NCBI GenBank assembly: GCA_019116705.1
Contig: DXBF01000054.1
Span: 93,304 to 157,303, forward strand
DNA: 64,000 bases
Reading direction: 5' to 3'
Source: Candidatus Gemmiger avistercoris
GTDB lineage: Bacteria; Bacillota; Clostridia; Oscillospirales; Ruminococcaceae
The notes below the pieces were generated by a model. It was not told where the DNA came from. It searched no databases and worked only from the letters and a program-made list of their open reading frames with translations. How positions within the stretch are numbered: position 1 is the first letter of the stretch; every line of letters starts with the position of its first letter. The position numbers and the translations under genes were made by a program. Of this stretch, positions 1 to 64,000 are shown one piece after another.

Positions 1-1685
1 GCCAGTTGTTGGAAAACGGCATGGATGTTGCCCGCTTTAACTTTTCCCATGGCGACTACAAGGAGCACAAAGGTCGTCTGGATACGCTGCGTGCCCTGAC
101 GGCTGAAATGGATCTGCCCGTTCCGGCCATGCTGGATACCAAGGGCCCCGAGATCCGTCTGGGCGAGTTTGCCAACGGCACCGAAAACCTGACCGCCGGC
201 CAGCATTTTACGCTGACCACCCGCAATGTGGAAGGCACCAACGAGATCTGTTCCGTCACTTACAAAGACCTGCCTCATGACGTGGAGCCCGGCGGCCGCA
301 TCATGCTGGACGACGGCCTGATCGAGTTGAAGATCGACGAGGTCACCGACACCGATATCCACTGCACCGTGCAGAACGACGGCGTCATCAAAACCAAAAA
401 AGGCGTTAACGTACCCGGCGTTCATCTGTCGATGCCCTACATGAGCCAGCGTGACCGCAACGACATTCTGTTCGGCATCGAACAGGGCTTTGACCTGATC
501 TCCGCCAGCTTCACCCGCAATGCGCAGGACATCATGGAGATCCGTCACCTGCTGGACGAGCACAACTGCACGATGCGCATTATCGCCAAGATCGAAAACC
601 AGGAAGGCATCGACAACATCGACGAGATCCTGACGGTCGCCGACGGCATCATGGTCGCCCGCGGCGATATGGGCGTCGAGATCGACTTTGCGGAGATCCC
701 TGCGATCCAGAAGCACCTGATCGACCGCGCCATGCGCGCCGGCAAGATCTGCATCACCGCCACCCAGATGCTGGATTCCATGATCGTCAACCCGCGCCCC
801 ACCCGTGCCGAGATCACCGACGTGGCCAACGCCATCTATGACGGTACCGGGGCCATCATGCTTTCCGGCGAAACGGCTGCAGGCAAATACCCCGTGGAGG
901 CGCTCAAGGCCATGTCCACCATCGCCATCACGACCGAAGCCGATTCCAATTTTGACATGCTGGTCCACCACACCGGCTCCCTGGACACTCATCTGACCAT
1001 CAGCGCGGCGGTCGGCCATGCAGCCTGCACCACTGCCGCCGACATCGGCGCTTCCGCTATCATCTCCGCTTCCAAGAGCGGCGAAACGGCCCGCCTGCTG
1101 AGCCGCTTCCGCCCGGACACGCCCGTCATCGCCTGTGTGCTGGATGAGCGCACCCGCCGCCAGATGAATGTGTACCGTGGCGTCACCCCGCTGCTGATGG
1201 ACTACGCCAATTCCACCGACGAGCTCATCAGCATGTCGGTGGCCGCAGCCGAGAAGGCCGGTCTTGTCCATTCCGGCGATCTGGCAGTCGTTACGGCCGG
1301 CGTCCCGGTCGGTATTTCCGGCACTACCAACATGATCAAGATCCATATGGTCGGTGATTCGCTGCTGGCCGGCGTTGGCATCGGCCAGCACAATGCCAAA
1401 GGTGAAGTCTGCGTGTGCCGCAACACTGCAGAAGCCGCCAAGAAATTCAAGCCCGGCCAGATCCTGGTCGTTCCCTTCACCACCAACGACGCGTTGCCCT
1501 ACATGCGCGAGGCGGCCGGCATCATTGCCGAAGAAGCCGGCACCAACAGCCATTCCGCCATCGTCGGCCTGACGCTGGACAAGGCGGTCATCGTCGGTGC
1601 CACCAATGCCACCCGGACGCTGAAAGACGGCATGACCGTTTCCATAGACTGCGTGCGCGGCGTGGTACAGGCCATGGCCGACTGA
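1..1685 (+). CDS. pyk: Pyruvate kinase with C-terminal PEP-utilising swivel domain (5' end truncated by window)
   Basis: Motifs ARFNFSHG, LDTKGPEIR, IIAKIEN, DGIMVARGDMGVE, ATQMLDSM, PTRAE, MLSGETAAG; C-terminal SHSAIVG swivel domain. Confidence 0.97.
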   Translation, partial: QLLENGMDVARFNFSHGDYKEHKGRLDTLRALTAEMDLPVPAMLDTKGPEIRLGEFANGTENLTAGQHFTLTTRNVEGTNEICSVTYKDLPHDVEPGGRIMLDDGLIELKIDEVTDTDIHCTVQNDGVIKTKKGVNVPGVHLSMPYMSQRDRNDILFGIEQGFDLISASFTRNAQDIMEIRHLLDEHNCTMRIIAKIENQEGIDNIDEILTVADGIMVARGDMGVEIDFAEIPAIQKHLIDRAMRAGKICITATQMLDSMIVNPRPTRAEITDVANAIYDGTGAIMLSGETAAGKYPVEALKAMSTIAITTEADSNFDMLVHHTGSLDTHLTISAAVGHAACTTAADIGASAIISASKSGETARLLSRFRPDTPVIACVLDERTRRQMNVYRGVTPLLMDYANSTDELISMSVAAAEKAGLVHSGDLAVVTAGVPVGISGTTNMIKIHMVGDSLLAGVGIGQHNAKGEVCVCRNTAEAAKKFKPGQILVVPFTTNDALPYMREAAGIIAEEAGTNSHSAIVGLTLDKAVIVGATNATRTLKDGMTVSIDCVRGVVQAMAD

Positions 1686-1695
1686 GGCAGCCGCT

Positions 1696-2166
1696 ATGGA
1701 ACGCATTGCAAGTTTTTGTGTCGATCACACACGGCTGATGCCCGGCATGTATCTTTCGCGCCGGGATGGCGCCGACGGTGAGATCCTGACTTGGGATATT
1801 CGCATGAAGCGCCCCAACCAGGGGCAGTACCTCTCCCCTGCCGCCGCCCATACGATCGAACATCTGTTCGCCACGTTTGCCCGCAACAGCAAATACGGCA
1901 AGCATGTGGTCTATGTCGGGCCGATGGGCTGCCTGACCGGGTTCTATCTGCTGACGACCGGCCTTACGGATGCCGAGGCACTGGATCTGGTGCGCAGTGC
2001 TTTTGCCTGGATGGCCGCTTACGACGGCGAGATCCCCGGCGCTTCGGCCGCCGAATGCGGGAATTATCGGATGATGGATCCCGCAGCCGCCCGCGCGGAG
2101 GCCGCCGCCATGCTGCCGGTACTGAACGCCCTGGCTCCTGACCATCTGCGCTATTCAAACAGCTAA
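1696..2166 (+). CDS. luxS: S-ribosylhomocysteine lyase
   Basis: SFxVDHT, HTIEH metal motif, GPMGCLTGFY, CGNY; GAGG RBS. Confidence 0.95.
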   Translation: MERIASFCVDHTRLMPGMYLSRRDGADGEILTWDIRMKRPNQGQYLSPAAAHTIEHLFATFARNSKYGKHVVYVGPMGCLTGFYLLTTGLTDAEALDLVRSAFAWMAAYDGEIPGASAAECGNYRMMDPAAARAEAAAMLPVLNALAPDHLRYSNS

Positions 2167-2172
2167 AAGCTA

Positions 2173-2206
2173 AAAGCGGGAGACCACCGATGGCCTCCCG
2201 CTTCTT
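2173..2206 (+). terminator. Intrinsic terminator after luxS
   Basis: GCGGGAG...CTCCCGC stem followed by TTCTT. Confidence 0.65.
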
Positions 2207-2222
2207 GTATCCCACAAGCAGC

Positions 2223-2258
2223 AGCGCCCCCGCCGCAGCGGGGGCGCTATTGTTTTTC
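2223..2258. terminator. Second GC-rich hairpin between convergent luxS and pta
   Basis: AGCGCCCCCGC-CGCA-GCGGGGGCGCT with T-rich tail on +. Confidence 0.6.
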
Positions 2259-2261
2259 TAC

Positions 2262-3227
2262 TCAGATCAGAGCGGCGGTGATCAGCGCCATCTTGTAGAC
2301 CTCTTCGGCATTGCAGCCGCGAGAAAGGTCGTTGATCGGCGCGTTCAGGCCCTGCAGGATGGGGCCGTAAGCCTCAAACCCGCCCAGGCGCTGTGCGATC
2401 TTGTAGCCGATGTTGCCGGCATTGATATCCGGGAAAATAAAGGTATTGGCGTAACCGGCCACCGCAGAACCGGGGGCTTTCAGCTGGCCCACTTCCGGGG
2501 CGACCGCCGCGTCGAACTGCAGTTCACCATCCACCTTCAACTCGGGATGCGCTTCCTTCACGCGCTCCGTGGCATTGCGCATTTTGTCTACGCTGTCGCC
2601 CTTGCCGGACCCCTTGGTGGAGTAGGAAAGCAGCGCCACACGGGGGTCGATCCCGAAGACCTGTGCCGTGCGGGCAGTTTCCACCGTGCACTCCACCACT
2701 TCGTCCTCACTGGGATCAATATTGATGGCGCAGTCGCCCATCGCCAGGCTTTCCTCGCCGCGCATCAGAATAAAGCAGGAACTCACCGACTTGATGCCGG
2801 GTTTGCACTTGATCAGCTGCAGTGCCGGACGGACGGTATCCGCCGTGGAATAGGTAGCGCCTCCCAGCAGGCAATCCGCCTTGCCCATTTTCACAAGCAT
2901 TGTACCGAAGTAGTTGGACTTGGCCAATGCGGCACGGCACTGATCTTCGGTCATCTTGCCCTTACGCAGTTCCACCATCTTGGCGACCATCTCATCAAAA
3001 CCCTCATACGCAGCAGGGTCAATGATCTCTGCACCCGTGATGTCAAAGTTCCCGTCGGCGGCCGCTTTTCTGACGGCTTCCGGCTCCCCCAGCAAGATCA
3101 CACGCAGCGTTTTGCCCGCCAGCAGACGGCTGGCCGCAGACAAAATACGTGCGTCGGTGCCTTCCGTAAAAACGATGGACTTGGATTCAGCCCGCAGCTT
3201 TTCTTCAAACTTTTCAAAAATGGACAT
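2262..3227 (-). CDS. pta: Phosphate acetyltransferase
   Basis: IVFTEG, TADTVRPALQ, DGELQFDAA, FIFPDINAGNIGYK, PINDLSRGC; GGAGG upstream of ATG at 3227. Confidence 0.96.
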   Translation of the reverse strand: MSIFEKFEEKLRAESKSIVFTEGTDARILSAASRLLAGKTLRVILLGEPEAVRKAAADGNFDITGAEIIDPAAYEGFDEMVAKMVELRKGKMTEDQCRAALAKSNYFGTMLVKMGKADCLLGGATYSTADTVRPALQLIKCKPGIKSVSSCFILMRGEESLAMGDCAINIDPSEDEVVECTVETARTAQVFGIDPRVALLSYSTKGSGKGDSVDKMRNATERVKEAHPELKVDGELQFDAAVAPEVGQLKAPGSAVAGYANTFIFPDINAGNIGYKIAQRLGGFEAYGPILQGLNAPINDLSRGCNAEEVYKMALITAALI

Positions 3228-3286
3228 AAAGACAACTACCTCCATATCTTTGGCGCAGAATCCCTCTGCATAGCGTTGACAGCCTC

Positions 3287-3314
3287 ATTATAGCATTGAT
3301 TTTGACTTTTGCAA
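3287..3314 (-). promoter_or_regulatory. Sigma-A promoter of pta
   Basis: TTGCAA-16-TATAAT with extended TG on minus strand. Confidence 0.6.
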
Positions 3315-3423
3315 AGGAACTGCGCCCCGGCCCTTCCGATTGCGCAAAAAATATGCGAAACCTGACGCAACCGCAAGATATTTCACAAAGTTAATAAAAT
3401 ATCAAACCGTATGACGTGTGCTT

Positions 3424-3654
3424 TTATGGATTCTGACATGGCGGTTCGTAACCGTACGCACGGTAAAACGCCGTGCGGTCGGCTTCACTGCGGACCACAA
3501 CAGCCTGCAGCAGCCGCCCGGTCTGCGGTTGCCGGAAACCGATCAGCGTCTCTCCCGTGCACACGCTGCTCTGCGTGGCAATGTCCTTTTCGCCCAACCC
3601 GGGCGGCGGTTGAAGCAGCGGCTTCTTCCGCTTTTTAAAAAATCCCCGCCACAT
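3424..3654 (-). CDS. Small conserved hypothetical protein (SxCTGExxxGF motif)
   Basis: GGAGG RBS before ATG at 3654; QSSVCTGETLIGF resembles a small clostridial protein family; overlaps upstream gene. Confidence 0.7.
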   Translation of the reverse strand: MWRGFFKKRKKPLLQPPPGLGEKDIATQSSVCTGETLIGFRQPQTGRLLQAVVVRSEADRTAFYRAYGYEPPCQNP

Positions 3655-3919
3655 AGTTGCCTCCTGCCAGCCAGACGCCAATCAGGATCTCAGCGGCCAG
3701 GATCAGCGGCATCCCCACCACAAAGTACCAGTGCTTTGTCTTGTGGCGGAAAAGGTACATTCCAACGATCGCGCCGAGGCTCCCGCCCAGCAGCGCCGCC
3801 GCAAACAGCGTGCGCTCCGAAATCCGCCACCGGCGCGCCCTTGCCCGCCGTTTGTCCGCCGCCATCAGGCCGAACGATACCAGATTGACACAAACCAGAT
3901 AAAACAACAGTATTTTCAT
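3635..3919 (-). CDS. DUF1294 family membrane protein
   Basis: DKRRA...WRISERTL...GGSLG...FRHKTKH signature. Confidence 0.9.
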   Translation of the reverse strand: MKILLFYLVCVNLVSFGLMAADKRRARARRWRISERTLFAAALLGGSLGAIVGMYLFRHKTKHWYFVVGMPLILAAEILIGVWLAGGNYVAGIF

Positions 3920-3925
3920 ACCTGC

Positions 3926-3954
3926 ATTATATCCGATTTTTTCCCCTGGGGCAA
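3926..3954 (-). promoter_or_regulatory. Sigma-A promoter, probably giving a leaderless DUF1294 mRNA
   Basis: TTGCCC-17-TATAAT, then 6 nt, then ATG; no Shine-Dalgarno. Confidence 0.65.
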
Positions 3955-4085
3955 GAGCATTCCGGGGCACGCCCCTTTGGCCCTGCCGCTATAGAAACGC
4001 AGCGGGCGGCCCCCTCTGCCCAGCTGCCGCCCTCTGGCTTGCAGTACAAAGGGCGCTATTGCTGCAAACCCACAAGCGTTTTGCC

Positions 4086-5429
4086 TTATTCGGTTTTTCC
4101 GTCTTCCTGTGTGATCTCACGGTAATCGGGGTTTCCGGACAGGAAGTCTTCGAACGAAATAACCCCCGTACGCGTGTGGACCGCTTCTGTCGTTGCCAGT
4201 TCGCCGTCCGCGTCGATATATTCCACCTGCTGCCGCTGTTCGGCAAAAGCGACCGCCAGTTCCTCCTCCCCCTGGGCCATGATCATAATGGGGCGTTCTG
4301 AAGCGTTGCTGACGTATTCCAGCGGGCATTCCTGCACAGCGCCGCTCTCCAGGTCCAGCGCATAGCGTTGGATACGGTCGATCCCCCACGGTCCCCACAC
4401 CGTCAGCAGCAAACGCCCCGGCAGCATACGTTCCAGATAAAATATGGTTTCCCCCTGCGAATGAAGGATCTCCTCCGGCCAGGCCACCGCCAGTTCCCCG
4501 GTCTGGCCGTCCGGCGTCATCCAGTGCAGATCGTCGGGCCGGTTGTCGCTGCACCAGTAAAGACGCCCGCCGTCCCACAGCACCGTCCGCCCCGTGGAAC
4601 CATAGTGGGAGGTCCAGGTAGTCACATCCCGCTGTTCGCCGGTGTCCGGGGACCAGAGAAAGACGCGGTGCTCGGCCTCCGTCTTGCTCAGTTCCTCCTC
4701 GTAGGCGTCGTTCAGCACCCGGGCTTCCTCCTCGGTGGTATCTTCCGGGATATTCAACGGCGGTATTTGCTCCCACTGGATCTGCCAGGCCAGGACTTCC
4801 CGCCCGCTGACGCCCAAAAAATACTGGGGAGGTCCCTCGGGCAGTTCCGCCTGCGGCGTGACGGCGCCGTCCGCCAGCGACACACGCAGCACCCTGCCGT
4901 AATACCCGCGTTCCACCTCTTCCATCCACTGGACCACATAGATATTTTCCGCATCGGCACAGAGCACCTGCCCCAGACGATCGATCGACGCCAGTTCACG
5001 CCGCTCGCTTCCGTCGCTTTCTGCCAGCCAGAGCGTGGTGGGACCGTTTATTCCTTCGCTCACCCCGTACACGATGGCGCCGTCCTGCAGGGCGTAGACG
5101 CCCCGCACGCTCTCATCCGAAAGGAAGCGCCCCTCGCAGGCGTCGCTGTCATGGCTGCATCCCGGCTTACTGCACAATATGCGGTTCTCCGCCGATGCAT
5201 AGTCCAGAAAATACAATCCGCTGTTCTCTTTTTCCGCCAGCCCTGTGTTGTAAGTTCCCCGGGCGGTATCCAGGCTGGGCAGATACAACGGCAGCCCGGC
5301 GGCCGGGTCGGCGGCAGGCGCTGTTTCTGCCGTCGCGGGAACGGCGGAAGGTTCCTGCGCGGCCGGCACACAGCCGTACAGCGCCGTCAGGCAGCCTAAG
5401 ACCGCCAGTAAGGCAAAGATCCGCTTCAT
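4086..5429 (-). CDS. Secreted lipoprotein, probably beta-propeller-like, function unknown
   Basis: Signal peptide with lipobox (LYGC); CSKPGCSHDSDAC motif; AGGAG RBS before ATG at 5429. Confidence 0.8.
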   Translation of the reverse strand: MKRIFALLAVLGCLTALYGCVPAAQEPSAVPATAETAPAADPAAGLPLYLPSLDTARGTYNTGLAEKENSGLYFLDYASAENRILCSKPGCSHDSDACEGRFLSDESVRGVYALQDGAIVYGVSEGINGPTTLWLAESDGSERRELASIDRLGQVLCADAENIYVVQWMEEVERGYYGRVLRVSLADGAVTPQAELPEGPPQYFLGVSGREVLAWQIQWEQIPPLNIPEDTTEEEARVLNDAYEEELSKTEAEHRVFLWSPDTGEQRDVTTWTSHYGSTGRTVLWDGGRLYWCSDNRPDDLHWMTPDGQTGELAVAWPEEILHSQGETIFYLERMLPGRLLLTVWGPWGIDRIQRYALDLESGAVQECPLEYVSNASERPIMIMAQGEEELAVAFAEQRQQVEYIDADGELATTEAVHTRTGVISFEDFLSGNPDYREITQEDGKTE

Positions 5430-5466
5430 GGTATGCTCCTTTCTTTTCAAAGACTGTGTGACACGG

Positions 5467-6180
5467 TCAGGTTTCTGCCGCCGAAGAGTTCCACGGCTTT
5501 TCCGTCTGCGACTTTGCTTCCAGTGTGAATTGGCCGTCCCGCCAGCGGCAGGCAAGCGCCAGCTGCCCAGCCTGCGACCAGGCGCGCGCGCCTTCCTCCG
5601 ACGGAAGCGCTTCCCAGTCCGTCAGGGCATCCAGCCCCAGGTAACTGCGGTAAGCGTCAAGATTCGGGGCCAGATCGGTGGGGATCTGTGTTGCCGAAAC
5701 GGTGCAGGAGACGACGCAGTCTGTCTTTTCCTGCCAGCAGGCCGTCACCGCGTACGCGGTCTGCTCCTCTTCCGGCAGCACCAGCCAGGTGGCGCTGGCA
5801 AAGCCATTTTCCAGCTTGCGGGTCGTATCGGCAGGCTGCTGCGCCATGATCCAGCCCGCCCGCTTTGTCACCGGCTCCGGCAGCGTGCCCGCCGCCGACA
5901 GGGCGGCCAGCTTTTCCTGCAGTTCCTGCTGCACCTGCTGTTCGTCCGCCGATGTTTCCAAGGCCGTGGCCGGCGCAAAGCGGTTGCGATACAAAGCGTA
6001 CGCGAGCGGTACCGCCTGCCCCTGGGCGCTGAGGGCGTCTGCCTGCACCGGGCGCAGGGTGCCCCGCTTTTGCAGCCAGACGTCGCTCCCGGCGCGGTAA
6101 ACGAACGGCAGCCCAAGCGACAAGAGGCAGACCGCCGACAAGAAAAGCAATACCAGCCGCGTTCCCGTTTGCCTGCTCAT
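5467..6180 (-). CDS. Hypothetical membrane-anchored protein, possible two-component accessory
   Basis: N-terminal hydrophobic helix; ATGA overlap with kinase stop; GGAGG RBS. Confidence 0.75.
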   Translation of the reverse strand: MSRQTGTRLVLLFLSAVCLLSLGLPFVYRAGSDVWLQKRGTLRPVQADALSAQGQAVPLAYALYRNRFAPATALETSADEQQVQQELQEKLAALSAAGTLPEPVTKRAGWIMAQQPADTTRKLENGFASATWLVLPEEEQTAYAVTACWQEKTDCVVSCTVSATQIPTDLAPNLDAYRSYLGLDALTDWEALPSEEGARAWSQAGQLALACRWRDGQFTLEAKSQTEKPWNSSAAET

Positions 6181-7577
6181 GGCGTCACCTCCTTCAATGT
6201 GATCCATACCGTTGTGCCCTGCCCCGCTGCGCTTTCGATCTGCAGCCGGGCGCCGTGGGCCTGCGCGATCTGCGCGCAGATGGTAAGCCCCAGCCCGTTG
6301 CCGCCGCTCATGCGGGAACGGCTTTTGTCCACCCGGTAGAAGGGTTCCGTCAGTTTTTCCAGTTCCTCCGGCGGGATGCCCGTGCCGGCGTCGGTAACGC
6401 CGACGCGCACTCCGTCCGCTGTTTCCTTGTTCCAGAACAGGATCGTCCCGCCCGATTCGTCGGCATGGGCCGCGTTGAGGATCAGGTTGCGCAGCAGAGC
6501 CGTCAACAGAGGGCGGTCGGCGCGCACCGCCGCATCTTTTCCCTCCCACCGCAGCCGTGGCTCCAGTTCCGGCAAGCTGCGGCGCACATCGCCCCAGACT
6601 GCGCTCAGTTTCACATCCTGCAGGGCCACGCCCCCCTGCTCCAGCCCGAACAGGAGCAGCAGTTCCCGGCTCAATTCCTCCAGACGCTGCGATTCATGGT
6701 AGATGTACCCGGCCGCGCGGTGGCGCTTATCCGGGGCCTGTTCCCCGCTGCGCAGCAGATTGGCATAGCCCAGAATGGCCGTCATCGGCGTTTTCAGTTC
6801 ATGGCTGAAAGCCGCCACGAACCGTTTCTGCCGGGCGCTCTCCTCCCGCAAAGCCTGCACCTGGTTTTCCACAGCTTCCGCCATGGTATTGAACGTGTTG
6901 CCCAGGTGTTCCAGTTCGTCCCGGCTTCGGATCTGTACCCGTGCCGTAAGGTCCCCGCGGGACAGCGTCCGGCTCGCTGTTTCCAGCTGGCGCAGCGGCT
7001 GGGTCAGCAGCCGCGCCACGATCAGGGCCGCCGCGCCCACCAGCAGCAGTACGCCGCCCACGCGGAACAGGTCTTGCCGGATCAGACGGTCGCGTTCTGC
7101 AAACTGGTTCCCGGCGTCATAGGCGTTGACCAGCCAAAGCGGACGCTCCGCACCTCACATCCGGGTGCAGAGGATCTGGTACGAATCCGCCCCGTCGGCG
7201 TGATACAACACCTGGTGCTCCCCGGCGGCGGCCGCCTCCTGCTGTTTGGCATAGGGGATGGCAAATGGCATCGTGGAATACAGTACCGTCCCCTGTTCCC
7301 CCAGTACCGAGAACCAGGTCCGGCCCTTGCCCAAGGCCTGTTCCTGCGCCTCATACTGCTGCATCAGCGAAAGGAACGTTCCGATGCTGTCGTCTTCCGA
7401 GCCCGCCAGCAGGGCTTCCAGCGTATAACGCTGCTGCATCTGCGCTTCACTGTGGGTCTGCGCCGCCACCTCCAGTTCCCGGACGAAACTTCGGTGGACT
7501 GACCAGGTCCCGCTCACCGAAAGCACCAGGCAGACCGGCAGCACGATCGCCAGCGCTACTTTCTGGGAAAATTTCAT
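6177..7577 (-). pseudogene. Sensor histidine kinase (TM-sensor-TM-HAMP-HisKA-HATPase) interrupted by one in-frame TGA at 7155-7157
   Basis: ORFs 7155-7577 and 6177-7061 share a frame; reading through TGA gives ...CTRM*GAERPLWLVNAYD... into TM2; H-box SHELKTP, N-box NLILNA, G-boxes intact. Confidence 0.85.
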
Positions 7578-8233
7578 GGTTCCTCCTCCAGCAGATAGCC
7601 GATTTTGGGCACCGCCCGCAGCTGGCTGCCCCACCCCAGCTTTTTGCGCAGGCGGCTGATGTGGATATCCAGTGTGCGGGGCATCACATCACAGTCCAAT
7701 CCCCACACACGTTCCAGCAGTACGTCGCGGTACAGCGCGATGCCCCGGTTGTAGACCAGCACCATCAGCAGGTCGTACTCCTTGGGTTTCAGGCGGATCT
7801 CGGCCCCGTCCCGGGTGACGGTGCGGCTCTCGGGCTGGATCTCGATACCCCAGACCCGGATCGTCTGCCTGCGCCGCCCGGTGTGGCGCATCAGGCCGTC
7901 CACCCTTGCCAGCAGTTCCTCCGCCGCAAAAGGCTTGACGATGTAATCATACGCCCCGGCGCGCAGGCCGCGCACCCGGTCTTCCACCGACGCTCGGGCC
8001 GTGAGGAAGATCACCGGCGTTCCCGTAGGTGTGATGTAATCCATCAGAGCAAACCCGTCCACGCCGGGCAGCATCACATCCAGCAGAATCAGATCGAACG
8101 CGCGCTTTTCGATCAGGTCGGCGGCTTCCTCGCCGCTGCCCACCTTGCTGCATACATAGCCGAAGGGTTCCAGCGTCATTTCGATGAGGTCCGCGATAGC
8201 TTTTTCATCCTCCACGATCAGTACCTGGTTCAT
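7574..8233 (-). CDS. OmpR/PhoB family response regulator
   Basis: LIVEDE, LLDVMLPG, DYIVKPF, winged helix RTLDIHISRLRKKL, VPKIGY. Confidence 0.95.
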   Translation of the reverse strand: MNQVLIVEDEKAIADLIEMTLEPFGYVCSKVGSGEEAADLIEKRAFDLILLDVMLPGVDGFALMDYITPTGTPVIFLTARASVEDRVRGLRAGAYDYIVKPFAAEELLARVDGLMRHTGRRRQTIRVWGIEIQPESRTVTRDGAEIRLKPKEYDLLMVLVYNRGIALYRDVLLERVWGLDCDVMPRTLDIHISRLRKKLGWGSQLRAVPKIGYLLEEEP

Positions 8234-8369
8234 GGCGTCCTCCTCCCTGTTCTCTGCCTTTTATTATAGCGTACAGCGTTTCCAAAACATTGCCAACCCC
8301 AAAATATATTGAGGGCTGTTTTCTCCTCGCGGAAAAACCGCCGCCCGCAGAGTCCGGCACAATATCCCC

Positions 8370-8629
8370 CAGGTGATGATAAGCACCGCCTGGTCGATAC
8401 CTTCATCCATGCCGTCTATCTGACCGACGATTCCGCTTTTGTGCAATTTAACATATCCTACCCCGTAAACGACAAAAGCACCACGCTCGAAAGCGTGGTG
8501 CTCGATCTGCTGCATGGTAACCCCGATGAAAATATAGACGTTCCAACGTCTAAAATCATGGGGTTCGACCATGTTGCACTTGGTGGAGCTGACGGGAGTC
8601 GAACCCGTGTCCGAAAAGAAATCGGTTAG
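8370..8629 (+). pseudogene. Remnant resembling the C-terminus of a large serine recombinase at the tmRNA 3' end
   Basis: HRLVDTFIHAVYLTDD..VQFN resembles LSR C-terminal motifs; frame runs antisense into ssrA ending GGADGSRTRVRKEIG*; no catalytic domain or RBS; left boundary approximate. Confidence 0.55.
8467..8502 (-). terminator. Probable ssrA terminator inside the recombinase remnant
   Basis: Perfect 11-bp stem AGCACCACGCT/AGCGTGGTGCT, UUCG loop on minus strand, then TTTGTCGTTT. Confidence 0.7.
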
Positions 8630-8933
8630 AGTATCTCCGGGCGCAGTGTATTTATTGGGATTCCCTCGGCGCGGGCGAATACACACGCACTACGCTTTGG
8701 TAGCTTCATAAATGCATGACGGGCCGCAAAGCTTAAGCCCGTGCACGTTCAGTACCTAATCGACGCCCTGAGCCCGCGCGGTACTGACGCGGGCAGGACG
8801 GTCGCGCCTAATCAGGCAGCGACGGCAACAGGATAATTGTTGTCAGTTCATTTTAGTTGGCGCTTTTATCGTGGTGCACCGCCACGGCCCGCTGCTCACG
8901 CCTTTCTCTCCCCGTCGAAACCATTACAGCCCC
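8581..8933 (-). ncRNA. ssrA: tmRNA; predicted tag (A)DNNYPVAVAA at 8844-8812
   Basis: 5' GGGGCTGTAATGGTTTCGAC, 3' GGTTCGACTCCCGTCAGCTCCACCA; 353 nt; tag ends in AA-stop; directly downstream of smpB. Confidence 0.96.
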
Positions 8934-8981
8934 GCATATTCGGTGGGCCATGCCCACCGGGAAAGCAAAAGCAGACAGCTT

Positions 8982-9449
8982 TTATCGCTGCGTTTTCAAT
9001 GCGCGGTCGATGTCGCGCTTGGCGTCGCGCGCCGCAGCGGTCGCGCGTTTGTCGTACAGTTTTTTGCCTTTACAGAGCCCCAGTTCCAGCTTGACGCGGC
9101 CATGTTTGAAATAGAGCGAAAGCGGGATCAGCGTATACCCCTGCAGCTTGATCTGCTGGCCCAGGCGGCGGATCTCGGCCTTGTGCGCCAGCAGGCGGCG
9201 AGGGCGGCGGGGGTCCTTATTGAAGATGTTCCCCTGCTCGTACGGGCTGATGTGCATGCCCTTCACGATCAGTTCACCGTCGTCGATATCCGCCCAGGCG
9301 TCCTTGAGGTTGGCCCCGCCGGCACGCAGGCTTTTGACTTCGGTGCCCACCAGTTCGATGCCGGTCTCCAGCGCCTCCATCACAAAGTACTCATGGCGTG
9401 CTTCGCGGTTTTGGGCAATGATCTTTTTTCCAGACTTTTCCTCTGCCAC
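8982..9449 (-). CDS. smpB: SsrA-binding protein
   Basis: [29 protein letters not shown]; GTG start after AGGAGG. Confidence 0.97.
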
Positions 9450-9481
9450 AAGCACACCTCCTTTTCATGCAGTGGGGTTAG

Positions 9482-9510
9482 ATTATAGCGCAGGCGCGCC
9501 AAAAAGTCAA
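9482..9510 (-). promoter_or_regulatory. Sigma-A promoter of smpB-ssrA
   Basis: TTGACT-17-TATAAT. Confidence 0.75.
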
Positions 9511-9520
9511 GACCGGTTTG

Positions 9521-10117
9521 TCACAATTCGCCGCGGCCCTGCATGGCGCGGTACAGCGTCGTCTCGTCGGCGTATTCCAGGCTGGACCCTACCGGCAGGC
9601 CGTAGGCCAGCCGCGTGGTACGCACGCCCAACGGTTTGATCAGCTTGGCCAGGTACATGGCCGTGGCCTCCCCCTCCACCGTCGGGCTCGTCGCCATGAT
9701 GACTTCCTTGACGGTATCGTTGAGGCGGGCCAGCAGTTCCTTGACGCAGAGCTGCTCGGCGCCCACGCCGTCCATCGGGGAGATCAGGCCGTGCAGTACA
9801 TGGTACAGCCCGTTGTATTCGTGGGTGCGCTCAATGGCCTTGATATCCCGCGGGCTTTCCACCACGCAGATGGTGCTGCGGTCCCGTTTGGGCGAAGCAC
9901 AGATCCTGCACACTTCGTCCGCCGTATAGTCCTGGCAGATGCGGCAGCGGTGCAGGTCCTTTTTGGCGTGCTCGATGGCTTTTGCCAGTTCCATCGCCTG
10001 TGCGTCCGGCATCGCCATGACTTCATAGGCCATCCGCGTGGCGCCCTTGCGGCCGATGCCCGGGAACCGTGCAAACTGGTCCACCAGATTTTCCAGCGGC
10101 TCTACATTCTGCGGCAT
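9521..10117 (-). CDS. recR: Recombination mediator RecR
   Basis: PGIGRK HhH, C4 zinc finger, YHVLHG, TVEGEATA TOPRIM. Confidence 0.97.
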   Translation of the reverse strand: MPQNVEPLENLVDQFARFPGIGRKGATRMAYEVMAMPDAQAMELAKAIEHAKKDLHRCRICQDYTADEVCRICASPKRDRSTICVVESPRDIKAIERTHEYNGLYHVLHGLISPMDGVGAEQLCVKELLARLNDTVKEVIMATSPTVEGEATAMYLAKLIKPLGVRTTRLAYGLPVGSSLEYADETTLYRAMQGRGEL

Positions 10118-10128
10118 GGCGACCCCTC

Positions 10129-10470
10129 TCAGCCCAGACCGGGAATGTTCAGCCCGCCGGTCATCTTGGCCATTTCTTCCTCGGACTCCTTGTCCACCGC
10201 AGCGACCGCGCTGTTCACCGCCGCCGCGATCAGATCCTCCAGCATTTCCAGATCGTCGGGGTCAACCGCTTCCGGCTTGATTTTGACTGCGGTGACCTCG
10301 TGCTTGCCGGTCATCGTGACAGTGACCATCTCGCCGCTGGCCGTGCCGGTGTATTCCTTGGCTTCGAGTTCCTCCTGCTTGGCGCGGATCTCCTCCTGCA
10401 TTTTCTGGACCTGGCGCATCATGGCATTGGGGTCCGGGCGGCCGTAGCCTTTGGGCAGTCTTGCTTTCAT
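10129..10470 (-). CDS. ybaB: YbaB/EbfC nucleoid-associated protein
   Basis: VDPDDLEMLEDLIAAAVN; dnaX-ybaB-recR order. Confidence 0.95.
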   Translation of the reverse strand: MKARLPKGYGRPDPNAMMRQVQKMQEEIRAKQEELEAKEYTGTASGEMVTVTMTGKHEVTAVKIKPEAVDPDDLEMLEDLIAAAVNSAVAAVDKESEEEMAKMTGGLNIPGLG

Positions 10471-10489
10471 AAATGTGTTCCTCCAACTT

Positions 10490-12223
10490 TTATTGATCTT
10501 CGATCGCCACATCTACCCCCAGCGCCTGCATGTTCTGCAGGGTCTGGTCGATGGTCGGCTGTTTCGTTCCCCGGGCTTCCGCCTCCTGGGGCTTATAGGG
10601 GCCGATACCGCAACGGATGCGGGTAGTGCGGTAGATGGCTTCCTTCATTTTTTTGCGGATATCCTCATTGTTGCGGATGTAGTCGCGGAAGGCGTCGCTG
10701 CACTCAAACAGCACCCGCCTCCCGTCATAGTAGGCATGGGTCCCCCGCAAAAAGGAGATCAGCATCGCGTCCGTTTCCTCCAGGTCCGCCAATACCAGCG
10801 CCCACTGGGGGAAGGGTCTCAGTTCCCCGGCTTCCTCCTTGGGCGCCGCCTTGCGCGGCGGCGCGGCGGGTTGGGGAGCCGGGGCCGCCTGCGGCGCCGG
10901 CCTGAGTTCCGGCTGCAAAAATTCCGGCTCTTCGTCCGGCGGCGGAACTTCCTCCGCCAGCGGCCGCGCCTCTTGCACGGGCGGCGCTTCCTGCGGGATC
11001 GCAGACGGCACGGGTCGCGCCGCGGTCGGGGGCGGCGCCGTGCGCGCCTGCACCGGCGGAGGGGAAGCTGCCGGCGCCGCCGCAAAAGGCTGCGGCGCCG
11101 CCGGCCGGGCCTGCTGCGGCTGGGCGGCCGCAGCGGGAGCCGCTGCCTGTGGCTGCGTCAGCGCAAAAACCGCCAGTTCCAACTCAATGCGCTGATCGGT
11201 GCCGCGGCCCATTTTTTCCAGCGCCTGTCCGAAAGCATTGATGGCACGGATCGCCTCCGCCTGTGGGAATTCCTTGCGCGCCTGATAGGCCGCCTCCTCC
11301 TCCGGCGAGGTGCCGGTCAGCAGGTCGGCGCCCCCCGGCAGGCCACAGAGCATCAGGTTACGGTAGTGTCCGGCCAGTTCCATGCAGAGGCGGCGCATAT
11401 CCACACTCTGCTGGCGCAGTTCGGCGATCTTTTCCAGCGCCGTGACGGAGTCCCGTGCGGCAATGGCGTCGCTGATCTCAAAAAGATAGGTGCGGTCGGT
11501 CACACCCGCCATGCGCCGCACCAGCGCTTCGTCCACGTGGTTGTCCACACCGGCGCAGGTATCCAGAATGGAGAGTGCGTCGCGCATGGCGCCGTCTGCC
11601 AGACGGCCGATCAGCCGGGCCGCATCCGATTCCAGTTCGATCTTTTCCTGCCCGGCTACGAACAGCAGCCGGTCGGCAATGTCCCGGGCCGTGATCCGCG
11701 CAAAGTCGTACCGCTGGCATCGGCTGAGGATGGTGACGGGAACTTTCTGGACTTCGGTGGTGGCCAGGATGAAGATCACATGCTCCGGCGGTTCTTCCAT
11801 CGTCTTGAGCAGGGCATTGAACGCCTGCATCGAGAGCATGTGCACCTCGTCGATGATGTATACCTTGTAGCGGCAGACCGACGGCAGATAGGCGACTTCA
11901 TCCCGCAGGTCGCGGATGTCGTCCACGCCGTTGTTGGAAGCCGCGTCCATCTCGATGATGTCCATGATCGCGCCGCTGTCGATCCCCTTGCAGATCTCGC
12001 ATTCGCAGCAGGGATCGGGGCTGGTATGATCCAGGCAGTTCACCGCCTTGGCAAAGATCTTGGCACAGGTGGTCTTGCCGGTGCCGCGGGTGCCGGTGAA
12101 CAGATAGGCATGGCCGATGCGCCCGGCGGCGATCTGGTTCTGCAGCGCTGTGACGATGGGTTTCTGCCCCACTACGTCGGCAAAACGCTGCGGACGCCAT
12201 TTACGGTACAACGCGCGGTACAT
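10490..12223 (-). CDS. dnaX: DNA polymerase III subunit gamma/tau
   Basis: YRKWRP, GTRGTGKTT, DEVHML, SRC; Pro/Ala linker; GGAGG RBS before ATG at 12223. Confidence 0.97.
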   Translation of the reverse strand: MYRALYRKWRPQRFADVVGQKPIVTALQNQIAAGRIGHAYLFTGTRGTGKTTCAKIFAKAVNCLDHTSPDPCCECEICKGIDSGAIMDIIEMDAASNNGVDDIRDLRDEVAYLPSVCRYKVYIIDEVHMLSMQAFNALLKTMEEPPEHVIFILATTEVQKVPVTILSRCQRYDFARITARDIADRLLFVAGQEKIELESDAARLIGRLADGAMRDALSILDTCAGVDNHVDEALVRRMAGVTDRTYLFEISDAIAARDSVTALEKIAELRQQSVDMRRLCMELAGHYRNLMLCGLPGGADLLTGTSPEEEAAYQARKEFPQAEAIRAINAFGQALEKMGRGTDQRIELELAVFALTQPQAAAPAAAAQPQQARPAAPQPFAAAPAASPPPVQARTAPPPTAARPVPSAIPQEAPPVQEARPLAEEVPPPDEEPEFLQPELRPAPQAAPAPQPAAPPRKAAPKEEAGELRPFPQWALVLADLEETDAMLISFLRGTHAYYDGRRVLFECSDAFRDYIRNNEDIRKKMKEAIYRTTRIRCGIGPYKPQEAEARGTKQPTIDQTLQNMQALGVDVAIEDQ

Positions 12224-12252
12224 GGTCACACCTCCCCACAAAACCAGAAAAA

Positions 12253-12420
12253 GCGGGCAGAGCACGCGGCTGCGCCGCTTTGCATACAGATGCAGGCTTG
12301 CCGCAGCACTGGACGAGCGCCGCTTAATGCTGCTCGGTTCCCCGCCTGACATGGTTCACAGGCCGCCCACGCACGGGGCCCACATCTGTATGCAAAACAG
12401 CGCAATTCAGCCCTGTCCGC
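12253..12420 (-). ncRNA. ffs: Signal recognition particle RNA (about 168 nt)
   Basis: S-domain GTGAACCATGTCAGGCGG-GGAA-CCGAGCAGCATTAAGC; 5' and 3' ends pair in a long stem followed by T-run; upstream of dnaX. Confidence 0.9.
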
Positions 12421-12427
12421 AGTAAGT

Positions 12428-12456
12428 ATTATACAATATTGCCGCATGAATTGCAA
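12428..12456 (-). promoter_or_regulatory. Sigma-A promoter of ffs-dnaX
   Basis: TTGCAA-17-TATAAT; the -10 contains the TAA stop of the upstream ABC ATPase. Confidence 0.75.
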
Positions 12457-13226
12457 GAGGCGGTTTTTGGCGGTTCCTCCCGGCGCAGGTAATACGTTCC
12501 GTCCGGCGCGCGGCGGAGTTCCACACCAAATACCCGGTCGAGCATCCGGCTGGCGAAAAGGCGCTCAGGCGTATCGAAGGCCGCCAGCCTCCCGTCTGCC
12601 AGCACCGCCACCTCGTCACTGTATTGCAGCGCCTGCGCCAGATCGTGGAGCACCAGTATCACGGCCCGCCCCTGCCCCGCCAGCGTGCGCAGCAACTCCA
12701 GCAATTCAAACTGCGCGGCCACATCTAGGTAGGTCGTGGGTTCGTCCAGCAGGATGGCATCACCGCCCTGGGCCAGCGCCATGGCCAGATAGACGCGCTG
12801 CCGTTCACCGCCGGAAAGTTCCCGCAGATCCCGCTGCGCCCAGCGCTCCACCCCGGCAGCCTGCATCGCCTGCTCTACAGCCCGGCGGTCCCGGGCCGTC
12901 ATCTGGCGGGAGAGCCCCAGGTACGGGAACCTTCCATGGCTGACAAGCCCCCGTACCGTGATCTCCGGGATCGCGCGGACTTGCGGCATAAACGCCGTCG
13001 TGCGGGCAAACTCCCTGCGGGTGTAGCTTTGCAGCGGGCAGCCCCGCAGCCTCACCTCGCCTTCCCGCAGCGGCAGCTGCCGTGCCATCGCCTTGAGCAG
13101 CGTCGTTTTGCCGCAGCCGTTCGGCCCTACCAGCGCCGTGATCCGGCCTGCCTGCGCGGCAAAACTGACCCCCTGCAGGACTGCCCGTTCCCCGTAGCCC
13201 ACCGAAACAGAGCGCAATTCAAACAT
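12429..13226 (-). CDS. BtuD/FecE-type ABC transporter ATPase
   Basis: GPNGCGKTT, LSGGERQR, LLDEPTTYLD, VLHDL. Confidence 0.92.
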   Translation of the reverse strand: MFELRSVSVGYGERAVLQGVSFAAQAGRITALVGPNGCGKTTLLKAMARQLPLREGEVRLRGCPLQSYTRREFARTTAFMPQVRAIPEITVRGLVSHGRFPYLGLSRQMTARDRRAVEQAMQAAGVERWAQRDLRELSGGERQRVYLAMALAQGGDAILLDEPTTYLDVAAQFELLELLRTLAGQGRAVILVLHDLAQALQYSDEVAVLADGRLAAFDTPERLFASRMLDRVFGVELRRAPDGTYYLRREEPPKTASCNSCGNIV

Positions 13227-14229
13227 AGATACGTCTCCTTCTCCGATGCAGCAAGAGATGCAAAAAGAACGGCCCGCCGATCAAAGAGAGCAGGATGCCC
13301 ACCGGCAGTTCAAAGGGGGCAAACAGCATGCGGGCTGCAATATCGCAGACAACCACAAAGGCCGCCCCCAGCAGTGCGGACGCGGGGACCAGCACCCGAT
13401 GGTCGGCCCCCGCAAAGCGGCGGACCATATGGGGCGCCAGCAGCCCCACAAAACTCAGAAGCCCCGCGAAGCTGACCGCCGCCCCCGCCAGCAGGGCCGC
13501 CGCCAGGATCCCCATAAAGCGGGTCCGGGTGACATGCAGCCCCAGCCCGGCGGCGCTTTCTTCCCCCAGGCAGAGGACGTTGAGGTCCACCGCCAGAAAC
13601 AGGGCCAGCAGCAGCCCCGCCGCCAGATAGGGGCACGCCGCCGCCAGCATCGGCAGGGTCACACCGGACAGGCCGCCGGTCAGGAAGCCGGGGGAACTGG
13701 CCACGATCTCCGGCCAGAGCAGTTTCAGCGTGTTGATCCCTGCGGTCAGCATACCGCTGACCGCCAGCCCGGCCAGCACCAGGGTGGTACGCGAAAGCCC
13801 GGCCCGCCAGGCAAGGGCGTAAACCAGCATGGCGCACCCCAGCGCCCCCAGAAAGGACGCAAACTGCACCGCCCCCGGCACCGCCGGCACGGCCACCATG
13901 GTCAGCAGGGCAAAAAAGCCCGCCCCCGCATTGACGCCGATGACATTGGGGCTGGCCATGGCGTTGTTGAGCACCGCCTGCAGCAGCACGCCTGCCGCAG
14001 CCAGCCCCGCCCCCGCACCCATACCCGCCAGCACACGGGGCAGACGCACATAAACGAGGACCCGCCATACGGTGTCCTGCGGGTCCTGTGCGCGGAGAGC
14101 CTGCACCAGCTGCGGCAGCGTATAAGGCTGGCTGCCCAGGCACAGTCCCGCCGCTGCGGACAAAACTACCGCCAGCGCCAGACCCGCCAGAAGCCAGGCC
14201 GCCCGGTACCCACGCTTTGTGTCGCCCAT
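13219..14229 (-). CDS. BtuC/FecCD-type ABC permease
   Basis: VRLPRVL, ASPNVIGVNAGA, FVGLLAPH, ELPVG..GGPFF. Confidence 0.92.
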   Translation of the reverse strand: MGDTKRGYRAAWLLAGLALAVVLSAAAGLCLGSQPYTLPQLVQALRAQDPQDTVWRVLVYVRLPRVLAGMGAGAGLAAAGVLLQAVLNNAMASPNVIGVNAGAGFFALLTMVAVPAVPGAVQFASFLGALGCAMLVYALAWRAGLSRTTLVLAGLAVSGMLTAGINTLKLLWPEIVASSPGFLTGGLSGVTLPMLAAACPYLAAGLLLALFLAVDLNVLCLGEESAAGLGLHVTRTRFMGILAAALLAGAAVSFAGLLSFVGLLAPHMVRRFAGADHRVLVPASALLGAAFVVVCDIAARMLFAPFELPVGILLSLIGGPFFLHLLLHRRRRRIYV

Positions 14230-14275
14230 TGTTTTCCTCCTGTCCGCCGCATCGCACGGCGACAGCGCGGCCCGT

Positions 14276-15046
14276 TCACTCCAGGAGCCGCGCCAGTTTT
14301 TCGCAATACAGCCGCTGGATCGCCGTCAGGCTTCCCAGCCCCTGCAGCGTGCAGCGCACGGAAAGTCCGGCGGCCCGAAGCTGCCGCTTCAGGCTGCCGG
14401 GGGCCTCGCCCGCCATATCGCGGCAGGCATGCGCCCCCGCCGTCAACAGCAGCGGTACCAGATGCGCCGCGCCATACCCGCCTGCCCGGAGCGCGGGCAG
14501 AATGGCTTCCAGCGTCGGCCATCCCCGGGGGACGACCACGAACACGTCCCGGCAGCCCTGTAAAGCAAAAGCGCTTTGCAGGGCCGCATACGCCATCCCG
14601 GCAAAGTGCGGCGTGCCATGGCCCATCAGGATCAACGCTTCCCCCGGAACCGGCGGCCACGCTTCTGCGAGCGCCTGCGCGACCCGCTGCAGGTCTTCCG
14701 TCCCTGCCAGCAGCGGTTCCCCCAGCCGCAGACAGGTAAAACAGCCCTGCCAGCGGGCGGTTTCCGCCCTGATTTTATCATATTCCCCGCCGTAGAGCAG
14801 ATACGCCGGCTGAACCGCCACATCCTCCACGCCGCGGGCCGCCAGCGCCTCCAGCGCCTCGGACAGTCCGACAGATGCAACGCCGCGGGCCCGCAATATT
14901 GCACGTACTGCCGGACTGGCGCAGGCACGGGTAAAAAGGCGGTCCGGCGCAGCGGCCTGCAAAGCGGCTTCCACCGCTTGCAGATCAGCCCTGCCGCTTT
15001 CCGCCCCTGTGCCAAAACTGACGCAGACCAGCGCCTTCTTCACCAT
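14276..15046 (-). CDS. cbiK: Sirohydrochlorin cobaltochelatase (CbiK family)
   Basis: VSFGT, LMGHGT and AGAHACRDMAG His motifs, LQGLG. Confidence 0.85.
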   Translation of the reverse strand: MVKKALVCVSFGTGAESGRADLQAVEAALQAAAPDRLFTRACASPAVRAILRARGVASVGLSEALEALAARGVEDVAVQPAYLLYGGEYDKIRAETARWQGCFTCLRLGEPLLAGTEDLQRVAQALAEAWPPVPGEALILMGHGTPHFAGMAYAALQSAFALQGCRDVFVVVPRGWPTLEAILPALRAGGYGAAHLVPLLLTAGAHACRDMAGEAPGSLKRQLRAAGLSVRCTLQGLGSLTAIQRLYCEKLARLLE

Positions 15047-15091
15047 TTTCTTCTCCTTATTCCCGCCGCCAGAGAAGCCCTCGGCCGGTGT

Positions 15092-17497
15092 TCACCCCAA
15101 CATCTGCCGGGCAAGATCGGCGCTGGCTTTGGCGTCTTTGCAGTAGAAATCCGCGCCGATCTCCTGTGCATAGCGCGGCGTGAGCACAGCGCCGCCCACC
15201 CAGACCCGGCAGGGCAGCCCGGCGGCGTGCAGCGCGTCGATGGTCGCCTTCATGTTGGGCACCGTCGTAGTCATCAGGGCCGACAGCCCCACCAGCTTTG
15301 CCCCGGTGGCGCGCACGGCTTCCACCACGCGTTCGGGCGGCACGTCCCGGCCCAGATCCAGTACGTCGTAGCCGTAGTTTTCCAGGATCACGCGGACGAT
15401 GTTCTTGCCGATGTCGTGCACATCTCCCTTGACGGTAGCCAGCACGATCTTGCCCTTGCCCATCGTCTGAGGCTGCCCGCGGGCAGCGATCTTTTCCTTG
15501 ACTTCTTCGAAGGCTGCCTGCGCGGCCGTCGCCGCCTGCAGCAGCTGCGGCAGGAAGATCGTGCCTTTCTCAAAGCCGTCCCCTACCGTGTCCAGCGCCG
15601 GGATCAGCGAAGTGTTGACCACTTCCAGCGGGTCCCGTTCCGCCAACGCTGCGCGGGCCGCCGTGCGGGCTTCTTCTTTCAGGCCGCGGCGCACCGCCTC
15701 CGCAAGCGCATCCCCCGCCCCCGGCGCGCCGGACTGGGTCCGGCTCTCCACCCGGCCCACCTGGCGGCTTTCGATCTGTACGTTGGCGTAGGCTTCCACA
15801 TAGGCCGTGCTCTGGGGGTCCCGGGCCGTCAGCACCCGGTAGGCCCGCACTGCCGCCATCATCTCGGGCGTGTTGGGGTTCATGATCGCCAGATCCAAAC
15901 CCGCCGCCATCGCCATCGTCAGGAAGGTGGTATTGAGATACCCCCGGCAGGGCAGCCCGAAACTGATGTTGGAAACCCCCAGGATCGTGCGCACACCTAG
16001 TTCCTGCTTGCAGCGGGTCAGCGCCTCCAGCGTCTGGGCGGCCCCCTCCTGCTGGGCGCTGGCCGTCAGCGTCAGGCAGTCGATGTAGATATCCTCTTTC
16101 GGAATGCCCGCAGCGCAGGCCGCCTCCACGATCTTGCGGGCGATCTCCACCCGCTGCCCGGCGGTCTGGGGGATGCCTTTTTCATCCAGCGTCAGCCCCA
16201 CTACTGCTGCGCCATACTTCTTGCACAGCGGCAGGACGGCGTCCAGCGTCTTTTGCTCGCCGTTGACCGAGTTGACGATGGGTTTGCCGTTGTAAACGCG
16301 CAGCGCACGGGCCAGCGCTTCAGGGTTGGAGGAGTCCAGCTGCAGCGGAAGATCGGTCACAGCCTGCAGTTCGCCCACCAGCCGTTCCAGCACGGCGGCT
16401 TCGTCGATGCCCGGCAAACCGGCGTTTACGTCCAGGATCTCGGCCCCCGCCTCCGCCTGGGCCACCGCCTGGGCGCAGGGGTAGGCGCTGTCGCCCTCCC
16501 GCAGAGCCTGCTGCAGCCGCTTTTTGCCGGTGGGGTTGATGCGTTCCCCCACCACCGTGATGCCGTCCACTTCCACAAAGCGCACCGGCGTGCACAGGCA
16601 GCTGCGGCGCAGAGGGATCTTCTGCGCCGGGGACAGCGGCGCAAAAAGTTCCCGCAGCCTGGCGATATACTCCGGCGTAGTACCGCAGCAGCCGCCTAGC
16701 ATCGAAACGCCCGTCGCCGCATACGCCTGCATCTGGCGGGCAAAAGTTCCGGCTTCCAGGTCATAGGAGCCGTCGGGGTTGGGCAGCCCTGCGTTGGGCT
16801 TGACGAACACCGGCAGGGCAGCCGGTACCGAACGGCACAGGCGCCGCGCCATGGGCAGGATCTCCTCCGGGCCCAGGGAGCAGTTGATACCGACGGCGTC
16901 CGCCCCCAGGCCCGCCGCCGTCACGGCATAGCTTTCCACTGTGCAGCCGGTGAACGTGCGGCCGTTGGCCTCAAAACTCATGGAGGTAAAAACCGGCAGT
17001 TCACTGTTTTCTTTTGCTGCCAGGATGGCCGCTTTCAGTTCGTACAGGTCCGTCATCGTTTCCAGGAACACAAAATCCGCCCCGGCCCGCGCCCCGGCCC
17101 GGATGACCTGTGCGAAGAGCCCATAGGCGTCCTCGAAGGGCAGCGTTCCCGCCGGGGCCAGCAATTCGCCCAGCGGGCCGATGTCCAGCCCCACCAGGGC
17201 GCTGCCGCCCGCGCCCCTGCGCGCGCAGGCGAGGGACGCTTCCACCACCTCCTCCACGCTGTGCCCGCAGCCCGACAATTTGCGGGCGTTGGCCCCGAAG
17301 GTGTTGGCCAGCAGAAGGTCGGCTCCCGCCGCCGCATACTCGGCATGGATGGCGGTCAGCGTATCCGGCATTTCCAGGGCCGCCAGTTCCGGTTTTTGCC
17401 CCGGGTGCAGGCCGCGCTTTTGCAGCTGCGTTCCCATGGCCCCGTCCAGAAAGACGAAGCGCCGGCGGTCGAAAATCTCTTGCATCCGTACAGGCAT
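15092..17497 (-). CDS. metH: Cobalamin-dependent methionine synthase (Hcy, pterin and B12 domains; no fused activation domain)
   Basis: LDGAMGT, GINC, GGCCGTTP, GERINPTGK, GDVHDIGKN, LSALMTTT. Confidence 0.93.
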   Translation of the reverse strand: MPVRMQEIFDRRRFVFLDGAMGTQLQKRGLHPGQKPELAALEMPDTLTAIHAEYAAAGADLLLANTFGANARKLSGCGHSVEEVVEASLACARRGAGGSALVGLDIGPLGELLAPAGTLPFEDAYGLFAQVIRAGARAGADFVFLETMTDLYELKAAILAAKENSELPVFTSMSFEANGRTFTGCTVESYAVTAAGLGADAVGINCSLGPEEILPMARRLCRSVPAALPVFVKPNAGLPNPDGSYDLEAGTFARQMQAYAATGVSMLGGCCGTTPEYIARLRELFAPLSPAQKIPLRRSCLCTPVRFVEVDGITVVGERINPTGKKRLQQALREGDSAYPCAQAVAQAEAGAEILDVNAGLPGIDEAAVLERLVGELQAVTDLPLQLDSSNPEALARALRVYNGKPIVNSVNGEQKTLDAVLPLCKKYGAAVVGLTLDEKGIPQTAGQRVEIARKIVEAACAAGIPKEDIYIDCLTLTASAQQEGAAQTLEALTRCKQELGVRTILGVSNISFGLPCRGYLNTTFLTMAMAAGLDLAIMNPNTPEMMAAVRAYRVLTARDPQSTAYVEAYANVQIESRQVGRVESRTQSGAPGAGDALAEAVRRGLKEEARTAARAALAERDPLEVVNTSLIPALDTVGDGFEKGTIFLPQLLQAATAAQAAFEEVKEKIAARGQPQTMGKGKIVLATVKGDVHDIGKNIVRVILENYGYDVLDLGRDVPPERVVEAVRATGAKLVGLSALMTTTVPNMKATIDALHAAGLPCRVWVGGAVLTPRYAQEIGADFYCKDAKASADLARQMLG

Positions 17498-17515
17498 TTG
17501 TATTCCCTCTCCCCG

Positions 17516-18181
17516 TCAGGTTTGTGAAAAGCAGGTGATCCCCTTTTGGCGGAAGCTGCAATTTTCGCGCAGATGGCAGGTCGCACAACCCGCCGGCGCT
17601 CCCGTGACCGGGTGGTCCGCCACCCCCAGCAGGGCCGTGGTGCTTTTGCGGGGCGCCAGCAGGTGCTGCGCCGTCACCGCCACGCCGCAGCCGCGTATGC
17701 TGTCCACCGCAAGGCAGAGCGCGTCGTTCAGTTCCAGCGGGCAGTCCCCGTACCCCGGCGCAAACCGCCCGGTCAGGTACAGCCCTTTTTTGCACAGTTC
17801 AGCGCGGAGTTCTTCCTCCAGCGCGTCGCAGACCTGTTCCAGCAGGCTGGACGCCAGCGCGTCGGCAGCCGCAGCCAGTGCGATATCCGTCAGTTCAAAG
17901 CGGCGCAGCAAGCGGTCTACTTCGCCGCCCAGCGTCGCCGTCAGCGCCAGCACCTGCCCGCACCCGGCCAGATGCCGTTCCAGGTCCCGCCCTGCATCCG
18001 GCGGCAGGAAAGCCTCCCGCGGCAGCGTCCGCCAGACTGCCCGCGGCACGGCGGCTTCCAACACCTGCCGTTCAGCTTCAGCCAGCAGCCGCCCTGTGGG
18101 GGCGTCGGGCTGCCAGCCGGCAGCGCCCATATAACGCAGGGCAGCCGCCCGGTCGATGGCCGCCGGTTTTGGCCGCAGCAT
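17516..18181 (-). CDS. Stand-alone methionine synthase activation domain
   Basis: ATLG, RFAPGYGD, PRKSTTA, C-terminal CxxCxxxxxC; lies between metF and metH. Confidence 0.88.
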   Translation of the reverse strand: MLRPKPAAIDRAAALRYMGAAGWQPDAPTGRLLAEAERQVLEAAVPRAVWRTLPREAFLPPDAGRDLERHLAGCGQVLALTATLGGEVDRLLRRFELTDIALAAAADALASSLLEQVCDALEEELRAELCKKGLYLTGRFAPGYGDCPLELNDALCLAVDSIRGCGVAVTAQHLLAPRKSTTALLGVADHPVTGAPAGCATCHLRENCSFRQKGITCFSQT

Positions 18182-19044
18182 TACAGAAGATCCCGAACGC
18201 CGTCGTAAACTTTTTCCAGCACGGCGGCGTCGTTCATGGCATACAGGTGCACGCCGTCCGCGCCGCCTTCGATCAGGTCGCGCAGCTGCCGCACCGCATA
18301 GTCGATCCCCGCGTCATACAGGGCGGCCGGGTCGTCCTGCCAGCGGGAGATCATGCGGGTAAACTCCGAAGGCAGGCTGGCTGAAGAAAGCGCCACCGTG
18401 CGTTCGATCTGGCTGCGCCTGACAATGGGCATAACGCCCGCCGAGACCGGCAGCGTGATCCCGGCGCGCCGGGCCAGATTGAGGAAACGGTAAAAATGCA
18501 TATTGTCAAAGAAAAGCTGGGTGATCAGGTGTTCCGCCCCGGCTTCCTGTTTATAGCGCAGATTCTCCACATCTTCCCGCAGGGTCCCCGCCTCGGGGTG
18601 GCCTTCCGGGTAGCAGGCGCCGTGCAGGGAAAATCCGGGCTTGCGCGCCCTGATGAAAGCCATCAGGCTGCTGGCATGGGAAAAGTCCGGGCTTTCCGGC
18701 CGGGACGGGCTGCGGTCGCCTCGCAGGGCCAGCACGTCGCGTACGCCCGCCTGTTCCAGCTGTTCGAGGATCGCCGCTGCCTTTGCCGCGTCGTTGCCCA
18801 TGCAGATCAGGTGTGCAAGCGCCGGTATTCCCAGCTCTTTCTGGATGAAATCCGCCACTTCCACAGTGGAGACACCGCCCGCCGAGCCGCCTGCGCCGAA
18901 AGTCACGCTGATAAAGTCGGGATGCAGGAGCCCCATCGCCCGCAGCGCTGCCTGCAGTTTTTCCAGCTGGGTGGTCTGTTTGGGCGGAAAGCACTCCACC
19001 GAAAACACACAGCGTTTTGTCTTGAACAGTTCCGTGATCGTCAT
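18181..19044 (-). CDS. metF: 5,10-methylenetetrahydrofolate reductase
   Basis: SVECFPPK, SVTFGAGG, LALRGD, YPEGH, ITQLFFD, GVHLYAMN. Confidence 0.95.
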   Translation of the reverse strand: MTITELFKTKRCVFSVECFPPKQTTQLEKLQAALRAMGLLHPDFISVTFGAGGSAGGVSTVEVADFIQKELGIPALAHLICMGNDAAKAAAILEQLEQAGVRDVLALRGDRSPSRPESPDFSHASSLMAFIRARKPGFSLHGACYPEGHPEAGTLREDVENLRYKQEAGAEHLITQLFFDNMHFYRFLNLARRAGITLPVSAGVMPIVRRSQIERTVALSSASLPSEFTRMISRWQDDPAALYDAGIDYAVRQLRDLIEGGADGVHLYAMNDAAVLEKVYDGVRDLL

Positions 19045-19075
19045 CTTCGCTCTCCCTCATGTTTACTTGTCCCCG

Positions 19076-20092
19076 TCAGGCCGCCGCCTGCTGCGGCCCG
19101 CCCGCAGCGGACGCCTGCAGGGCGCCGTTTTCGTATGTAAAGGTGATGGTCCCCATCGTGTCGGTACGGTAGACCTCCGCCCCTGCCGCCTGCAGGCGGG
19201 CCAAAGTTTCCTGATGTGGATGTCCGTAATCGTTATCCAGCCCGCAGCTGATGGCCGCTGCCTGCGGCTGCACCGCCGAGAGCAGCGCTTCGCTGCTGGA
19301 AGTGGACGATCCGTGGTGGCCCGCCTTGTACAGCACCGCGTGCAAGTTGCTGCCGTAGCGGTCCACCAGCGCCTGTTCCGATTCCGTTTCGGCATCGCCT
19401 GTCCCCAGGTAACGGAACCCGCCCGCTTCAAACAGCAGGCAGAGGGAACCGTTGTTGGCGTCGTCTGCCGTCTGCATCCAGTCGCTGCCGCCCTGCAGGA
19501 TGTGGATGGCGCCGGACCCCAGTGTAAAGGCATCGCCCTCCGCGGTCTCGGTCACCAGCGTTCCCTCCCGGGCGGCCGTATCCAGGATGCCGTCGGGCCA
19601 GGCGGGTTCGCCTCCCTCCCCGGCGCGCCAGACCGGCAGCACCAGTTCCTCTACCGAGAGCCCTTCCAACACCGCCCCGGCGCCGCCGGTATGATCCGCA
19701 TGCGGGTGGGTGAGGATCAGATAACGCAGTTCCTTCACCCCGGCCAGCCGCAGGTCGCGCACCAGCGTATCCCGGGTATCGGCGGTGCCGGTGTCGATCA
19801 GGCAGTATTCCCCGTCCTGGCCGATCAGCACGGAGTCCCCCTGCCCCACGTCCAGCACCGTCACGGTGGTGCTGCTTTGTGCAAGAAGTTCGGCATCGGG
19901 GCCGTCCATCGGCACGCCCAGCGCCGTATAGAGCTGCGACCAGGTGGGGACCCCGCTTTGGCCGCCCCAGTGCTCCACCACAAAGGCAGCGCCCGCCAGC
20001 AGCAGCGCCGCCAGCAGGGTGAGGACCCGCCGCGCCGTCCGGCCTTTTCTGCGGCGGCGCTTTCTGTATTTACGTTTCGTCGTACTGGGCAT
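19076..20092 (-). CDS. Membrane-anchored ComEC/Rec2-type metallo-beta-lactamase-fold protein
   Basis: LDVGQGDS, THPHADHTGG, TGDAE, GHHGS, YGHPH; N-terminal basic stretch plus TM helix. Confidence 0.9.
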   Translation of the reverse strand: MPSTTKRKYRKRRRRKGRTARRVLTLLAALLLAGAAFVVEHWGGQSGVPTWSQLYTALGVPMDGPDAELLAQSSTTVTVLDVGQGDSVLIGQDGEYCLIDTGTADTRDTLVRDLRLAGVKELRYLILTHPHADHTGGAGAVLEGLSVEELVLPVWRAGEGGEPAWPDGILDTAAREGTLVTETAEGDAFTLGSGAIHILQGGSDWMQTADDANNGSLCLLFEAGGFRYLGTGDAETESEQALVDRYGSNLHAVLYKAGHHGSSTSSSEALLSAVQPQAAAISCGLDNDYGHPHQETLARLQAAGAEVYRTDTMGTITFTYENGALQASAAGGPQQAAA

Positions 20093-23000
20093 TCAGTTTC
20101 CGCTCCTGCCATTGGGCCTGGGTGACAAGCACCGCGCGGGGCTTCGCCCCCTCGTAAGGTCCAATGATCTTTTCCTGTTCCATCTGGTCCATGATGCGTG
20201 CGGCCCGGGCGTAGCCCAGCTTGCAGCGGCGCTGCAGCAGGCTGGTGGACGCCTGCCCGGCTTCGATGACGCACTCCACCGCCTGCTCGAACATCGGGTC
20301 CAGCGCACCGCCTCCGTCCTCGTCCTCGCCTTTCTTGCTGCCCTTTTCGGCCACGGCGCGGCGTTCCATCTCGGCGATCATCTCCTCGTCATACTGCGCC
20401 GAGGAGGTGGACTTGATAAAGCTCAGCACCGCGCCGATCTCCTCGTCGGTGACATAGGTGCCCTGCACGCGCACGGGCTTGGCCGCGCCCACCGGCAGGA
20501 ACAGCATATCGCCGTTGCCCAGCAGTTTCTCGGCGCCGGAAGCATCCAGGATGGTGCGGGAGTCGATCTGGCTGGACACCGCAAAAGCGATGCGGCTGGG
20601 GATGTTGGCTTTGATCAGGCCCGTGATGACGTCCACGCTGGGGCGCTGGGTAGCCACGATCAGGTGGATGCCCGCCGCACGCGCTTTCTGTGCGATGCGG
20701 CAGATATAATCTTCCACCTCCTTGCCCGCCACCATCATCAGGTCCGCCAACTCGTCGATGATGATCGCGATATAAGGCAGGTGCTCCATGCCTTTCTGGG
20801 CGGCCAGCTTGTTGTAGGCTTTGATCTCGCGGACATTGTTTTCCGCAAAAAGCTTGTAGCGGCGCTCCATCTCGGCCACGCTGGCCCCCAGCGCACCGGC
20901 GGCCTTGCGCGGTTCCGTGACCACCGGCATCAGCAGATGGGGGATGCCGTTGTATTCCGCCAGTTCCACGACTTTGGGGTCGATGAGGATAAGTTTGACA
21001 TCCTCCGGCCCGGAACGGAACAGGAAACTGATGATGATGGAGTTCACGCACACCGACTTGCCGCTGCCGGTGGAACCGGCGATCAGCAGATGGGGCATTT
21101 TGCACAGGTCCGCCACCTGGGCCGTACCGGCAATATCCTTGCCGAGCGCCATCGTCAGCGGGCTGCGCATGTTGATGTAGTTCTGGGACTCGAACACCGT
21201 GCGGATGTTGACGGTCGAACGGATCTTGTTGGGGACCTCGATGCCCACCGCCGGTTTGCCGGGGATCGGCGCCTCGATGCGCACGCCCGCCGTGGCCAGG
21301 TTCAGCGCAATATCGTCCGCCAGGCTGGTGATGCGGCTGACCTTGATGCCCGCCTGGGGCTGCAGTTCATACCGCGTGACCGAAGGGCCGCGGCAAATGT
21401 CCAGGATATGCGTCTTGACGCCGAAACTTTCCAGCGTGTTGACCAGCGTGTCGGCGTTTTTCTTCATTTCCCGCGCCGCCCCGGCTTCATCTTCGGGCCG
21501 GGTGGCGTTAAACAGGTTCAGCGACGGGTAGCAGTAGGGCTTGGGCGGCTCGGCTTCCCCGTCCTCCGCCACCCGTGCGGCCGCCTTGGCCGCCGAGGGC
21601 GGTGTGTAGAGCAGCGCAGCGGCAGAGTTGCCCACCGCCGTGCTGACCTGCAGGCGGGCAGCCTCCCCGCCGCGGGGCACCGTGAAGGAACGTTCGGTGC
21701 CGGTGGGTGCCGCCGGGGCCTGCGGCGCGTCCAGCAGATCGGAGAGCGGCCGCCCGGACTGCCAGGCGGCATCGGCCGCCCTGCCCACATCAAAACTGCC
21801 GTTCAGCGTGGGGATCGCGCCGCCGCGTGCCGGCGCGGCAGGCTGGGATTCCACCGGGGTGAGCGGGGTATCGAAAGATTCCGCCTGCGGTTCGGGCTGC
21901 AGCGACACCGCAAAGTCCTGCCGGGATTCCGGCTGGTACTCCGCAGGATCCTCCTGCGGCGTATAATAAGGCGCATGGCCGCTGACTGCGCGGTTGATGA
22001 GGGAATCGAGTTCGTCCCCCGTGGCCTGCGGTTCCTCCTGCTGCGGTTCCAGCTTGAGTTCAAAGTCCTCCTGCGGCTGCGGTTCCGGGGCCGGCGGTTG
22101 CCTGCGGGAACGCGAAGGATCCGACAGATGGGAAAGCGGGTCCATACCGAAGGTCCCGCCGGGTCCGATGGTCACCGGCTCCAGCGGATCGTGCTCCACC
22201 GCCTGTTTGAGAGCCTGTGTTTCCGGCCCCGGCCCCAGGTCCACATCGAAGGACGCTCTGGACGCGCCGCGCCGTCCCGCCGCCGCTGCGGCAGAGGCAG
22301 CGGAGGCCGCGGGCGCAGCAGAGGGCTGTGCCCCGCTTTGGGGAATACGGCCGGTGTCGGCGATCACATCATAGGCCGGATGGTGCGGGCGGCGGGCATC
22401 AGGCAGCGTGCCGGTCAGGTTCTCCAGCGGTTCTTCCTCCGGCTCTTCGCCAAACAGCTGGGTGTCGTAGGCTGCAACAGAAGCTTCCCGTTCCGCGCGG
22501 GCTTCTTTGAACTTGCGGTACTGCCCGTCCAGAAACTGGACCACGTCCACCGGTGTGATGGCAAAAAAGACCATCAACCCCAGCACAAAAACCAACAGCA
22601 TGATAAAGTTGGAAGCCGGCCGGCCAAACAGAGCGAGCAGCGTGGCCCCCACGGGCGCCCCCAGCACGCCGCCCTCCCAGAAACCGGTCTCGCCGCGCAT
22701 ATAGAGCATTTTGACAACTTCCCAGGGGCTGGCGCCGCTGACGGACACCTTGGAAAAGACCACCGGCACACCGGCGCAGAGGACAGCCATCAGCGTCACT
22801 TTCCCGGCGAACAGCGATACGCGGTACCCGGACGCCAGCAGATACGCCAGATAGAGCAGGAACGGCCCTACCAGGCAGGTCAGAATACCAAAGATGCCGA
22901 AGAACCCGCCGCGCATCGCCTTCCAGATGTTCTGGCCCGGCACCAGCACCATGGCGATGCAAAGCAGGCCCAGGCCTGCCAGCAGGACGCTGGGAAGCAG

Positions 23001-23156
23001 GTTGGGCGTTTCCGCCCGCCGTTTGGCGCGCCGGGACGCATTGTTTTTACTGCGGGAGGAAGCCGCACGGCCGGACGCGCTGCGGGAGCGGGATGCGCCG
23101 TTGCGGCTGGAAGTTGTTTTTCTTTTTCGGTTCTGATCGGAACTGGATCGCGCCAT
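20070..23156 (-). CDS. ftsK: DNA translocase FtsK/SpoIIIE
   Basis: 4-TM N-terminus, long linker, AGSTGSGKS, IIIDELADLMM, ATQRPSVD, gamma domain GYARAAR. Confidence 0.96.
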   Translation of the reverse strand: MARSSSDQNRKRKTTSSRNGASRSRSASGRAASSRSKNNASRRAKRRAETPNLLPSVLLAGLGLLCIAMVLVPGQNIWKAMRGGFFGIFGILTCLVGPFLLYLAYLLASGYRVSLFAGKVTLMAVLCAGVPVVFSKVSVSGASPWEVVKMLYMRGETGFWEGGVLGAPVGATLLALFGRPASNFIMLLVFVLGLMVFFAITPVDVVQFLDGQYRKFKEARAEREASVAAYDTQLFGEEPEEEPLENLTGTLPDARRPHHPAYDVIADTGRIPQSGAQPSAAPAASAASAAAAAGRRGASRASFDVDLGPGPETQALKQAVEHDPLEPVTIGPGGTFGMDPLSHLSDPSRSRRQPPAPEPQPQEDFELKLEPQQEEPQATGDELDSLINRAVSGHAPYYTPQEDPAEYQPESRQDFAVSLQPEPQAESFDTPLTPVESQPAAPARGGAIPTLNGSFDVGRAADAAWQSGRPLSDLLDAPQAPAAPTGTERSFTVPRGGEAARLQVSTAVGNSAAALLYTPPSAAKAAARVAEDGEAEPPKPYCYPSLNLFNATRPEDEAGAAREMKKNADTLVNTLESFGVKTHILDICRGPSVTRYELQPQAGIKVSRITSLADDIALNLATAGVRIEAPIPGKPAVGIEVPNKIRSTVNIRTVFESQNYINMRSPLTMALGKDIAGTAQVADLCKMPHLLIAGSTGSGKSVCVNSIIISFLFRSGPEDVKLILIDPKVVELAEYNGIPHLLMPVVTEPRKAAGALGASVAEMERRYKLFAENNVREIKAYNKLAAQKGMEHLPYIAIIIDELADLMMVAGKEVEDYICRIAQKARAAGIHLIVATQRPSVDVITGLIKANIPSRIAFAVSSQIDSRTILDASGAEKLLGNGDMLFLPVGAAKPVRVQGTYVTDEEIGAVLSFIKSTSSAQYDEEMIAEMERRAVAEKGSKKGEDEDGGGALDPMFEQAVECVIEAGQASTSLLQRRCKLGYARAARIMDQMEQEKIIGPYEGAKPRAVLVTQAQWQERKLNAQYDET

Positions 23157-23307
23157 AATAGACAGTACCCCTCTGTTACACTCACAAATCTATAAAAAAG
23201 AAATGGCCCTTTCGGGCCAAGCCGATATTCGGTTTTTATTTTATCACGAACCGAAGTGGTTGTAAATGGAAAAATCCGCTGCCGCCCCGATTTCACAGGC
23301 AGGACCC

Positions 23308-24027
23308 TCATGACTTTTTCTCGATCTCACGATACAGATACCGCAGCGCGTCCGACAAGCCGCCCAGTTCGTCGATCAGCCCTTCCTCCACTGCCTGCGG
23401 CCCGGCCAGCACCGTCCCCATATCCATGACCAGTTCCCCGGTGTTGTGCATCAGCGTGGTGAAGCGCTTGGCCGTGATGCCGGAATGCCCGGCCACAAAT
23501 CCCACGATGCGCTCCTGCATCTGCTCAAAATAGCGCAGGGTCTGCGGCACGCCCAGCACCATGCCGGAGTGGCGGACCGGATGCACGGTCATGGTAGCGG
23601 TGGGCACGATGAAGCTGCGCCGTGCCGATACCGCCAGCGGGATGCCGATGGAATGCCCGCCGCCCAGCACCAGGGTCGCGCTGGGCTTGCTGACGCCCGC
23701 GATGAGTTCCGCCAGTGCCAACCCCGCTTCCACATCGCCGCCCACTGTGTTGAGGATCACCAGCAGCCCTTCGATCCCGGGATCTTCCTCAATGTCTACC
23801 AGCTGCGGGATCACGTGCTCGTACTTGGTGGTTTTCTGACTGTCGGGCGCCAGGGTGTGCCCTTCGATGGTCCCGATCACCGTCAGACAGTGGATCGCAT
23901 GCCGCCCTTTGGTAGCGACCACGATCCCTTCTTCGGTGATCAGATCCTGTTCCAGCCGTTTGAGTTCGGCGCTTTCCGTCGGGTTGAAGGCCGCCTTTGC
24001 CTTTTTCTTTTTGGACGAGGGTTCCAT
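23308..24027 (-). CDS. tepA: ClpP-like protein TepA
   Basis: TTKYEHVIPQL, LNTVGGDVEAGLA, GGGHSIG; upstream of ftsK as in Bacillus. Confidence 0.88.
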   Translation of the reverse strand: MEPSSKKKKAKAAFNPTESAELKRLEQDLITEEGIVVATKGRHAIHCLTVIGTIEGHTLAPDSQKTTKYEHVIPQLVDIEEDPGIEGLLVILNTVGGDVEAGLALAELIAGVSKPSATLVLGGGHSIGIPLAVSARRSFIVPTATMTVHPVRHSGMVLGVPQTLRYFEQMQERIVGFVAGHSGITAKRFTTLMHNTGELVMDMGTVLAGPQAVEEGLIDELGGLSDALRYLYREIEKKS

Positions 24028-24066
24028 ATTCCGGCACTCCTTTTCTTCTGCTGCACTTTTTGCCTG

Positions 24067-24096
24067 GAGTATGCCCTTCTGCCGTACTGTTTATTC
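24067..24096 (-). promoter_or_regulatory. Candidate sigma-F/sigma-G promoter of tepA
   Basis: GAATA-N15-GGGCATACT (equivalently GAATA-N18-CATACT). Confidence 0.55.
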
Positions 24097-24178
24097 CTCC
24101 TCCCCGCCGTGCGTCTTTTGCCCTGCCGCAGAGCGCAAGAAATGTTCCCTTTTGCCCGCAGAAAACTTAGATAAAAAA

Positions 24179-24207
24179 TTGACAACTCTGCGGAGAGTAT
24201 TTATAAT
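24179..24207 (+). promoter_or_regulatory. Consensus sigma-A promoter of rex-tdk
   Basis: TTGACA-17-TATAAT. Confidence 0.85.
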
Positions 24208-24286
24208 ATGTTTATAAATCAGTGATTCGCCGCGGTGGAGCCACCCCCGCCGCGGGGATCGACTCCCTGTTGCGAGGTATGCTGCC

Positions 24287-24925
24287 ATGGCAATACAAAA
24301 CAAAGTATCTCTGCCGGTCATCAAACGGCTGCCCAAATATTACCGCTATCTTACCAATCTGGCCGCCGACGGGCGGGACAAGATCTCTTCCAGCGAACTT
24401 GCCCACATGATGGGCACCACCGCCAGCCAGGTACGGCAGGATTTCAACTGTTTCGGCGGCTTCGGGCAGCAGGGGATCGGCTATAAAGTCGATGTGTTGC
24501 GCGCCGAGATCGGCAAACTGCTTTTCGGCGACGGCGAACGCCTGCCCACCATCCTGATCGGCGCCGGACATCTGGGTTCCGCTGTTTCCAGTTTCATCAG
24601 CCGCGATACCAACGGCTACCGGCTGATCGGCGTGTTCGACATCAACCCCGACCTGTTCGGGAAAACGATGTGCGGCGTACCGATTTTGCCCCTTCATGAC
24701 CTGGCTGCCTTTTGCGCCGAACACCACCCGGAAGTTGCGGTCCTGTGCGTGCCGCGCCAGAGCGCCATCGATCTGGCGGGCGACCTGGTGACCTACGGCA
24801 TCAAAGGAGTATGGAATTTCAGCCACTACGACCTTTCGGTGGAGTACCCGGAACTGACGGTGGAGAACGTCCACCTGGGCGACAGCCTGATGAGCCTCGG
24901 CTACCGGCTGCGCAACAAAGAATGA
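24287..24925 (+). CDS. rex: Redox-sensing transcriptional repressor
   Basis: RLPKYYRYL, ASQVRQDF, GQQGIGY, IGAGHLG, WNFS. Confidence 0.96.
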   Translation: MAIQNKVSLPVIKRLPKYYRYLTNLAADGRDKISSSELAHMMGTTASQVRQDFNCFGGFGQQGIGYKVDVLRAEIGKLLFGDGERLPTILIGAGHLGSAVSSFISRDTNGYRLIGVFDINPDLFGKTMCGVPILPLHDLAAFCAEHHPEVAVLCVPRQSAIDLAGDLVTYGIKGVWNFSHYDLSVEYPELTVENVHLGDSLMSLGYRLRNKE

Positions 24926-24943
24926 CAGGAGGGCCCTTCCCCC

Positions 24944-25552
24944 ATGGCAAAACTGTATTTCCGTTACGGCGCAATGAACAGCGGCAAGACGACCGCTTTG
25001 ATGCAGGTGGCATACAACTACAAGGAGCGCGGCATGCGGGTGCTGATCCTCAAGCCCGCCGTGGACACCAAAGGGCAGGATTCCATCGTTTCCCGCCTGG
25101 GGATTCGCTGCAAAGTGGACGTGCTCGTAACGCCGGAAATGAACATCGTCTCGCTGGTGGAAGCCGACGCTGCCGCGCACGGCGCGCCTGCCTGCGTGCT
25201 GTGCGACGAAAGCCAGTTTTTCACCCGCGAGCAGGCCGACCAGCTGTTTCTGGTCACTGTGGACCTGGGCATTCCCGTGATCTGCTACGGGCTGCGCGCC
25301 GATTTCATGATGCGGGGTTTCCCCGGTTCCACCCGGCTGCTGGAACTGGCCCATACCATCGAAGAATTGAAAACCATCTGTTCCTGCGGCCGCAAAGCCA
25401 TCTGCAACGGGCGCAAGGTCAACGGTGAATTCGTCTTTGAGGGCGCCCAGATCGCCATTGATACCGTGGACAATGTGGAGTACCAGAGCCTGTGCCCCCA
25501 GTGTTGGTTCCGGGAGTACCGCGCCTTTTTGAACCGTCACGGCAAAGCCTGA
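24944..25552 (+). CDS. tdk: Thymidine kinase
   Basis: YGAMNSGKT, DESQF, YGLRADF, zinc cysteines CSCG and CPQC. Confidence 0.96.
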   Translation: MAKLYFRYGAMNSGKTTALMQVAYNYKERGMRVLILKPAVDTKGQDSIVSRLGIRCKVDVLVTPEMNIVSLVEADAAAHGAPACVLCDESQFFTREQADQLFLVTVDLGIPVICYGLRADFMMRGFPGSTRLLELAHTIEELKTICSCGRKAICNGRKVNGEFVFEGAQIAIDTVDNVEYQSLCPQCWFREYRAFLNRHGKA

Positions 25553-25572
25553 ACAGCGTGTTTTCCGCAGCG

Positions 25573-25614
25573 AGCAGACCGCCGGCCTTCTGTACAGAAG
25601 GCCGGCGGTCTGCT
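25573..25614. terminator. 42-bp perfect palindrome between convergent tdk and araC; probable bidirectional terminator
   Basis: AGCAGACCGCCGGCCTTCTGT|ACAGAAGGCCGGCGGTCTGCT. Confidence 0.7.
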
Positions 25615-26477
25615 TATTTGTTGACACGTTTATAGTACTGGCGGTACTGCTGGGGGGAGAGCCCTGTCGCATCCTTGAACACGCGCCGGAAATGGGCCGT
25701 GGTCATGAAGCCCGTTTTTTCCGCCACCGCAGCGATACTGTCCCCCGTCTTTTCGATACGGTTTTGCGCCGCCTTGATGCGCACGCCGTTGATGTATTCG
25801 ATCAGGCTGAGGTTGGTAGATTTTTTGAACAGGCGGCTGAGGTAATAGGGGCTGATATAAAACCGCCTGGCAATGTCGGTCAGGGTCAGTTTTTCGGCAT
25901 AATGCTGGGCGATGTATGCCTGGATCTGATCGACCACATGGTTGCTCACACGCCCTTTTTCGCCCCCTTGTTCCCGCTGTTCCCGGCAGAGGGCTTTGAG
26001 TTCCAGCAGCAGCGTGGCCAGCACCATTTTACGCATGGCTTCCCCCTCGCAGGAGTGATCCGCGTACAGCACAAGCAGCTGCTGCAGGATATTCTGGATA
26101 TGATTCTGCTGTTTGACGGTGATGCTGGACAAAAGGTGGTTGTGCTCCTCGGTAAGGAAGGAAAAGAAATCCACTTCCGGGAAAGATTCCGTAACTTTTT
26201 CCAGATATTCCCGGCTGAAATTCAGCACGATGCGGCTGGAGGGCGTATCCCCCAGGGAGGCCGTCTTATGGATCTGGTTTTCCCCGATCAGGACCACGCT
26301 GCCCGCATTTACGATGTAGGCGCAGTCCTCGATAAAATAGCGGCGCGTCCCCGCGATCTCGTAATAGATCTCAAATTTATGATGGATATGGAAACTGGGC
26401 ATGTCATAGCCCGTATCCCGGTCGATCCGCTCTACAAAAAAGTCATCCTGCGGGCAGTAGGTATATTCCGAAACCAT
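25614..26477 (-). CDS. AraC family transcriptional regulator
   Basis: Cupin HxH..E N-terminus; double HTH SPYYLSRLFK ... GLSPQQYR. Confidence 0.93.
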   Translation of the reverse strand: MVSEYTYCPQDDFFVERIDRDTGYDMPSFHIHHKFEIYYEIAGTRRYFIEDCAYIVNAGSVVLIGENQIHKTASLGDTPSSRIVLNFSREYLEKVTESFPEVDFFSFLTEEHNHLLSSITVKQQNHIQNILQQLLVLYADHSCEGEAMRKMVLATLLLELKALCREQREQGGEKGRVSNHVVDQIQAYIAQHYAEKLTLTDIARRFYISPYYLSRLFKKSTNLSLIEYINGVRIKAAQNRIEKTGDSIAAVAEKTGFMTTAHFRRVFKDATGLSPQQYRQYYKRVNK

Positions 26478-26653
26478 AGGACTCCCCTTTTGGCGGGCCG
26501 TTCTTTCCCGCCATACAATCTTTTTTTGTCATCTCCTTTAGAATAGCACATTTCTTGTTGCTTTTCAAATATTTTTTTGCAAGATTCGTTTCTTTTCACA
26601 TTTCAACACAAAAAACGCCGGAAGCGTTCCTTCCGGCGTCCTCATCATTCTGT

Positions 26654-28555
26654 TTAACTCATCAGGCCGCAGACGAGCTGCGCATAGGCCACGGGGTCCT
26701 CCAGCGGCAGGCCGGCGATCAGCAGGGCCTGGTCATAGAGCAGTTCCGCATACCGGCCGACTTTTTCCGTGTCCCCGGCTTCATGGGCCGCCTTCAGGGC
26801 TGCGAATACCGGGTGCGCGGGGTTCAGTTCCAGCACTTTGGTGCTTTCCACATCCTCGCCGTTGGGCATCTTGCGCAGGATCTTTTCCATCTCCATCGAG
26901 ATACCGCCCTCGCTGGAGAGTGTGACCGGGTGCTCCTGCAGCGTGGGGTTGACCTTCACGTCTTTGATCTTGCCGTTCAGCGCCTTCTTGATCTCCTCGA
27001 ACAGATCCTTGTTCTCGGTGGCGGTCTCCTCGGCGGCTTTCTTTTCTTCCTCGGTCTCCAGGCCCAGGTCGCCGGAGTTGATGTTCTTGAACTCTTTTTC
27101 CTTATAGTCCCGCATCATCTGCAGGCAGAATTCATCGACATCTTCGGTGCACAGCAGCAGATCATACCCTTTGCTCAGTACCAGCTGGGCGTTGGGCAGT
27201 TTGCCGAGGCGGTCCGTATCATCGCCGGCGGCGTAGTAAATGCACTTCTGGCCTTCGGGCATCTTCTCGATGTATTCGTCCAGTGTGACGTATTTCTGTT
27301 CCTTGGCCGAGAAGAACAGCAGCAGGTCGGCCAGCAGGTCCTTGTGCATACCGTAGTCGCCATAGATGCCGAACTTGATCTGGCGGCCGAACGCTTTCCA
27401 GAAGGTCTCGTACTTTTCACGGTCGTTGACCAGCATCGCGTGCAGCTCGTTCTTGATCTTCTTTTCCAGGCTGTTGCGCATCAGGCGCAGCTGGCTGTCT
27501 TTCTGCAGAGTCTCGCGGCTGATGTTCAGGCTCAGGTCTTCGCTGTCCACCACGCCTTTGACAAAGCTGAAGTAGTCCGGCAGCAGGTCGGCGCATTTCT
27601 CCATGATCATAACGCCGGAAGCGTACAGCGCCAGACCTTTCTCATACTCTTTGGTATAATAGTCGTAGGGCGTGCGGCCGGGGATAAAGAGCAGCGCCGT
27701 GTAGGTGGCCGTACCCTCGGTGCGGCTGGTGATGACCCGCAGCGGGTCGGAATAGTCCATGAACTTGCTCTTGTAGAACTCGTTGTAGTCCTCTTCCTTG
27801 ACTTCGCTCTTGTTCCTCTTCCAGATGGGGACCATGCTGTTCAGGGTCTCCAACTCGGTGTAGGTCTCATACTCAGGCTTGTAATCGTCGCCCGCATCCT
27901 CCGGCTTGGGCTTCTGGCGGGACTTTTCGCGGTACATCGTGATGGGGAAGCGGATATAGTCGCTGTATTTCTTCACCAGGCCCGCCAGCGTGTACTCGTC
28001 CAGGTACTCGCTGTAATTCTCGTTGTCGGTATCCTCTTTGAGCACCAGGATCACGTCGGTACCCACTTCGTCCCGCTCGGTCTCGGTCAGGGTGTAGCCT
28101 TCCACGCCCTTGGACTCCCACTTCCAGGCCGTATCTTCCCCTTGCGCGCGGGAGATGACGGTGACTTTGCCCGCCACCATAAAGGCGGAATAGAAGCCCA
28201 CGCCGAACTGACCGATGATGTCGATGTTGTCGCTCTGGTTCTCGGTCTTGAAATCCAGCGAGCCGGAACGCGCGATGGTGCCGAGGTTCTTTTCCAGTTC
28301 CTCTTTCGTCATGCCGACGCCGTTGTCGCTGATGGTCAGCGTGCGGTTCTCTTTATCCGGCTGGATATGGATGTGCAGATCATCCTTCGTGATGCCGATG
28401 GAAGTATCCGTCAGGCTCTTGAAATAACGCTTGTCGCAGGCGTCCGACGCGTTGGAGATCAGTTCCCGCAGGAAGATCTCCCGGTTGGTATAGATCGAGT
28501 TGATCATCAGGTCGAGCAGCTTTTTGCTCTCCGCCTTGAATTGACGCATTGCCAT
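26654..28555 (-). CDS. htpG: Hsp90 chaperone
   Basis: FLRELISNASDA, DNGVGM, IGQFGVGFYS, LNISRETLQ. Confidence 0.98.
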   Translation of the reverse strand: MAMRQFKAESKKLLDLMINSIYTNREIFLRELISNASDACDKRYFKSLTDTSIGITKDDLHIHIQPDKENRTLTISDNGVGMTKEELEKNLGTIARSGSLDFKTENQSDNIDIIGQFGVGFYSAFMVAGKVTVISRAQGEDTAWKWESKGVEGYTLTETERDEVGTDVILVLKEDTDNENYSEYLDEYTLAGLVKKYSDYIRFPITMYREKSRQKPKPEDAGDDYKPEYETYTELETLNSMVPIWKRNKSEVKEEDYNEFYKSKFMDYSDPLRVITSRTEGTATYTALLFIPGRTPYDYYTKEYEKGLALYASGVMIMEKCADLLPDYFSFVKGVVDSEDLSLNISRETLQKDSQLRLMRNSLEKKIKNELHAMLVNDREKYETFWKAFGRQIKFGIYGDYGMHKDLLADLLLFFSAKEQKYVTLDEYIEKMPEGQKCIYYAAGDDTDRLGKLPNAQLVLSKGYDLLLCTEDVDEFCLQMMRDYKEKEFKNINSGDLGLETEEEKKAAEETATENKDLFEEIKKALNGKIKDVKVNPTLQEHPVTLSSEGGISMEMEKILRKMPNGEDVESTKVLELNPAHPVFAALKAAHEAGDTEKVGRYAELLYDQALLIAGLPLEDPVAYAQLVCGLMS

Positions 28556-28583
28556 ACAATCATGACCTCGCTTTGATTTTGTA

Positions 28584-28644
28584 TTAGCACTCTGTTATTT
28601 AAACTGCTAAGTGTAGTTTAGCACTCTTTCCGGCAAAGTGCAAG
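28584..28644 (-). promoter_or_regulatory. Two tandem CIRCE (HrcA) operators overlapping the htpG promoter
   Basis: TTAGCACTC-N9-AACTGCTAA (28584-28610) and TTAGCACTC-N9-AAGTGCAAG (28618-28644); TTGCAC-17-TAAACT on minus strand. Confidence 0.85.
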
Positions 28645-28770
28645 CCCCCGTTCCCTTTTTAACAAAAATTTTAAAAAGAAACCGGCAGATGCAAATTGTC
28701 CCTTTTCAAATCGGGCAAATTGCGGTATGCTGGTACAGAGATGCGAAGTAGAGAAGGAGGTCGTCCATCC

Positions 28771-29262
28771 ATGTCTGTATATGGAGACAGAGCCTATGAA
28801 GCTTTTTTTAAAGGATACAACTGCAGCCAGTGCGTGGTGGTGGCGTTTGCCGCCGAGATGGGCCTGACGGAAGAACAGGCGCTGAAGATGGCGTCCGGGT
28901 TCGGCGGCGGGTTCGGCCGCATGCGGGAAGTATGCGGCGCGTTTTCGGGTATCACGCTGGTGTTCGGCGCGCTGTACGGCAACACCGACCCTGCCCTGAA
29001 GACCCAGGTCTACACCCAGGTGCAGGCCCTGGCGGAAACCTACCGCACACGCAACGGCGGTCACAGCCTGATCTGCCGCGAACTGCTGGGGCTCAGCCAG
29101 GGCCCTTCCAGCCCGGTGGCCAGCCCGCGCACGGCGGAGTATTACAAAAAGCGCCCCTGCCCCGAACTGGTGCGGCTGGCTGCCGACATTCTGGCGGAAT
29201 ATATAGAGCAGCATCCGCTGCCCGCCCGGACCGGCAAGGAGGCGGACCATGCAGCTGTATGA
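28771..29262 (+). CDS. C-GCAxxG-C-C family putative redox protein
   Basis: GYNCSQ, GFGGG, CGAFSG, CRELLG, C-terminal Cys; AAGGAGG RBS. Confidence 0.88.
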   Translation: MSVYGDRAYEAFFKGYNCSQCVVVAFAAEMGLTEEQALKMASGFGGGFGRMREVCGAFSGITLVFGALYGNTDPALKTQVYTQVQALAETYRTRNGGHSLICRELLGLSQGPSSPVASPRTAEYYKKRPCPELVRLAADILAEYIEQHPLPARTGKEADHAAV

Positions 29263-30070
29263 ACACACCCTGCCCGGCGGCGCCTGGCTGCGGGGCTGGG
29301 TGCGGGACGCCAGCGAAGCCATGCCCGATTATAACGTCCGCCCGGCGGTGCTCGTCCTGCCCGGCGGCGGTTACGCCCGCTGCAGCGACCGGGAATCCGA
29401 CCCGGTGGGCGCCCAGTTCCTGGCCGCGGGCTACCAGGTGTTCCTGCTGGATTATACGGTGGCGGACGCCCCCGGCAAAGCCCCGCTGCGCTACGCCCCG
29501 CTGACAGACGCTGCCCGGGCGGTGCTGCACCTGCGCCGCCATGCGGATGAACTGCGGCTGGACCCTGGGCGGATCGCCGTCTGCGGTTTTTCGGCGGGCG
29601 GGCATCTGGCCGCCTGCACGGCGCTGATCGCTGCGGACGTAGAGGGCGAACTGGGCCTGCGGGGCACGGAGCGGGTCCTGGACGCTCAGCCCAACGCCGT
29701 GATCCTGAGTTACCCCGTCGTCACCACCGGCCCGCTGACCCATCCGGGTTCGGCAGCGAACCTGGCTGGGGAGGACAAAGCGCTGCGCGCCCGCTTCAGC
29801 CTGGAAAACCAGGTGACCGGCGCGCCCGGGGCCCCGCCGTTTTTTATCTGGCATACGGTAGCCGATGGTTCCGTCCCGGTGGAGAACAGCCTGATGCTGG
29901 CCCAGGCCCTGCAAAAACAGGGTATTTCCTACGAACTGCACCTATTCCCCACCGGCGGCCACGGCGGCAGCCTGTGTACGAACGAGGTGGGCAAGCCCAG
30001 CGCACGCAACCGGGCCTGGATGCCGCTGGCGCTGAGCTGGCTGGCCGACGTGTTTGACTATCATTTGTAA
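29249..30070 (+). CDS. Alpha/beta hydrolase (esterase)
   Basis: PGGGY, GFSAGGHLA nucleophile elbow, DGSVP, GGHG. Confidence 0.9.
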   Translation: MQLYEHTLPGGAWLRGWVRDASEAMPDYNVRPAVLVLPGGGYARCSDRESDPVGAQFLAAGYQVFLLDYTVADAPGKAPLRYAPLTDAARAVLHLRRHADELRLDPGRIAVCGFSAGGHLAACTALIAADVEGELGLRGTERVLDAQPNAVILSYPVVTTGPLTHPGSAANLAGEDKALRARFSLENQVTGAPGAPPFFIWHTVADGSVPVENSLMLAQALQKQGISYELHLFPTGGHGGSLCTNEVGKPSARNRAWMPLALSWLADVFDYHL

Positions 30071-30085
30071 AGGGGAGATTTTCCT

Positions 30086-31072
30086 GTGAAGATCCTGTTT
30101 TATACCTTTCGTCCCTTTGACGAACTGCAATACTGCGACCCCAACAGCCGGAAGTACGGTATTGACTACGCCTGGACGGCGGAAGCGCCGAACCCCGGCA
30201 ATTTGAAACTGGCGGAGGGCTGTGTCGCCGTCAGTACGAACCCCTGCGAGATCCGCCCGGAATATCTGGAAGCCTTTGCCCGGATGGGCGTGAAATACCT
30301 GCCCTGCCGCAGCATCGGGTACGACCACATCCCGCTGGACGCCGCCAAACGGCTGGGCCTGCGGGTCAGCCACAGCCACTACCCGCCGGAGGGCGTGGCC
30401 AACTACACCATCATGCTGATGCTGATGGTCACCCGCAAGATGAACCAGATCATGCTGCGCGCGGCGGCACAGGATTACTCCCTGCCCGGTAAAATGGGCC
30501 GGGACCTTTCCGACTGCACGGTGGGCGTGATCGGCACAGGCAAGATCGGCCGCACGGTGATCCGGCACCTGTCCGGGTTCGGCTGCAAGATCCTGGCCTA
30601 CGACCTGTATCCCGCTGACGAGGTACGCGCCCTGGCCGAATACGTCCCGCTGGAGGAACTGTACGCCCGCAGCGACGTTATCACCCTGCACCTGAACGCC
30701 ACGCCCGAAAACCGCCACCTGATCGACGCCGCGGCCATCGCCCAAATGAAGGACGGCGCGCTGCTCATCAACACCGCCCGGGGCACGCTGATCGACCCCG
30801 ACGCGCTGATCGAAGGGCTGGAAAGCGGCAAGCTGGGCGGCGCCGGGCTGGACGTGGTGGAGGATGAAAACGGCCTTTGCTACTACAACCGCTGCGGCGA
30901 AGCGCTGGCCAACCGGGAACTGAACCTGCTGCGCAGTTTTCCCAACGTGATCGTCAGCCCGCACACCGCTTTTTATACCGATGTGAACGTCGCCAGCATG
31001 GTGCAAAGCGCCTTTGAGGCCACCGCCGCCTTTGCCGCCGGCGAAGATTGCCCCTGCGAGGTCCGTCTGTGA
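30086..31072 (+). CDS. D-2-hydroxyacid dehydrogenase (D-LDH/VanH-like)
   Basis: GYDHI, GTGKIG, INTARG, LDVVEDE, SPHTAFYT. Confidence 0.92.
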   Translation: MKILFYTFRPFDELQYCDPNSRKYGIDYAWTAEAPNPGNLKLAEGCVAVSTNPCEIRPEYLEAFARMGVKYLPCRSIGYDHIPLDAAKRLGLRVSHSHYPPEGVANYTIMLMLMVTRKMNQIMLRAAAQDYSLPGKMGRDLSDCTVGVIGTGKIGRTVIRHLSGFGCKILAYDLYPADEVRALAEYVPLEELYARSDVITLHLNATPENRHLIDAAAIAQMKDGALLINTARGTLIDPDALIEGLESGKLGGAGLDVVEDENGLCYYNRCGEALANRELNLLRSFPNVIVSPHTAFYTDVNVASMVQSAFEATAAFAAGEDCPCEVRL

Positions 31073-31743
31073 CCGTGGAGCCCGGGCGCTGCGGTGAAGC
31101 TCTGTCGCTGGGCCCCGCGCTGGCGGCGGGAGACGAGTTTCCCTTCGTGTGCGCGGGTTGCGGCGGCTGCTGCCGCAAGCGCCGGGACCTGGTGTTGTCG
31201 GGGTACGATTTGTACCGCATCGCACGGCGGCTGTATCTGCCGCCCCGCGTTGTGGCGCAGGCATTCTGCAAAAGCTACATCGCGCCGCAGAGTTGCCTGC
31301 CCGCCCTGCGCCTGACCCCCAGCCCCGAGACCGGCGACTGCCGCTTTCTGGAAGGCGGGGCCTGTGTGATCCACGAGGCGCGTCCGCTGGCCTGCGCGCT
31401 GTACCCGCTGGGCCAGTGCATCGACCCGGACACCGGCGCCGTGGCCTACCACGCCCAGCTGCCCCTGTGCGGCCTGCGGCGGGAGGGGCGTACGCTGCGG
31501 CAGTATCTGGCGGACGCAGCGCTGGATGAGCGCGCCGGGACCGACACCCGCTGGGCGGTGGTCTGCACCCGGCTTTCCCGCCGCTTGCAGGATGCGGGCG
31601 GGCCGGCCCACCCGCATTTTTCCGCCGCCGTACACCGTATCGCCCGCGCCCTCTACTGGGACTATTCCCTGGGCGATGAATTTTACCCCCAGTTCCAGCG
31701 GAACGTGGAGATCCTGCTCCCGCTGTTGGAGCGCATCCTGTAA
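31069..31743 (+). CDS. YkgJ/CxxCxxCC family protein
   Basis: CAGCGGCC, CRFL, CVIHEARPLACALYP; GTGA overlap with upstream gene. Confidence 0.87.
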   Translation: MTVEPGRCGEALSLGPALAAGDEFPFVCAGCGGCCRKRRDLVLSGYDLYRIARRLYLPPRVVAQAFCKSYIAPQSCLPALRLTPSPETGDCRFLEGGACVIHEARPLACALYPLGQCIDPDTGAVAYHAQLPLCGLRREGRTLRQYLADAALDERAGTDTRWAVVCTRLSRRLQDAGGPAHPHFSAAVHRIARALYWDYSLGDEFYPQFQRNVEILLPLLERIL

Positions 31744-31788
31744 CAAAAGGCATCCCGCCTGTTTTTACACAGGCGGGATGCCTTTTGT
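31743..31788. terminator. Bidirectional intrinsic terminator
   Basis: ACAAAAGGCATCCCGCCTGT...ACAGGCGGGATGCCTTTTGT between convergent genes. Confidence 0.8.
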
Positions 31789-33159
31789 TTACGTTTTCTG
31801 CCCCGGCAGATAAAGCTGTACCCGGCAGCCGTGGGGCTGGTTCTGCCAAAAGGAAGCCTGCCCTCCGTGGGCTTGCAAGATCTGCTCCACCACATGCAGG
31901 CCAAGGATATGGGGCGTATGTTCCGACGGCTCCCCTTGCAGGGCCGCCAAAACGGCGGGCGGATAGCCCCTCCCGTCGTCCTTCAGCGTGATGCTGAGGC
32001 CCCCGTCCTCCACCTGTGCTTCGATCCAGCAGCGGACCGGGGCGGCGTTATGGCGCACGCTGTTGCCCAGCACGTTGTCCAGCGCCCGCCCCAGCAGGGC
32101 GCGGTCCACGCTGAGGGGGAAATTTTCCGCTTGGGGGGAAAGTTCCAATTCCACCGCGCAGCCCTGCGCCAGCGGCCCGTTGCAGAAATCCGCCACCAGC
32201 CCCCGCAGCAGCGGCCCGGCCTGACAGGCTTCCCGCCGCAGCGGCTGCGCACCGTATTGCAGCTTGCTGGTCAGGTTCAGATCTTCTACCAGCGCACGGA
32301 TCTTCTCGCTCTGATCCCGGATGCCCGCCGCCTTGCGGCGCGCCGCTTCCGGCACAGCGCGATCGTTTTGCAGCTGCTCCGCCCAGCCCAGGATCAGCGA
32401 GAGCGGCGTGCGGATGTCGTGGCTGACACCCGCGATCCAGTTGGTGCGCGCTTCATCCCGGCGCCGGATGATCTCATTGCGGCGGCGCAGCTGTTCGCTG
32501 GTCTGGTTGAGCCGCCGGGCCAGTTCCCCGGTGAAATCCCGGGTCGGCAGTTCCACCGTACCGCCGCCCGCCAGCACGTCCAGGCCATTGGCCACCACTT
32601 GCAGCGAACGGGTGCTGCGCCAGCTGACCAGCAGGCAGCCCGCCAGGATCAGCACCAGCACTGCCGCCAGAATGAGGCCGGAATTTTTGAAGATCCCGGT
32701 AAGCAGGTCGGGGGCGCTCCAGAAATTGTACCGTGCAATGCTGTCTTTCGGCATGCCGAGCACCAGCATCCCGTAGTCGCGGATCTGACAGAATACCGGG
32801 TAGTCTTCCAGATACCAGCGGGTGAAGGAGGCCACCTCGGTGACGGTATAAGGATGGTCCAGCGCCGCAGGCAGGTCGTGACGCCAGAGGATCTGTCCCT
32901 CCTCGTCCAGCACCATAGCCCAGACATAGCCGTCCAGCCAGACTTCCGCCGGCTGGGTATCGAACACGAACGTTCCCTGTGCGTCACAGTGCAGGTGGTC
33001 GGCGATCTGTGAACTGGAATAGCGGAAAGAATCCGCCCGCATCGTCCCGTAATAGTACCCGAGCCCGATCAGCGCTGCCACCCCCAGGGCCATCAGCAGC
33101 AGGATGATGGCGGCCGTCGCCAGCACATAGCGCCGTACCACGCGGGCAAAGGTCTTCAT
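31789..33159 (-). CDS. Sensor histidine kinase (LanK-like context)
   Basis: Two TM helices, SHDIRTPL, NSVRHN, DDGRG, degenerate G2 (HILGL). Confidence 0.92.
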   Translation of the reverse strand: MKTFARVVRRYVLATAAIILLLMALGVAALIGLGYYYGTMRADSFRYSSSQIADHLHCDAQGTFVFDTQPAEVWLDGYVWAMVLDEEGQILWRHDLPAALDHPYTVTEVASFTRWYLEDYPVFCQIRDYGMLVLGMPKDSIARYNFWSAPDLLTGIFKNSGLILAAVLVLILAGCLLVSWRSTRSLQVVANGLDVLAGGGTVELPTRDFTGELARRLNQTSEQLRRRNEIIRRRDEARTNWIAGVSHDIRTPLSLILGWAEQLQNDRAVPEAARRKAAGIRDQSEKIRALVEDLNLTSKLQYGAQPLRREACQAGPLLRGLVADFCNGPLAQGCAVELELSPQAENFPLSVDRALLGRALDNVLGNSVRHNAAPVRCWIEAQVEDGGLSITLKDDGRGYPPAVLAALQGEPSEHTPHILGLHVVEQILQAHGGQASFWQNQPHGCRVQLYLPGQKT

Positions 33160-33872
33160 CGTGCATCCTCCCCGGCCAGTTTATAGCCGATGCCCCGCAC
33201 CGTCAGCAGCCAGCGGGGCTTGCTGGCGTTCTCCTCGATCTTCTCCCGCAGATGGCGGATATGCACGGTCAGGCTGTTCTCGTATCCATAGTAGTCCTGT
33301 CCCCAGACCGCCTCACACAGCGCGTCATAGGTCAAAATATGGCCGCGGTTCTCGGCCAGCTTTTGCAGCAGCGTGCGCTCGGTGGCCGTCAACGGCAGCG
33401 TGCCGCCGCCGGGCAGACGCACAAGGGCATCCTCCAGTTCCACCGTGCGTTCCCCCAGCCGCAGCGCCGGGGCGCTGCGCTGCAAGGCCGCGCGGTAGGT
33501 GCGCTGCAGCAGGTTCTGGATGCGCAGCAACAGTTCCTGCATCAAAAAAGGTTTGGTCAGGTAATCGTCCGCCCCCAGGCCCAGCCCGAACAGCCGGTCG
33601 GCGTCGGCGTCGCGGGCCGAGAGGAACAGCGCCGGGACGTCCGCCTGCGCCCGCAGCCGGCGGAACAGAGCAAAGCCGTCCCCGTCGGGCAGGTTGATGT
33701 CCAGCACCATCAGGTCGGGGCGGGATGCCGCAAAGGCCGCCCGGGCCGCCGCGCAGTTCCCGGCCGCCATCAGGTTCTGGTAGCCCGCCGCATGCAGGTG
33801 CTGCTGCAGCAGTTCCAGCAGTTCCGGCGTATCGTCCACCAGCAGGATTTTGGCGTCATAGATCGTCTGCAT
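33156..33872 (-). CDS. OmpR family response regulator
   Basis: LLVDD, LDINLPDGDG, DDYLTKPF, TVRGIGY. Confidence 0.94.
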   Translation of the reverse strand: MQTIYDAKILLVDDTPELLELLQQHLHAAGYQNLMAAGNCAAARAAFAASRPDLMVLDINLPDGDGFALFRRLRAQADVPALFLSARDADADRLFGLGLGADDYLTKPFLMQELLLRIQNLLQRTYRAALQRSAPALRLGERTVELEDALVRLPGGGTLPLTATERTLLQKLAENRGHILTYDALCEAVWGQDYYGYENSLTVHIRHLREKIEENASKPRWLLTVRGIGYKLAGEDAR

Positions 33873-33935
33873 GGGATCACCTCGGTTCCTATTATATCGT
33901 ATTCCGGGTGGATGTCCACACGGCGGCGGCAAATC

Positions 33936-33973
33936 TTAAGGTAAATTTAAGCGCAGCTTTCTTGGGAATTAAG
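33936..33973. promoter_or_regulatory. TTAAG direct repeats in 11-bp phase; candidate response-regulator operator
   Basis: TTAAG at 33936, 33947 and 33969, upstream of TATGAT -10 (33984) of the ABC operon. Confidence 0.6.
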
Positions 33974-34029
33974 CTGGCCGCTGTATGATAAAGCCGTTCC
34001 CAAAAGAAACGAGCAAAGGAGCGACTAGC

Positions 34030-34944
34030 ATGCAAACTGTGATCGAGACGAAAAGCCTGTGCAAAACCTACGGGCGGCAAAAAGCCGTGGATCACGTGGA
34101 ACTGCACGTACCACAGGGCAGCGTTTACGGGTTTATCGGCCCCAACGGCGCCGGAAAAAGCACCACCATGAAAATGCTGCTGGGGCTGATCCACCCCACC
34201 GAGGGGCAGGTATTCCTGCTGGGGCAGGAGATGACGGAGCGCAACCGCCTTGCCCTGCTGCGCCAGACCGGCAGCCTGATCGAAACGCCTTCCGGGTACC
34301 TGCACCTGACAGGGCAGGAAAACCTGCAGGTGGTGGCAGATCTGAAAGGGGTCCCCCGCCGGGACATTGCCCGCGTGCTGGAGATCGTGGACCTGACCGC
34401 CGACCGCAACCGCAAAGTGGGGCAGTATTCCCTGGGCATGAAACAGCGGCTGGGCATCGCCATGGCGCTGCTGGGCAGCCCCAAACTGCTGATCCTGGAC
34501 GAACCCACCAACGGCCTGGACCCCGCCGGTATACAGGAGATGCGCGACCTGATCGCCAACATGCCCGCCGCCACCGGGGCCACTGTGCTGATCTCCAGCC
34601 ACCTGCTGGGCGAAATGGAACAGATGGTCGGCTTTGTCGGCATTTTGCATCAGGGGCAGCTGCTGTTTGAAGGCTCGCTGCGGGAACTGCAGCGGCACAG
34701 CCGCGGTTCCTTCAGCCTGCGCGTTTTGCAGCCCCAGAAAGCGGCGCCGGTGCTGAAAGGCCGCGGCATCGCACCGCGCCTGGAAAAAGGCGCCCTGACC
34801 CTGCCGCCCTTGCGTGACGAGGAACTGGCCGGACTGGTCCGGGCCGTAGCCGAAAGCGGCGCCGGCGTGGTGGGGCTGACCGCCCACTCCAAGAGCCTGG
34901 AAGAGATCTTCCTGAGTTTGACCCAGACACAGGAGGTGAAGTGA
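34030..34944 (+). CDS. LanF/BcrA-type ABC ATPase
   Basis: GPNGAGKST, YSLGMKQRLG, LDEPTNGLDPAG; E-loop LIETP. Confidence 0.92.
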   Translation: MQTVIETKSLCKTYGRQKAVDHVELHVPQGSVYGFIGPNGAGKSTTMKMLLGLIHPTEGQVFLLGQEMTERNRLALLRQTGSLIETPSGYLHLTGQENLQVVADLKGVPRRDIARVLEIVDLTADRNRKVGQYSLGMKQRLGIAMALLGSPKLLILDEPTNGLDPAGIQEMRDLIANMPAATGATVLISSHLLGEMEQMVGFVGILHQGQLLFEGSLRELQRHSRGSFSLRVLQPQKAAPVLKGRGIAPRLEKGALTLPPLRDEELAGLVRAVAESGAGVVGLTAHSKSLEEIFLSLTQTQEVK

Positions 34945-34945
34945 G

Positions 34946-35698
34946 ATGCCGCGCAGTCTGCACGCCGAATTCCAAAAAGCATGGCGGCGGCACGACCTGC
35001 TGATCTGCCTGCTGCTGCCCGTGATCGTTCTGCTGTGGTCCGGCTACTCCGCCCCCGACGGGGCCGGTTCCACCGTGAACGCATTCAGCGCCCTGTTCTA
35101 CTCCGCCCCCGTAATGAATGCGATCCTGATGCCGGTGGGCATGGCCGTACTGGCCAACCGTCTGTGGGATGTGGAGATAAAGGGGAGTTTTCCCAAGCTG
35201 CTGTACACCCTGCAGAGCCGCGGCAGCCTTTTTGCCGCCAAAGCCGCGCTGGGATTCGGGGAAGTATTCCTGATCGCAGCGCTGGAGACTGCCTGCATCC
35301 TGGCGGTGGGACGGTGGAAGGGCTACACGGAAGTGATCCCGCCGGTGCATATCCTCTACTTTTTTGTCTGCACACTGGCCGTCTGCACGATGCTGTTTTT
35401 TTCGGAACTGCTGCTGTCGGTGCTGCTGACCAACCCGCTGCCCGCTCTCTGCGTGGGCGTTGTGGGCGCCCTGGTGGGCCTGTTTTCCGCTTTCATGCCG
35501 CCCGTTGTCAGCCTGTTCGTCCCCTGGGGGTACTTCATCCCGCTGAGTTCCTTCGTACTGGTAAGCTGGGATGCCGACGCCCGGATCGCTGTTTACGGTA
35601 TGCGGGATTTCCGCTGGCTGTTGCTGTTCTGGGCCATCCTGCTGGCGGCAGGTTTCTTTCTGTTCACCTGGCGCGCCATCCGCCAAAAGGAGGTATGA
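34946..35698 (+). CDS. LanE/G-type ABC permease
   Basis: Six TM helices, N-terminal AEFQK, VPWGY motif. Confidence 0.85.
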   Translation: MPRSLHAEFQKAWRRHDLLICLLLPVIVLLWSGYSAPDGAGSTVNAFSALFYSAPVMNAILMPVGMAVLANRLWDVEIKGSFPKLLYTLQSRGSLFAAKAALGFGEVFLIAALETACILAVGRWKGYTEVIPPVHILYFFVCTLAVCTMLFFSELLLSVLLTNPLPALCVGVVGALVGLFSAFMPPVVSLFVPWGYFIPLSSFVLVSWDADARIAVYGMRDFRWLLLFWAILLAAGFFLFTWRAIRQKEV

Positions 35699-35702
35699 CA
35701 AA

Positions 35703-36437
35703 ATGTTCAAACGCTGTCTGGTGGCGGAAAACCGCAAACTGCACGCTTCCCCCATCTGGATCGTCTTTTTTGTACTGCCGGTCATTTCGGCCATTTATGG
35801 CACCTACAACTACCTGCAGAACCTCGGCATCCTAACCGACCAATGGTACAGCCTGTGGACCCAGCACACCTTGTTCTACGCCCTGTTTTTCTTCCCGGTG
35901 CTGGTAGGGGTCTATGCCGCCTACCTGTGGCGGCTGGAGCATATGGGGCACAACTGGAACCTCATCATGGCGGCGCCGGTACGGCCGCTCTGCCTGTTTC
36001 TTGCCAAATATGTCATCGTCCTCAAACTGGTGCTGCTGACCCAGATGCTGGTCTTTGCACTGTATTTCTTCTGCGGCAAGGCATTCGCGCATTTGCCCGG
36101 CCTGCCGCCGTTGGAGACCTTCCTCTATCTGCTGCGCGGGTTGGTAGGCGGCCAGTGCGTCATCGCGCTGCAGCTGATCCTCTCGATGCTGATCCGCAGC
36201 TTTGCCGTGCCGGTGTTCATCGGTCTGGCAGGCGGCGTGGTCGGCATGCTGACGGCCAGCAAGGGCATCGGGCTGGCATTTCCCTACGCGCTGATGCAGG
36301 TAGGCATGAACTCCAACAAGAGCGAGGACATTCTGGCGGGCAGTTATGGCGGCTTCATTCTGGCCTCGCTGGTGTGGCTGCTGCTTTTTGTAGGGCTCGC
36401 CCAGCTGCTGCTGACCCGGCGGGATGTGCGTTCCTGA
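35703..36437 (+). CDS. LanE/G-type ABC permease
   Basis: AENRKL, WRLEH..HNWN, six TM helices. Confidence 0.85.
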   Translation: MFKRCLVAENRKLHASPIWIVFFVLPVISAIYGTYNYLQNLGILTDQWYSLWTQHTLFYALFFFPVLVGVYAAYLWRLEHMGHNWNLIMAAPVRPLCLFLAKYVIVLKLVLLTQMLVFALYFFCGKAFAHLPGLPPLETFLYLLRGLVGGQCVIALQLILSMLIRSFAVPVFIGLAGGVVGMLTASKGIGLAFPYALMQVGMNSNKSEDILAGSYGGFILASLVWLLLFVGLAQLLLTRRDVRS

Positions 36438-36510
36438 TCCGGCGGGGCATTGCATGATCGGGCGCGGCACGGTATAATAGAGTCACCAAACCCCAAAGGA
36501 GGGCTGCGCC

Positions 36511-36909
36511 ATGGCTGCCAACGCCGCCGATTTTGCAGGCGCCATCTGCGGACGCCGCTATGAAAAAGAACTGGAAACGCATTTCCGGGATTGCCTGCTG
36601 TTTTACCGGGATGGCCGCATCCGCTTTGAACGCTACTGTTACGGGGAGGCCGCCTGCCTGGTGTTCAGCGTGTGGGCCCACGGCTTCGATGCGGAGGGCA
36701 AGATCCTCTGGGACAAAGAGCCGGAATTTGAGAGCCAGCGCTCCGCCCTGCCCCGCGTGCTGACCGACGTGCAGGAAAGCGGAAATGCTTTACAGTTCGA
36801 CGGGGCCCGCAAACGTTACTGCAAAACCGAGGAATTCGAGTCGGATAAACGCAACGGCTATAGCCGCTGGAAGGTCTTTTGGATGAACCTTAAAAAGCCC
36901 CGCGCCTGA
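36511..36909 (+). CDS. Hypothetical protein
   Basis: Own promoter TTGCAT-17-TATAAT (36450-36478), AAGGAGG RBS, terminator downstream. Confidence 0.8.
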   Translation: MAANAADFAGAICGRRYEKELETHFRDCLLFYRDGRIRFERYCYGEAACLVFSVWAHGFDAEGKILWDKEPEFESQRSALPRVLTDVQESGNALQFDGARKRYCKTEEFESDKRNGYSRWKVFWMNLKKPRA

Positions 36910-36927
36910 GGCCCCTGGTCCATAACC

Positions 36928-36969
36928 AAACGGCCGCCGCACAGCGTTCGCTGTACGGCGGCCGTTTTT
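36928..36969. terminator. Intrinsic terminator
   Basis: AAACGGCCGCCG...CGGCGGCCGTTTTT. Confidence 0.75.
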
Positions 36970-37036
36970 GCTTTGCCAAATGCACGCGGTCCTGTGGATT
37001 TCCGGCAAAAATGCCTGCCGCCTTTCTCTCAAAAAG

Positions 37037-38362
37037 TCAGGCGAACTTCTCCACACCGCCGGCGGTGACGCGGGCATAGACCAGCGGCGGCAGGGCCGGT
37101 TTCTCCGCCCCGATCACCAGGCCGCCCCGGTACATCTCCTCCGCCGGTGCAAACAGGGTCTCGTCGTCGGCGTAGAAGGTACAGATACTCTCCCCCGCTT
37201 CCACATGATCGCCCAGCTTTTTGTGCATCGTGATGCCGGCGGCAAAGTCGATGGCATCCTCCTTCTTGATGCGCCCGGCCCCCAGCAGCACGCTGGCATT
37301 GCCGATCTTCTCCACATCGTTTTTGCGGATGTACCCGGCGCACGGGGCCGTCAGTTCGTAGCTGTATTTCGCCTTGCGGAACAGGCCGGGGTCCCGCAGC
37401 ACCGAAGTATCGCCGCCCTGCGCAGCAAACATCCGGCAGCAGGTCTCAAAAGCCGAGCCATCCGCGATGGCCCGTTCCGCCATGGCACGGCAGGCAGCCA
37501 TATCGCCCTTGCCCGCCAGCAGCAGCATATTGGATGCCAGCTGCAGGCAGACTTCCGTCAGGTCGGCAGGGCCTTTTCCCTGCAGGACCGCCATGCTTTC
37601 GGCCACTTCCAACGCATTGCCGATGTTGTGGCCCAGGGGTTTGTCCATATCGGTGATGAGTGCCGCCACCTTGCGGCCGTGGGCCGTTCCGATGGCCACC
37701 ATCTGGCGGGCCAGTTCAATAGCGCTGTCCAGGTCCTTCATGAACGCACCGTCGCCCATGGTCACATCCAGCAAAATGGCGTCGGAACCGGCCGCCAGCT
37801 TTTTGCTCATGATGGAGGACGCGATCAGCGGGATGCAGCCGACGGTGGCCGTCACATCCCGCAGCGCGTACATTTTTTTATCCGCCACGGCAATTTGGCC
37901 GCTCTGGCCAATGACTGAAATTCCGATCTCATTGACCTGGCGGAAAAATTCCTCCCGGGTCAGACTGGTACGGGTCCCCGGCACCGCTTCCATCTTGTCG
38001 ATGGTACCGCCGGTATGGCCCAGGCCGCGGCCGCTCATCTTGGCGATCTTCACGCCGCAGGCCGCCACCACCGGCGCGATGACCAGCGTGGTTTTATCCC
38101 CCACGCCGCCGGTGGAATGTTTGTCCACCTTGATGCCCTCAATGGCGGAAAGGTCCACCATATCGCCGGAGCGGGCCATCACGTCGGTGAGCTGGGCCGT
38201 CTCCTCATCGGTCATGCCGCACAGGTAAACAGCCATCAGCAGCGCGGACATCTGGTAATCCGGCACGCTGCCTGCCACATAGCCGTTGACGGCGAACGCC
38301 AGTTCTTCCCGGGACAGCACGCCGCCGTCCCGCTTTTTTGCAATAATATCATACATGCGCAT
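37037..38362 (-). CDS. pdp: Pyrimidine-nucleoside phosphorylase
   Basis: DYQMSA, DKHSTGGVGDK, KMSGRGLGHTGGT, SIMSKKLA; AAAGGAGG RBS. Confidence 0.95.
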   Translation of the reverse strand: MRMYDIIAKKRDGGVLSREELAFAVNGYVAGSVPDYQMSALLMAVYLCGMTDEETAQLTDVMARSGDMVDLSAIEGIKVDKHSTGGVGDKTTLVIAPVVAACGVKIAKMSGRGLGHTGGTIDKMEAVPGTRTSLTREEFFRQVNEIGISVIGQSGQIAVADKKMYALRDVTATVGCIPLIASSIMSKKLAAGSDAILLDVTMGDGAFMKDLDSAIELARQMVAIGTAHGRKVAALITDMDKPLGHNIGNALEVAESMAVLQGKGPADLTEVCLQLASNMLLLAGKGDMAACRAMAERAIADGSAFETCCRMFAAQGGDTSVLRDPGLFRKAKYSYELTAPCAGYIRKNDVEKIGNASVLLGAGRIKKEDAIDFAAGITMHKKLGDHVEAGESICTFYADDETLFAPAEEMYRGGLVIGAEKPALPPLVYARVTAGGVEKFA

Positions 38363-38466
38363 CGTAGGGGCCCTCCTTTCAGGGCGATGCTTACAGATTC
38401 TGTGCAAGAGCAAAAAATGCCGCCTCACCATGGACGGCATTCTTTTGCTGGGGTCGCACCCGGTTC

Positions 38467-39384
38467 TCAGCGGCTGCCTTTGTCGTAGGGGATGCCTTCC
38501 GCCTTGGGCGCCATGCTGTTCTTGCTGGTGAAGGCCAGAATGACCATCGAGGCAATGAACGGCATCATGTTGTAGATGTTGGAGGACCAGCCGAGCTGCG
38601 AAAGCACGGTGGCGTCCGCAATATTGGCCAGGCTCTTGAATACGGCAAAAAACATGGCCGCGCCGAAGATATGCACCGGTTTCCACTGGCCGAAGATCAT
38701 GACAGCCAGCGCCAGGAAGCCTGTGCCGGCCACGCCGACCTCAAAGTTCCAGGTCTGCACGCTGGGGATGATATAGGCCAGGCCGCCGATGCCGCCCAGG
38801 AAGCCGGAGATCAGAACGCCGCTGTAGCGCATCTTATACACATTGATGCCCACAGAGTCCGCCGCCTGGGGATGCTCGCCGCAGGCGCGCAGGCGCAGGC
38901 CGAAACGGGTCTTGTACATGACGATATAGCTGATGATGAGCAGCACGATGCCCAGCGGGACAAAGACGCTCAGTTCCAGGCCCCCGATGCTGAACAGGAA
39001 GGCATTGTTGGTGTAGTCGATCTTGGAGGAGGTGGAACCGTTGAAATTCTTCGCCAATATGATGGCGAGGGCTGTGGCCAGCATGTTCAGCGCCGTACCG
39101 CCTATGGTCTGGTCTGCCTTCAAATGGATGGAGGCGAAGGCCAGCAGCAGCGAGTAGACCATGCCGGAAACGGCCGCCACCGCGATGGAGATCAGCACGA
39201 TCAGCAGCGGCGGCATCGTGTTGGGCAGCAGGGCGACCGCCAGCACGCCCCCCAGGCCGCCGATGACCATGATGCCTTCCAGCGCAATGTTGATGACGCC
39301 GGAGTGTTCGCTGAACATGCCGCCCAGCGCCACCAGCATCAGCACAATGCCATACAGAAGCGTGTATTTGACCAACAGGAGCAT
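38467..39384 (-). CDS. Nucleoside ABC transporter permease (NupC-like)
   Basis: SEHSGVINIALEG, GEHPQAADSVG, GFLALA. Confidence 0.92.
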   Translation of the reverse strand: MLLLVKYTLLYGIVLMLVALGGMFSEHSGVINIALEGIMVIGGLGGVLAVALLPNTMPPLLIVLISIAVAAVSGMVYSLLLAFASIHLKADQTIGGTALNMLATALAIILAKNFNGSTSSKIDYTNNAFLFSIGGLELSVFVPLGIVLLIISYIVMYKTRFGLRLRACGEHPQAADSVGINVYKMRYSGVLISGFLGGIGGLAYIIPSVQTWNFEVGVAGTGFLALAVMIFGQWKPVHIFGAAMFFAVFKSLANIADATVLSQLGWSSNIYNMMPFIASMVILAFTSKNSMAPKAEGIPYDKGSR

Positions 39385-39385
39385 G

Positions 39386-40540
39386 TCACTTGGCCTCCTT
39401 TCCAGCCTGCGGAGCCGGCTCCGCATTGGCGTCCGAAATATCCTTGTCGGCATGCAGCATACGGCCGATCACGCCGCGGAACAGCATGGCAAAAGCACAC
39501 AGGTAGATGATGATGCCGGAGATCAGGTCGGCGATCTCGGGCGGGAAATAGCGGGTAGGCAGGAAGCTGCCGCCCACCGTGATGTGGGAAATAAACACGG
39601 AGGAGAAGATGGTGCCGATGGGGTGGGATGCCGCCAGCAGCGCCGTGGCGATGCCGTTGAACCCCATGGCCGGGAGCGTGGTGGTGTTCAGCGGGTTCCA
39701 TTCCGCACCGCCGGAAAGGTAGAGCAGGCCCGCGCCGAAACCGGCCAGAGCGCCCGCGATAGTCATTGAGAGGATGATGTTTTTCTTCTCGTTGATGCCG
39801 GCGTAGCGCGCCGCGTTCTTGTTCAGGCCCACCGCCTTGAGCTCATAGCCGAAGGTGGTCTTTTCCAGAATGACCCAAATCAGCACCGCGGCAGCGATGG
39901 CCAGGAAGATGGCGATGGTGGTGCTGGGGGTATGGAACAGTTCCGACATACCGGCCGAGGGGATCACCGACTCGGGCGAAGTATCCACGAGTTTCCAGGT
40001 GCGGGTGCTTTTGACATCGTACATCGCGCCGGTGCCGCGGGCGTAGACGATCTCATTGACCATATACAGGCCGATCCAGTTGAACATGATGGAGGTGATC
40101 ACCTCGTTGATATTCAGGTAGGCCTTAAAGATACCGGGGATCGCGCCCCAGACCGCACCGAACAGCGCCGAGGCCAACAGGCAGAGATACCACGGCAGGT
40201 GCAGGATCAGCGCGCAGTACAGCGCGCCGAAAGCGCCCAGTGTGTACTGGCCCGCCGCGCCGATGTTGAACAGGCCGGTCTTGAAGGCGAAAGCCACCGA
40301 AAGGCCGGTCATGATGAGCGGAGCGGAGTTCGTCAGCGTGCGGCCTACGCCGTACGGGAAGTCGTAGAAGCCGCCCTGGATGATACGCATGAAGCCCTGG
40401 TCCCAGGCATGCTCCGGGTTGATGATGAACAGCGCGATCAGGCCGACGGCCAGACCGATCAGGATGCAGAGGATGGCCGCCAATACGCTGCTGCCCTTCT
40501 GCCGCAGGACCATGCCCACGTTGCTTTTATTCCGACTCAC
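39386..40540 (-). CDS. Nucleoside ABC transporter permease (NupB-like)
   Basis: GLFNIGAAGQ, NEVITSIMFN, AARYAGIN. Confidence 0.92.
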   Translation of the reverse strand: MSRNKSNVGMVLRQKGSSVLAAILCILIGLAVGLIALFIINPEHAWDQGFMRIIQGGFYDFPYGVGRTLTNSAPLIMTGLSVAFAFKTGLFNIGAAGQYTLGAFGALYCALILHLPWYLCLLASALFGAVWGAIPGIFKAYLNINEVITSIMFNWIGLYMVNEIVYARGTGAMYDVKSTRTWKLVDTSPESVIPSAGMSELFHTPSTTIAIFLAIAAAVLIWVILEKTTFGYELKAVGLNKNAARYAGINEKKNIILSMTIAGALAGFGAGLLYLSGGAEWNPLNTTTLPAMGFNGIATALLAASHPIGTIFSSVFISHITVGGSFLPTRYFPPEIADLISGIIIYLCAFAMLFRGVIGRMLHADKDISDANAEPAPQAGKEAK

Positions 40541-40543
40541 AGG

Positions 40544-42091
40544 TCACTGCGCCTCCTTTCCCTGCCGTTTGGCGCCTGCCATATACAGGCCCAGTTCCTG
40601 GACCGTTGTCTGCTTGGGGTCGAACTCGCCGACGATCTCCCCTTCGTACATGACAAGGATGCGGTCGGAGAGGTTCATGACTTCGTCCAGTTCCAGGCTG
40701 ATGAGCAGCACCGCCTTGCCGCGGTCCCGCTCGTCCACGATCTGTTTATGGATATACTCGATCGCGCCCACGTCCAGGCCGCGGGTGGGCTGGACCGCCA
40801 CCAGCAGCTTGGGGTCCTTGTCGATCTCACGGGCAATGATGGCTTTCTGCTGGTTGCCGCCGGACATGCTGCGCACGATGGTGGAACTCCCCTGGCCGCT
40901 GCGCACGTCGTACTGCTGGATCAGGCGGTCGGAATACTCGCGCACCGCCGCCTTATTGATAAAGCCCATCTTCTGGAACCGGGGTTCCCAATAGCGCTGG
41001 AGCACCATGTTGTTTTCCAGCGAATAATCCAGCACCAGGCCATGCTTATGGCGGTCCTCGGGAATATGGCTCATACCGTCCTTGGAGCGCTGGCGGATGC
41101 TGGCCTGGGTGATGTCCTGCCCGTCCAGCGTGATGGTTCCGTGGGTCACTTTTTCAAGCCCCGTCAAGCCATAGACCAATTCAGTCTGGCCGTTGCCCTC
41201 GATGCCTGCCAGGCAGACGATCTCGCCGCCGCGCACCTCAAAGGAAACGCCGCGCACCGCGTCCTTTTTGTGGACGCGCCCGGGCACGTGCATATCTTTT
41301 ACCGAAAGGACCACATCTCCCGGCTGGGCGGGCGCTTTTTCCACCGCAAACTGCACGTCGCGCCCCACCATCATGCGGGAAAGTTCTTCCTTGCTGGTTT
41401 TGGCAATATCAACGGTGCCGATGCCCTTGCCCTTGCGCAGAATCGTGCAGCGGTCGGCCACCGCCATGATCTCGTTGAGTTTGTGGGTGATAAAGAGGAT
41501 GCTCTTGCCTTCCTTCTTGAAGCCGCGCATGATCTCCATCAGTTCGTCGATCTCCTGCGGGGTCAGGACCGCCGTGGGCTCGTCAAAGATCAGGATCTCA
41601 TTGTCACGGTAGAGCATTTTCAAAATCTCTACACGCTGCTGCATCCCCACCGAAATATCGCTGACCAGCGCATCGGGGTCCACCCGCAGGCCGTACTTTT
41701 CGGAAAGTTCCATGACCTTTTTGCGCGCCTTTTCCTTCTGCAGAAAGCCCGCCTTGCAGGGCTCCACGCCCAGCATGATATTGTCCAGCACGCTGAAACA
41801 TTCGACCAGTTTGAAATGCTGGTGCACCATGCCGATGCCCAGGTCGTTGGCGGCGTTGGGGTCCTTGATATTGACCTCCTGCCCGTTTTTCTTGATAACG
41901 CCGTGTTCCGGCTGATACAGACCGAACAGAACGCTCATCAATGTGGATTTGCCCGCACCGTTCTCCCCCAGCAAAGCATGTACTTCGCCGCGGCGCAGTT
42001 GCAAAGTCACGTCATCGTTTGCCTTGATGCCGGGGAATTCCTTGGTGATGTGCAGCATCTCGATCACGAAATCCTCTGCCAAGCTGCTCAC
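40544..42091 (-). CDS. Nucleoside ABC transporter ATPase, duplicated domain (NupA-like)
   Basis: GENGAGKST, MVHQHF, DEPTAVL, SGGNQQK, QPTRGLD. Confidence 0.94.
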   Translation of the reverse strand: MSSLAEDFVIEMLHITKEFPGIKANDDVTLQLRRGEVHALLGENGAGKSTLMSVLFGLYQPEHGVIKKNGQEVNIKDPNAANDLGIGMVHQHFKLVECFSVLDNIMLGVEPCKAGFLQKEKARKKVMELSEKYGLRVDPDALVSDISVGMQQRVEILKMLYRDNEILIFDEPTAVLTPQEIDELMEIMRGFKKEGKSILFITHKLNEIMAVADRCTILRKGKGIGTVDIAKTSKEELSRMMVGRDVQFAVEKAPAQPGDVVLSVKDMHVPGRVHKKDAVRGVSFEVRGGEIVCLAGIEGNGQTELVYGLTGLEKVTHGTITLDGQDITQASIRQRSKDGMSHIPEDRHKHGLVLDYSLENNMVLQRYWEPRFQKMGFINKAAVREYSDRLIQQYDVRSGQGSSTIVRSMSGGNQQKAIIAREIDKDPKLLVAVQPTRGLDVGAIEYIHKQIVDERDRGKAVLLISLELDEVMNLSDRILVMYEGEIVGEFDPKQTTVQELGLYMAGAKRQGKEAQ

Positions 42092-42192
42092 GCCCCTTTC
42101 ATAAGATTATTTGTACTTATTATACAATTATTTGCCCGTCTTCACAAGTTATTTGCGGCCTTTTTTTGCAAAACCCGCGCCCTTTCGCGCAC

Positions 42193-42237
42193 AAAAAAGC
42201 AGCGGATGCTGCGTCGGGCAGACATCCGCTGCTTTTC
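42193..42237 (-). terminator. Terminator/hairpin after the BMP gene
   Basis: AAAAGCAGCGGATG...CATCCGCTGCTTTT. Confidence 0.7.
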
Positions 42238-42253
42238 ATTTTAAGAAAGAGGA

Positions 42254-43417
42254 TCAGACCTGGTAATCCACCGTGGTGTTCTCACTGACAGTGGGCTTGA
42301 CGGTATCGTCGGAGCTGTCGTCCACAACGATCTCGCCGGAGCGGATCTGCTCCTTCACAGCCTCGTACTCCTCAACGGTGAAGGTGGAGAAATTCCAGCT
42401 GCCTTCGGCGGTGGGCAGACCGACATAGTCGCCTTCCTGCAGGCCGTAGACGCCGTTGGTGCCCGCGATGTTGCTCCAGGTGCCGTTCATGACGTGATCC
42501 AGCGCGTCGGTAACGCCTTCGTTCAGGCCCTTCATGGCAGAGGTGACGAACGGGTTGTAGCTGTACTTGCCGCTCTCGACATCCTGCTCGCCGATGTAGT
42601 TCTGGTCAACGTCCACGCCGATGACCTTGCCGTCATACTTGACAGCCGCTTCCACGGCGCTGGTGTAGATGCCGCCGCCGCAGGCAAAGACGACCTGCGT
42701 GCCGCCGGAATACCAGCTTTCCATCTTGGCGGTGATGTTGGCATCGCCGGAGAAGGCGCCGCCGTACCAGTAGTTGATGTGGATGTTGGCGCCCATCTCC
42801 TGCGCAGCGGCGTCAGCGCCCTGCACGAAGCCATAGCCGTAGCGGATAACGGCGGGCACAGCCATGCCGCCCAGGAAGCCCAGTTCGGTGAAGCCGTCCT
42901 TCACGGCGGCGTAACCGGCCAGGTAACCGGCCTGCTCTTCCTTGTAGGTGATGCAGTAGACATTGCCGGGGATGGTCTCGGTGCCGATGTCGGCCGCGGT
43001 CATATCCACGCCGATGAAGTTGACGTCGGGGTACTCCTCAGAGGCCCAGGCCAGCGCGGGTCCGTACAGGTAACCGACGCAGACAACGGTGTTGGCGCCG
43101 TCGTTGATCGCGTTGCGGATCAGGGTCTGGCGCTCCTCGTCGTTGTCGTCGCTGGGCAGATAGTACTCAACGGCAATGCCGTTGGCCTCGCCGAAAGCCT
43201 GGACAGCCTCCCAGCAGCCCTGGTTGAAGCTCTCGTCATCAATGGTGCCCACGTCGCAGACCTGAGCGATCCCGGTGATCTCGGACGCAGCGGCCTCCTC
43301 GGCAGTAGCGCTGGACGTCGCGCCGGCAGCCGAGCTGGAAGAAGCGGAATTACCGCCGCAGGCCGCCAGAGAGAACGCCATGCTGCCGGCCATAGCCAGT
43401 GCAAGAAATTTCTTCAT
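42254..43417 (-). CDS. BMP family nucleoside-binding lipoprotein
   Basis: Lipobox LAAC, DVGTIDDESFN, AGYLAG, IGVDVDQ, SAMK. Confidence 0.93.
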   Translation of the reverse strand: MKKFLALAMAGSMAFSLAACGGNSASSSSAAGATSSATAEEAAASEITGIAQVCDVGTIDDESFNQGCWEAVQAFGEANGIAVEYYLPSDDNDEERQTLIRNAINDGANTVVCVGYLYGPALAWASEEYPDVNFIGVDMTAADIGTETIPGNVYCITYKEEQAGYLAGYAAVKDGFTELGFLGGMAVPAVIRYGYGFVQGADAAAQEMGANIHINYWYGGAFSGDANITAKMESWYSGGTQVVFACGGGIYTSAVEAAVKYDGKVIGVDVDQNYIGEQDVESGKYSYNPFVTSAMKGLNEGVTDALDHVMNGTWSNIAGTNGVYGLQEGDYVGLPTAEGSWNFSTFTVEEYEAVKEQIRSGEIVVDDSSDDTVKPTVSENTTVDYQV

Positions 43418-43563
43418 GGTTTTGATCTCCTTAACTTGAATTGAGTTGAGTCCTGGCAGGGCGGTTCCCTGCCGCGCTACTCACAGTATAGCCCATTTAC
43501 CCGGCTTTTGCAATGGAAAAAAGGACACAAAAGCATTACAAATATTTGACAAAATGTTCAATC

Positions 43564-44718
43564 TCAGTTCTGGATCTCCACCGTGACCGCCGGCGTTTCC
43601 GGCAGGGTATCCAGGTCCGAGTAGGCCGTCACTTCCAGTTCGCTGTTGCGCAGCTGCTCGTACAGGCGCTCATAATCCCGTTCAGAAAAGTCGTTGAAAC
43701 GCCAGGTCGTGGCGGCCAGCGCCACGCTGCCGTCGGTGTACCCCAGCCGTTCCGTCTGCCCGGCATCCTGCTGGTCCCAGGCCGCGCCGCCGGAGAAGAA
43801 CTTGTACAGCTGGCGCTGTACCGCCGTGTTATAGCACTTGACAGCACTGCCCAGCACCCGTTCGCCCAGGGCGTTCTGGTCCCAGTCGGTTGCGAAGGCG
43901 CGGGCACCGGTCTGGTTGACAGCTTCCACCGCGCTCTGCATCAGCTGCCCGCCGCTGGCCAGGATCACGCCGGTACCATTGTTGTACCATTCCACCATAC
44001 GGGAAGTCACGACGCCTGCGTCGCCGATGTCGCCGGTGAACCAGATGCGCATACTGACTTCCTCGCCCTGGCGCTGGGCCGCGGCCTGCGCCCCCTGCAA
44101 AAAGCCGGTGCAGTACCGCACGATGCCGGGCACCTCCTCGGTGCCGACGAAGCCAAGGCCGGTGTAGCCTTCTGCCACCGAGGCGTAACCGGCAAGGTAG
44201 CCCGCTTCCTCCTCCCGGAACAGCACGCTGTGCACGGAAGACTCCATGGCATAGGAGGTATAGTCGGCGTTATGAGGCTCGTCGTCAAAAAGAAGATAGG
44301 ACACCCCCGGATAGTTGGCCTGGATCTCAAACAGAGCAAGGGCCATTTCCTCCCCGCGGCAGACTACCAGGGCCGCGCCGCTCTCGGCCGCCTGGCGGAG
44401 CGCTTCCTCCGCCGAAGCCGCCCCCGAAGCGCCGTAAGGGTACGACTGCGCCGTATACCCGAACTGGGAGGCAAAGGTCTGTATCCCCTGCCACAGCAGC
44501 GCTTCCGGCCCCGATTCCAGCGCGCCGCTCTCGGCCGCCAGCGCGATCGTGGCCCCGCCGGGGAGCGGTTCGGCATCCTCCGCCGGGGTATAAACATAGG
44601 AAGCGTCATCTGACGGCACGGTAAAAGTATCCTCCGTTCCGCTTTCCGCCTGCGGCGCGCAGGCGGAAAGGGCCGCCAGCAGGAGCATCGTCAGGAACAG
44701 CGCGATCATTTTTTTCAT
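43564..44718 (-). CDS. BMP family lipoprotein, divergent paralog
   Basis: Lipobox LSAC, FREEEAGYLAG, TDWDQ, SAVK; lacks the DxSFN motif. Confidence 0.88.
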   Translation of the reverse strand: MKKMIALFLTMLLLAALSACAPQAESGTEDTFTVPSDDASYVYTPAEDAEPLPGGATIALAAESGALESGPEALLWQGIQTFASQFGYTAQSYPYGASGAASAEEALRQAAESGAALVVCRGEEMALALFEIQANYPGVSYLLFDDEPHNADYTSYAMESSVHSVLFREEEAGYLAGYASVAEGYTGLGFVGTEEVPGIVRYCTGFLQGAQAAAQRQGEEVSMRIWFTGDIGDAGVVTSRMVEWYNNGTGVILASGGQLMQSAVEAVNQTGARAFATDWDQNALGERVLGSAVKCYNTAVQRQLYKFFSGGAAWDQQDAGQTERLGYTDGSVALAATTWRFNDFSERDYERLYEQLRNSELEVTAYSDLDTLPETPAVTVEIQN

Positions 44719-44735
44719 GAGAATATGGAAACTCC

Positions 44736-45185
44736 TTACATTTGGGATTCGGTTTTTTCTGTTTCCAGGTTGGCCGGACCAAACCCGTAAGGCAGCAGCT
44801 GCCCCAGCGTCGTAACGATATAGTCCTCTTCCGTCCTGGCCATGATGACCGTCAGGTCCGGGCCGCTGAATTCGTAGAGCGCCTGACGGCAGACGCCGCA
44901 GGGACCTGTGACCAGTTCATTGACCGTGCCTTCTTTGCTGCCGACGATCGCAATGGCCGAAAACTGCCGCTCCCCTTCGCTGACAGCCTTGAACAGCGCG
45001 GTGCGCTCGGCGCAGTTGGTGGCGGTATACCCGGCGTTTTCGATGTTGCAGCCGGTATAGACCTTCCCGTTCCGGGTCAGCAGCGCCGCCCCGACGTTGA
45101 AATGGGAGTACGGCGTATAGGCGAACTTCCGTGCGGCAAAAGCGCGGCGGATCAGGTCGCGGATCTGTGTTTGCTCCAGTTTCAT
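44736..45185 (-). CDS. cdd: Cytidine deaminase
   Basis: PYSHFNVGAA, GCNIENA, CAERTA, PCGVCRQ. Confidence 0.96.
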   Translation of the reverse strand: MKLEQTQIRDLIRRAFAARKFAYTPYSHFNVGAALLTRNGKVYTGCNIENAGYTATNCAERTALFKAVSEGERQFSAIAIVGSKEGTVNELVTGPCGVCRQALYEFSGPDLTVIMARTEEDYIVTTLGQLLPYGFGPANLETEKTESQM

Positions 45186-45913
45186 TTTTCCAGGTACGCC
45201 TCCGCGCCCAGCGCCACCTTCATCATGGCGGTAAAGCTGGTCTGCCGCTGTTCGGCGGTGGTGATCTCGGGCGAAACGAAGCTGTCGGAGATCGTCAGCA
45301 GGCAGGCTGCGCGTTTGCCCAGGACCTTGGCGTTATGGAACAGGGCGAAACTTTCCATCTCCACCGCCAGGCAGCCCTTTTCGTCCCGCAGGCGTTCCCA
45401 ATACGTGGGCTTCGCGTCGCTGGGCTGGCGGTAGAAGACATCGGAAGAATGGATATTGCCCTCGATCAGCGGGATATTCTGCGCGGCGGCACTGGCCCGG
45501 ATGGCTTCGTTCAGATCCGTGCTGGGGGTCTGGATCTCTGCCGTATCGCCGCTCTGGGTCACGGCATAGTTGCTTTCGGAATAAGCGCCCGCAGCCAGGA
45601 CCACGTCGAACAGGCGGGCCTTCTCGGTATAGGAACCGGCGGAGCCGATGCGGATGATGTTCTCCACACCGTACTGGCTGTACAGTTCATAGGAATAGAT
45701 CCCGATGGAGGGCATCCCCATGCCGCTGCCCATCACACTGACGGGGCGCCCCTGGTAAGTACCCGTATAGCCGAGCATGCCGCGCACGTCGGTGACCAGA
45801 CGCGGATTTTCCAGGAAGGTTTCTGCAATGAACTTGGCGCGCAGGGGGTCCCCCGGCATCAGGACAGTCTTGGCAAAATCGCCGTTTTCGGCGCGGTTGT
45901 GAGGGGTAGACAT
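45182..45913 (-). CDS. deoD: Purine-nucleoside phosphorylase
   Basis: MSTPH, PGDPLRA, GMGMPS, RIGSAG, VEMES. Confidence 0.96.
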   Translation of the reverse strand: MSTPHNRAENGDFAKTVLMPGDPLRAKFIAETFLENPRLVTDVRGMLGYTGTYQGRPVSVMGSGMGMPSIGIYSYELYSQYGVENIIRIGSAGSYTEKARLFDVVLAAGAYSESNYAVTQSGDTAEIQTPSTDLNEAIRASAAAQNIPLIEGNIHSSDVFYRQPSDAKPTYWERLRDEKGCLAVEMESFALFHNAKVLGKRAACLLTISDSFVSPEITTAEQRQTSFTAMMKVALGAEAYLEK

Positions 45914-45999
45914 TCTGTGGCACACTCCTTTATTTTGTGTTGGTTCTTTATAGTATACCACATTTGTGGCTTTTGTGGTAAAATTAAACGTAAAAAATT

Positions 46000-46932
46000 G
46001 TGAAAGCGAGTGAGATCATGGTATTACCGCACCATTGCCGTTTATGCCCGCGCGCCTGCGGCGCCGACCGTGCGGCAGGCCAGGCCGGTTTCTGCGGCGC
46101 GGATGACCGGCTGTATGTCGCGCGCGCCGCGCTGCACCATTGGGAAGAACCCTGCCTGAGCGGCGCGCCGGAGGACGTGCGCGGCAGCGGCACCGTGTTC
46201 TTTACCGGCTGCGCGCTGCGCTGCTGCTATTGCCAGAATTACCCCATCAGCCAGGAAAACGTGGGTAAGGAGATCTCTGCCCGCCGCCTGACGGAGATCT
46301 TTCTGCGGCTGCAGCAGGACGGCGCGCGCAACCTCAACCTGGTGACCGCCACCCAGTACCTGCCCTGGGTGCTGGAAGCCCTGGACGACGCCAAAGCCCG
46401 CGGCCTGACGCTGCCCGTCGTCTACAACACCGGCGGCTATGAAACCGTGGAATCCGTGCGGGCACTGGACGGATATGTGGACGTCTGGCTGACCGATTTC
46501 AAATACGCCGCGCCGGAACTGGCGGGCCGTTTTTCCGCTGCGCCGGACTACCCTGCCGTGGCGCAGGCCGCCCTGCGGCAGATGCTGGCCCAGACCGGCG
46601 CGCCGCTCTATGACGGGGAAGGCTTCCTGCAGCGCGGGGTCATCGTCCGCCACCTGGCGCTGCCCGGCTGCGTACAGGACAGCAAAGCCGTACTGCAGAC
46701 GCTGGCCCGGTTGCGCGCCGCCTGCGGTGTGCCCTTCCTGACCAGCCTGATGAGCCAGTTCACCCCGTTTTACAAGGCAGCCGGACATGGCCTTGGCCGG
46801 CGCATCACCACATATGAGTACCGGCAGGTGGTGGATGAAGCCGTCCGGCTGGGCCTTACCGACGGCTACATGCAGGAAAAGAGCAGCGCCCGGGAAGAAT
46901 ACACCCCGCCTTTTGATCTGGAAGGTGTATAA
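46000..46932 (+). CDS. PflX-like radical SAM protein (start may be ATG 46018)
   Basis: CRLCPRAC, WEEP, CALRCCYCQN, RHLALP. Confidence 0.88.
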   Translation: MKASEIMVLPHHCRLCPRACGADRAAGQAGFCGADDRLYVARAALHHWEEPCLSGAPEDVRGSGTVFFTGCALRCCYCQNYPISQENVGKEISARRLTEIFLRLQQDGARNLNLVTATQYLPWVLEALDDAKARGLTLPVVYNTGGYETVESVRALDGYVDVWLTDFKYAAPELAGRFSAAPDYPAVAQAALRQMLAQTGAPLYDGEGFLQRGVIVRHLALPGCVQDSKAVLQTLARLRAACGVPFLTSLMSQFTPFYKAAGHGLGRRITTYEYRQVVDEAVRLGLTDGYMQEKSSAREEYTPPFDLEGV

Positions 46933-47009
46933 GGTCCCGCTTGCCGTTCCCCGCAGTACCACTCCCCCGCCTTTTCCGCATACTATGCAGAAAAGGGAGG
47001 GAGCTTTTT

Positions 47010-47882
47010 ATGGCTGTGTTTCAAAATGGCATTGATGTTTCCCGCTACCAGGGCAACGTCAACTGGTCCCAGGTCGCCGCGTCAGGAAATGAATTTGCCA
47101 TCGTGCGCATCGGTTCCAGCAACAGCGGCGGCCTGTACGTAGACCCCTACTTTTTGCAAAATGTCAACGGAGCCCACGCCGCGGGGCTGCGCGTCGGGGC
47201 TTACTATCATACCTATGCCCGCACCCAGAAGGCCGTCGCCGATGAATTGTCCCTGTTCCTCAACGCCATGCAGGGCCTGCAGCTGGAGTACCCGGTCTTT
47301 GTGGATGTGGAGGATTCCAGCCTGACCAGCCTGGGCCGCGCCCAACTGACCAGCCTGGTGCGCTATGCCATGGACATTTTGTACCAGCGCAAATGGTATG
47401 GCGGATGGTACAGCTATACCAGCTATATCAACAATTACCTCAACGCCGCCGAACTCAACGACTACCCGCTCTGGGTGGCGGATTACCGCTCCACGCTGGG
47501 CTACAACGGCAGTTATGCCATGTGGCAGTATTCCGGCAGCGGCGCCGTGCGCGGCATTGGCGGCGCCTGTGACCTGAACTACAGCTACCGTGATTTTCTG
47601 CCTGTGATCCAGGCGGGCGGGTTCAACAATTACGGCCCGTCCGGCCCGCAGATGGAGAGCGTGACCGGCTACTCGCTGGTGGTGTTCAACGCGCGGACCG
47701 AGTATTTCTACGCCCCCGACTTGAACGACGTGGTGGGCTACCTGCCGTTGGGCCGTTACCCTGTGACCCAGCGCAGCACCCGGAAGTACAACGGCTACGA
47801 CTGGGTAGTCTTTTCCTACAACGGCACTTCGTACTGGACCGCCGTGCTGGGGGACCGCAACCGGGTGGAACCCACCGTATAG
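47010..47882 (+). CDS. GH25 lysozyme/muramidase with SH3-like C-terminal domain
   Basis: GIDVSRYQG, GAYY, DVED, WVADY, WQYS, DLN; GGGAGG RBS; no signal peptide. Confidence 0.9.
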   Translation: MAVFQNGIDVSRYQGNVNWSQVAASGNEFAIVRIGSSNSGGLYVDPYFLQNVNGAHAAGLRVGAYYHTYARTQKAVADELSLFLNAMQGLQLEYPVFVDVEDSSLTSLGRAQLTSLVRYAMDILYQRKWYGGWYSYTSYINNYLNAAELNDYPLWVADYRSTLGYNGSYAMWQYSGSGAVRGIGGACDLNYSYRDFLPVIQAGGFNNYGPSGPQMESVTGYSLVVFNARTEYFYAPDLNDVVGYLPLGRYPVTQRSTRKYNGYDWVVFSYNGTSYWTAVLGDRNRVEPTV

Positions 47883-48037
47883 CTGCCCGGCGCGCCGGGT
47901 CCTCCCCGCTTGCGCAACAACCATAAGTTGTGTTATAATGGATGTATCCGATTGACAAGGGCTTTTCATTTATGGTTTAATAAATTTGTATGCGCAAAAA
48001 CCGATGCGCACGATGTTACCGCAGGGGGAACCAGTGC

Positions 48038-50017
48038 ATGGCAAAAAAGCAACAGGAATACGGCAACGACAGCATCCGCCAGTTGAAGGGCGCCGACCGC
48101 GTCCGCAAACGCCCGGCCGTCATTTTCGGTTCGGACGGCGTGGAAGGCTGCGCCCATTCCATTTTTGAGATCATTTCCAATTCCATCGACGAAGCCCGCG
48201 ACGGGTACGGCGACCGCATCAACGTGACGCTGTTCCCCGGCGAAGTGATCGAAGTCGAGGACTTCGGCCGCGGCATCCCGGTGGACTACAACAAGGCGGA
48301 ACAGCGCTGGAACTGGGACCTGGTGTTCTGTGAGCTGTACGCCGGCGGCAAATACGCCGAAGGCGGCGGCAACTACGATTTCAGCCTGGGCCTGAACGGC
48401 CTGGGCCTGTGCGCCACCCAGTATGCCAGCGAGTGGATGACCGCCGACATCTACCGGGACGGCTTCCACTATCACCTGGACTTCAAAAAAGGCGAAAACG
48501 TGGGCGGCTTGCAGAAGGAAGCCTACAAGGGCCGCCGCACCGGCTCCGTCATCCGCTGGAAGCCGGACGCCGAGGTCTTTACCGATATTGCGGTCCCGGC
48601 CGAGACCTTCCGGGACATGCTGCGCCGCCAGGCGGTGGTCAACGACGGCGTGACGCTGGTCTTTACCGACAAGTCCGGCAACGAGCCCCAGACCTATGAA
48701 TACCTGTATGAGCACGGCATCGCCGACTACACCAACGAACTGGTGGGCGACAAGGCCCTGACCCCGGTGCACTTCTGCGCCGGTTCGGCCACCGGCCGGG
48801 ACCGGGCCGACCAGCCGGATTACCAGGTGAAGATGAACGTGGCCTTCGCCTTCTCCAACACGGTGCAGGCGCTGGAATACTACCACAACTCCAGCTGGCT
48901 GGAGCACGGTGGCAGCCCCGACCGGGCGGTGCGCACGGCCTTCGTCAACCAGATCAATGCCTGGCTCAAAAACAAGGGCCTGTACAAAAAGAACGAGAGT
49001 TCCATCACCTTCTCCGACGTGCAGGACTGCCTGGTGCTGGTGTCCTCCAGCTTCTCCACCCGGACCAGCTATGAGAACCAGACCAAAAAGGCCATCACCA
49101 ACAAGTTTGTGGCCCAGGCCATGACGGAGTTTTTGAAACATCAGCTGGAAGTCTACTTCGTCGAGCACCCCGACGAAGCCGAAAAAGCCTGCAAACAGGT
49201 GCTTATCAACAAGCAGAGCCGGGAACACGCCGAGAAAGCGCGCATCACCATCAAAAAGACGATGACGCAGCAGATGGACCTGGCCAACCGTGTGCAGAAG
49301 TTCGTGGACTGCCGCAGCAAGGACCCCGGCCGCCGGGAACTGTATATCGTGGAGGGCGATTCCGCCATGGGCGCGGTCAAACAGAGCCGCGACTCGGAGT
49401 TCCAGGCCATCATGCCCATCCGCGGCAAGATCCTCAACTGCCTGAAAGCGGACTATGCCCGCATCTTCAAATCCGACATCATCACCGACCTGATCCGCGT
49501 GATGGGCTGCGGTGTGGAACTGGGCGGCAGCCACAACAAGGATCTGGCCAGCTTCAATCTGGAAAATCTGCGCTTCAACAAAGTGGTCATCTGTACCGAC
49601 GCCGACGTGGACGGCTACCAGATCCGCACCCTGGTGCTGACCATGCTCTACCGCCTGACCCCCACGCTGATCAACCAGGGGTATGTGTATATCGCGGAAA
49701 GCCCGCTGTACGAGATCAACACCAAAAACAAGACCTACTTTGCCTACACCGAGCCGGAGAAAGCCGACATCCTGCGGCGCATCGAGGGCGAGAAATATAC
49801 GATCCAGCGGTCCAAAGGTCTGGGCGAGAACGACCCGGAAATGATGTGGCTGACCACCATGAGCCCCGAGAGCCGCCGCCTGATCAAAGTGCTGCCCGCC
49901 GACGCCGAACGCACCGCCCGGGTCTTTGACCTGCTGCTGGGCGACAACCTGCAGGGCCGCAAGGAGCACATTGCCGAACACGGCGCCGAATATCTGGACG
50001 ATCTGGATGTAAGCTGA
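48038..50017 (+). CDS. Type IIA topoisomerase B subunit (divergent, ParE-like)
   Basis: EIISNSIDE, DFGRGIP, EGDSA, PIRGKILN, DADVDG, KGLGE. Confidence 0.92.
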   Translation: MAKKQQEYGNDSIRQLKGADRVRKRPAVIFGSDGVEGCAHSIFEIISNSIDEARDGYGDRINVTLFPGEVIEVEDFGRGIPVDYNKAEQRWNWDLVFCELYAGGKYAEGGGNYDFSLGLNGLGLCATQYASEWMTADIYRDGFHYHLDFKKGENVGGLQKEAYKGRRTGSVIRWKPDAEVFTDIAVPAETFRDMLRRQAVVNDGVTLVFTDKSGNEPQTYEYLYEHGIADYTNELVGDKALTPVHFCAGSATGRDRADQPDYQVKMNVAFAFSNTVQALEYYHNSSWLEHGGSPDRAVRTAFVNQINAWLKNKGLYKKNESSITFSDVQDCLVLVSSSFSTRTSYENQTKKAITNKFVAQAMTEFLKHQLEVYFVEHPDEAEKACKQVLINKQSREHAEKARITIKKTMTQQMDLANRVQKFVDCRSKDPGRRELYIVEGDSAMGAVKQSRDSEFQAIMPIRGKILNCLKADYARIFKSDIITDLIRVMGCGVELGGSHNKDLASFNLENLRFNKVVICTDADVDGYQIRTLVLTMLYRLTPTLINQGYVYIAESPLYEINTKNKTYFAYTEPEKADILRRIEGEKYTIQRSKGLGENDPEMMWLTTMSPESRRLIKVLPADAERTARVFDLLLGDNLQGRKEHIAEHGAEYLDDLDVS

Positions 50018-50030
50018 CACGAGGAAAACT

Positions 50031-52274
50031 ATGGCGAAAAAACGAGAAAAGAAAACAGCGCCGGCGCGCCCCCAGCTGGGCGATAATGTGGAGATCCTCT
50101 CCGCCGGTGAGATCATCGAGTCCCCCATCACCGAGACCCTCGAAACCAACTATATGCCCTACGCGATGAGCGTCATCGTATCCCGCGCCCTGCCGGAGAT
50201 CGACGGGTTCAAACCGGCGCACCGCAAGCTGCTGTACACGATGTATACCATGGGCCTGCTGAAAGGCGTGCGCACCAAAAGTGCCAACATCGTGGGCAGC
50301 ACGATGCACCTGAACCCCCACGGCGATGCGGCCATCTACGACACGATGGTGCGCATGGGCCGTTCCAACGAGAGCCTGCTGGTTCCCTTTGTGGATTCCA
50401 AGGGCAACTTCGGCAAGGCGTACAGCCGCGACATGGCCTACGCCGCCGCCCGTTACACCGAGGCCAAACTGGAGCCGGTGTGTGAGGAACTGTTCCGCGA
50501 CATTGACAAGGACACCGTGGATTTTGTGCCCAACTACGACGGCACCACCACCGAACCCACGCTGCTGCCGGTGACCTTCCCCACGATCCTGGCCAACAAC
50601 ACGCTGGGCATCGCCGTGGGCATGGCGTCCAACATCTGTTCTTTCAACCTGACGGAGCTCTGCAGCGCCACCATCGCGCTGATGAAAGACCCTGACGCCG
50701 AACTGAAAGAGATTTTGCCCGCCCCCGATTTTGTAGGCGGCGGCACCATCCTGTACGACGCCGCTGAGATGGAGAACGTGCTGGAACACGGCCGCGGCAG
50801 CGTGCGGGTGCGCGCCCGGTGGAGCTACGACAAAGCCAACAACTGCATCGACGTGACCCATATTCCCCCCACCACCACGGTGGAGGCCATCATGGACAAG
50901 ATCACCGAGTTGGTCAAGCTGGGCAAGATCCGCGAGATCAGCGACATGCGCGACGAAACCGACCTGAACGGCCTGAAACTGACCATCGACCTCAAGCGCG
51001 GCCAGGACCCGGACAAGCTGATGGCGCGGCTGTTCAAGTCCACCCCGCTGGAGGACAACTTCGCCTGCAACTTCAACGTGCTGATCGCCGGGCAGCCCAA
51101 AGTGCTGGGCGTGCGGGAGATCCTGCTGGAGTGGATCGCGTTCCGCGCGGAGTGCGTGCGCCGCCGCACCTACTACGATTTGCAGGGCAAGCAGAAACGC
51201 CTGCATCTGCTCAAGGGCCTGAAAGCCATCCTGCTGGACATCGACAAGGCCATCGAGATCGTGCGCAACACCGCCGAGGAGGCGGAGGTCGTCCCCAATC
51301 TGATGATCGGGTTCGGCATCGACGAGGTACAGGCCGAGTATGTGGCCGAGATCAAGCTGCGCCACCTGAACCGGGAGTACATCCTCAAGCGCACCGCCGA
51401 GATCGAGGAACTGGAGGAGGCCATCGAGGACCTGCAGGACATCCTCAAGCGTCCGGCGCGCATCAACCGCATCATCATGGCGGAACTGACCGAGGTGAGC
51501 AAAAAGTACGGCAAGCCCCGCCGCTGCGAGATCCTGTATGACATTCCCGAGGAGAGCGCCGACGAACCCGAGCAGCAGATCCCCGACTACCCGGTGCACC
51601 TGTTCTTCACCCGGGACGGCTACTTCAAGAAGATCACGCCCCAGAGCCTGCGCATGAGCGGCGAACAGAAGCTGAAGGACGGCGACGAGGTGCTGTTCAC
51701 CTGCGAGAGCACCAACAGCGTGGAACTGCTGTTCTTCACCAACCACCATCAGGTGTACAAATCCCATGCCTACGACTTTGGCGACAGCAAGGCCAGCGTG
51801 CTGGGCGACTATGTAGCCTCGGCCCTGGGCATGGAGGAAGGCGAAGTGCCGCTGTATATGGTGGTCACGCCCGATTACCGCGGCTGGATGCTGTTCTTCT
51901 TCCAGAACGGCAAATGCGCCAAGGTGCCGCTGAGCAGCTATGAGACCAAGCAGAACCGCCGCAAACTGCTGAAAGCCTACAGCAACAAGGAAGAACTGGC
52001 CTGTATGCGCTATCTGCCCGAGGAAACGGAACTGGCCATCTTTACCACCAACAACCGCCTGCTGCTGGCGGGCAGCGCGCTGATCCCCGAAAAGGCCACC
52101 CGCGATTCCGCCGGTGTCAATGTGATCGCCCTGAAAAAGAACGCCCGCATCGCGCGGGTGACCCTCTCGGAAGGGCTGGAGTTGAGCGACGCCCACCGTT
52201 ACCGTGTGCGCACCCTGCCTGCCGCCGGTGCCATCCTGCGCGCCGACGATGCCGCCGAGCAGCTGACGCTGTGA
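50031..52274 (+). CDS. Type IIA topoisomerase A subunit (divergent, ParC-like)
   Basis: DGFKPAHR, PHGD, AAARYTE catalytic Tyr, short pinwheel CTD, no GyrA-box. Confidence 0.92.
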   Translation: MAKKREKKTAPARPQLGDNVEILSAGEIIESPITETLETNYMPYAMSVIVSRALPEIDGFKPAHRKLLYTMYTMGLLKGVRTKSANIVGSTMHLNPHGDAAIYDTMVRMGRSNESLLVPFVDSKGNFGKAYSRDMAYAAARYTEAKLEPVCEELFRDIDKDTVDFVPNYDGTTTEPTLLPVTFPTILANNTLGIAVGMASNICSFNLTELCSATIALMKDPDAELKEILPAPDFVGGGTILYDAAEMENVLEHGRGSVRVRARWSYDKANNCIDVTHIPPTTTVEAIMDKITELVKLGKIREISDMRDETDLNGLKLTIDLKRGQDPDKLMARLFKSTPLEDNFACNFNVLIAGQPKVLGVREILLEWIAFRAECVRRRTYYDLQGKQKRLHLLKGLKAILLDIDKAIEIVRNTAEEAEVVPNLMIGFGIDEVQAEYVAEIKLRHLNREYILKRTAEIEELEEAIEDLQDILKRPARINRIIMAELTEVSKKYGKPRRCEILYDIPEESADEPEQQIPDYPVHLFFTRDGYFKKITPQSLRMSGEQKLKDGDEVLFTCESTNSVELLFFTNHHQVYKSHAYDFGDSKASVLGDYVASALGMEEGEVPLYMVVTPDYRGWMLFFFQNGKCAKVPLSSYETKQNRRKLLKAYSNKEELACMRYLPEETELAIFTTNNRLLLAGSALIPEKATRDSAGVNVIALKKNARIARVTLSEGLELSDAHRYRVRTLPAAGAILRADDAAEQLTL

Positions 52275-52300
52275 TTTCTTCCGCCTTCTGCACAGAACAG

Positions 52301-52345
52301 GAAAACGGACGTACTTTTTGATGGAAAGTACGTCCGTTTTCTGTT
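52301..52345. terminator. Bidirectional terminator
   Basis: 17-bp stem GAAAACGGACGTACTTT/AAAGTACGTCCGTTTTC. Confidence 0.8.
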
Positions 52346-52352
52346 TGTCAGA

Positions 52353-53096
52353 TCAAAGCCCGGCGTCGTCCTTTTGGGCCGAGACCAGCAGCATCATCGG
52401 GCGGCGCATCTCGTCCCGCATACCGGGCAGATCCATCATGGACGCCGGCGGCTGCGGCTCCACCACCTGCCGCAGAACAAAGCCGTTGTTGAGCAGCGTG
52501 TTCAGATAGGTGGTCAGGGTGCGGTGGTATTTGACCACCGGCTCCCCCAGGAACACGGCGGCCCGCTGCCCCTCGTAGAAATAGCGGTCCACCGGGAAGT
52601 GGAGGATGCTGCCGTCGGCGTCGTAGTACCAGTCCTGGGAGCCGTAGGCCGTAAACACCGGGTGTTCGGCCAAAAACACCAGCCACCCGTCCGGCCGCAG
52701 CCAGCGGCGGATCTTCTGGATCAGCGCTTCATACTCCTTCACATAGTGGAAGGCCAGCGAACTGAGCACCACGTCAAAACTTTCCGGCGCAAAGTCCAGG
52801 TCCTCCATGGCGGCCTGACGGTAGGTCACCCGCGGGTGGGCGTTGCGCGTCCGGGCCACGGCCAGCATCTTTTGGGAAAGGTCCGTTCCCAGTACCGACA
52901 CCGCGCCGTGCTCGGCGGCATATCGGCAGTGCCAGCCGTAGCCGCAGCCCAGGTCCAGCACGTCCCGCCCCGCAAAGGGCGGCAGCATCTTTTCCAGCGC
53001 GGGCCATTCCCCCGCCCCCTGCAGCCCCTTTCGGGAACGGTCCATCTGGCTGTACTTTTCAAAAAAGCGTTCTTCGTCGTATTTGTTTTCTTTCAT
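52353..53096 (-). CDS. Class I SAM-dependent methyltransferase
   Basis: VLDLGCGYG, FDVVLSSLAFHY, EHPVFTA. Confidence 0.92.
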   Translation of the reverse strand: MKENKYDEERFFEKYSQMDRSRKGLQGAGEWPALEKMLPPFAGRDVLDLGCGYGWHCRYAAEHGAVSVLGTDLSQKMLAVARTRNAHPRVTYRQAAMEDLDFAPESFDVVLSSLAFHYVKEYEALIQKIRRWLRPDGWLVFLAEHPVFTAYGSQDWYYDADGSILHFPVDRYFYEGQRAAVFLGEPVVKYHRTLTTYLNTLLNNGFVLRQVVEPQPPASMMDLPGMRDEMRRPMMLLVSAQKDDAGL

Positions 53097-53241
53097 AACA
53101 GGCCTCTCTCCCCTACAGAACGGTCTTGCGTGTTCCGGCGGTTTGCAGGGGCGCGAACGCGCCCTGCCGGACCGGCAAAAAAATCCCCTGCGGTCCCGGT
53201 CAGAGGCGCCGGGGCCGCAGGGAACGGCAGGATCCGAAAAA

Positions 53242-54924
53242 TCAGGCCAGCAGCGGCTTGCAGGCGGCGGCCAGTTTCTCTTTCCGCGCCTGGGCTTCCG
53301 CCAGGTCCTTGCCCTTGGTGGTGAAGTAGGTCTTGATCTTGGGCTCCGTGCCGGAGGGGCGCACCACCACGGTGGAGCCGCTCTCCAGCGTATAGATCAG
53401 GACGTTGGCGGCGGGCAGGCCCGTCTCTTCCGGGTTCTGGTAGTCTACCACTTTGACGACCTTGTCGCCGGCGAAGTCTTTGGGCGGGTCGGTGCGCAGG
53501 TTCGCCATGATCCCGGCCATTTTGTCCATGCCGGACAGGCCCGGGAACTCGAAGCTGTCCACCTTGTTCAGATACCGGCCGTACTCGCTGTAAATGCGCT
53601 CCAGTTCTTCCTTGATGGAACTGCCTTTGGCGCGGTAGTAGGCGGCCATCTCGCAGATCAGCATGGAACCGATGATGGCGTCCTTGTCGCGGACATAGGG
53701 ACCGGCCAGATAGCCGTAGCTTTCTTCAAAGCCGAAGATGAAGCGGTCCACTTCCCCGTCGGCTTCCAGCTTGGCGATCTGGTCGCCGATCCATTTGAAG
53801 CCGGTGAGCACGTTGCGGCACTCGACCCCATAGTGTTCGGCCACCTTATCCGCCAGCGGGGTGGAAACGATGGACTTGCACATGACGGGATTCTTCGGCA
53901 TGGTGCCCTGCTCGATGCGGCCCGCGCAGATGTAATCCAGCAGCAGCACGCCCACCTCGTTGCCGGAGAGCAGTTCATAGCTGCCGTCCTTGCACTTGAC
54001 GGCGATGCCCACACGGTCGGCGTCGGGGTCGGTGGCCAGCATCAGGTCGGCGCCGGATTTTTCGGCCAGTTCCAGGCCCAGGCGCAGCGCCTCGAAAATC
54101 TCGGGGTTCGGGTAGGGGCAGGTGGGGAAGTTTCCGTCGGGGTCCTTCTGTTCGGGGACAATGGTGATGTCGGTAATGCCGATATCGTGCAGCACATGGG
54201 TGACCGGCACCAGGCCGCTGCCGTTCAGCGGGCTGTACACCAGCTTGAGCCCCGCGGTCTTGCAGATGCCGGGACGGATGGAGCGGGCCTCGATGGCTTC
54301 ATACAGTGCATTGATGCAGTCATCCCCCACATATTCGATCAGGCCCTTCTCCATACCCTCGGCAAAGGGCATGGTCCTGGCGCCGGTGAGGATATCGGTC
54401 TTCTGGATCTCGGCATAGACGACGTCGGCAGCTTCGTCGGTCATCTGGCAGCCGTCGGGGCCGTAGGCTTTGTAGCCGTTGTACTTGGCCGGGTTATGGC
54501 TGGCGGTGACCATGATGCCCGCATTGCACTTATAGTAACGGGTGGCAAAGGAAAGCGCGGGCACCGGCATCAGCGCCCGGTAGATGCGGACATGGATCCC
54601 ATTGGCCGCCAGGACCTGAGCCGCCGTTTTGGCGAACAGGTCGCTCTTGATGCGGCTGTCGTAGCTGATGGCGACGGTCTGGCTGCCGCCCTGGGTCTTG
54701 ACCCAGTTGGCCAGCCCCTGGGTGGCCTGCCGCACCACATAAATATTCATACGATTGGTGCCCGCGCCAATGACGCCGCGCAGACCGGCCGTGCCGAATT
54801 TGAGCGCCACCGCAAAACGGTCCTGAATGGCGGCGTCATCCCCCCGGATGCTTTCCAGTTCGGGCTTGAGGTCAGGGTCATCCAGGCCGGCAGACAGCCA
54901 ACGTTCATACATGTCCTGATACAT
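53242..54924 (-). CDS. pgm: Phosphoglucomutase/phosphomannomutase family
   Basis: FGTAGLRG, TASHNP, DPDADR, FEESYG, RPSGTEPK. Confidence 0.93.
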   Translation of the reverse strand: MYQDMYERWLSAGLDDPDLKPELESIRGDDAAIQDRFAVALKFGTAGLRGVIGAGTNRMNIYVVRQATQGLANWVKTQGGSQTVAISYDSRIKSDLFAKTAAQVLAANGIHVRIYRALMPVPALSFATRYYKCNAGIMVTASHNPAKYNGYKAYGPDGCQMTDEAADVVYAEIQKTDILTGARTMPFAEGMEKGLIEYVGDDCINALYEAIEARSIRPGICKTAGLKLVYSPLNGSGLVPVTHVLHDIGITDITIVPEQKDPDGNFPTCPYPNPEIFEALRLGLELAEKSGADLMLATDPDADRVGIAVKCKDGSYELLSGNEVGVLLLDYICAGRIEQGTMPKNPVMCKSIVSTPLADKVAEHYGVECRNVLTGFKWIGDQIAKLEADGEVDRFIFGFEESYGYLAGPYVRDKDAIIGSMLICEMAAYYRAKGSSIKEELERIYSEYGRYLNKVDSFEFPGLSGMDKMAGIMANLRTDPPKDFAGDKVVKVVDYQNPEETGLPAANVLIYTLESGSTVVVRPSGTEPKIKTYFTTKGKDLAEAQARKEKLAAACKPLLA

Positions 54925-55110
54925 AAAGAATGCACCTGCTCTTTCTGTAGTTATAAGGCTTGCAAGTATATACTAAATATACCAACTTGCCCGGGTCCTG
55001 TCAATCAAATTTTGGTCAGAATTGCCTGTTTTTCCGGCGAACCGCTTGTGAAACTGCCGCACGCGCGGTATACTGGTTGCAGAAAGACGGACAAAATGGG
55101 AGGATGGGAC

Positions 55111-56640
55111 ATGTTTGCAAAGGTGACGAGCCTGGGCGTCACGGGGCTGGCCGGGTATCTGGTACAGGTGGAGGCGGATCTTTCCGGCGGGCTGCCGCAG
55201 TTCAACCTGGTGGGGCTGCCGGATTCCGCCGTGAAAGAGAGCAGCGAGCGGGTGCGCAGCGCGGTGAAAAACCTGCATTACCAGTGGCCGGCCAGCCGCA
55301 TCACCATCAACCTGGCCCCTGCCGACGTACGCAAGACCGGCCCGGTGTATGACCTGCCCGTATTCATCGGCATCCTGGCCGCCCAGGGCAAGCTGCCCGT
55401 CCCCGGCCCTGAGCGCGCCTTTTTGGGGGAACTGGGGCTGGACGGCACGCTGCGCCCTGTGACCGGCGTGCTTCCCATGGCGCTGGCCGCCGTGCAGCAG
55501 GGCGTGAAGGAACTGTTCCTGCCTGCGGAAAACGCCGCCGAAGCCGCCGTGGCGGCGGGGCTGACCGTCTACCCCGCCCGCAGCGCCCAGGACGTGGTGC
55601 TGCATCTGTGCGGCGCGGAAGCGCTGACGCCCGCCCAGCCCGATGGGTATGACGAAAGCGGCGTCTGGCTGGGGCCCGACATGGCCGATGTGCGCGGCCA
55701 GAGCGAGGCGCGCCGCGCGCTGGAGATCGCCGCCGCAGGCGGGCACAATCTGCTGCTGGTGGGGCCGCCGGGCACCGGCAAGAGCATGCTGGCCAAGCGG
55801 CTGCCCGGTATCCTGCCGCCGCTGACCTACGAAGAAGCGCTGGAGACCAGCGCCATCTACTCGGTTGCCGGGCTGCTGCGCGGCGGCGAGGGGCTGGTCA
55901 GGGCGCGGCCTTTCCGCAGCCCGCACCACAGTGTCAGCGCCACCGCCATCGTGGGCGGCGGTACGCTCCCCCGCCCCGGCGAGGTGAGCCTTGCCCACAA
56001 CGGCGTGCTGTTTCTGGATGAACTGCCGGAATTTTCCCGCGATACGCTGGAGGTGCTGCGCCAGCCGCTGGAGGACGGCACCGTTACCGTGAGCCGCGTA
56101 CACGGGACAGCCTCCTACCCCTGCAAATTCATGCTGGTAGCGGCCATGAACCCCTGCAAATGCGGTTACCTGGGGCACCCCACCCGGGAATGCACCTGCA
56201 CCCCCAGCGCCATCGCCCAGTACCGGCGGCGGATCTCCGGCCCGCTGCTGGACCGCATCGACCTGCATGTGGAAGCCCTGCCCATCGAATACAAGGACCT
56301 GGCCGCAGCCCAGGGCGGCGAATCCAGCGCGGCTGTGCGGGGACGGGTCATCGCCGCGCGCACACTGCAGCGCGAGCGCTACCGCGCGCTGCCCGGGGTG
56401 CGGTGCAACGCCCAGCTGCCGGGCAGCGCGCTGCGGAAGTTCTGCCCCCTGACCCCGGCGGCAGAACGCATCCTGCGCGGGGCCTTTGAACGGCTGGGTT
56501 ACAGCGCCCGCGCCTACGACCGCATCCTGCGCGTGGCGCGCACAGCCGCCGACCTGGACGGCAGCGAAATGCTGGACGCAGCCCACCTTTCGGAAGCTTT
56601 GCAGTACCGCAGCCTGGACCGAAAGTTTTCCCTTGCCTGA
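55111..56640 (+). CDS. comM: YifB/ComM Mg-chelatase-like AAA+ helicase
   Basis: VGLPDSAVKES, GPPGTGKS, FRSPHH, LFLDELPEF, MNPCKCG; GGGAGG RBS before ATG at 55111. Confidence 0.93.
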   Translation: MFAKVTSLGVTGLAGYLVQVEADLSGGLPQFNLVGLPDSAVKESSERVRSAVKNLHYQWPASRITINLAPADVRKTGPVYDLPVFIGILAAQGKLPVPGPERAFLGELGLDGTLRPVTGVLPMALAAVQQGVKELFLPAENAAEAAVAAGLTVYPARSAQDVVLHLCGAEALTPAQPDGYDESGVWLGPDMADVRGQSEARRALEIAAAGGHNLLLVGPPGTGKSMLAKRLPGILPPLTYEEALETSAIYSVAGLLRGGEGLVRARPFRSPHHSVSATAIVGGGTLPRPGEVSLAHNGVLFLDELPEFSRDTLEVLRQPLEDGTVTVSRVHGTASYPCKFMLVAAMNPCKCGYLGHPTRECTCTPSAIAQYRRRISGPLLDRIDLHVEALPIEYKDLAAAQGGESSAAVRGRVIAARTLQRERYRALPGVRCNAQLPGSALRKFCPLTPAAERILRGAFERLGYSARAYDRILRVARTAADLDGSEMLDAAHLSEALQYRSLDRKFSLA

Positions 56641-56646
56641 CAGAGC

Positions 56647-56684
56647 AACGCGCCCTCCGAAGAACGGAGGGCGCGTTTATTTTT
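56647..56684. terminator. Terminator between convergent comM and GT4
   Basis: AACGCGCCCTCCG/CGGAGGGCGCGTT plus T-tract. Confidence 0.75.
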
Positions 56685-57735
56685 ACAGGGTCTTGAGCAG
56701 GTCCCAGAGGGCCCGGGCGCTTTTTTGCCAGCTGTAGCGCCGCAGCAGTTCCGCGGGGTCCCGCCGGGGCGGCCGGACGCGGTCTACATCCCCGGCGTTG
56801 TCCGCAAGGTCGATATACCCGGCGCAGTCGCCGTACACTTCCCGCATGCAGGGGGTATCGCTGACATAGATGCGCGGCGCGCCGCAGGCCACCGCCTCCA
56901 GCGGCGGGATGCCGAAGCCCTCGTACAGCGTAGGGAACAAAAAAGCCCTGCAGTGGTGCATCAGCGCCTTGGCTTCCCCATCCGACACATAGCCCAGGTA
57001 GACCACATTGGGCAGGCCGTCCAGCCCGAGCCGTTTGGCCTGGGCCGCCAGGCTGCCCCCGCCCGCAATGGCGAACACCGCGTCGGGTTTGGCTTTTGCC
57101 GCCCGCAGCACCCAGGGAAAGTTTTTATTCTTCAGCAGGTTGGCCATACTGAAGTAATATTCGCCCCTGCGCAGCCCCGGCGTTTTTGCAAAGATACGCT
57201 CGTCCGGCGCGATGCGCTGCATCTGCTGCCAGGCGTTGTACACCACCGTGATGCGCTCCGGCTCCACGCCGTAGTAGCGCTGGATCTCCTGCCGGGAAAA
57301 CTCCGACACCGTGACGATCCGTTCGGCCACAGCGGCGATACGGCGGTATTGCAGCCGGTGCCAGACGGCGCTCAAGCGGCCGCGCAGGTCGGTGTAAAAG
57401 TCCGGCCGGGCCCGGTAGCAGACATCGTGCACGACGGCCACCCCCGTGAAGCCGAACAGCGGGATCACATTGCAGGTAGCCAGCCCCTTGGCGCCACGCT
57501 GCCGCAGATAGGCCGGATAATCCAGCTGCTGCCACAGCGCGCCCCTGCGGGCGCCGAACGTGACCGTGCGGATATTCTGGTAGACCGGCAGCCGCACGCC
57601 GTGCGGGGCGACCACCTCCACCGCACCGGCGGGGACCAGCGCGTCCAACGCCGAAAGCAGTTCGATGGAATAGCGCTGGATGCCCGAAATGCGCTGGCCG
57701 AAGAACGATCCGTCCACCGCCCATACCGTCGCCAT
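56683..57735 (-). CDS. GT4 family glycosyltransferase
   Basis: SGIQRY, TVSEFS, KN, YEGFGIPPLEA. Confidence 0.9.
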   Translation of the reverse strand: MATVWAVDGSFFGQRISGIQRYSIELLSALDALVPAGAVEVVAPHGVRLPVYQNIRTVTFGARRGALWQQLDYPAYLRQRGAKGLATCNVIPLFGFTGVAVVHDVCYRARPDFYTDLRGRLSAVWHRLQYRRIAAVAERIVTVSEFSRQEIQRYYGVEPERITVVYNAWQQMQRIAPDERIFAKTPGLRRGEYYFSMANLLKNKNFPWVLRAAKAKPDAVFAIAGGGSLAAQAKRLGLDGLPNVVYLGYVSDGEAKALMHHCRAFLFPTLYEGFGIPPLEAVACGAPRIYVSDTPCMREVYGDCAGYIDLADNAGDVDRVRPPRRDPAELLRRYSWQKSARALWDLLKTL

Positions 57736-57736
57736 G

Positions 57737-59011
57737 TTATCCTTCCCCTTCCTGCGGCAATTCCAGTCCCGCATACAGTTGCTTGGCGCGCAGCACCCTG
57801 GCCACGCTTTCATCCAGCCTCGCGGCGGGGATCGTGCCGTCCTCCACCGCAGCCACCACCGCGTCGAAGGCTTCGGCCAGACCGGCGGGCATCAGCAGAA
57901 CGTCGCAGCCCGCCTGCAGCGCGCGCACCGCTGCCTGCCCGGGGCCATACCGTTCCGTGACGGCCCCCATGGACAGCGAATCGGTCACCACCAGGACGGG
58001 CGCGCCTTCCAGCACTTCGCCGCGCAGTACCTCCGTGACCAGCCGGCACGAAAGCGAAGCCGGTGCGTCGCCGCCCCCCAGAGCAGGCGCGGCGATATGC
58101 CCCACCATGACCGCGGGGAGCCGCTCCGGGTCAAAACCGTTTTCCGTCAGGCGGAAGGGCAGGAACTCACAGCCGCGCATCTCGGCCAGCGTGCGGTCGG
58201 TGCGGGCCAGGCCGCTGTGGCTGTCCTCCGCCGTATCGCCATGCCCCGGGAAATGCTTGTATACCGGCAGGACTCCCTGTTCCTGCAGGCCCTGCGCCAT
58301 GGCCGCGGCCATCCGCGCCACCGTCTCGGCATCCTGCGAGAAAGCACGGTCCCCGATGACCGGGTTTTCCGGGTTGGTGAGCACATCGGCGTCCGGCGCG
58401 AAGTCCATCGTAAAACCGCAGGTCTTCAGGTAACCGCCGATGGTCCGCCCCATCTCCCGCGCCTGTTCCGGGTCGCCGGAAGCGCCGACCGCCGCCGCGC
58501 TCTCATACTGAGGCAGGGCGAAGTCCGGGTCGTTGGCCAGACGGGCCACCGCGCCGCCCTCCTCGTCCACCGCAATGAGCAGCGGCCACCGGCTGGCCCG
58601 CTGCAGGTCTGCATTGAAGCGGGTCAGCTGTTCCGGGTCCTCAATGTTCTTGCCGAACTGGCAGATCCCTCCCACCGGGTATTGCTGCAGGGCAGCGCGC
58701 ATGGCCTCGGTCAGTTCCGTCACACCCGCCGCCCGCTCGTCGTCGATCTGTGTCTGGGGCAGCGCCGGGTCCAGCGCGTCGGGCCGGACCATGAACAGCT
58801 GCCCCACTTTTTCCCGCAGCGTCATCTGCTGCAAAAGGGCGTTTATCGGGTCGGCCGCCGGGGCTTCCGGGCTGGCCGTCGGGGCTTCCGGGCAGGCCGG
58901 CGGGCTTGCCGCAGGCCGCGCCTGCTCCGTTTCGGCCACCGGCGCCGCACAGGCGCAGAGCAGCAGGGCCAGCAGCAGGGCCGCCGCCCGAACCTTTCGC
59001 TTTCTGCGCAT
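57737..59011 (-). CDS. nagZ: GH3 beta-N-acetylglucosaminidase lipoprotein
   Basis: Lipobox LCAC, DEEGG, KHFPGHGxxxxDSH, VTDSLSM. Confidence 0.88.
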   Translation of the reverse strand: MRRKRKVRAAALLLALLLCACAAPVAETEQARPAASPPACPEAPTASPEAPAADPINALLQQMTLREKVGQLFMVRPDALDPALPQTQIDDERAAGVTELTEAMRAALQQYPVGGICQFGKNIEDPEQLTRFNADLQRASRWPLLIAVDEEGGAVARLANDPDFALPQYESAAAVGASGDPEQAREMGRTIGGYLKTCGFTMDFAPDADVLTNPENPVIGDRAFSQDAETVARMAAAMAQGLQEQGVLPVYKHFPGHGDTAEDSHSGLARTDRTLAEMRGCEFLPFRLTENGFDPERLPAVMVGHIAAPALGGGDAPASLSCRLVTEVLRGEVLEGAPVLVVTDSLSMGAVTERYGPGQAAVRALQAGCDVLLMPAGLAEAFDAVVAAVEDGTIPAARLDESVARVLRAKQLYAGLELPQEGEG

Positions 59012-59114
59012 GGCGCTCCCTCCCCGTTTTCCGTTCTTGTATTATAGCATGGGAATCCCCGCCGGGCAAGCCGGCAGGCAAAGCCCCCGTCCCTGCGGGA
59101 CGGGGGCCGTTTCC

Positions 59115-60134
59115 TCAGCTTTCGCCGCCGGCAGTGTCCGCGTAATCGTCGCGGCCGCCCACCGGGTGTTCGGCGATGATGGTATCTTCCTCCTCCGCCG
59201 TTTCGGCCGTGGCGGTTTCGTCATACAGGCTCTCTCTGGTGACGGCAAAAACCGATTTATAATCCGCGTCCGCTTCGTACACGACGGTGGGCGCGGCGCT
59301 GGAAGCCAGGTAGCACAGGCTTTCATCGCCGGGCGTCAGCGCCCCCCAGCGCACCGTCAGGCTTGCGCCGTCGGTGAATACGGCTGTGACCGTGACGTCC
59401 GGCGTATCCAGGCCGTACGCGCTGTCCGCTTCCGGCGTGGTGATGCTCCATTCGGTCTGCACGCCGCACAGGGTGTTGGCCATCCGCTTTACGGCGCTCT
59501 GATCCAGCGGATATTCCGGGTCATCGGCCAGCGTCCAGATGCCGTCGCTCTGCACAAACTGCAGGCCGCCCACCTGCAGGGTGGCCACCTCGTCGATGGT
59601 CTGCTCCGTCAGCCGCTGGGCGGCGTACAGTTCCCGCGGCGTTTTGCACAGCCCCGCCAGTTCCGTCTGGGGCACGGTGTAAGCCGTGCCTTCTTCGTCG
59701 TAGACATAGTAAATATCGGCCACGTCGTTGGCCTGATCCACCGTCAGCGTGCGCGTCTGCGCCCCGCTCACGATGGAAAACTCCATCAGCGGCGTATCGC
59801 TCCGCGCAGGGATCGCAGCCAGTTCGTCGCCCTGCAGCAGACGGTCCGCCGTCAAACCGGCCACATCTTCCAGCAGGGACTGCACACTCTGCTGCTCCAG
59901 CGGCAGCGTGGGGTCGGATTCCAGCATCCAGCCGCCTTCCTCCCCTTTGAACAGGGTCACATTGGTGTTTTCGCCGCTGTAGGTGAGCCGGCCGATGGCA
60001 TCCGCCGAAAAGTCGCACAGCGGGATGCCGGTCTGCTCAGGTTCCCCGCCGCGTTGCAGCAGGGCCAGCGCAGCGGCCAGGACCAGCACCACGGCGGCCA
60101 GGACCGCCAGCGGCAGCATCTTTTTTTGATTCAC
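59115..60134 (-). CDS. DUF4340-like membrane-anchored protein
   Basis: N-terminal TM, repeated W...plxQ units, YGLD.P; follows a GldG-like gene. Confidence 0.75.
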   Translation of the reverse strand: MNQKKMLPLAVLAAVVLVLAAALALLQRGGEPEQTGIPLCDFSADAIGRLTYSGENTNVTLFKGEEGGWMLESDPTLPLEQQSVQSLLEDVAGLTADRLLQGDELAAIPARSDTPLMEFSIVSGAQTRTLTVDQANDVADIYYVYDEEGTAYTVPQTELAGLCKTPRELYAAQRLTEQTIDEVATLQVGGLQFVQSDGIWTLADDPEYPLDQSAVKRMANTLCGVQTEWSITTPEADSAYGLDTPDVTVTAVFTDGASLTVRWGALTPGDESLCYLASSAAPTVVYEADADYKSVFAVTRESLYDETATAETAEEEDTIIAEHPVGGRDDYADTAGGES

Positions 60135-60149
60135 AGGCAGTTTCTCCTT

Positions 60150-61574
60150 TTAGCGGCGGCGCCGGATCAGGCAGACCGCAACGCCGGCAACCAGACAGGC
60201 GATGGGCAGCACAAAGACAAACAGCAGGCTCAGCCCGACAAGCGCGGCATTGGGCACCGAAAGGCCCACGGCGCTCATGCTTTTGCCGCTGATGACCGCC
60301 GCCGTCTGCTGGTCGTTGAACCAGTTGACAACACAGCCCAGGAACTGGGCATTGCCGCCGGAAACGCTCTGGTTCATCCCCGAGAGCAGCGTATTGGGGC
60401 AGTTGATCCAGACCACCCGCGCGCCGGTGGCGCTGTTTTCGGCCGCCACCGCCACATTGAAGCGGCCTTCGGGGTCGGTATCGGACTTTGCGGCTGTCTC
60501 GGCGGTGGCGTAGTTTTCCATCGAGTAGGCGCTGTCGCCGGTGGTCAGCAGCGGGGTGAAGGAATAGGCGCTGTCTTCCGCTGTAACGATGCCCTGTGCG
60601 ATGGGCGTGTAGACCATCATGCCGCTGCTCATCCCGGCCAGGATCTCGCTGGCTTCTATGTTGGGCAGCAGGTAAGTCTGCGGATAACCGTAGGGATAGT
60701 GGTCTGCATCGGTCTCCACCAGCAGGCCGGACTGCCGGGTCATGCCGCACTCTGCCAGCACGGCGTCCAGGTTCGGCGTTTCCACCGTGAAATCGGTCGC
60801 CACCAGCAGTTTGCCGCCGCCGGCAAGATAATCGCTGAGCAGGGCGGCTTCCTCTGCCGTCACATCGGCAATGGGCGCGTTGATGAGCAGGCTGGCCGCC
60901 TCCTCCGGGATGGAACCGGCGGTGGTCAGGTTCAGTTCCTGCACGGTCACGCCCGCGTTGTTCAGTGTCTCGACAAAGTCGCTTCCCAGCGCCGTTTCGC
61001 CGTGGCCGGTCAGTTCATACAAATCGTAACTCACGGTGCGGGTGACCCGGCCGATAGCGGTGGTCAGGGCGTTCTCGGCATCGAAGGTGTATTCCTCGGA
61101 GCCATAGTAATAGTAGGCGTCCATATCCACCGCGTACATATCGCTGTAGCTGACGACGGTATACTGGCCGGCGGTGGTCATGACCACGCAGCCGGTGCTG
61201 GCCCCCTCATACTGTTCCACGAAGGTTGGGTAAAGCACCGGGTCCCGCTGCTGCCAGGTGAACCGGCTGCTTTCGTCGGCATAGCGGTCCAGCAGGCGGG
61301 TGATGTTGCTGTCCTCCTGGCCGGAAGTGGCCAGGTAATAGGCGGTGACGTCGGTATCGAGCTCGTGCAGCATATTCTTGCTGGTCTCGCTCAGGGTAAA
61401 CATCGAGTTGGTGGAAATATCAAAGGCAGTATACCGGGTGGGCAGCGCCTGCAGCACCAGGTTGAGCAGGATCACCGCCGCCAGCACCACCGCCGTCAGC
61501 AGGGCGGCGTACACACCGTTGCGGAGGGCCTTTTTGCTGCCGTGCAGTTCCTGCCACGGTTTTTTCAGGTTCAT
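60150..61574 (-). CDS. GldG-family ABC auxiliary component
   Basis: DISTNSMFTLS, GHGE, N- and C-terminal TM, ends in RRRR. Confidence 0.85.
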   Translation of the reverse strand: MNLKKPWQELHGSKKALRNGVYAALLTAVVLAAVILLNLVLQALPTRYTAFDISTNSMFTLSETSKNMLHELDTDVTAYYLATSGQEDSNITRLLDRYADESSRFTWQQRDPVLYPTFVEQYEGASTGCVVMTTAGQYTVVSYSDMYAVDMDAYYYYGSEEYTFDAENALTTAIGRVTRTVSYDLYELTGHGETALGSDFVETLNNAGVTVQELNLTTAGSIPEEAASLLINAPIADVTAEEAALLSDYLAGGGKLLVATDFTVETPNLDAVLAECGMTRQSGLLVETDADHYPYGYPQTYLLPNIEASEILAGMSSGMMVYTPIAQGIVTAEDSAYSFTPLLTTGDSAYSMENYATAETAAKSDTDPEGRFNVAVAAENSATGARVVWINCPNTLLSGMNQSVSGGNAQFLGCVVNWFNDQQTAAVISGKSMSAVGLSVPNAALVGLSLLFVFVLPIACLVAGVAVCLIRRRR

Positions 61575-61592
61575 ATCTGCGCGTTCCTCCCC

Positions 61593-62456
61593 TCAGGCCC
61601 AGCGGCGGCGCTCGATCGTCTGCCCGGTCAGAAAGAGGAACAGGGCGATGACCGAGAGATAGTAGACGATGGCGGTCAGGCTGAACATGCCGCCCACGAT
61701 GCCATTGAACGGCGAAAACAGTTCCAGCGCCGACAGTACGCTGTCAAAGGCCGCCAGCAGCCAGGTGGGCCGGATGACGAACAGCACGATGAGCGCCGCG
61801 CTGCCCCCGCAGAACATCGCGCAGGCCGCGGTCAGGCTTTTGCAGAGCACGCCGGTCAGCACCGACGCGATGACCAGGACCGACAGGAAGGCGATCAGGG
61901 CCAGCACGCTGCCGCTGGTGAACATGGTCTGGATGCCGTTCATCAGGTATGTGACCAGCAGCGCGCCGAAGGTGGCCAGGTAGGCGATGATCTGGTTTTC
62001 GGTCAGGGCCGAGATCCAGGTCCCGATGGCCAGGCAGGCGGCCCCCAGCAGCAGATAGGCGAACAGCGCGCTGTAGGCCGAGAGCAGCGAAACGCTGCCG
62101 AAAGCCGTCAGGATCAGCGGCATGACGGCCGCCGCCGCCATGGGCGCCGCAAAGACAACGAACTCCGCCAGGAACTTGCCCAGCACGATGGCCGGTATGC
62201 TCACCGGGCTGGTGAGCAGCAGCTGGTCGGTCTTGTTGCGCCGGTCCTCGGCAAAGCTGCGCATGCTGATGGCAGGCACCAGGAACAGCAGGATCATGGT
62301 GATGGTATAAAGGACCGAAGCAAAATCCGAAGAAGCGTTCATCAGGTTGCGGTTGCTGAAATACAGCCCCAGAAAAAACAGGCTGACGGCCGCCGTCACA
62401 TAGCCGATCATGCCGGTGTAGTAGGCGCGGGTCTCGCGCTTGAAGATCGCCGCCAT
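61593..62456 (-). CDS. GldF-like ABC-2 permease
   Basis: AIFKRE, SFAEDRRNKTDQLLLTSP, LGKF, ENQIIA. Confidence 0.88.
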   Translation of the reverse strand: MAAIFKRETRAYYTGMIGYVTAAVSLFFLGLYFSNRNLMNASSDFASVLYTITMILLFLVPAISMRSFAEDRRNKTDQLLLTSPVSIPAIVLGKFLAEFVVFAAPMAAAAVMPLILTAFGSVSLLSAYSALFAYLLLGAACLAIGTWISALTENQIIAYLATFGALLVTYLMNGIQTMFTSGSVLALIAFLSVLVIASVLTGVLCKSLTAACAMFCGGSAALIVLFVIRPTWLLAAFDSVLSALELFSPFNGIVGGMFSLTAIVYYLSVIALFLFLTGQTIERRRWA

Positions 62457-62457
62457 G

Positions 62458-63420
62458 TTATGCCTCCTCCTTCTGTTCGGGCGCACCCGTGTGCTCGGTC
62501 AGCTGCAGGAATACATCCTCCAGGCTCATGCTCCCGGCGTTCATGCTCAGCACCGGGCACCCGGCCTGAGCCAGCGCCAGCGAGAGCGCGCCGCGCAGGT
62601 CTTTCCCCGTTGTGCTGACCGCAGTGAAACTGACTTCCCCGCTCTTTTCGGCGGTGACCCGCAGGTCGCTGAGGCCCTCCACGCCGGAAGCCGCCGCCAG
62701 CACCGCCTCCCGCGTGCCCTGGGCGGTGACCGATATGATCCCCCGCGCGGCCAGTTTGCCGGCCAGTTCCTCCGGCGTGCCCTGGGCCACCAGCTTGCCC
62801 CCGGCGATGATAAGCACGCGGTCGCAGACCGTCTGCACTTCGCTGAGGATATGGCTGGAGAGGATCACCGTATGGGTACGGCCCAGGTCGTGGATCAGGG
62901 CGCGGATCTCGATCATCTGGGCAGGGTCCAGCCCCACGGTGGGCTCGTCCAGAATGATGATCCGGGGCGCGCCCAGCAGCGCCGCAGCGATGCCCACCCG
63001 CTGGCGGTAGCCTTTGGACAGGTTGCGGATCAGCCGCTTTTCCATCCCCACGAGCCCCGTGCGGCGGCAGGCCTTGTTCACCGCTACCCGGCGGTCGCCC
63101 TTTTTGCGCACCCGCTTGAGTTCCGCCACGAACAGCAGGTACTCCTCCACCGTCATGTCCTGGTAGAGAGGCGGCTGTTCCGGCAGGTAGCCGATGCAGG
63201 CTTTCGCCTCCAGCGGTTCCTCCGCGATGTCGTGCCCGTCGATGCGCACCTCCCCTTCGGTGGCCGAAAGGAAGCCGGTCATGATATTCATGGTGGTGGA
63301 TTTTCCCGCGCCGTTGGGGCCCAGCAGACCGTAGATGCAGCCGTCCTCCACCGTAAAACTGACGTCATCCACGGCGGTGCGCCTGCCGTAGCGCTTTGTC
63401 AGATGCTTGACTTCGATCAA
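62458..63420 (-). CDS. GldA-like ABC ATPase
   Basis: TTG start after GGAGGG; GPNGAGKST, LSKGYRQR, DEPTVGLDP. Confidence 0.92.
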   Translation of the reverse strand: MIEVKHLTKRYGRRTAVDDVSFTVEDGCIYGLLGPNGAGKSTTMNIMTGFLSATEGEVRIDGHDIAEEPLEAKACIGYLPEQPPLYQDMTVEEYLLFVAELKRVRKKGDRRVAVNKACRRTGLVGMEKRLIRNLSKGYRQRVGIAAALLGAPRIIILDEPTVGLDPAQMIEIRALIHDLGRTHTVILSSHILSEVQTVCDRVLIIAGGKLVAQGTPEELAGKLAARGIISVTAQGTREAVLAAASGVEGLSDLRVTAEKSGEVSFTAVSTTGKDLRGALSLALAQAGCPVLSMNAGSMSLEDVFLQLTEHTGAPEQKEEA

Positions 63421-63621
63421 AATATACCCTCCCTGTTCTGGGTCTGGCGTGCGGCGCAGGCCGCGCCCGCGTAAGCCGTATTTATTATAGCGCCTAATTG
63501 TGAAAATTTCGAGGTATCCCGGCGAAGACGCGCCAAAAACTTGCGCCCTTTTGCCCGGTATGCTATAGTGGAGCCAGACAACGCCGCCTGCGCGGCAGGA
63601 AACAACTGAAAGGAGCGTTCC

Positions 63622-63819
63622 ATGGAAGAACTGAATGAGATCCTGCAAAAATTCGCAGCCTCCGGCTGGGAACTGATCGCCGTTCCTTCCCGGGCATGGC
63701 TGGACGGACAGGGTGACCGCGACAAACTGGCCGCCGCAATCCGCCAGGCCGACGCGGAATGCGGCAGCTGCGGCTGTGAACTGGACCTTCTGTACAAAAA
63801 AGCGCTTACCCTGCTGTAA
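63622..63819 (+). CDS. Small hypothetical protein with CGSCGC motif
   Basis: AAAGGAG RBS, promoter TTGCGC-17-TATAGT (63541-63569), terminator hairpin at 63836-63864. Confidence 0.8.
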   Translation: MEELNEILQKFAASGWELIAVPSRAWLDGQGDRDKLAAAIRQADAECGSCGCELDLLYKKALTLL

Positions 63820-63869
63820 GGCCAGCGCACATAAGAAGCCCGGGGCCTGCGGCCCCGGGCTTTTGCCGT

Positions 63870-64000
63870 TCACACCAGTTCCACTTTATAAGCCTGCAGC
63901 CAGTGGTTGAGCTGCAGGAACCAGGCAATGGTCTGCGGGGTGGTCATCAGCTGGCCGTACCAGGGCACCGGGTTGTCGGCGCCGGAGGCCAGCAGCGTTT
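63870..64000 (-). CDS. 3' end of an unidentified CDS (truncated by window)
   Basis: Open frame ...TLLASGADNPVPWYGQLMTTPQTIAWFLQLNHWLQAYKVELV* with host-like codons, ending at the shared terminator. Confidence 0.6.
   Translation of the reverse strand, partial: TLLASGADNPVPWYGQLMTTPQTIAWFLQLNHWLQAYKVELV

Follow-up and report, generated by a model that had tools for sequence, protein, structure and literature searches.

A serine integrase stump at the 3′ end of ssrA in Candidatus Gemmiger avistercoris, probably the relic of a lost temperate element

Why does an open reading frame on one strand of this genome end inside the tmRNA gene on the other? The frame lies in the window, by which we mean the whole 64,000-nucleotide stretch of contig DXBF01000054.1 that was analyzed, and a preliminary description had taken it for the remnant of a serine recombinase gene with its own attachment site inside it. 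We hold with considerable confidence that this stump is the relic of a lost temperate element whose attP lay within its integrase gene, and that it is now the probable terminator of ssrA. On this account, the odd ORF overlapping ssrA finds its explanation as the fossil of a lost prophage.

A reading frame that ends inside the tmRNA gene

The tmRNA gene is intact and has an encoded CCA end (8581–8933, minus strand). It was located by ARAGORN and by Rfam RF00023, whose match (152.8 bits) spans the full model, positions 1–374, with CCA at the end. On the plus strand, a frame stays open from 8270 to a TAG at 8627–8629, a length of 119 codons, and its translation, ...HRLVDTFIHAVYLTDDSAFVQFNISY...GFDHVALGGADGSRTRVRKEIG followed by the stop, matches the earlier quotation. 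ARAGORN, Rfam, and our reading of the ORF agree that the frame crosses the ssrA 3′ end and stops inside the tmRNA gene, as had been described; the overlap is 49 nt, that is, 16 codons plus the stop, antisense to the acceptor and T arm. This terminal part, ADGSRTRVRKEIG with its stop (8581–8629, plus strand), forms the B′ side of a hybrid attachment site.

Host genes flank this arrangement on both sides. Directly upstream of ssrA lies a probable smpB (8982–9455, minus strand; from the ORF list, named from its translation and its position adjoining ssrA) in a stretch that BLAST finds conserved in congeners. On the downstream side, ssrA is followed on its own strand by a response-regulator gene (7574–8233, minus strand; Pfam Response_reg and Trans_reg_C), which lies 140 bp left of the stump. 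The spacer between this gene and the stump (8234–8372) is unrelated to the integrase by BLAST and DNA alignment. Its part at 8234–8297 is conserved with the congener G027 and represents the region upstream of the response-regulator gene (BLAST), and its part at 8298–8372 contains the left deletion breakpoint.

A minor point concerns the tmRNA itself. The tag peptide that ARAGORN calls for it, ATVLPASVPRGLRASIRY (8581–8933, minus strand; tag region about 8815–8850), looks mis-called. Read on the minus strand from the Rfam-aligned resume region, the tag runs ...D N N Y P V A V A A and a stop, which gives the canonical Ala-Ala end and may be compared with the DNTDTVAVAA called for the congener locus L195.

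The frame belongs to a large serine recombinase (LSR) family. A search of a protein library of 5.8 billion, limited to longer proteins, returned nine matches (P0001–P0009) with E values from 3.4e-35 to 4e-14 and identities of 57–94%, covering 67–82% of the 106-aa query, a resemblance well beyond chance. Eight of the nine (P0001, P0002, and P0004–P0009) are full-length proteins of 534–566 aa with Resolvase (PF00239), Recombinase (PF07508), and Zn_ribbon_recom (PF13408) domains; P0003 gave no Pfam hit. The translation from the window aligns to the C-terminal 70–85 residues of the full-length proteins, starting at a point that corresponds to residue ~455 of 555. The suspicion that the frame encodes the C terminus of an LSR was therefore correct, and the start proposed for the remnant, 8370, was essentially exact, since full-length integrase genes match the DNA from about 8373 onward.

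What remains of the integrase gene is ~69 codons of its 3′ end (8373–8580, plus strand, delimited by protein and DNA alignments). This 208-bp stump proper encodes the last β-hairpin of the zinc-ribbon domain and then the linker, up to the att core, and has no start codon; the whole leftover, counted to the stop of the frame, is 257 bases. The TTG at 8309 only looks like a start and is fortuitous. Pfam and PHROG searches of the 106-aa ORF gave no match, and the catalytic domain with its serine nucleophile (PF00239), PF07508, and PF13408 are all absent from the feature. With only ~69 codons left and no catalytic domain, it is a fragment from an LSR gene rather than an LSR, a dead remnant. Elsewhere in its own genome, which is 83% complete, we found neither another copy of the stump nor a match to P0001 at E ≤ 1e-60; given that completeness, an intact copy of the element might still lie in the missing part. 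A genus-wide search with P0001 brought up only integrases about 40% identical, and none of the stump's lineage among the species representatives.

Among the homologues, P0003 (242 aa) joins ~50 N-terminal residues to the last ~190 and keeps the antisense-tmRNA tail. This integrase has suffered an internal deletion and shows that metagenomes contain further decay intermediates of the element.

The attachment site and the exchange of integrase tails

A repeat search, together with the point at which the protein tails diverge, places a hybrid attachment site of the attR type at 8561–8606. The site consists of two 9-nt arms, GGGTTCGAC and GTCGAACCC, which form a perfect inverted repeat around a 28-nt spacer; its dyad center is the GT at 8583/8584, where the CCA meets the discriminator base. 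Its left arm encodes the conserved G-F-D of the integrase, and its right arm is the T arm of the tmRNA. In a protein alignment, the homologues share ...GFDHVALGG and part right after the GGT GGA codons (8582–8587). The antisense-tmRNA tail present in the window recurs in P0001, P0003, and P0004, representing the integrated state, and P0006 and P0007 show a longer read-through. P0002, P0005, and P0009 carry an alternative tail of 32–35 aa with the pattern P[VS]A..[DE]EPF...ILLCI.

The other junction, attL, and the body of the element are missing, and the feature is no longer mobile. No second copy of the tmRNA end exists within the 64-kb window. Searching the collected loci and the window by tblastn with the attP-state tails of P0002, P0005, P0008, and P0009 gave only chance-level matches, and no attL, attP, or empty site of the exact lineage was recovered among the loci examined; where the crossover fell and how far the deletion reached are thus inferred. 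We also considered 8298–8372 as a leftover of the attP right arm and rejected it: the similarity of 8337–8365 to the sequence right of the core in locus L005 was equaled by 49 of 500 shuffles and is not significant.

Relatives with better preserved elements reveal how the tail changes. In a sister lineage, the integrases of the Faecalibacterium phages Lelie (PP479942; free) and FP_Toutatis (MG711466; prophage) are 97% identical up to ...GMRLV. From there, the Lelie protein continues for 31 further residues, and the Toutatis protein ends in RVARIELTAS and a stop, read from antisense tRNA-Pro; the divergence falls at the CCA end of tRNA-Pro, 3 nt beyond TGGT. At all 24 non-redundant loci compared in the wider clade, the integrase ORF passes through the att core and terminates within genes for tRNA-Pro(GGG), Gln(CTG), Ser, Ala, or Leu or inside the tmRNA gene. 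A second sublineage (L100–L107) reads the tmRNA antisense in another frame. The claim that the integrase tail differs by state thus holds at the protein level (P0002, P0005, and P0009 versus P0001 and P0004) and at the DNA level (Lelie versus Toutatis); it does so on relatives, the window's own element being gone. Likewise, the homologue geometry, the divergence of the tails, and congeners that have no stump bear out the proposal of a relic of an ssrA-targeting element with attP inside its integrase gene.

Relatives 33–68% identical to P0002 end antisense in genes for tRNA-Gln(CTG), Pro(GGG), Ala(CGC), Leu(TAA), and several tRNA-Ser (loci L110, L113, L119, L126, L130, L133, and L137; L112–L170; L097; L033; and L040–L062). 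To judge from these gene ends, target switching within one LSR clade appears frequent. One of these loci, L097, has an integrase 3′ end of the window's type but adjoins tRNA-Ala. In the attP of Lelie (L202, 3930–4010), a CGAAC-like motif of the right arm lies ~5 bp further from the GT center than does TCGAAC on the tRNA-Pro arm (L203). This single observation is reminiscent of the way in which the attP and attB half-sites of LSRs are offset by 5 bp. Pfam and PHROG searches of the ORFs upstream of the L195 and L025 integrases gave an XRE-type HTH protein, a C5 methylase, and one PHROG of unknown function; this being little, the assignment to a prophage type depends on IMG/VR calls and on the relationship to Toutatis and Lelie.

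Could the exchange of tails be a regulatory switch at the family level, with the tail of the circular form giving a fully active or stable protein and the prophage form an attenuated one? The passage of the ORF through the att core at every locus just counted would suit such a switch, as would the EPF and ILLCI motifs that the attP-state tails of P0002, P0005, and P0009 share; a precedent was proposed for DsiB (PMC3146451) and another reported for Mx8 IntP, the latter as cited in PMC4383910. However, the free-state tails of the P0002, Lelie, and L101 types share no motif across sublineages whose bodies are ~55% identical, and an AlphaFold model of P0002, with a mean pLDDT of 60 overall, falls below 40 at residues 499–555, which, from an alignment of 8 sequences, is a weak hint that the tail is unstructured. 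Moreover, the protein before the core varies while the RNA hairpins are kept, which points to a constraint at the DNA or RNA level rather than at the protein level. We regard a switch of this kind as rather unlikely.

The architecture can be set against several known systems. The integrases of phiC31, Bxb1, and A118/LI resemble the full-length homologues in having Resolvase, Recombinase, and zinc-ribbon domains and short, dyad-symmetric att sites. Their attP sites lie outside the integrase ORF, and their targets are protein-coding genes or intergenic sites. The closest named relatives are those of Toutatis and Lelie, LSRs 53% identical to P0002, which share with the stump's family an attP inside the integrase 3′ end, a prophage form that ends antisense in a tRNA gene, and, as read from the sequence, a hairpin plus T-run antisense to the integrase 3′ end; they differ from the window in targeting tRNA-Pro(GGG) rather than tmRNA and in being complete phages. 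In the publications on these two phages, either no att sites were found for the LSR prophages (PMC5883640) or the integration sites were called intergenic (PMC11792537).

The preliminary remark that tyrosine integrases are the classical users of tmRNA sites stands only in part, as it overlooks a published serine precedent: DsiB, a ~540 aa serine recombinase of the Dehalococcoides ssrA islands (McMurdie et al. 2011; PMC3146451). The dsiB gene always overlaps att at its 3′ end, with its stop in ssrA or in the neighboring island, and its authors proposed that the full protein is possibly encoded, and fully functional, only on the circle (PMC3146451). DsiB thereby resembles the stump's family, a serine recombinase at ssrA whose gene overlaps att. 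The differences lie in the site, since the islands insert in the T-loop with a 20-bp direct repeat whereas the window has a center between CCA and discriminator and no visible repeat, and in the setting: the islands form tandem arrays in Chloroflexi and are low in GC, mobilizable, and equipped with a DsiA partner, whereas the window holds only a stump whose relatives are prophages of gut Clostridia.

Among tyrosine recombinases, the Myxococcus phage Mx8 integrase IntP has attP in its ORF, so that integration alters the C terminus, according to the passage of PMC4383910 that cites Tojo et al. 1996, and the integrase gene of the fusellovirus SSV extends across attP and is split on integration (PMC4383910). 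In that source, both share with the stump's family an attP inside the integrase ORF and have a tRNA gene as target, but their fold and mechanism are unrelated. According to the Islander paper of 2014, no serine integrase was known to use a tRNA gene as its target (PMC4383910). The design is thus already known from DsiB (2011) and Mx8 IntP, and the window is a further case. What we add is modest: we describe a cassette of antisense terminators, and we place the serine integrases of Toutatis-like gut phages among those that target tRNA or tmRNA genes, through which phages of gut Clostridia, including Toutatis and Lelie, join the few documented integrases of this kind with attP in the ORF. The att geometry (9-nt dyad, 28-nt spacer, CCA/discriminator center) could help callers of prophage borders and prospecting for integrases.

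Terminator-like hairpins on the tmRNA strand

A scan for terminator patterns gave 4 sites versus 1.1 expected. Two of them lie downstream of the tmRNA on its own strand, and both are inside the stump; from ssrA to the response-regulator gene, terminator-like sites occur nowhere else. Hairpin 1 (8535–8552, minus strand; pattern scan and MFE fold) is followed by TATTTTC and is the inner part of a longer conserved stem at ~8513–8573, in which RNAalifold finds compensatory changes. Hairpin 2 (8476–8503, minus strand; pattern scan, MFE fold, and RNAalifold) has a 12-bp stem followed by TTTGTCGTTT. The strand opposite hairpin 2 encodes the family-invariant KSTTLESVV, and in L027 the stem is kept with different bases.

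When the 125 nt downstream of the RNA gene were folded for 8 family members, a two-hairpin structure common to all emerged. In these 8 sequences, which are related to each other, RNAalifold predicts 35 pairs, 18 of them with compensatory double changes; the many G-U pairs and the U-tracts are compatible with the tmRNA strand only. Of the 24 non-redundant loci, 15 have a terminator-like hairpin no more than 130 nt from the end of the RNA gene, compared with 7 of 96 control windows placed farther from that end within the integrase gene. Over hairpin 1, the protein varies freely between lineages while the pairing is kept, which suggests a constraint on the RNA rather than on the protein there. 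In one conspecific contig, hairpin 1 is weakened by a substitution.

Pattern and covariation together indicate that the stump probably serves as the ssrA transcription terminator now, although its persistence could simply be neutral. Antisense terminators of this type may be how such elements keep their target RNA gene properly terminated after integration. A broader reading, which we put forward tentatively and would give somewhat less than an even chance, is that the integrase 3′ end is dual-coded, specifying the linker and tail on one strand and tandem terminators plus an att arm that mirrors the T arm on the other; that the fragment was domesticated as the ssrA terminator; and that Toutatis-like phages belong to a large tRNA/tmRNA-targeting clade that is undescribed, in the sense that we found no description of it in the literature on these phages and integrases. 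If the dual-coding reading is true, a coding fragment would have been domesticated as a non-coding signal.

Origin and retention of the stump

Four metagenome contigs ~99% identical to the window carry the stump, which is thus fixed in Candidatus Gemmiger avistercoris. It is 97–98% identical among these conspecific contigs, and the flanking genes are ~99% identical; a divergence of 2–3% versus ~1% fits non-coding decay.

Outside the species, congeners fall on either side of the insertion. Nine of them have no stump, and BLAST shows unrelated sequence directly downstream of their tmRNA end, so the stretch is not ancestral; the presence of this sequence past ssrA in relatives with no island history, which would have spoken against a relic, was thus not seen in these nine. 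In the congener G027, the response-regulator/kinase operon adjoins ssrA across a spacer of only about 110 bp, which has its own hairpin and T-run terminator, absent from the window. By contrast with the stump-free congeners, L195 (82% identical in DNA to 8381–12000 of the window) has at the identical position a full-length integrase, 83% identical to P0002, that ends inside tmRNA, and L025 (Gemmiger sp. An87) and L027 also have full-length integrases adjoining ssrA. Full-length homologues abutting ssrA, which the preliminary description had suggested looking for, therefore exist at all three loci, with the stop inside ssrA in each.

We weighed two other origins for the stretch. The 106-codon ORF (8309–8629) might be a functional small gene, a domesticated C-terminal fragment of the recombinase that is expressed as a protein, and it is true that the frame is open for 119 codons and kept in the 4 conspecific contigs. 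However, the ~21 codons that follow the TTG match nothing, the domain searches were empty and all three domains are missing, the stump diverges more between strains than the flanking genes do, 4 of the 6 differences between the window and L198 within the stump change an amino acid, and the end of the protein would be arbitrary antisense tmRNA. We consider such a gene very improbable and recommend that the feature be annotated as a pseudogene fragment and ssrA terminator, not as a gene. Nor do we find it at all credible that the stump is the native host terminator region of ssrA, captured by phages into their integrase genes. Several congeners do have terminator hairpins containing GTTCG just past ssrA, and in one of them, G004 (L023), the resemblance to the window continues 24 nt past the end of the tmRNA gene, but the homology extends over 208 bp and keeps the reading frame of the final zinc-ribbon-domain strands in full-length integrases, L097 has this integrase 3′ part beside tRNA-Ala, and the 9 congeners described above have no stump.

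The homology, the geometry of the junction, the loss of the remaining element, and the conserved hairpins are direct observations; from them, for the relic of a temperate element, we infer the following order of events. An ancestor of the species would have carried a temperate element, most likely a Toutatis-like prophage, acquired when an attP in the last codons of the integrase gene recombined with an attB centered on the CCA/discriminator end of ssrA. Integration would have set the integrase gene head-on to ssrA, with its last 13 residues and stop supplied by antisense tmRNA, and would have pushed the gene's own terminator away to the element's far end. A replacement would come from the phage family, in the two intrinsic terminators built into the 3′ end of the integrase gene. 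A later deletion would then have taken nearly the whole element, attL, and the displaced native terminator, leaving the 208-bp stump and the hybrid att site, immobile. The stump was probably kept since its two terminators separate ssrA from the downstream response-regulator/kinase operon.

Two further observations concern other congeners. In L009, L011, L016, L021, and L023, the hairpins of the native ssrA terminator, in the first ~45 nt past the tmRNA, contain GTTCG/CGAAC at a distance from the tmRNA end equal to that of the phage att arm; these motifs are either the natural left arm of attB or older scars. In L005 (G036:C118, 1500–1700), a second, shorter stump of ~125 nt has both hairpins and the TGGTGGA core but does not lie beside tmRNA. 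A different full-length LSR gene occupies the opposite strand there, with its stop 26 nt beyond the core, an arrangement that may represent a nested or tandem integration.
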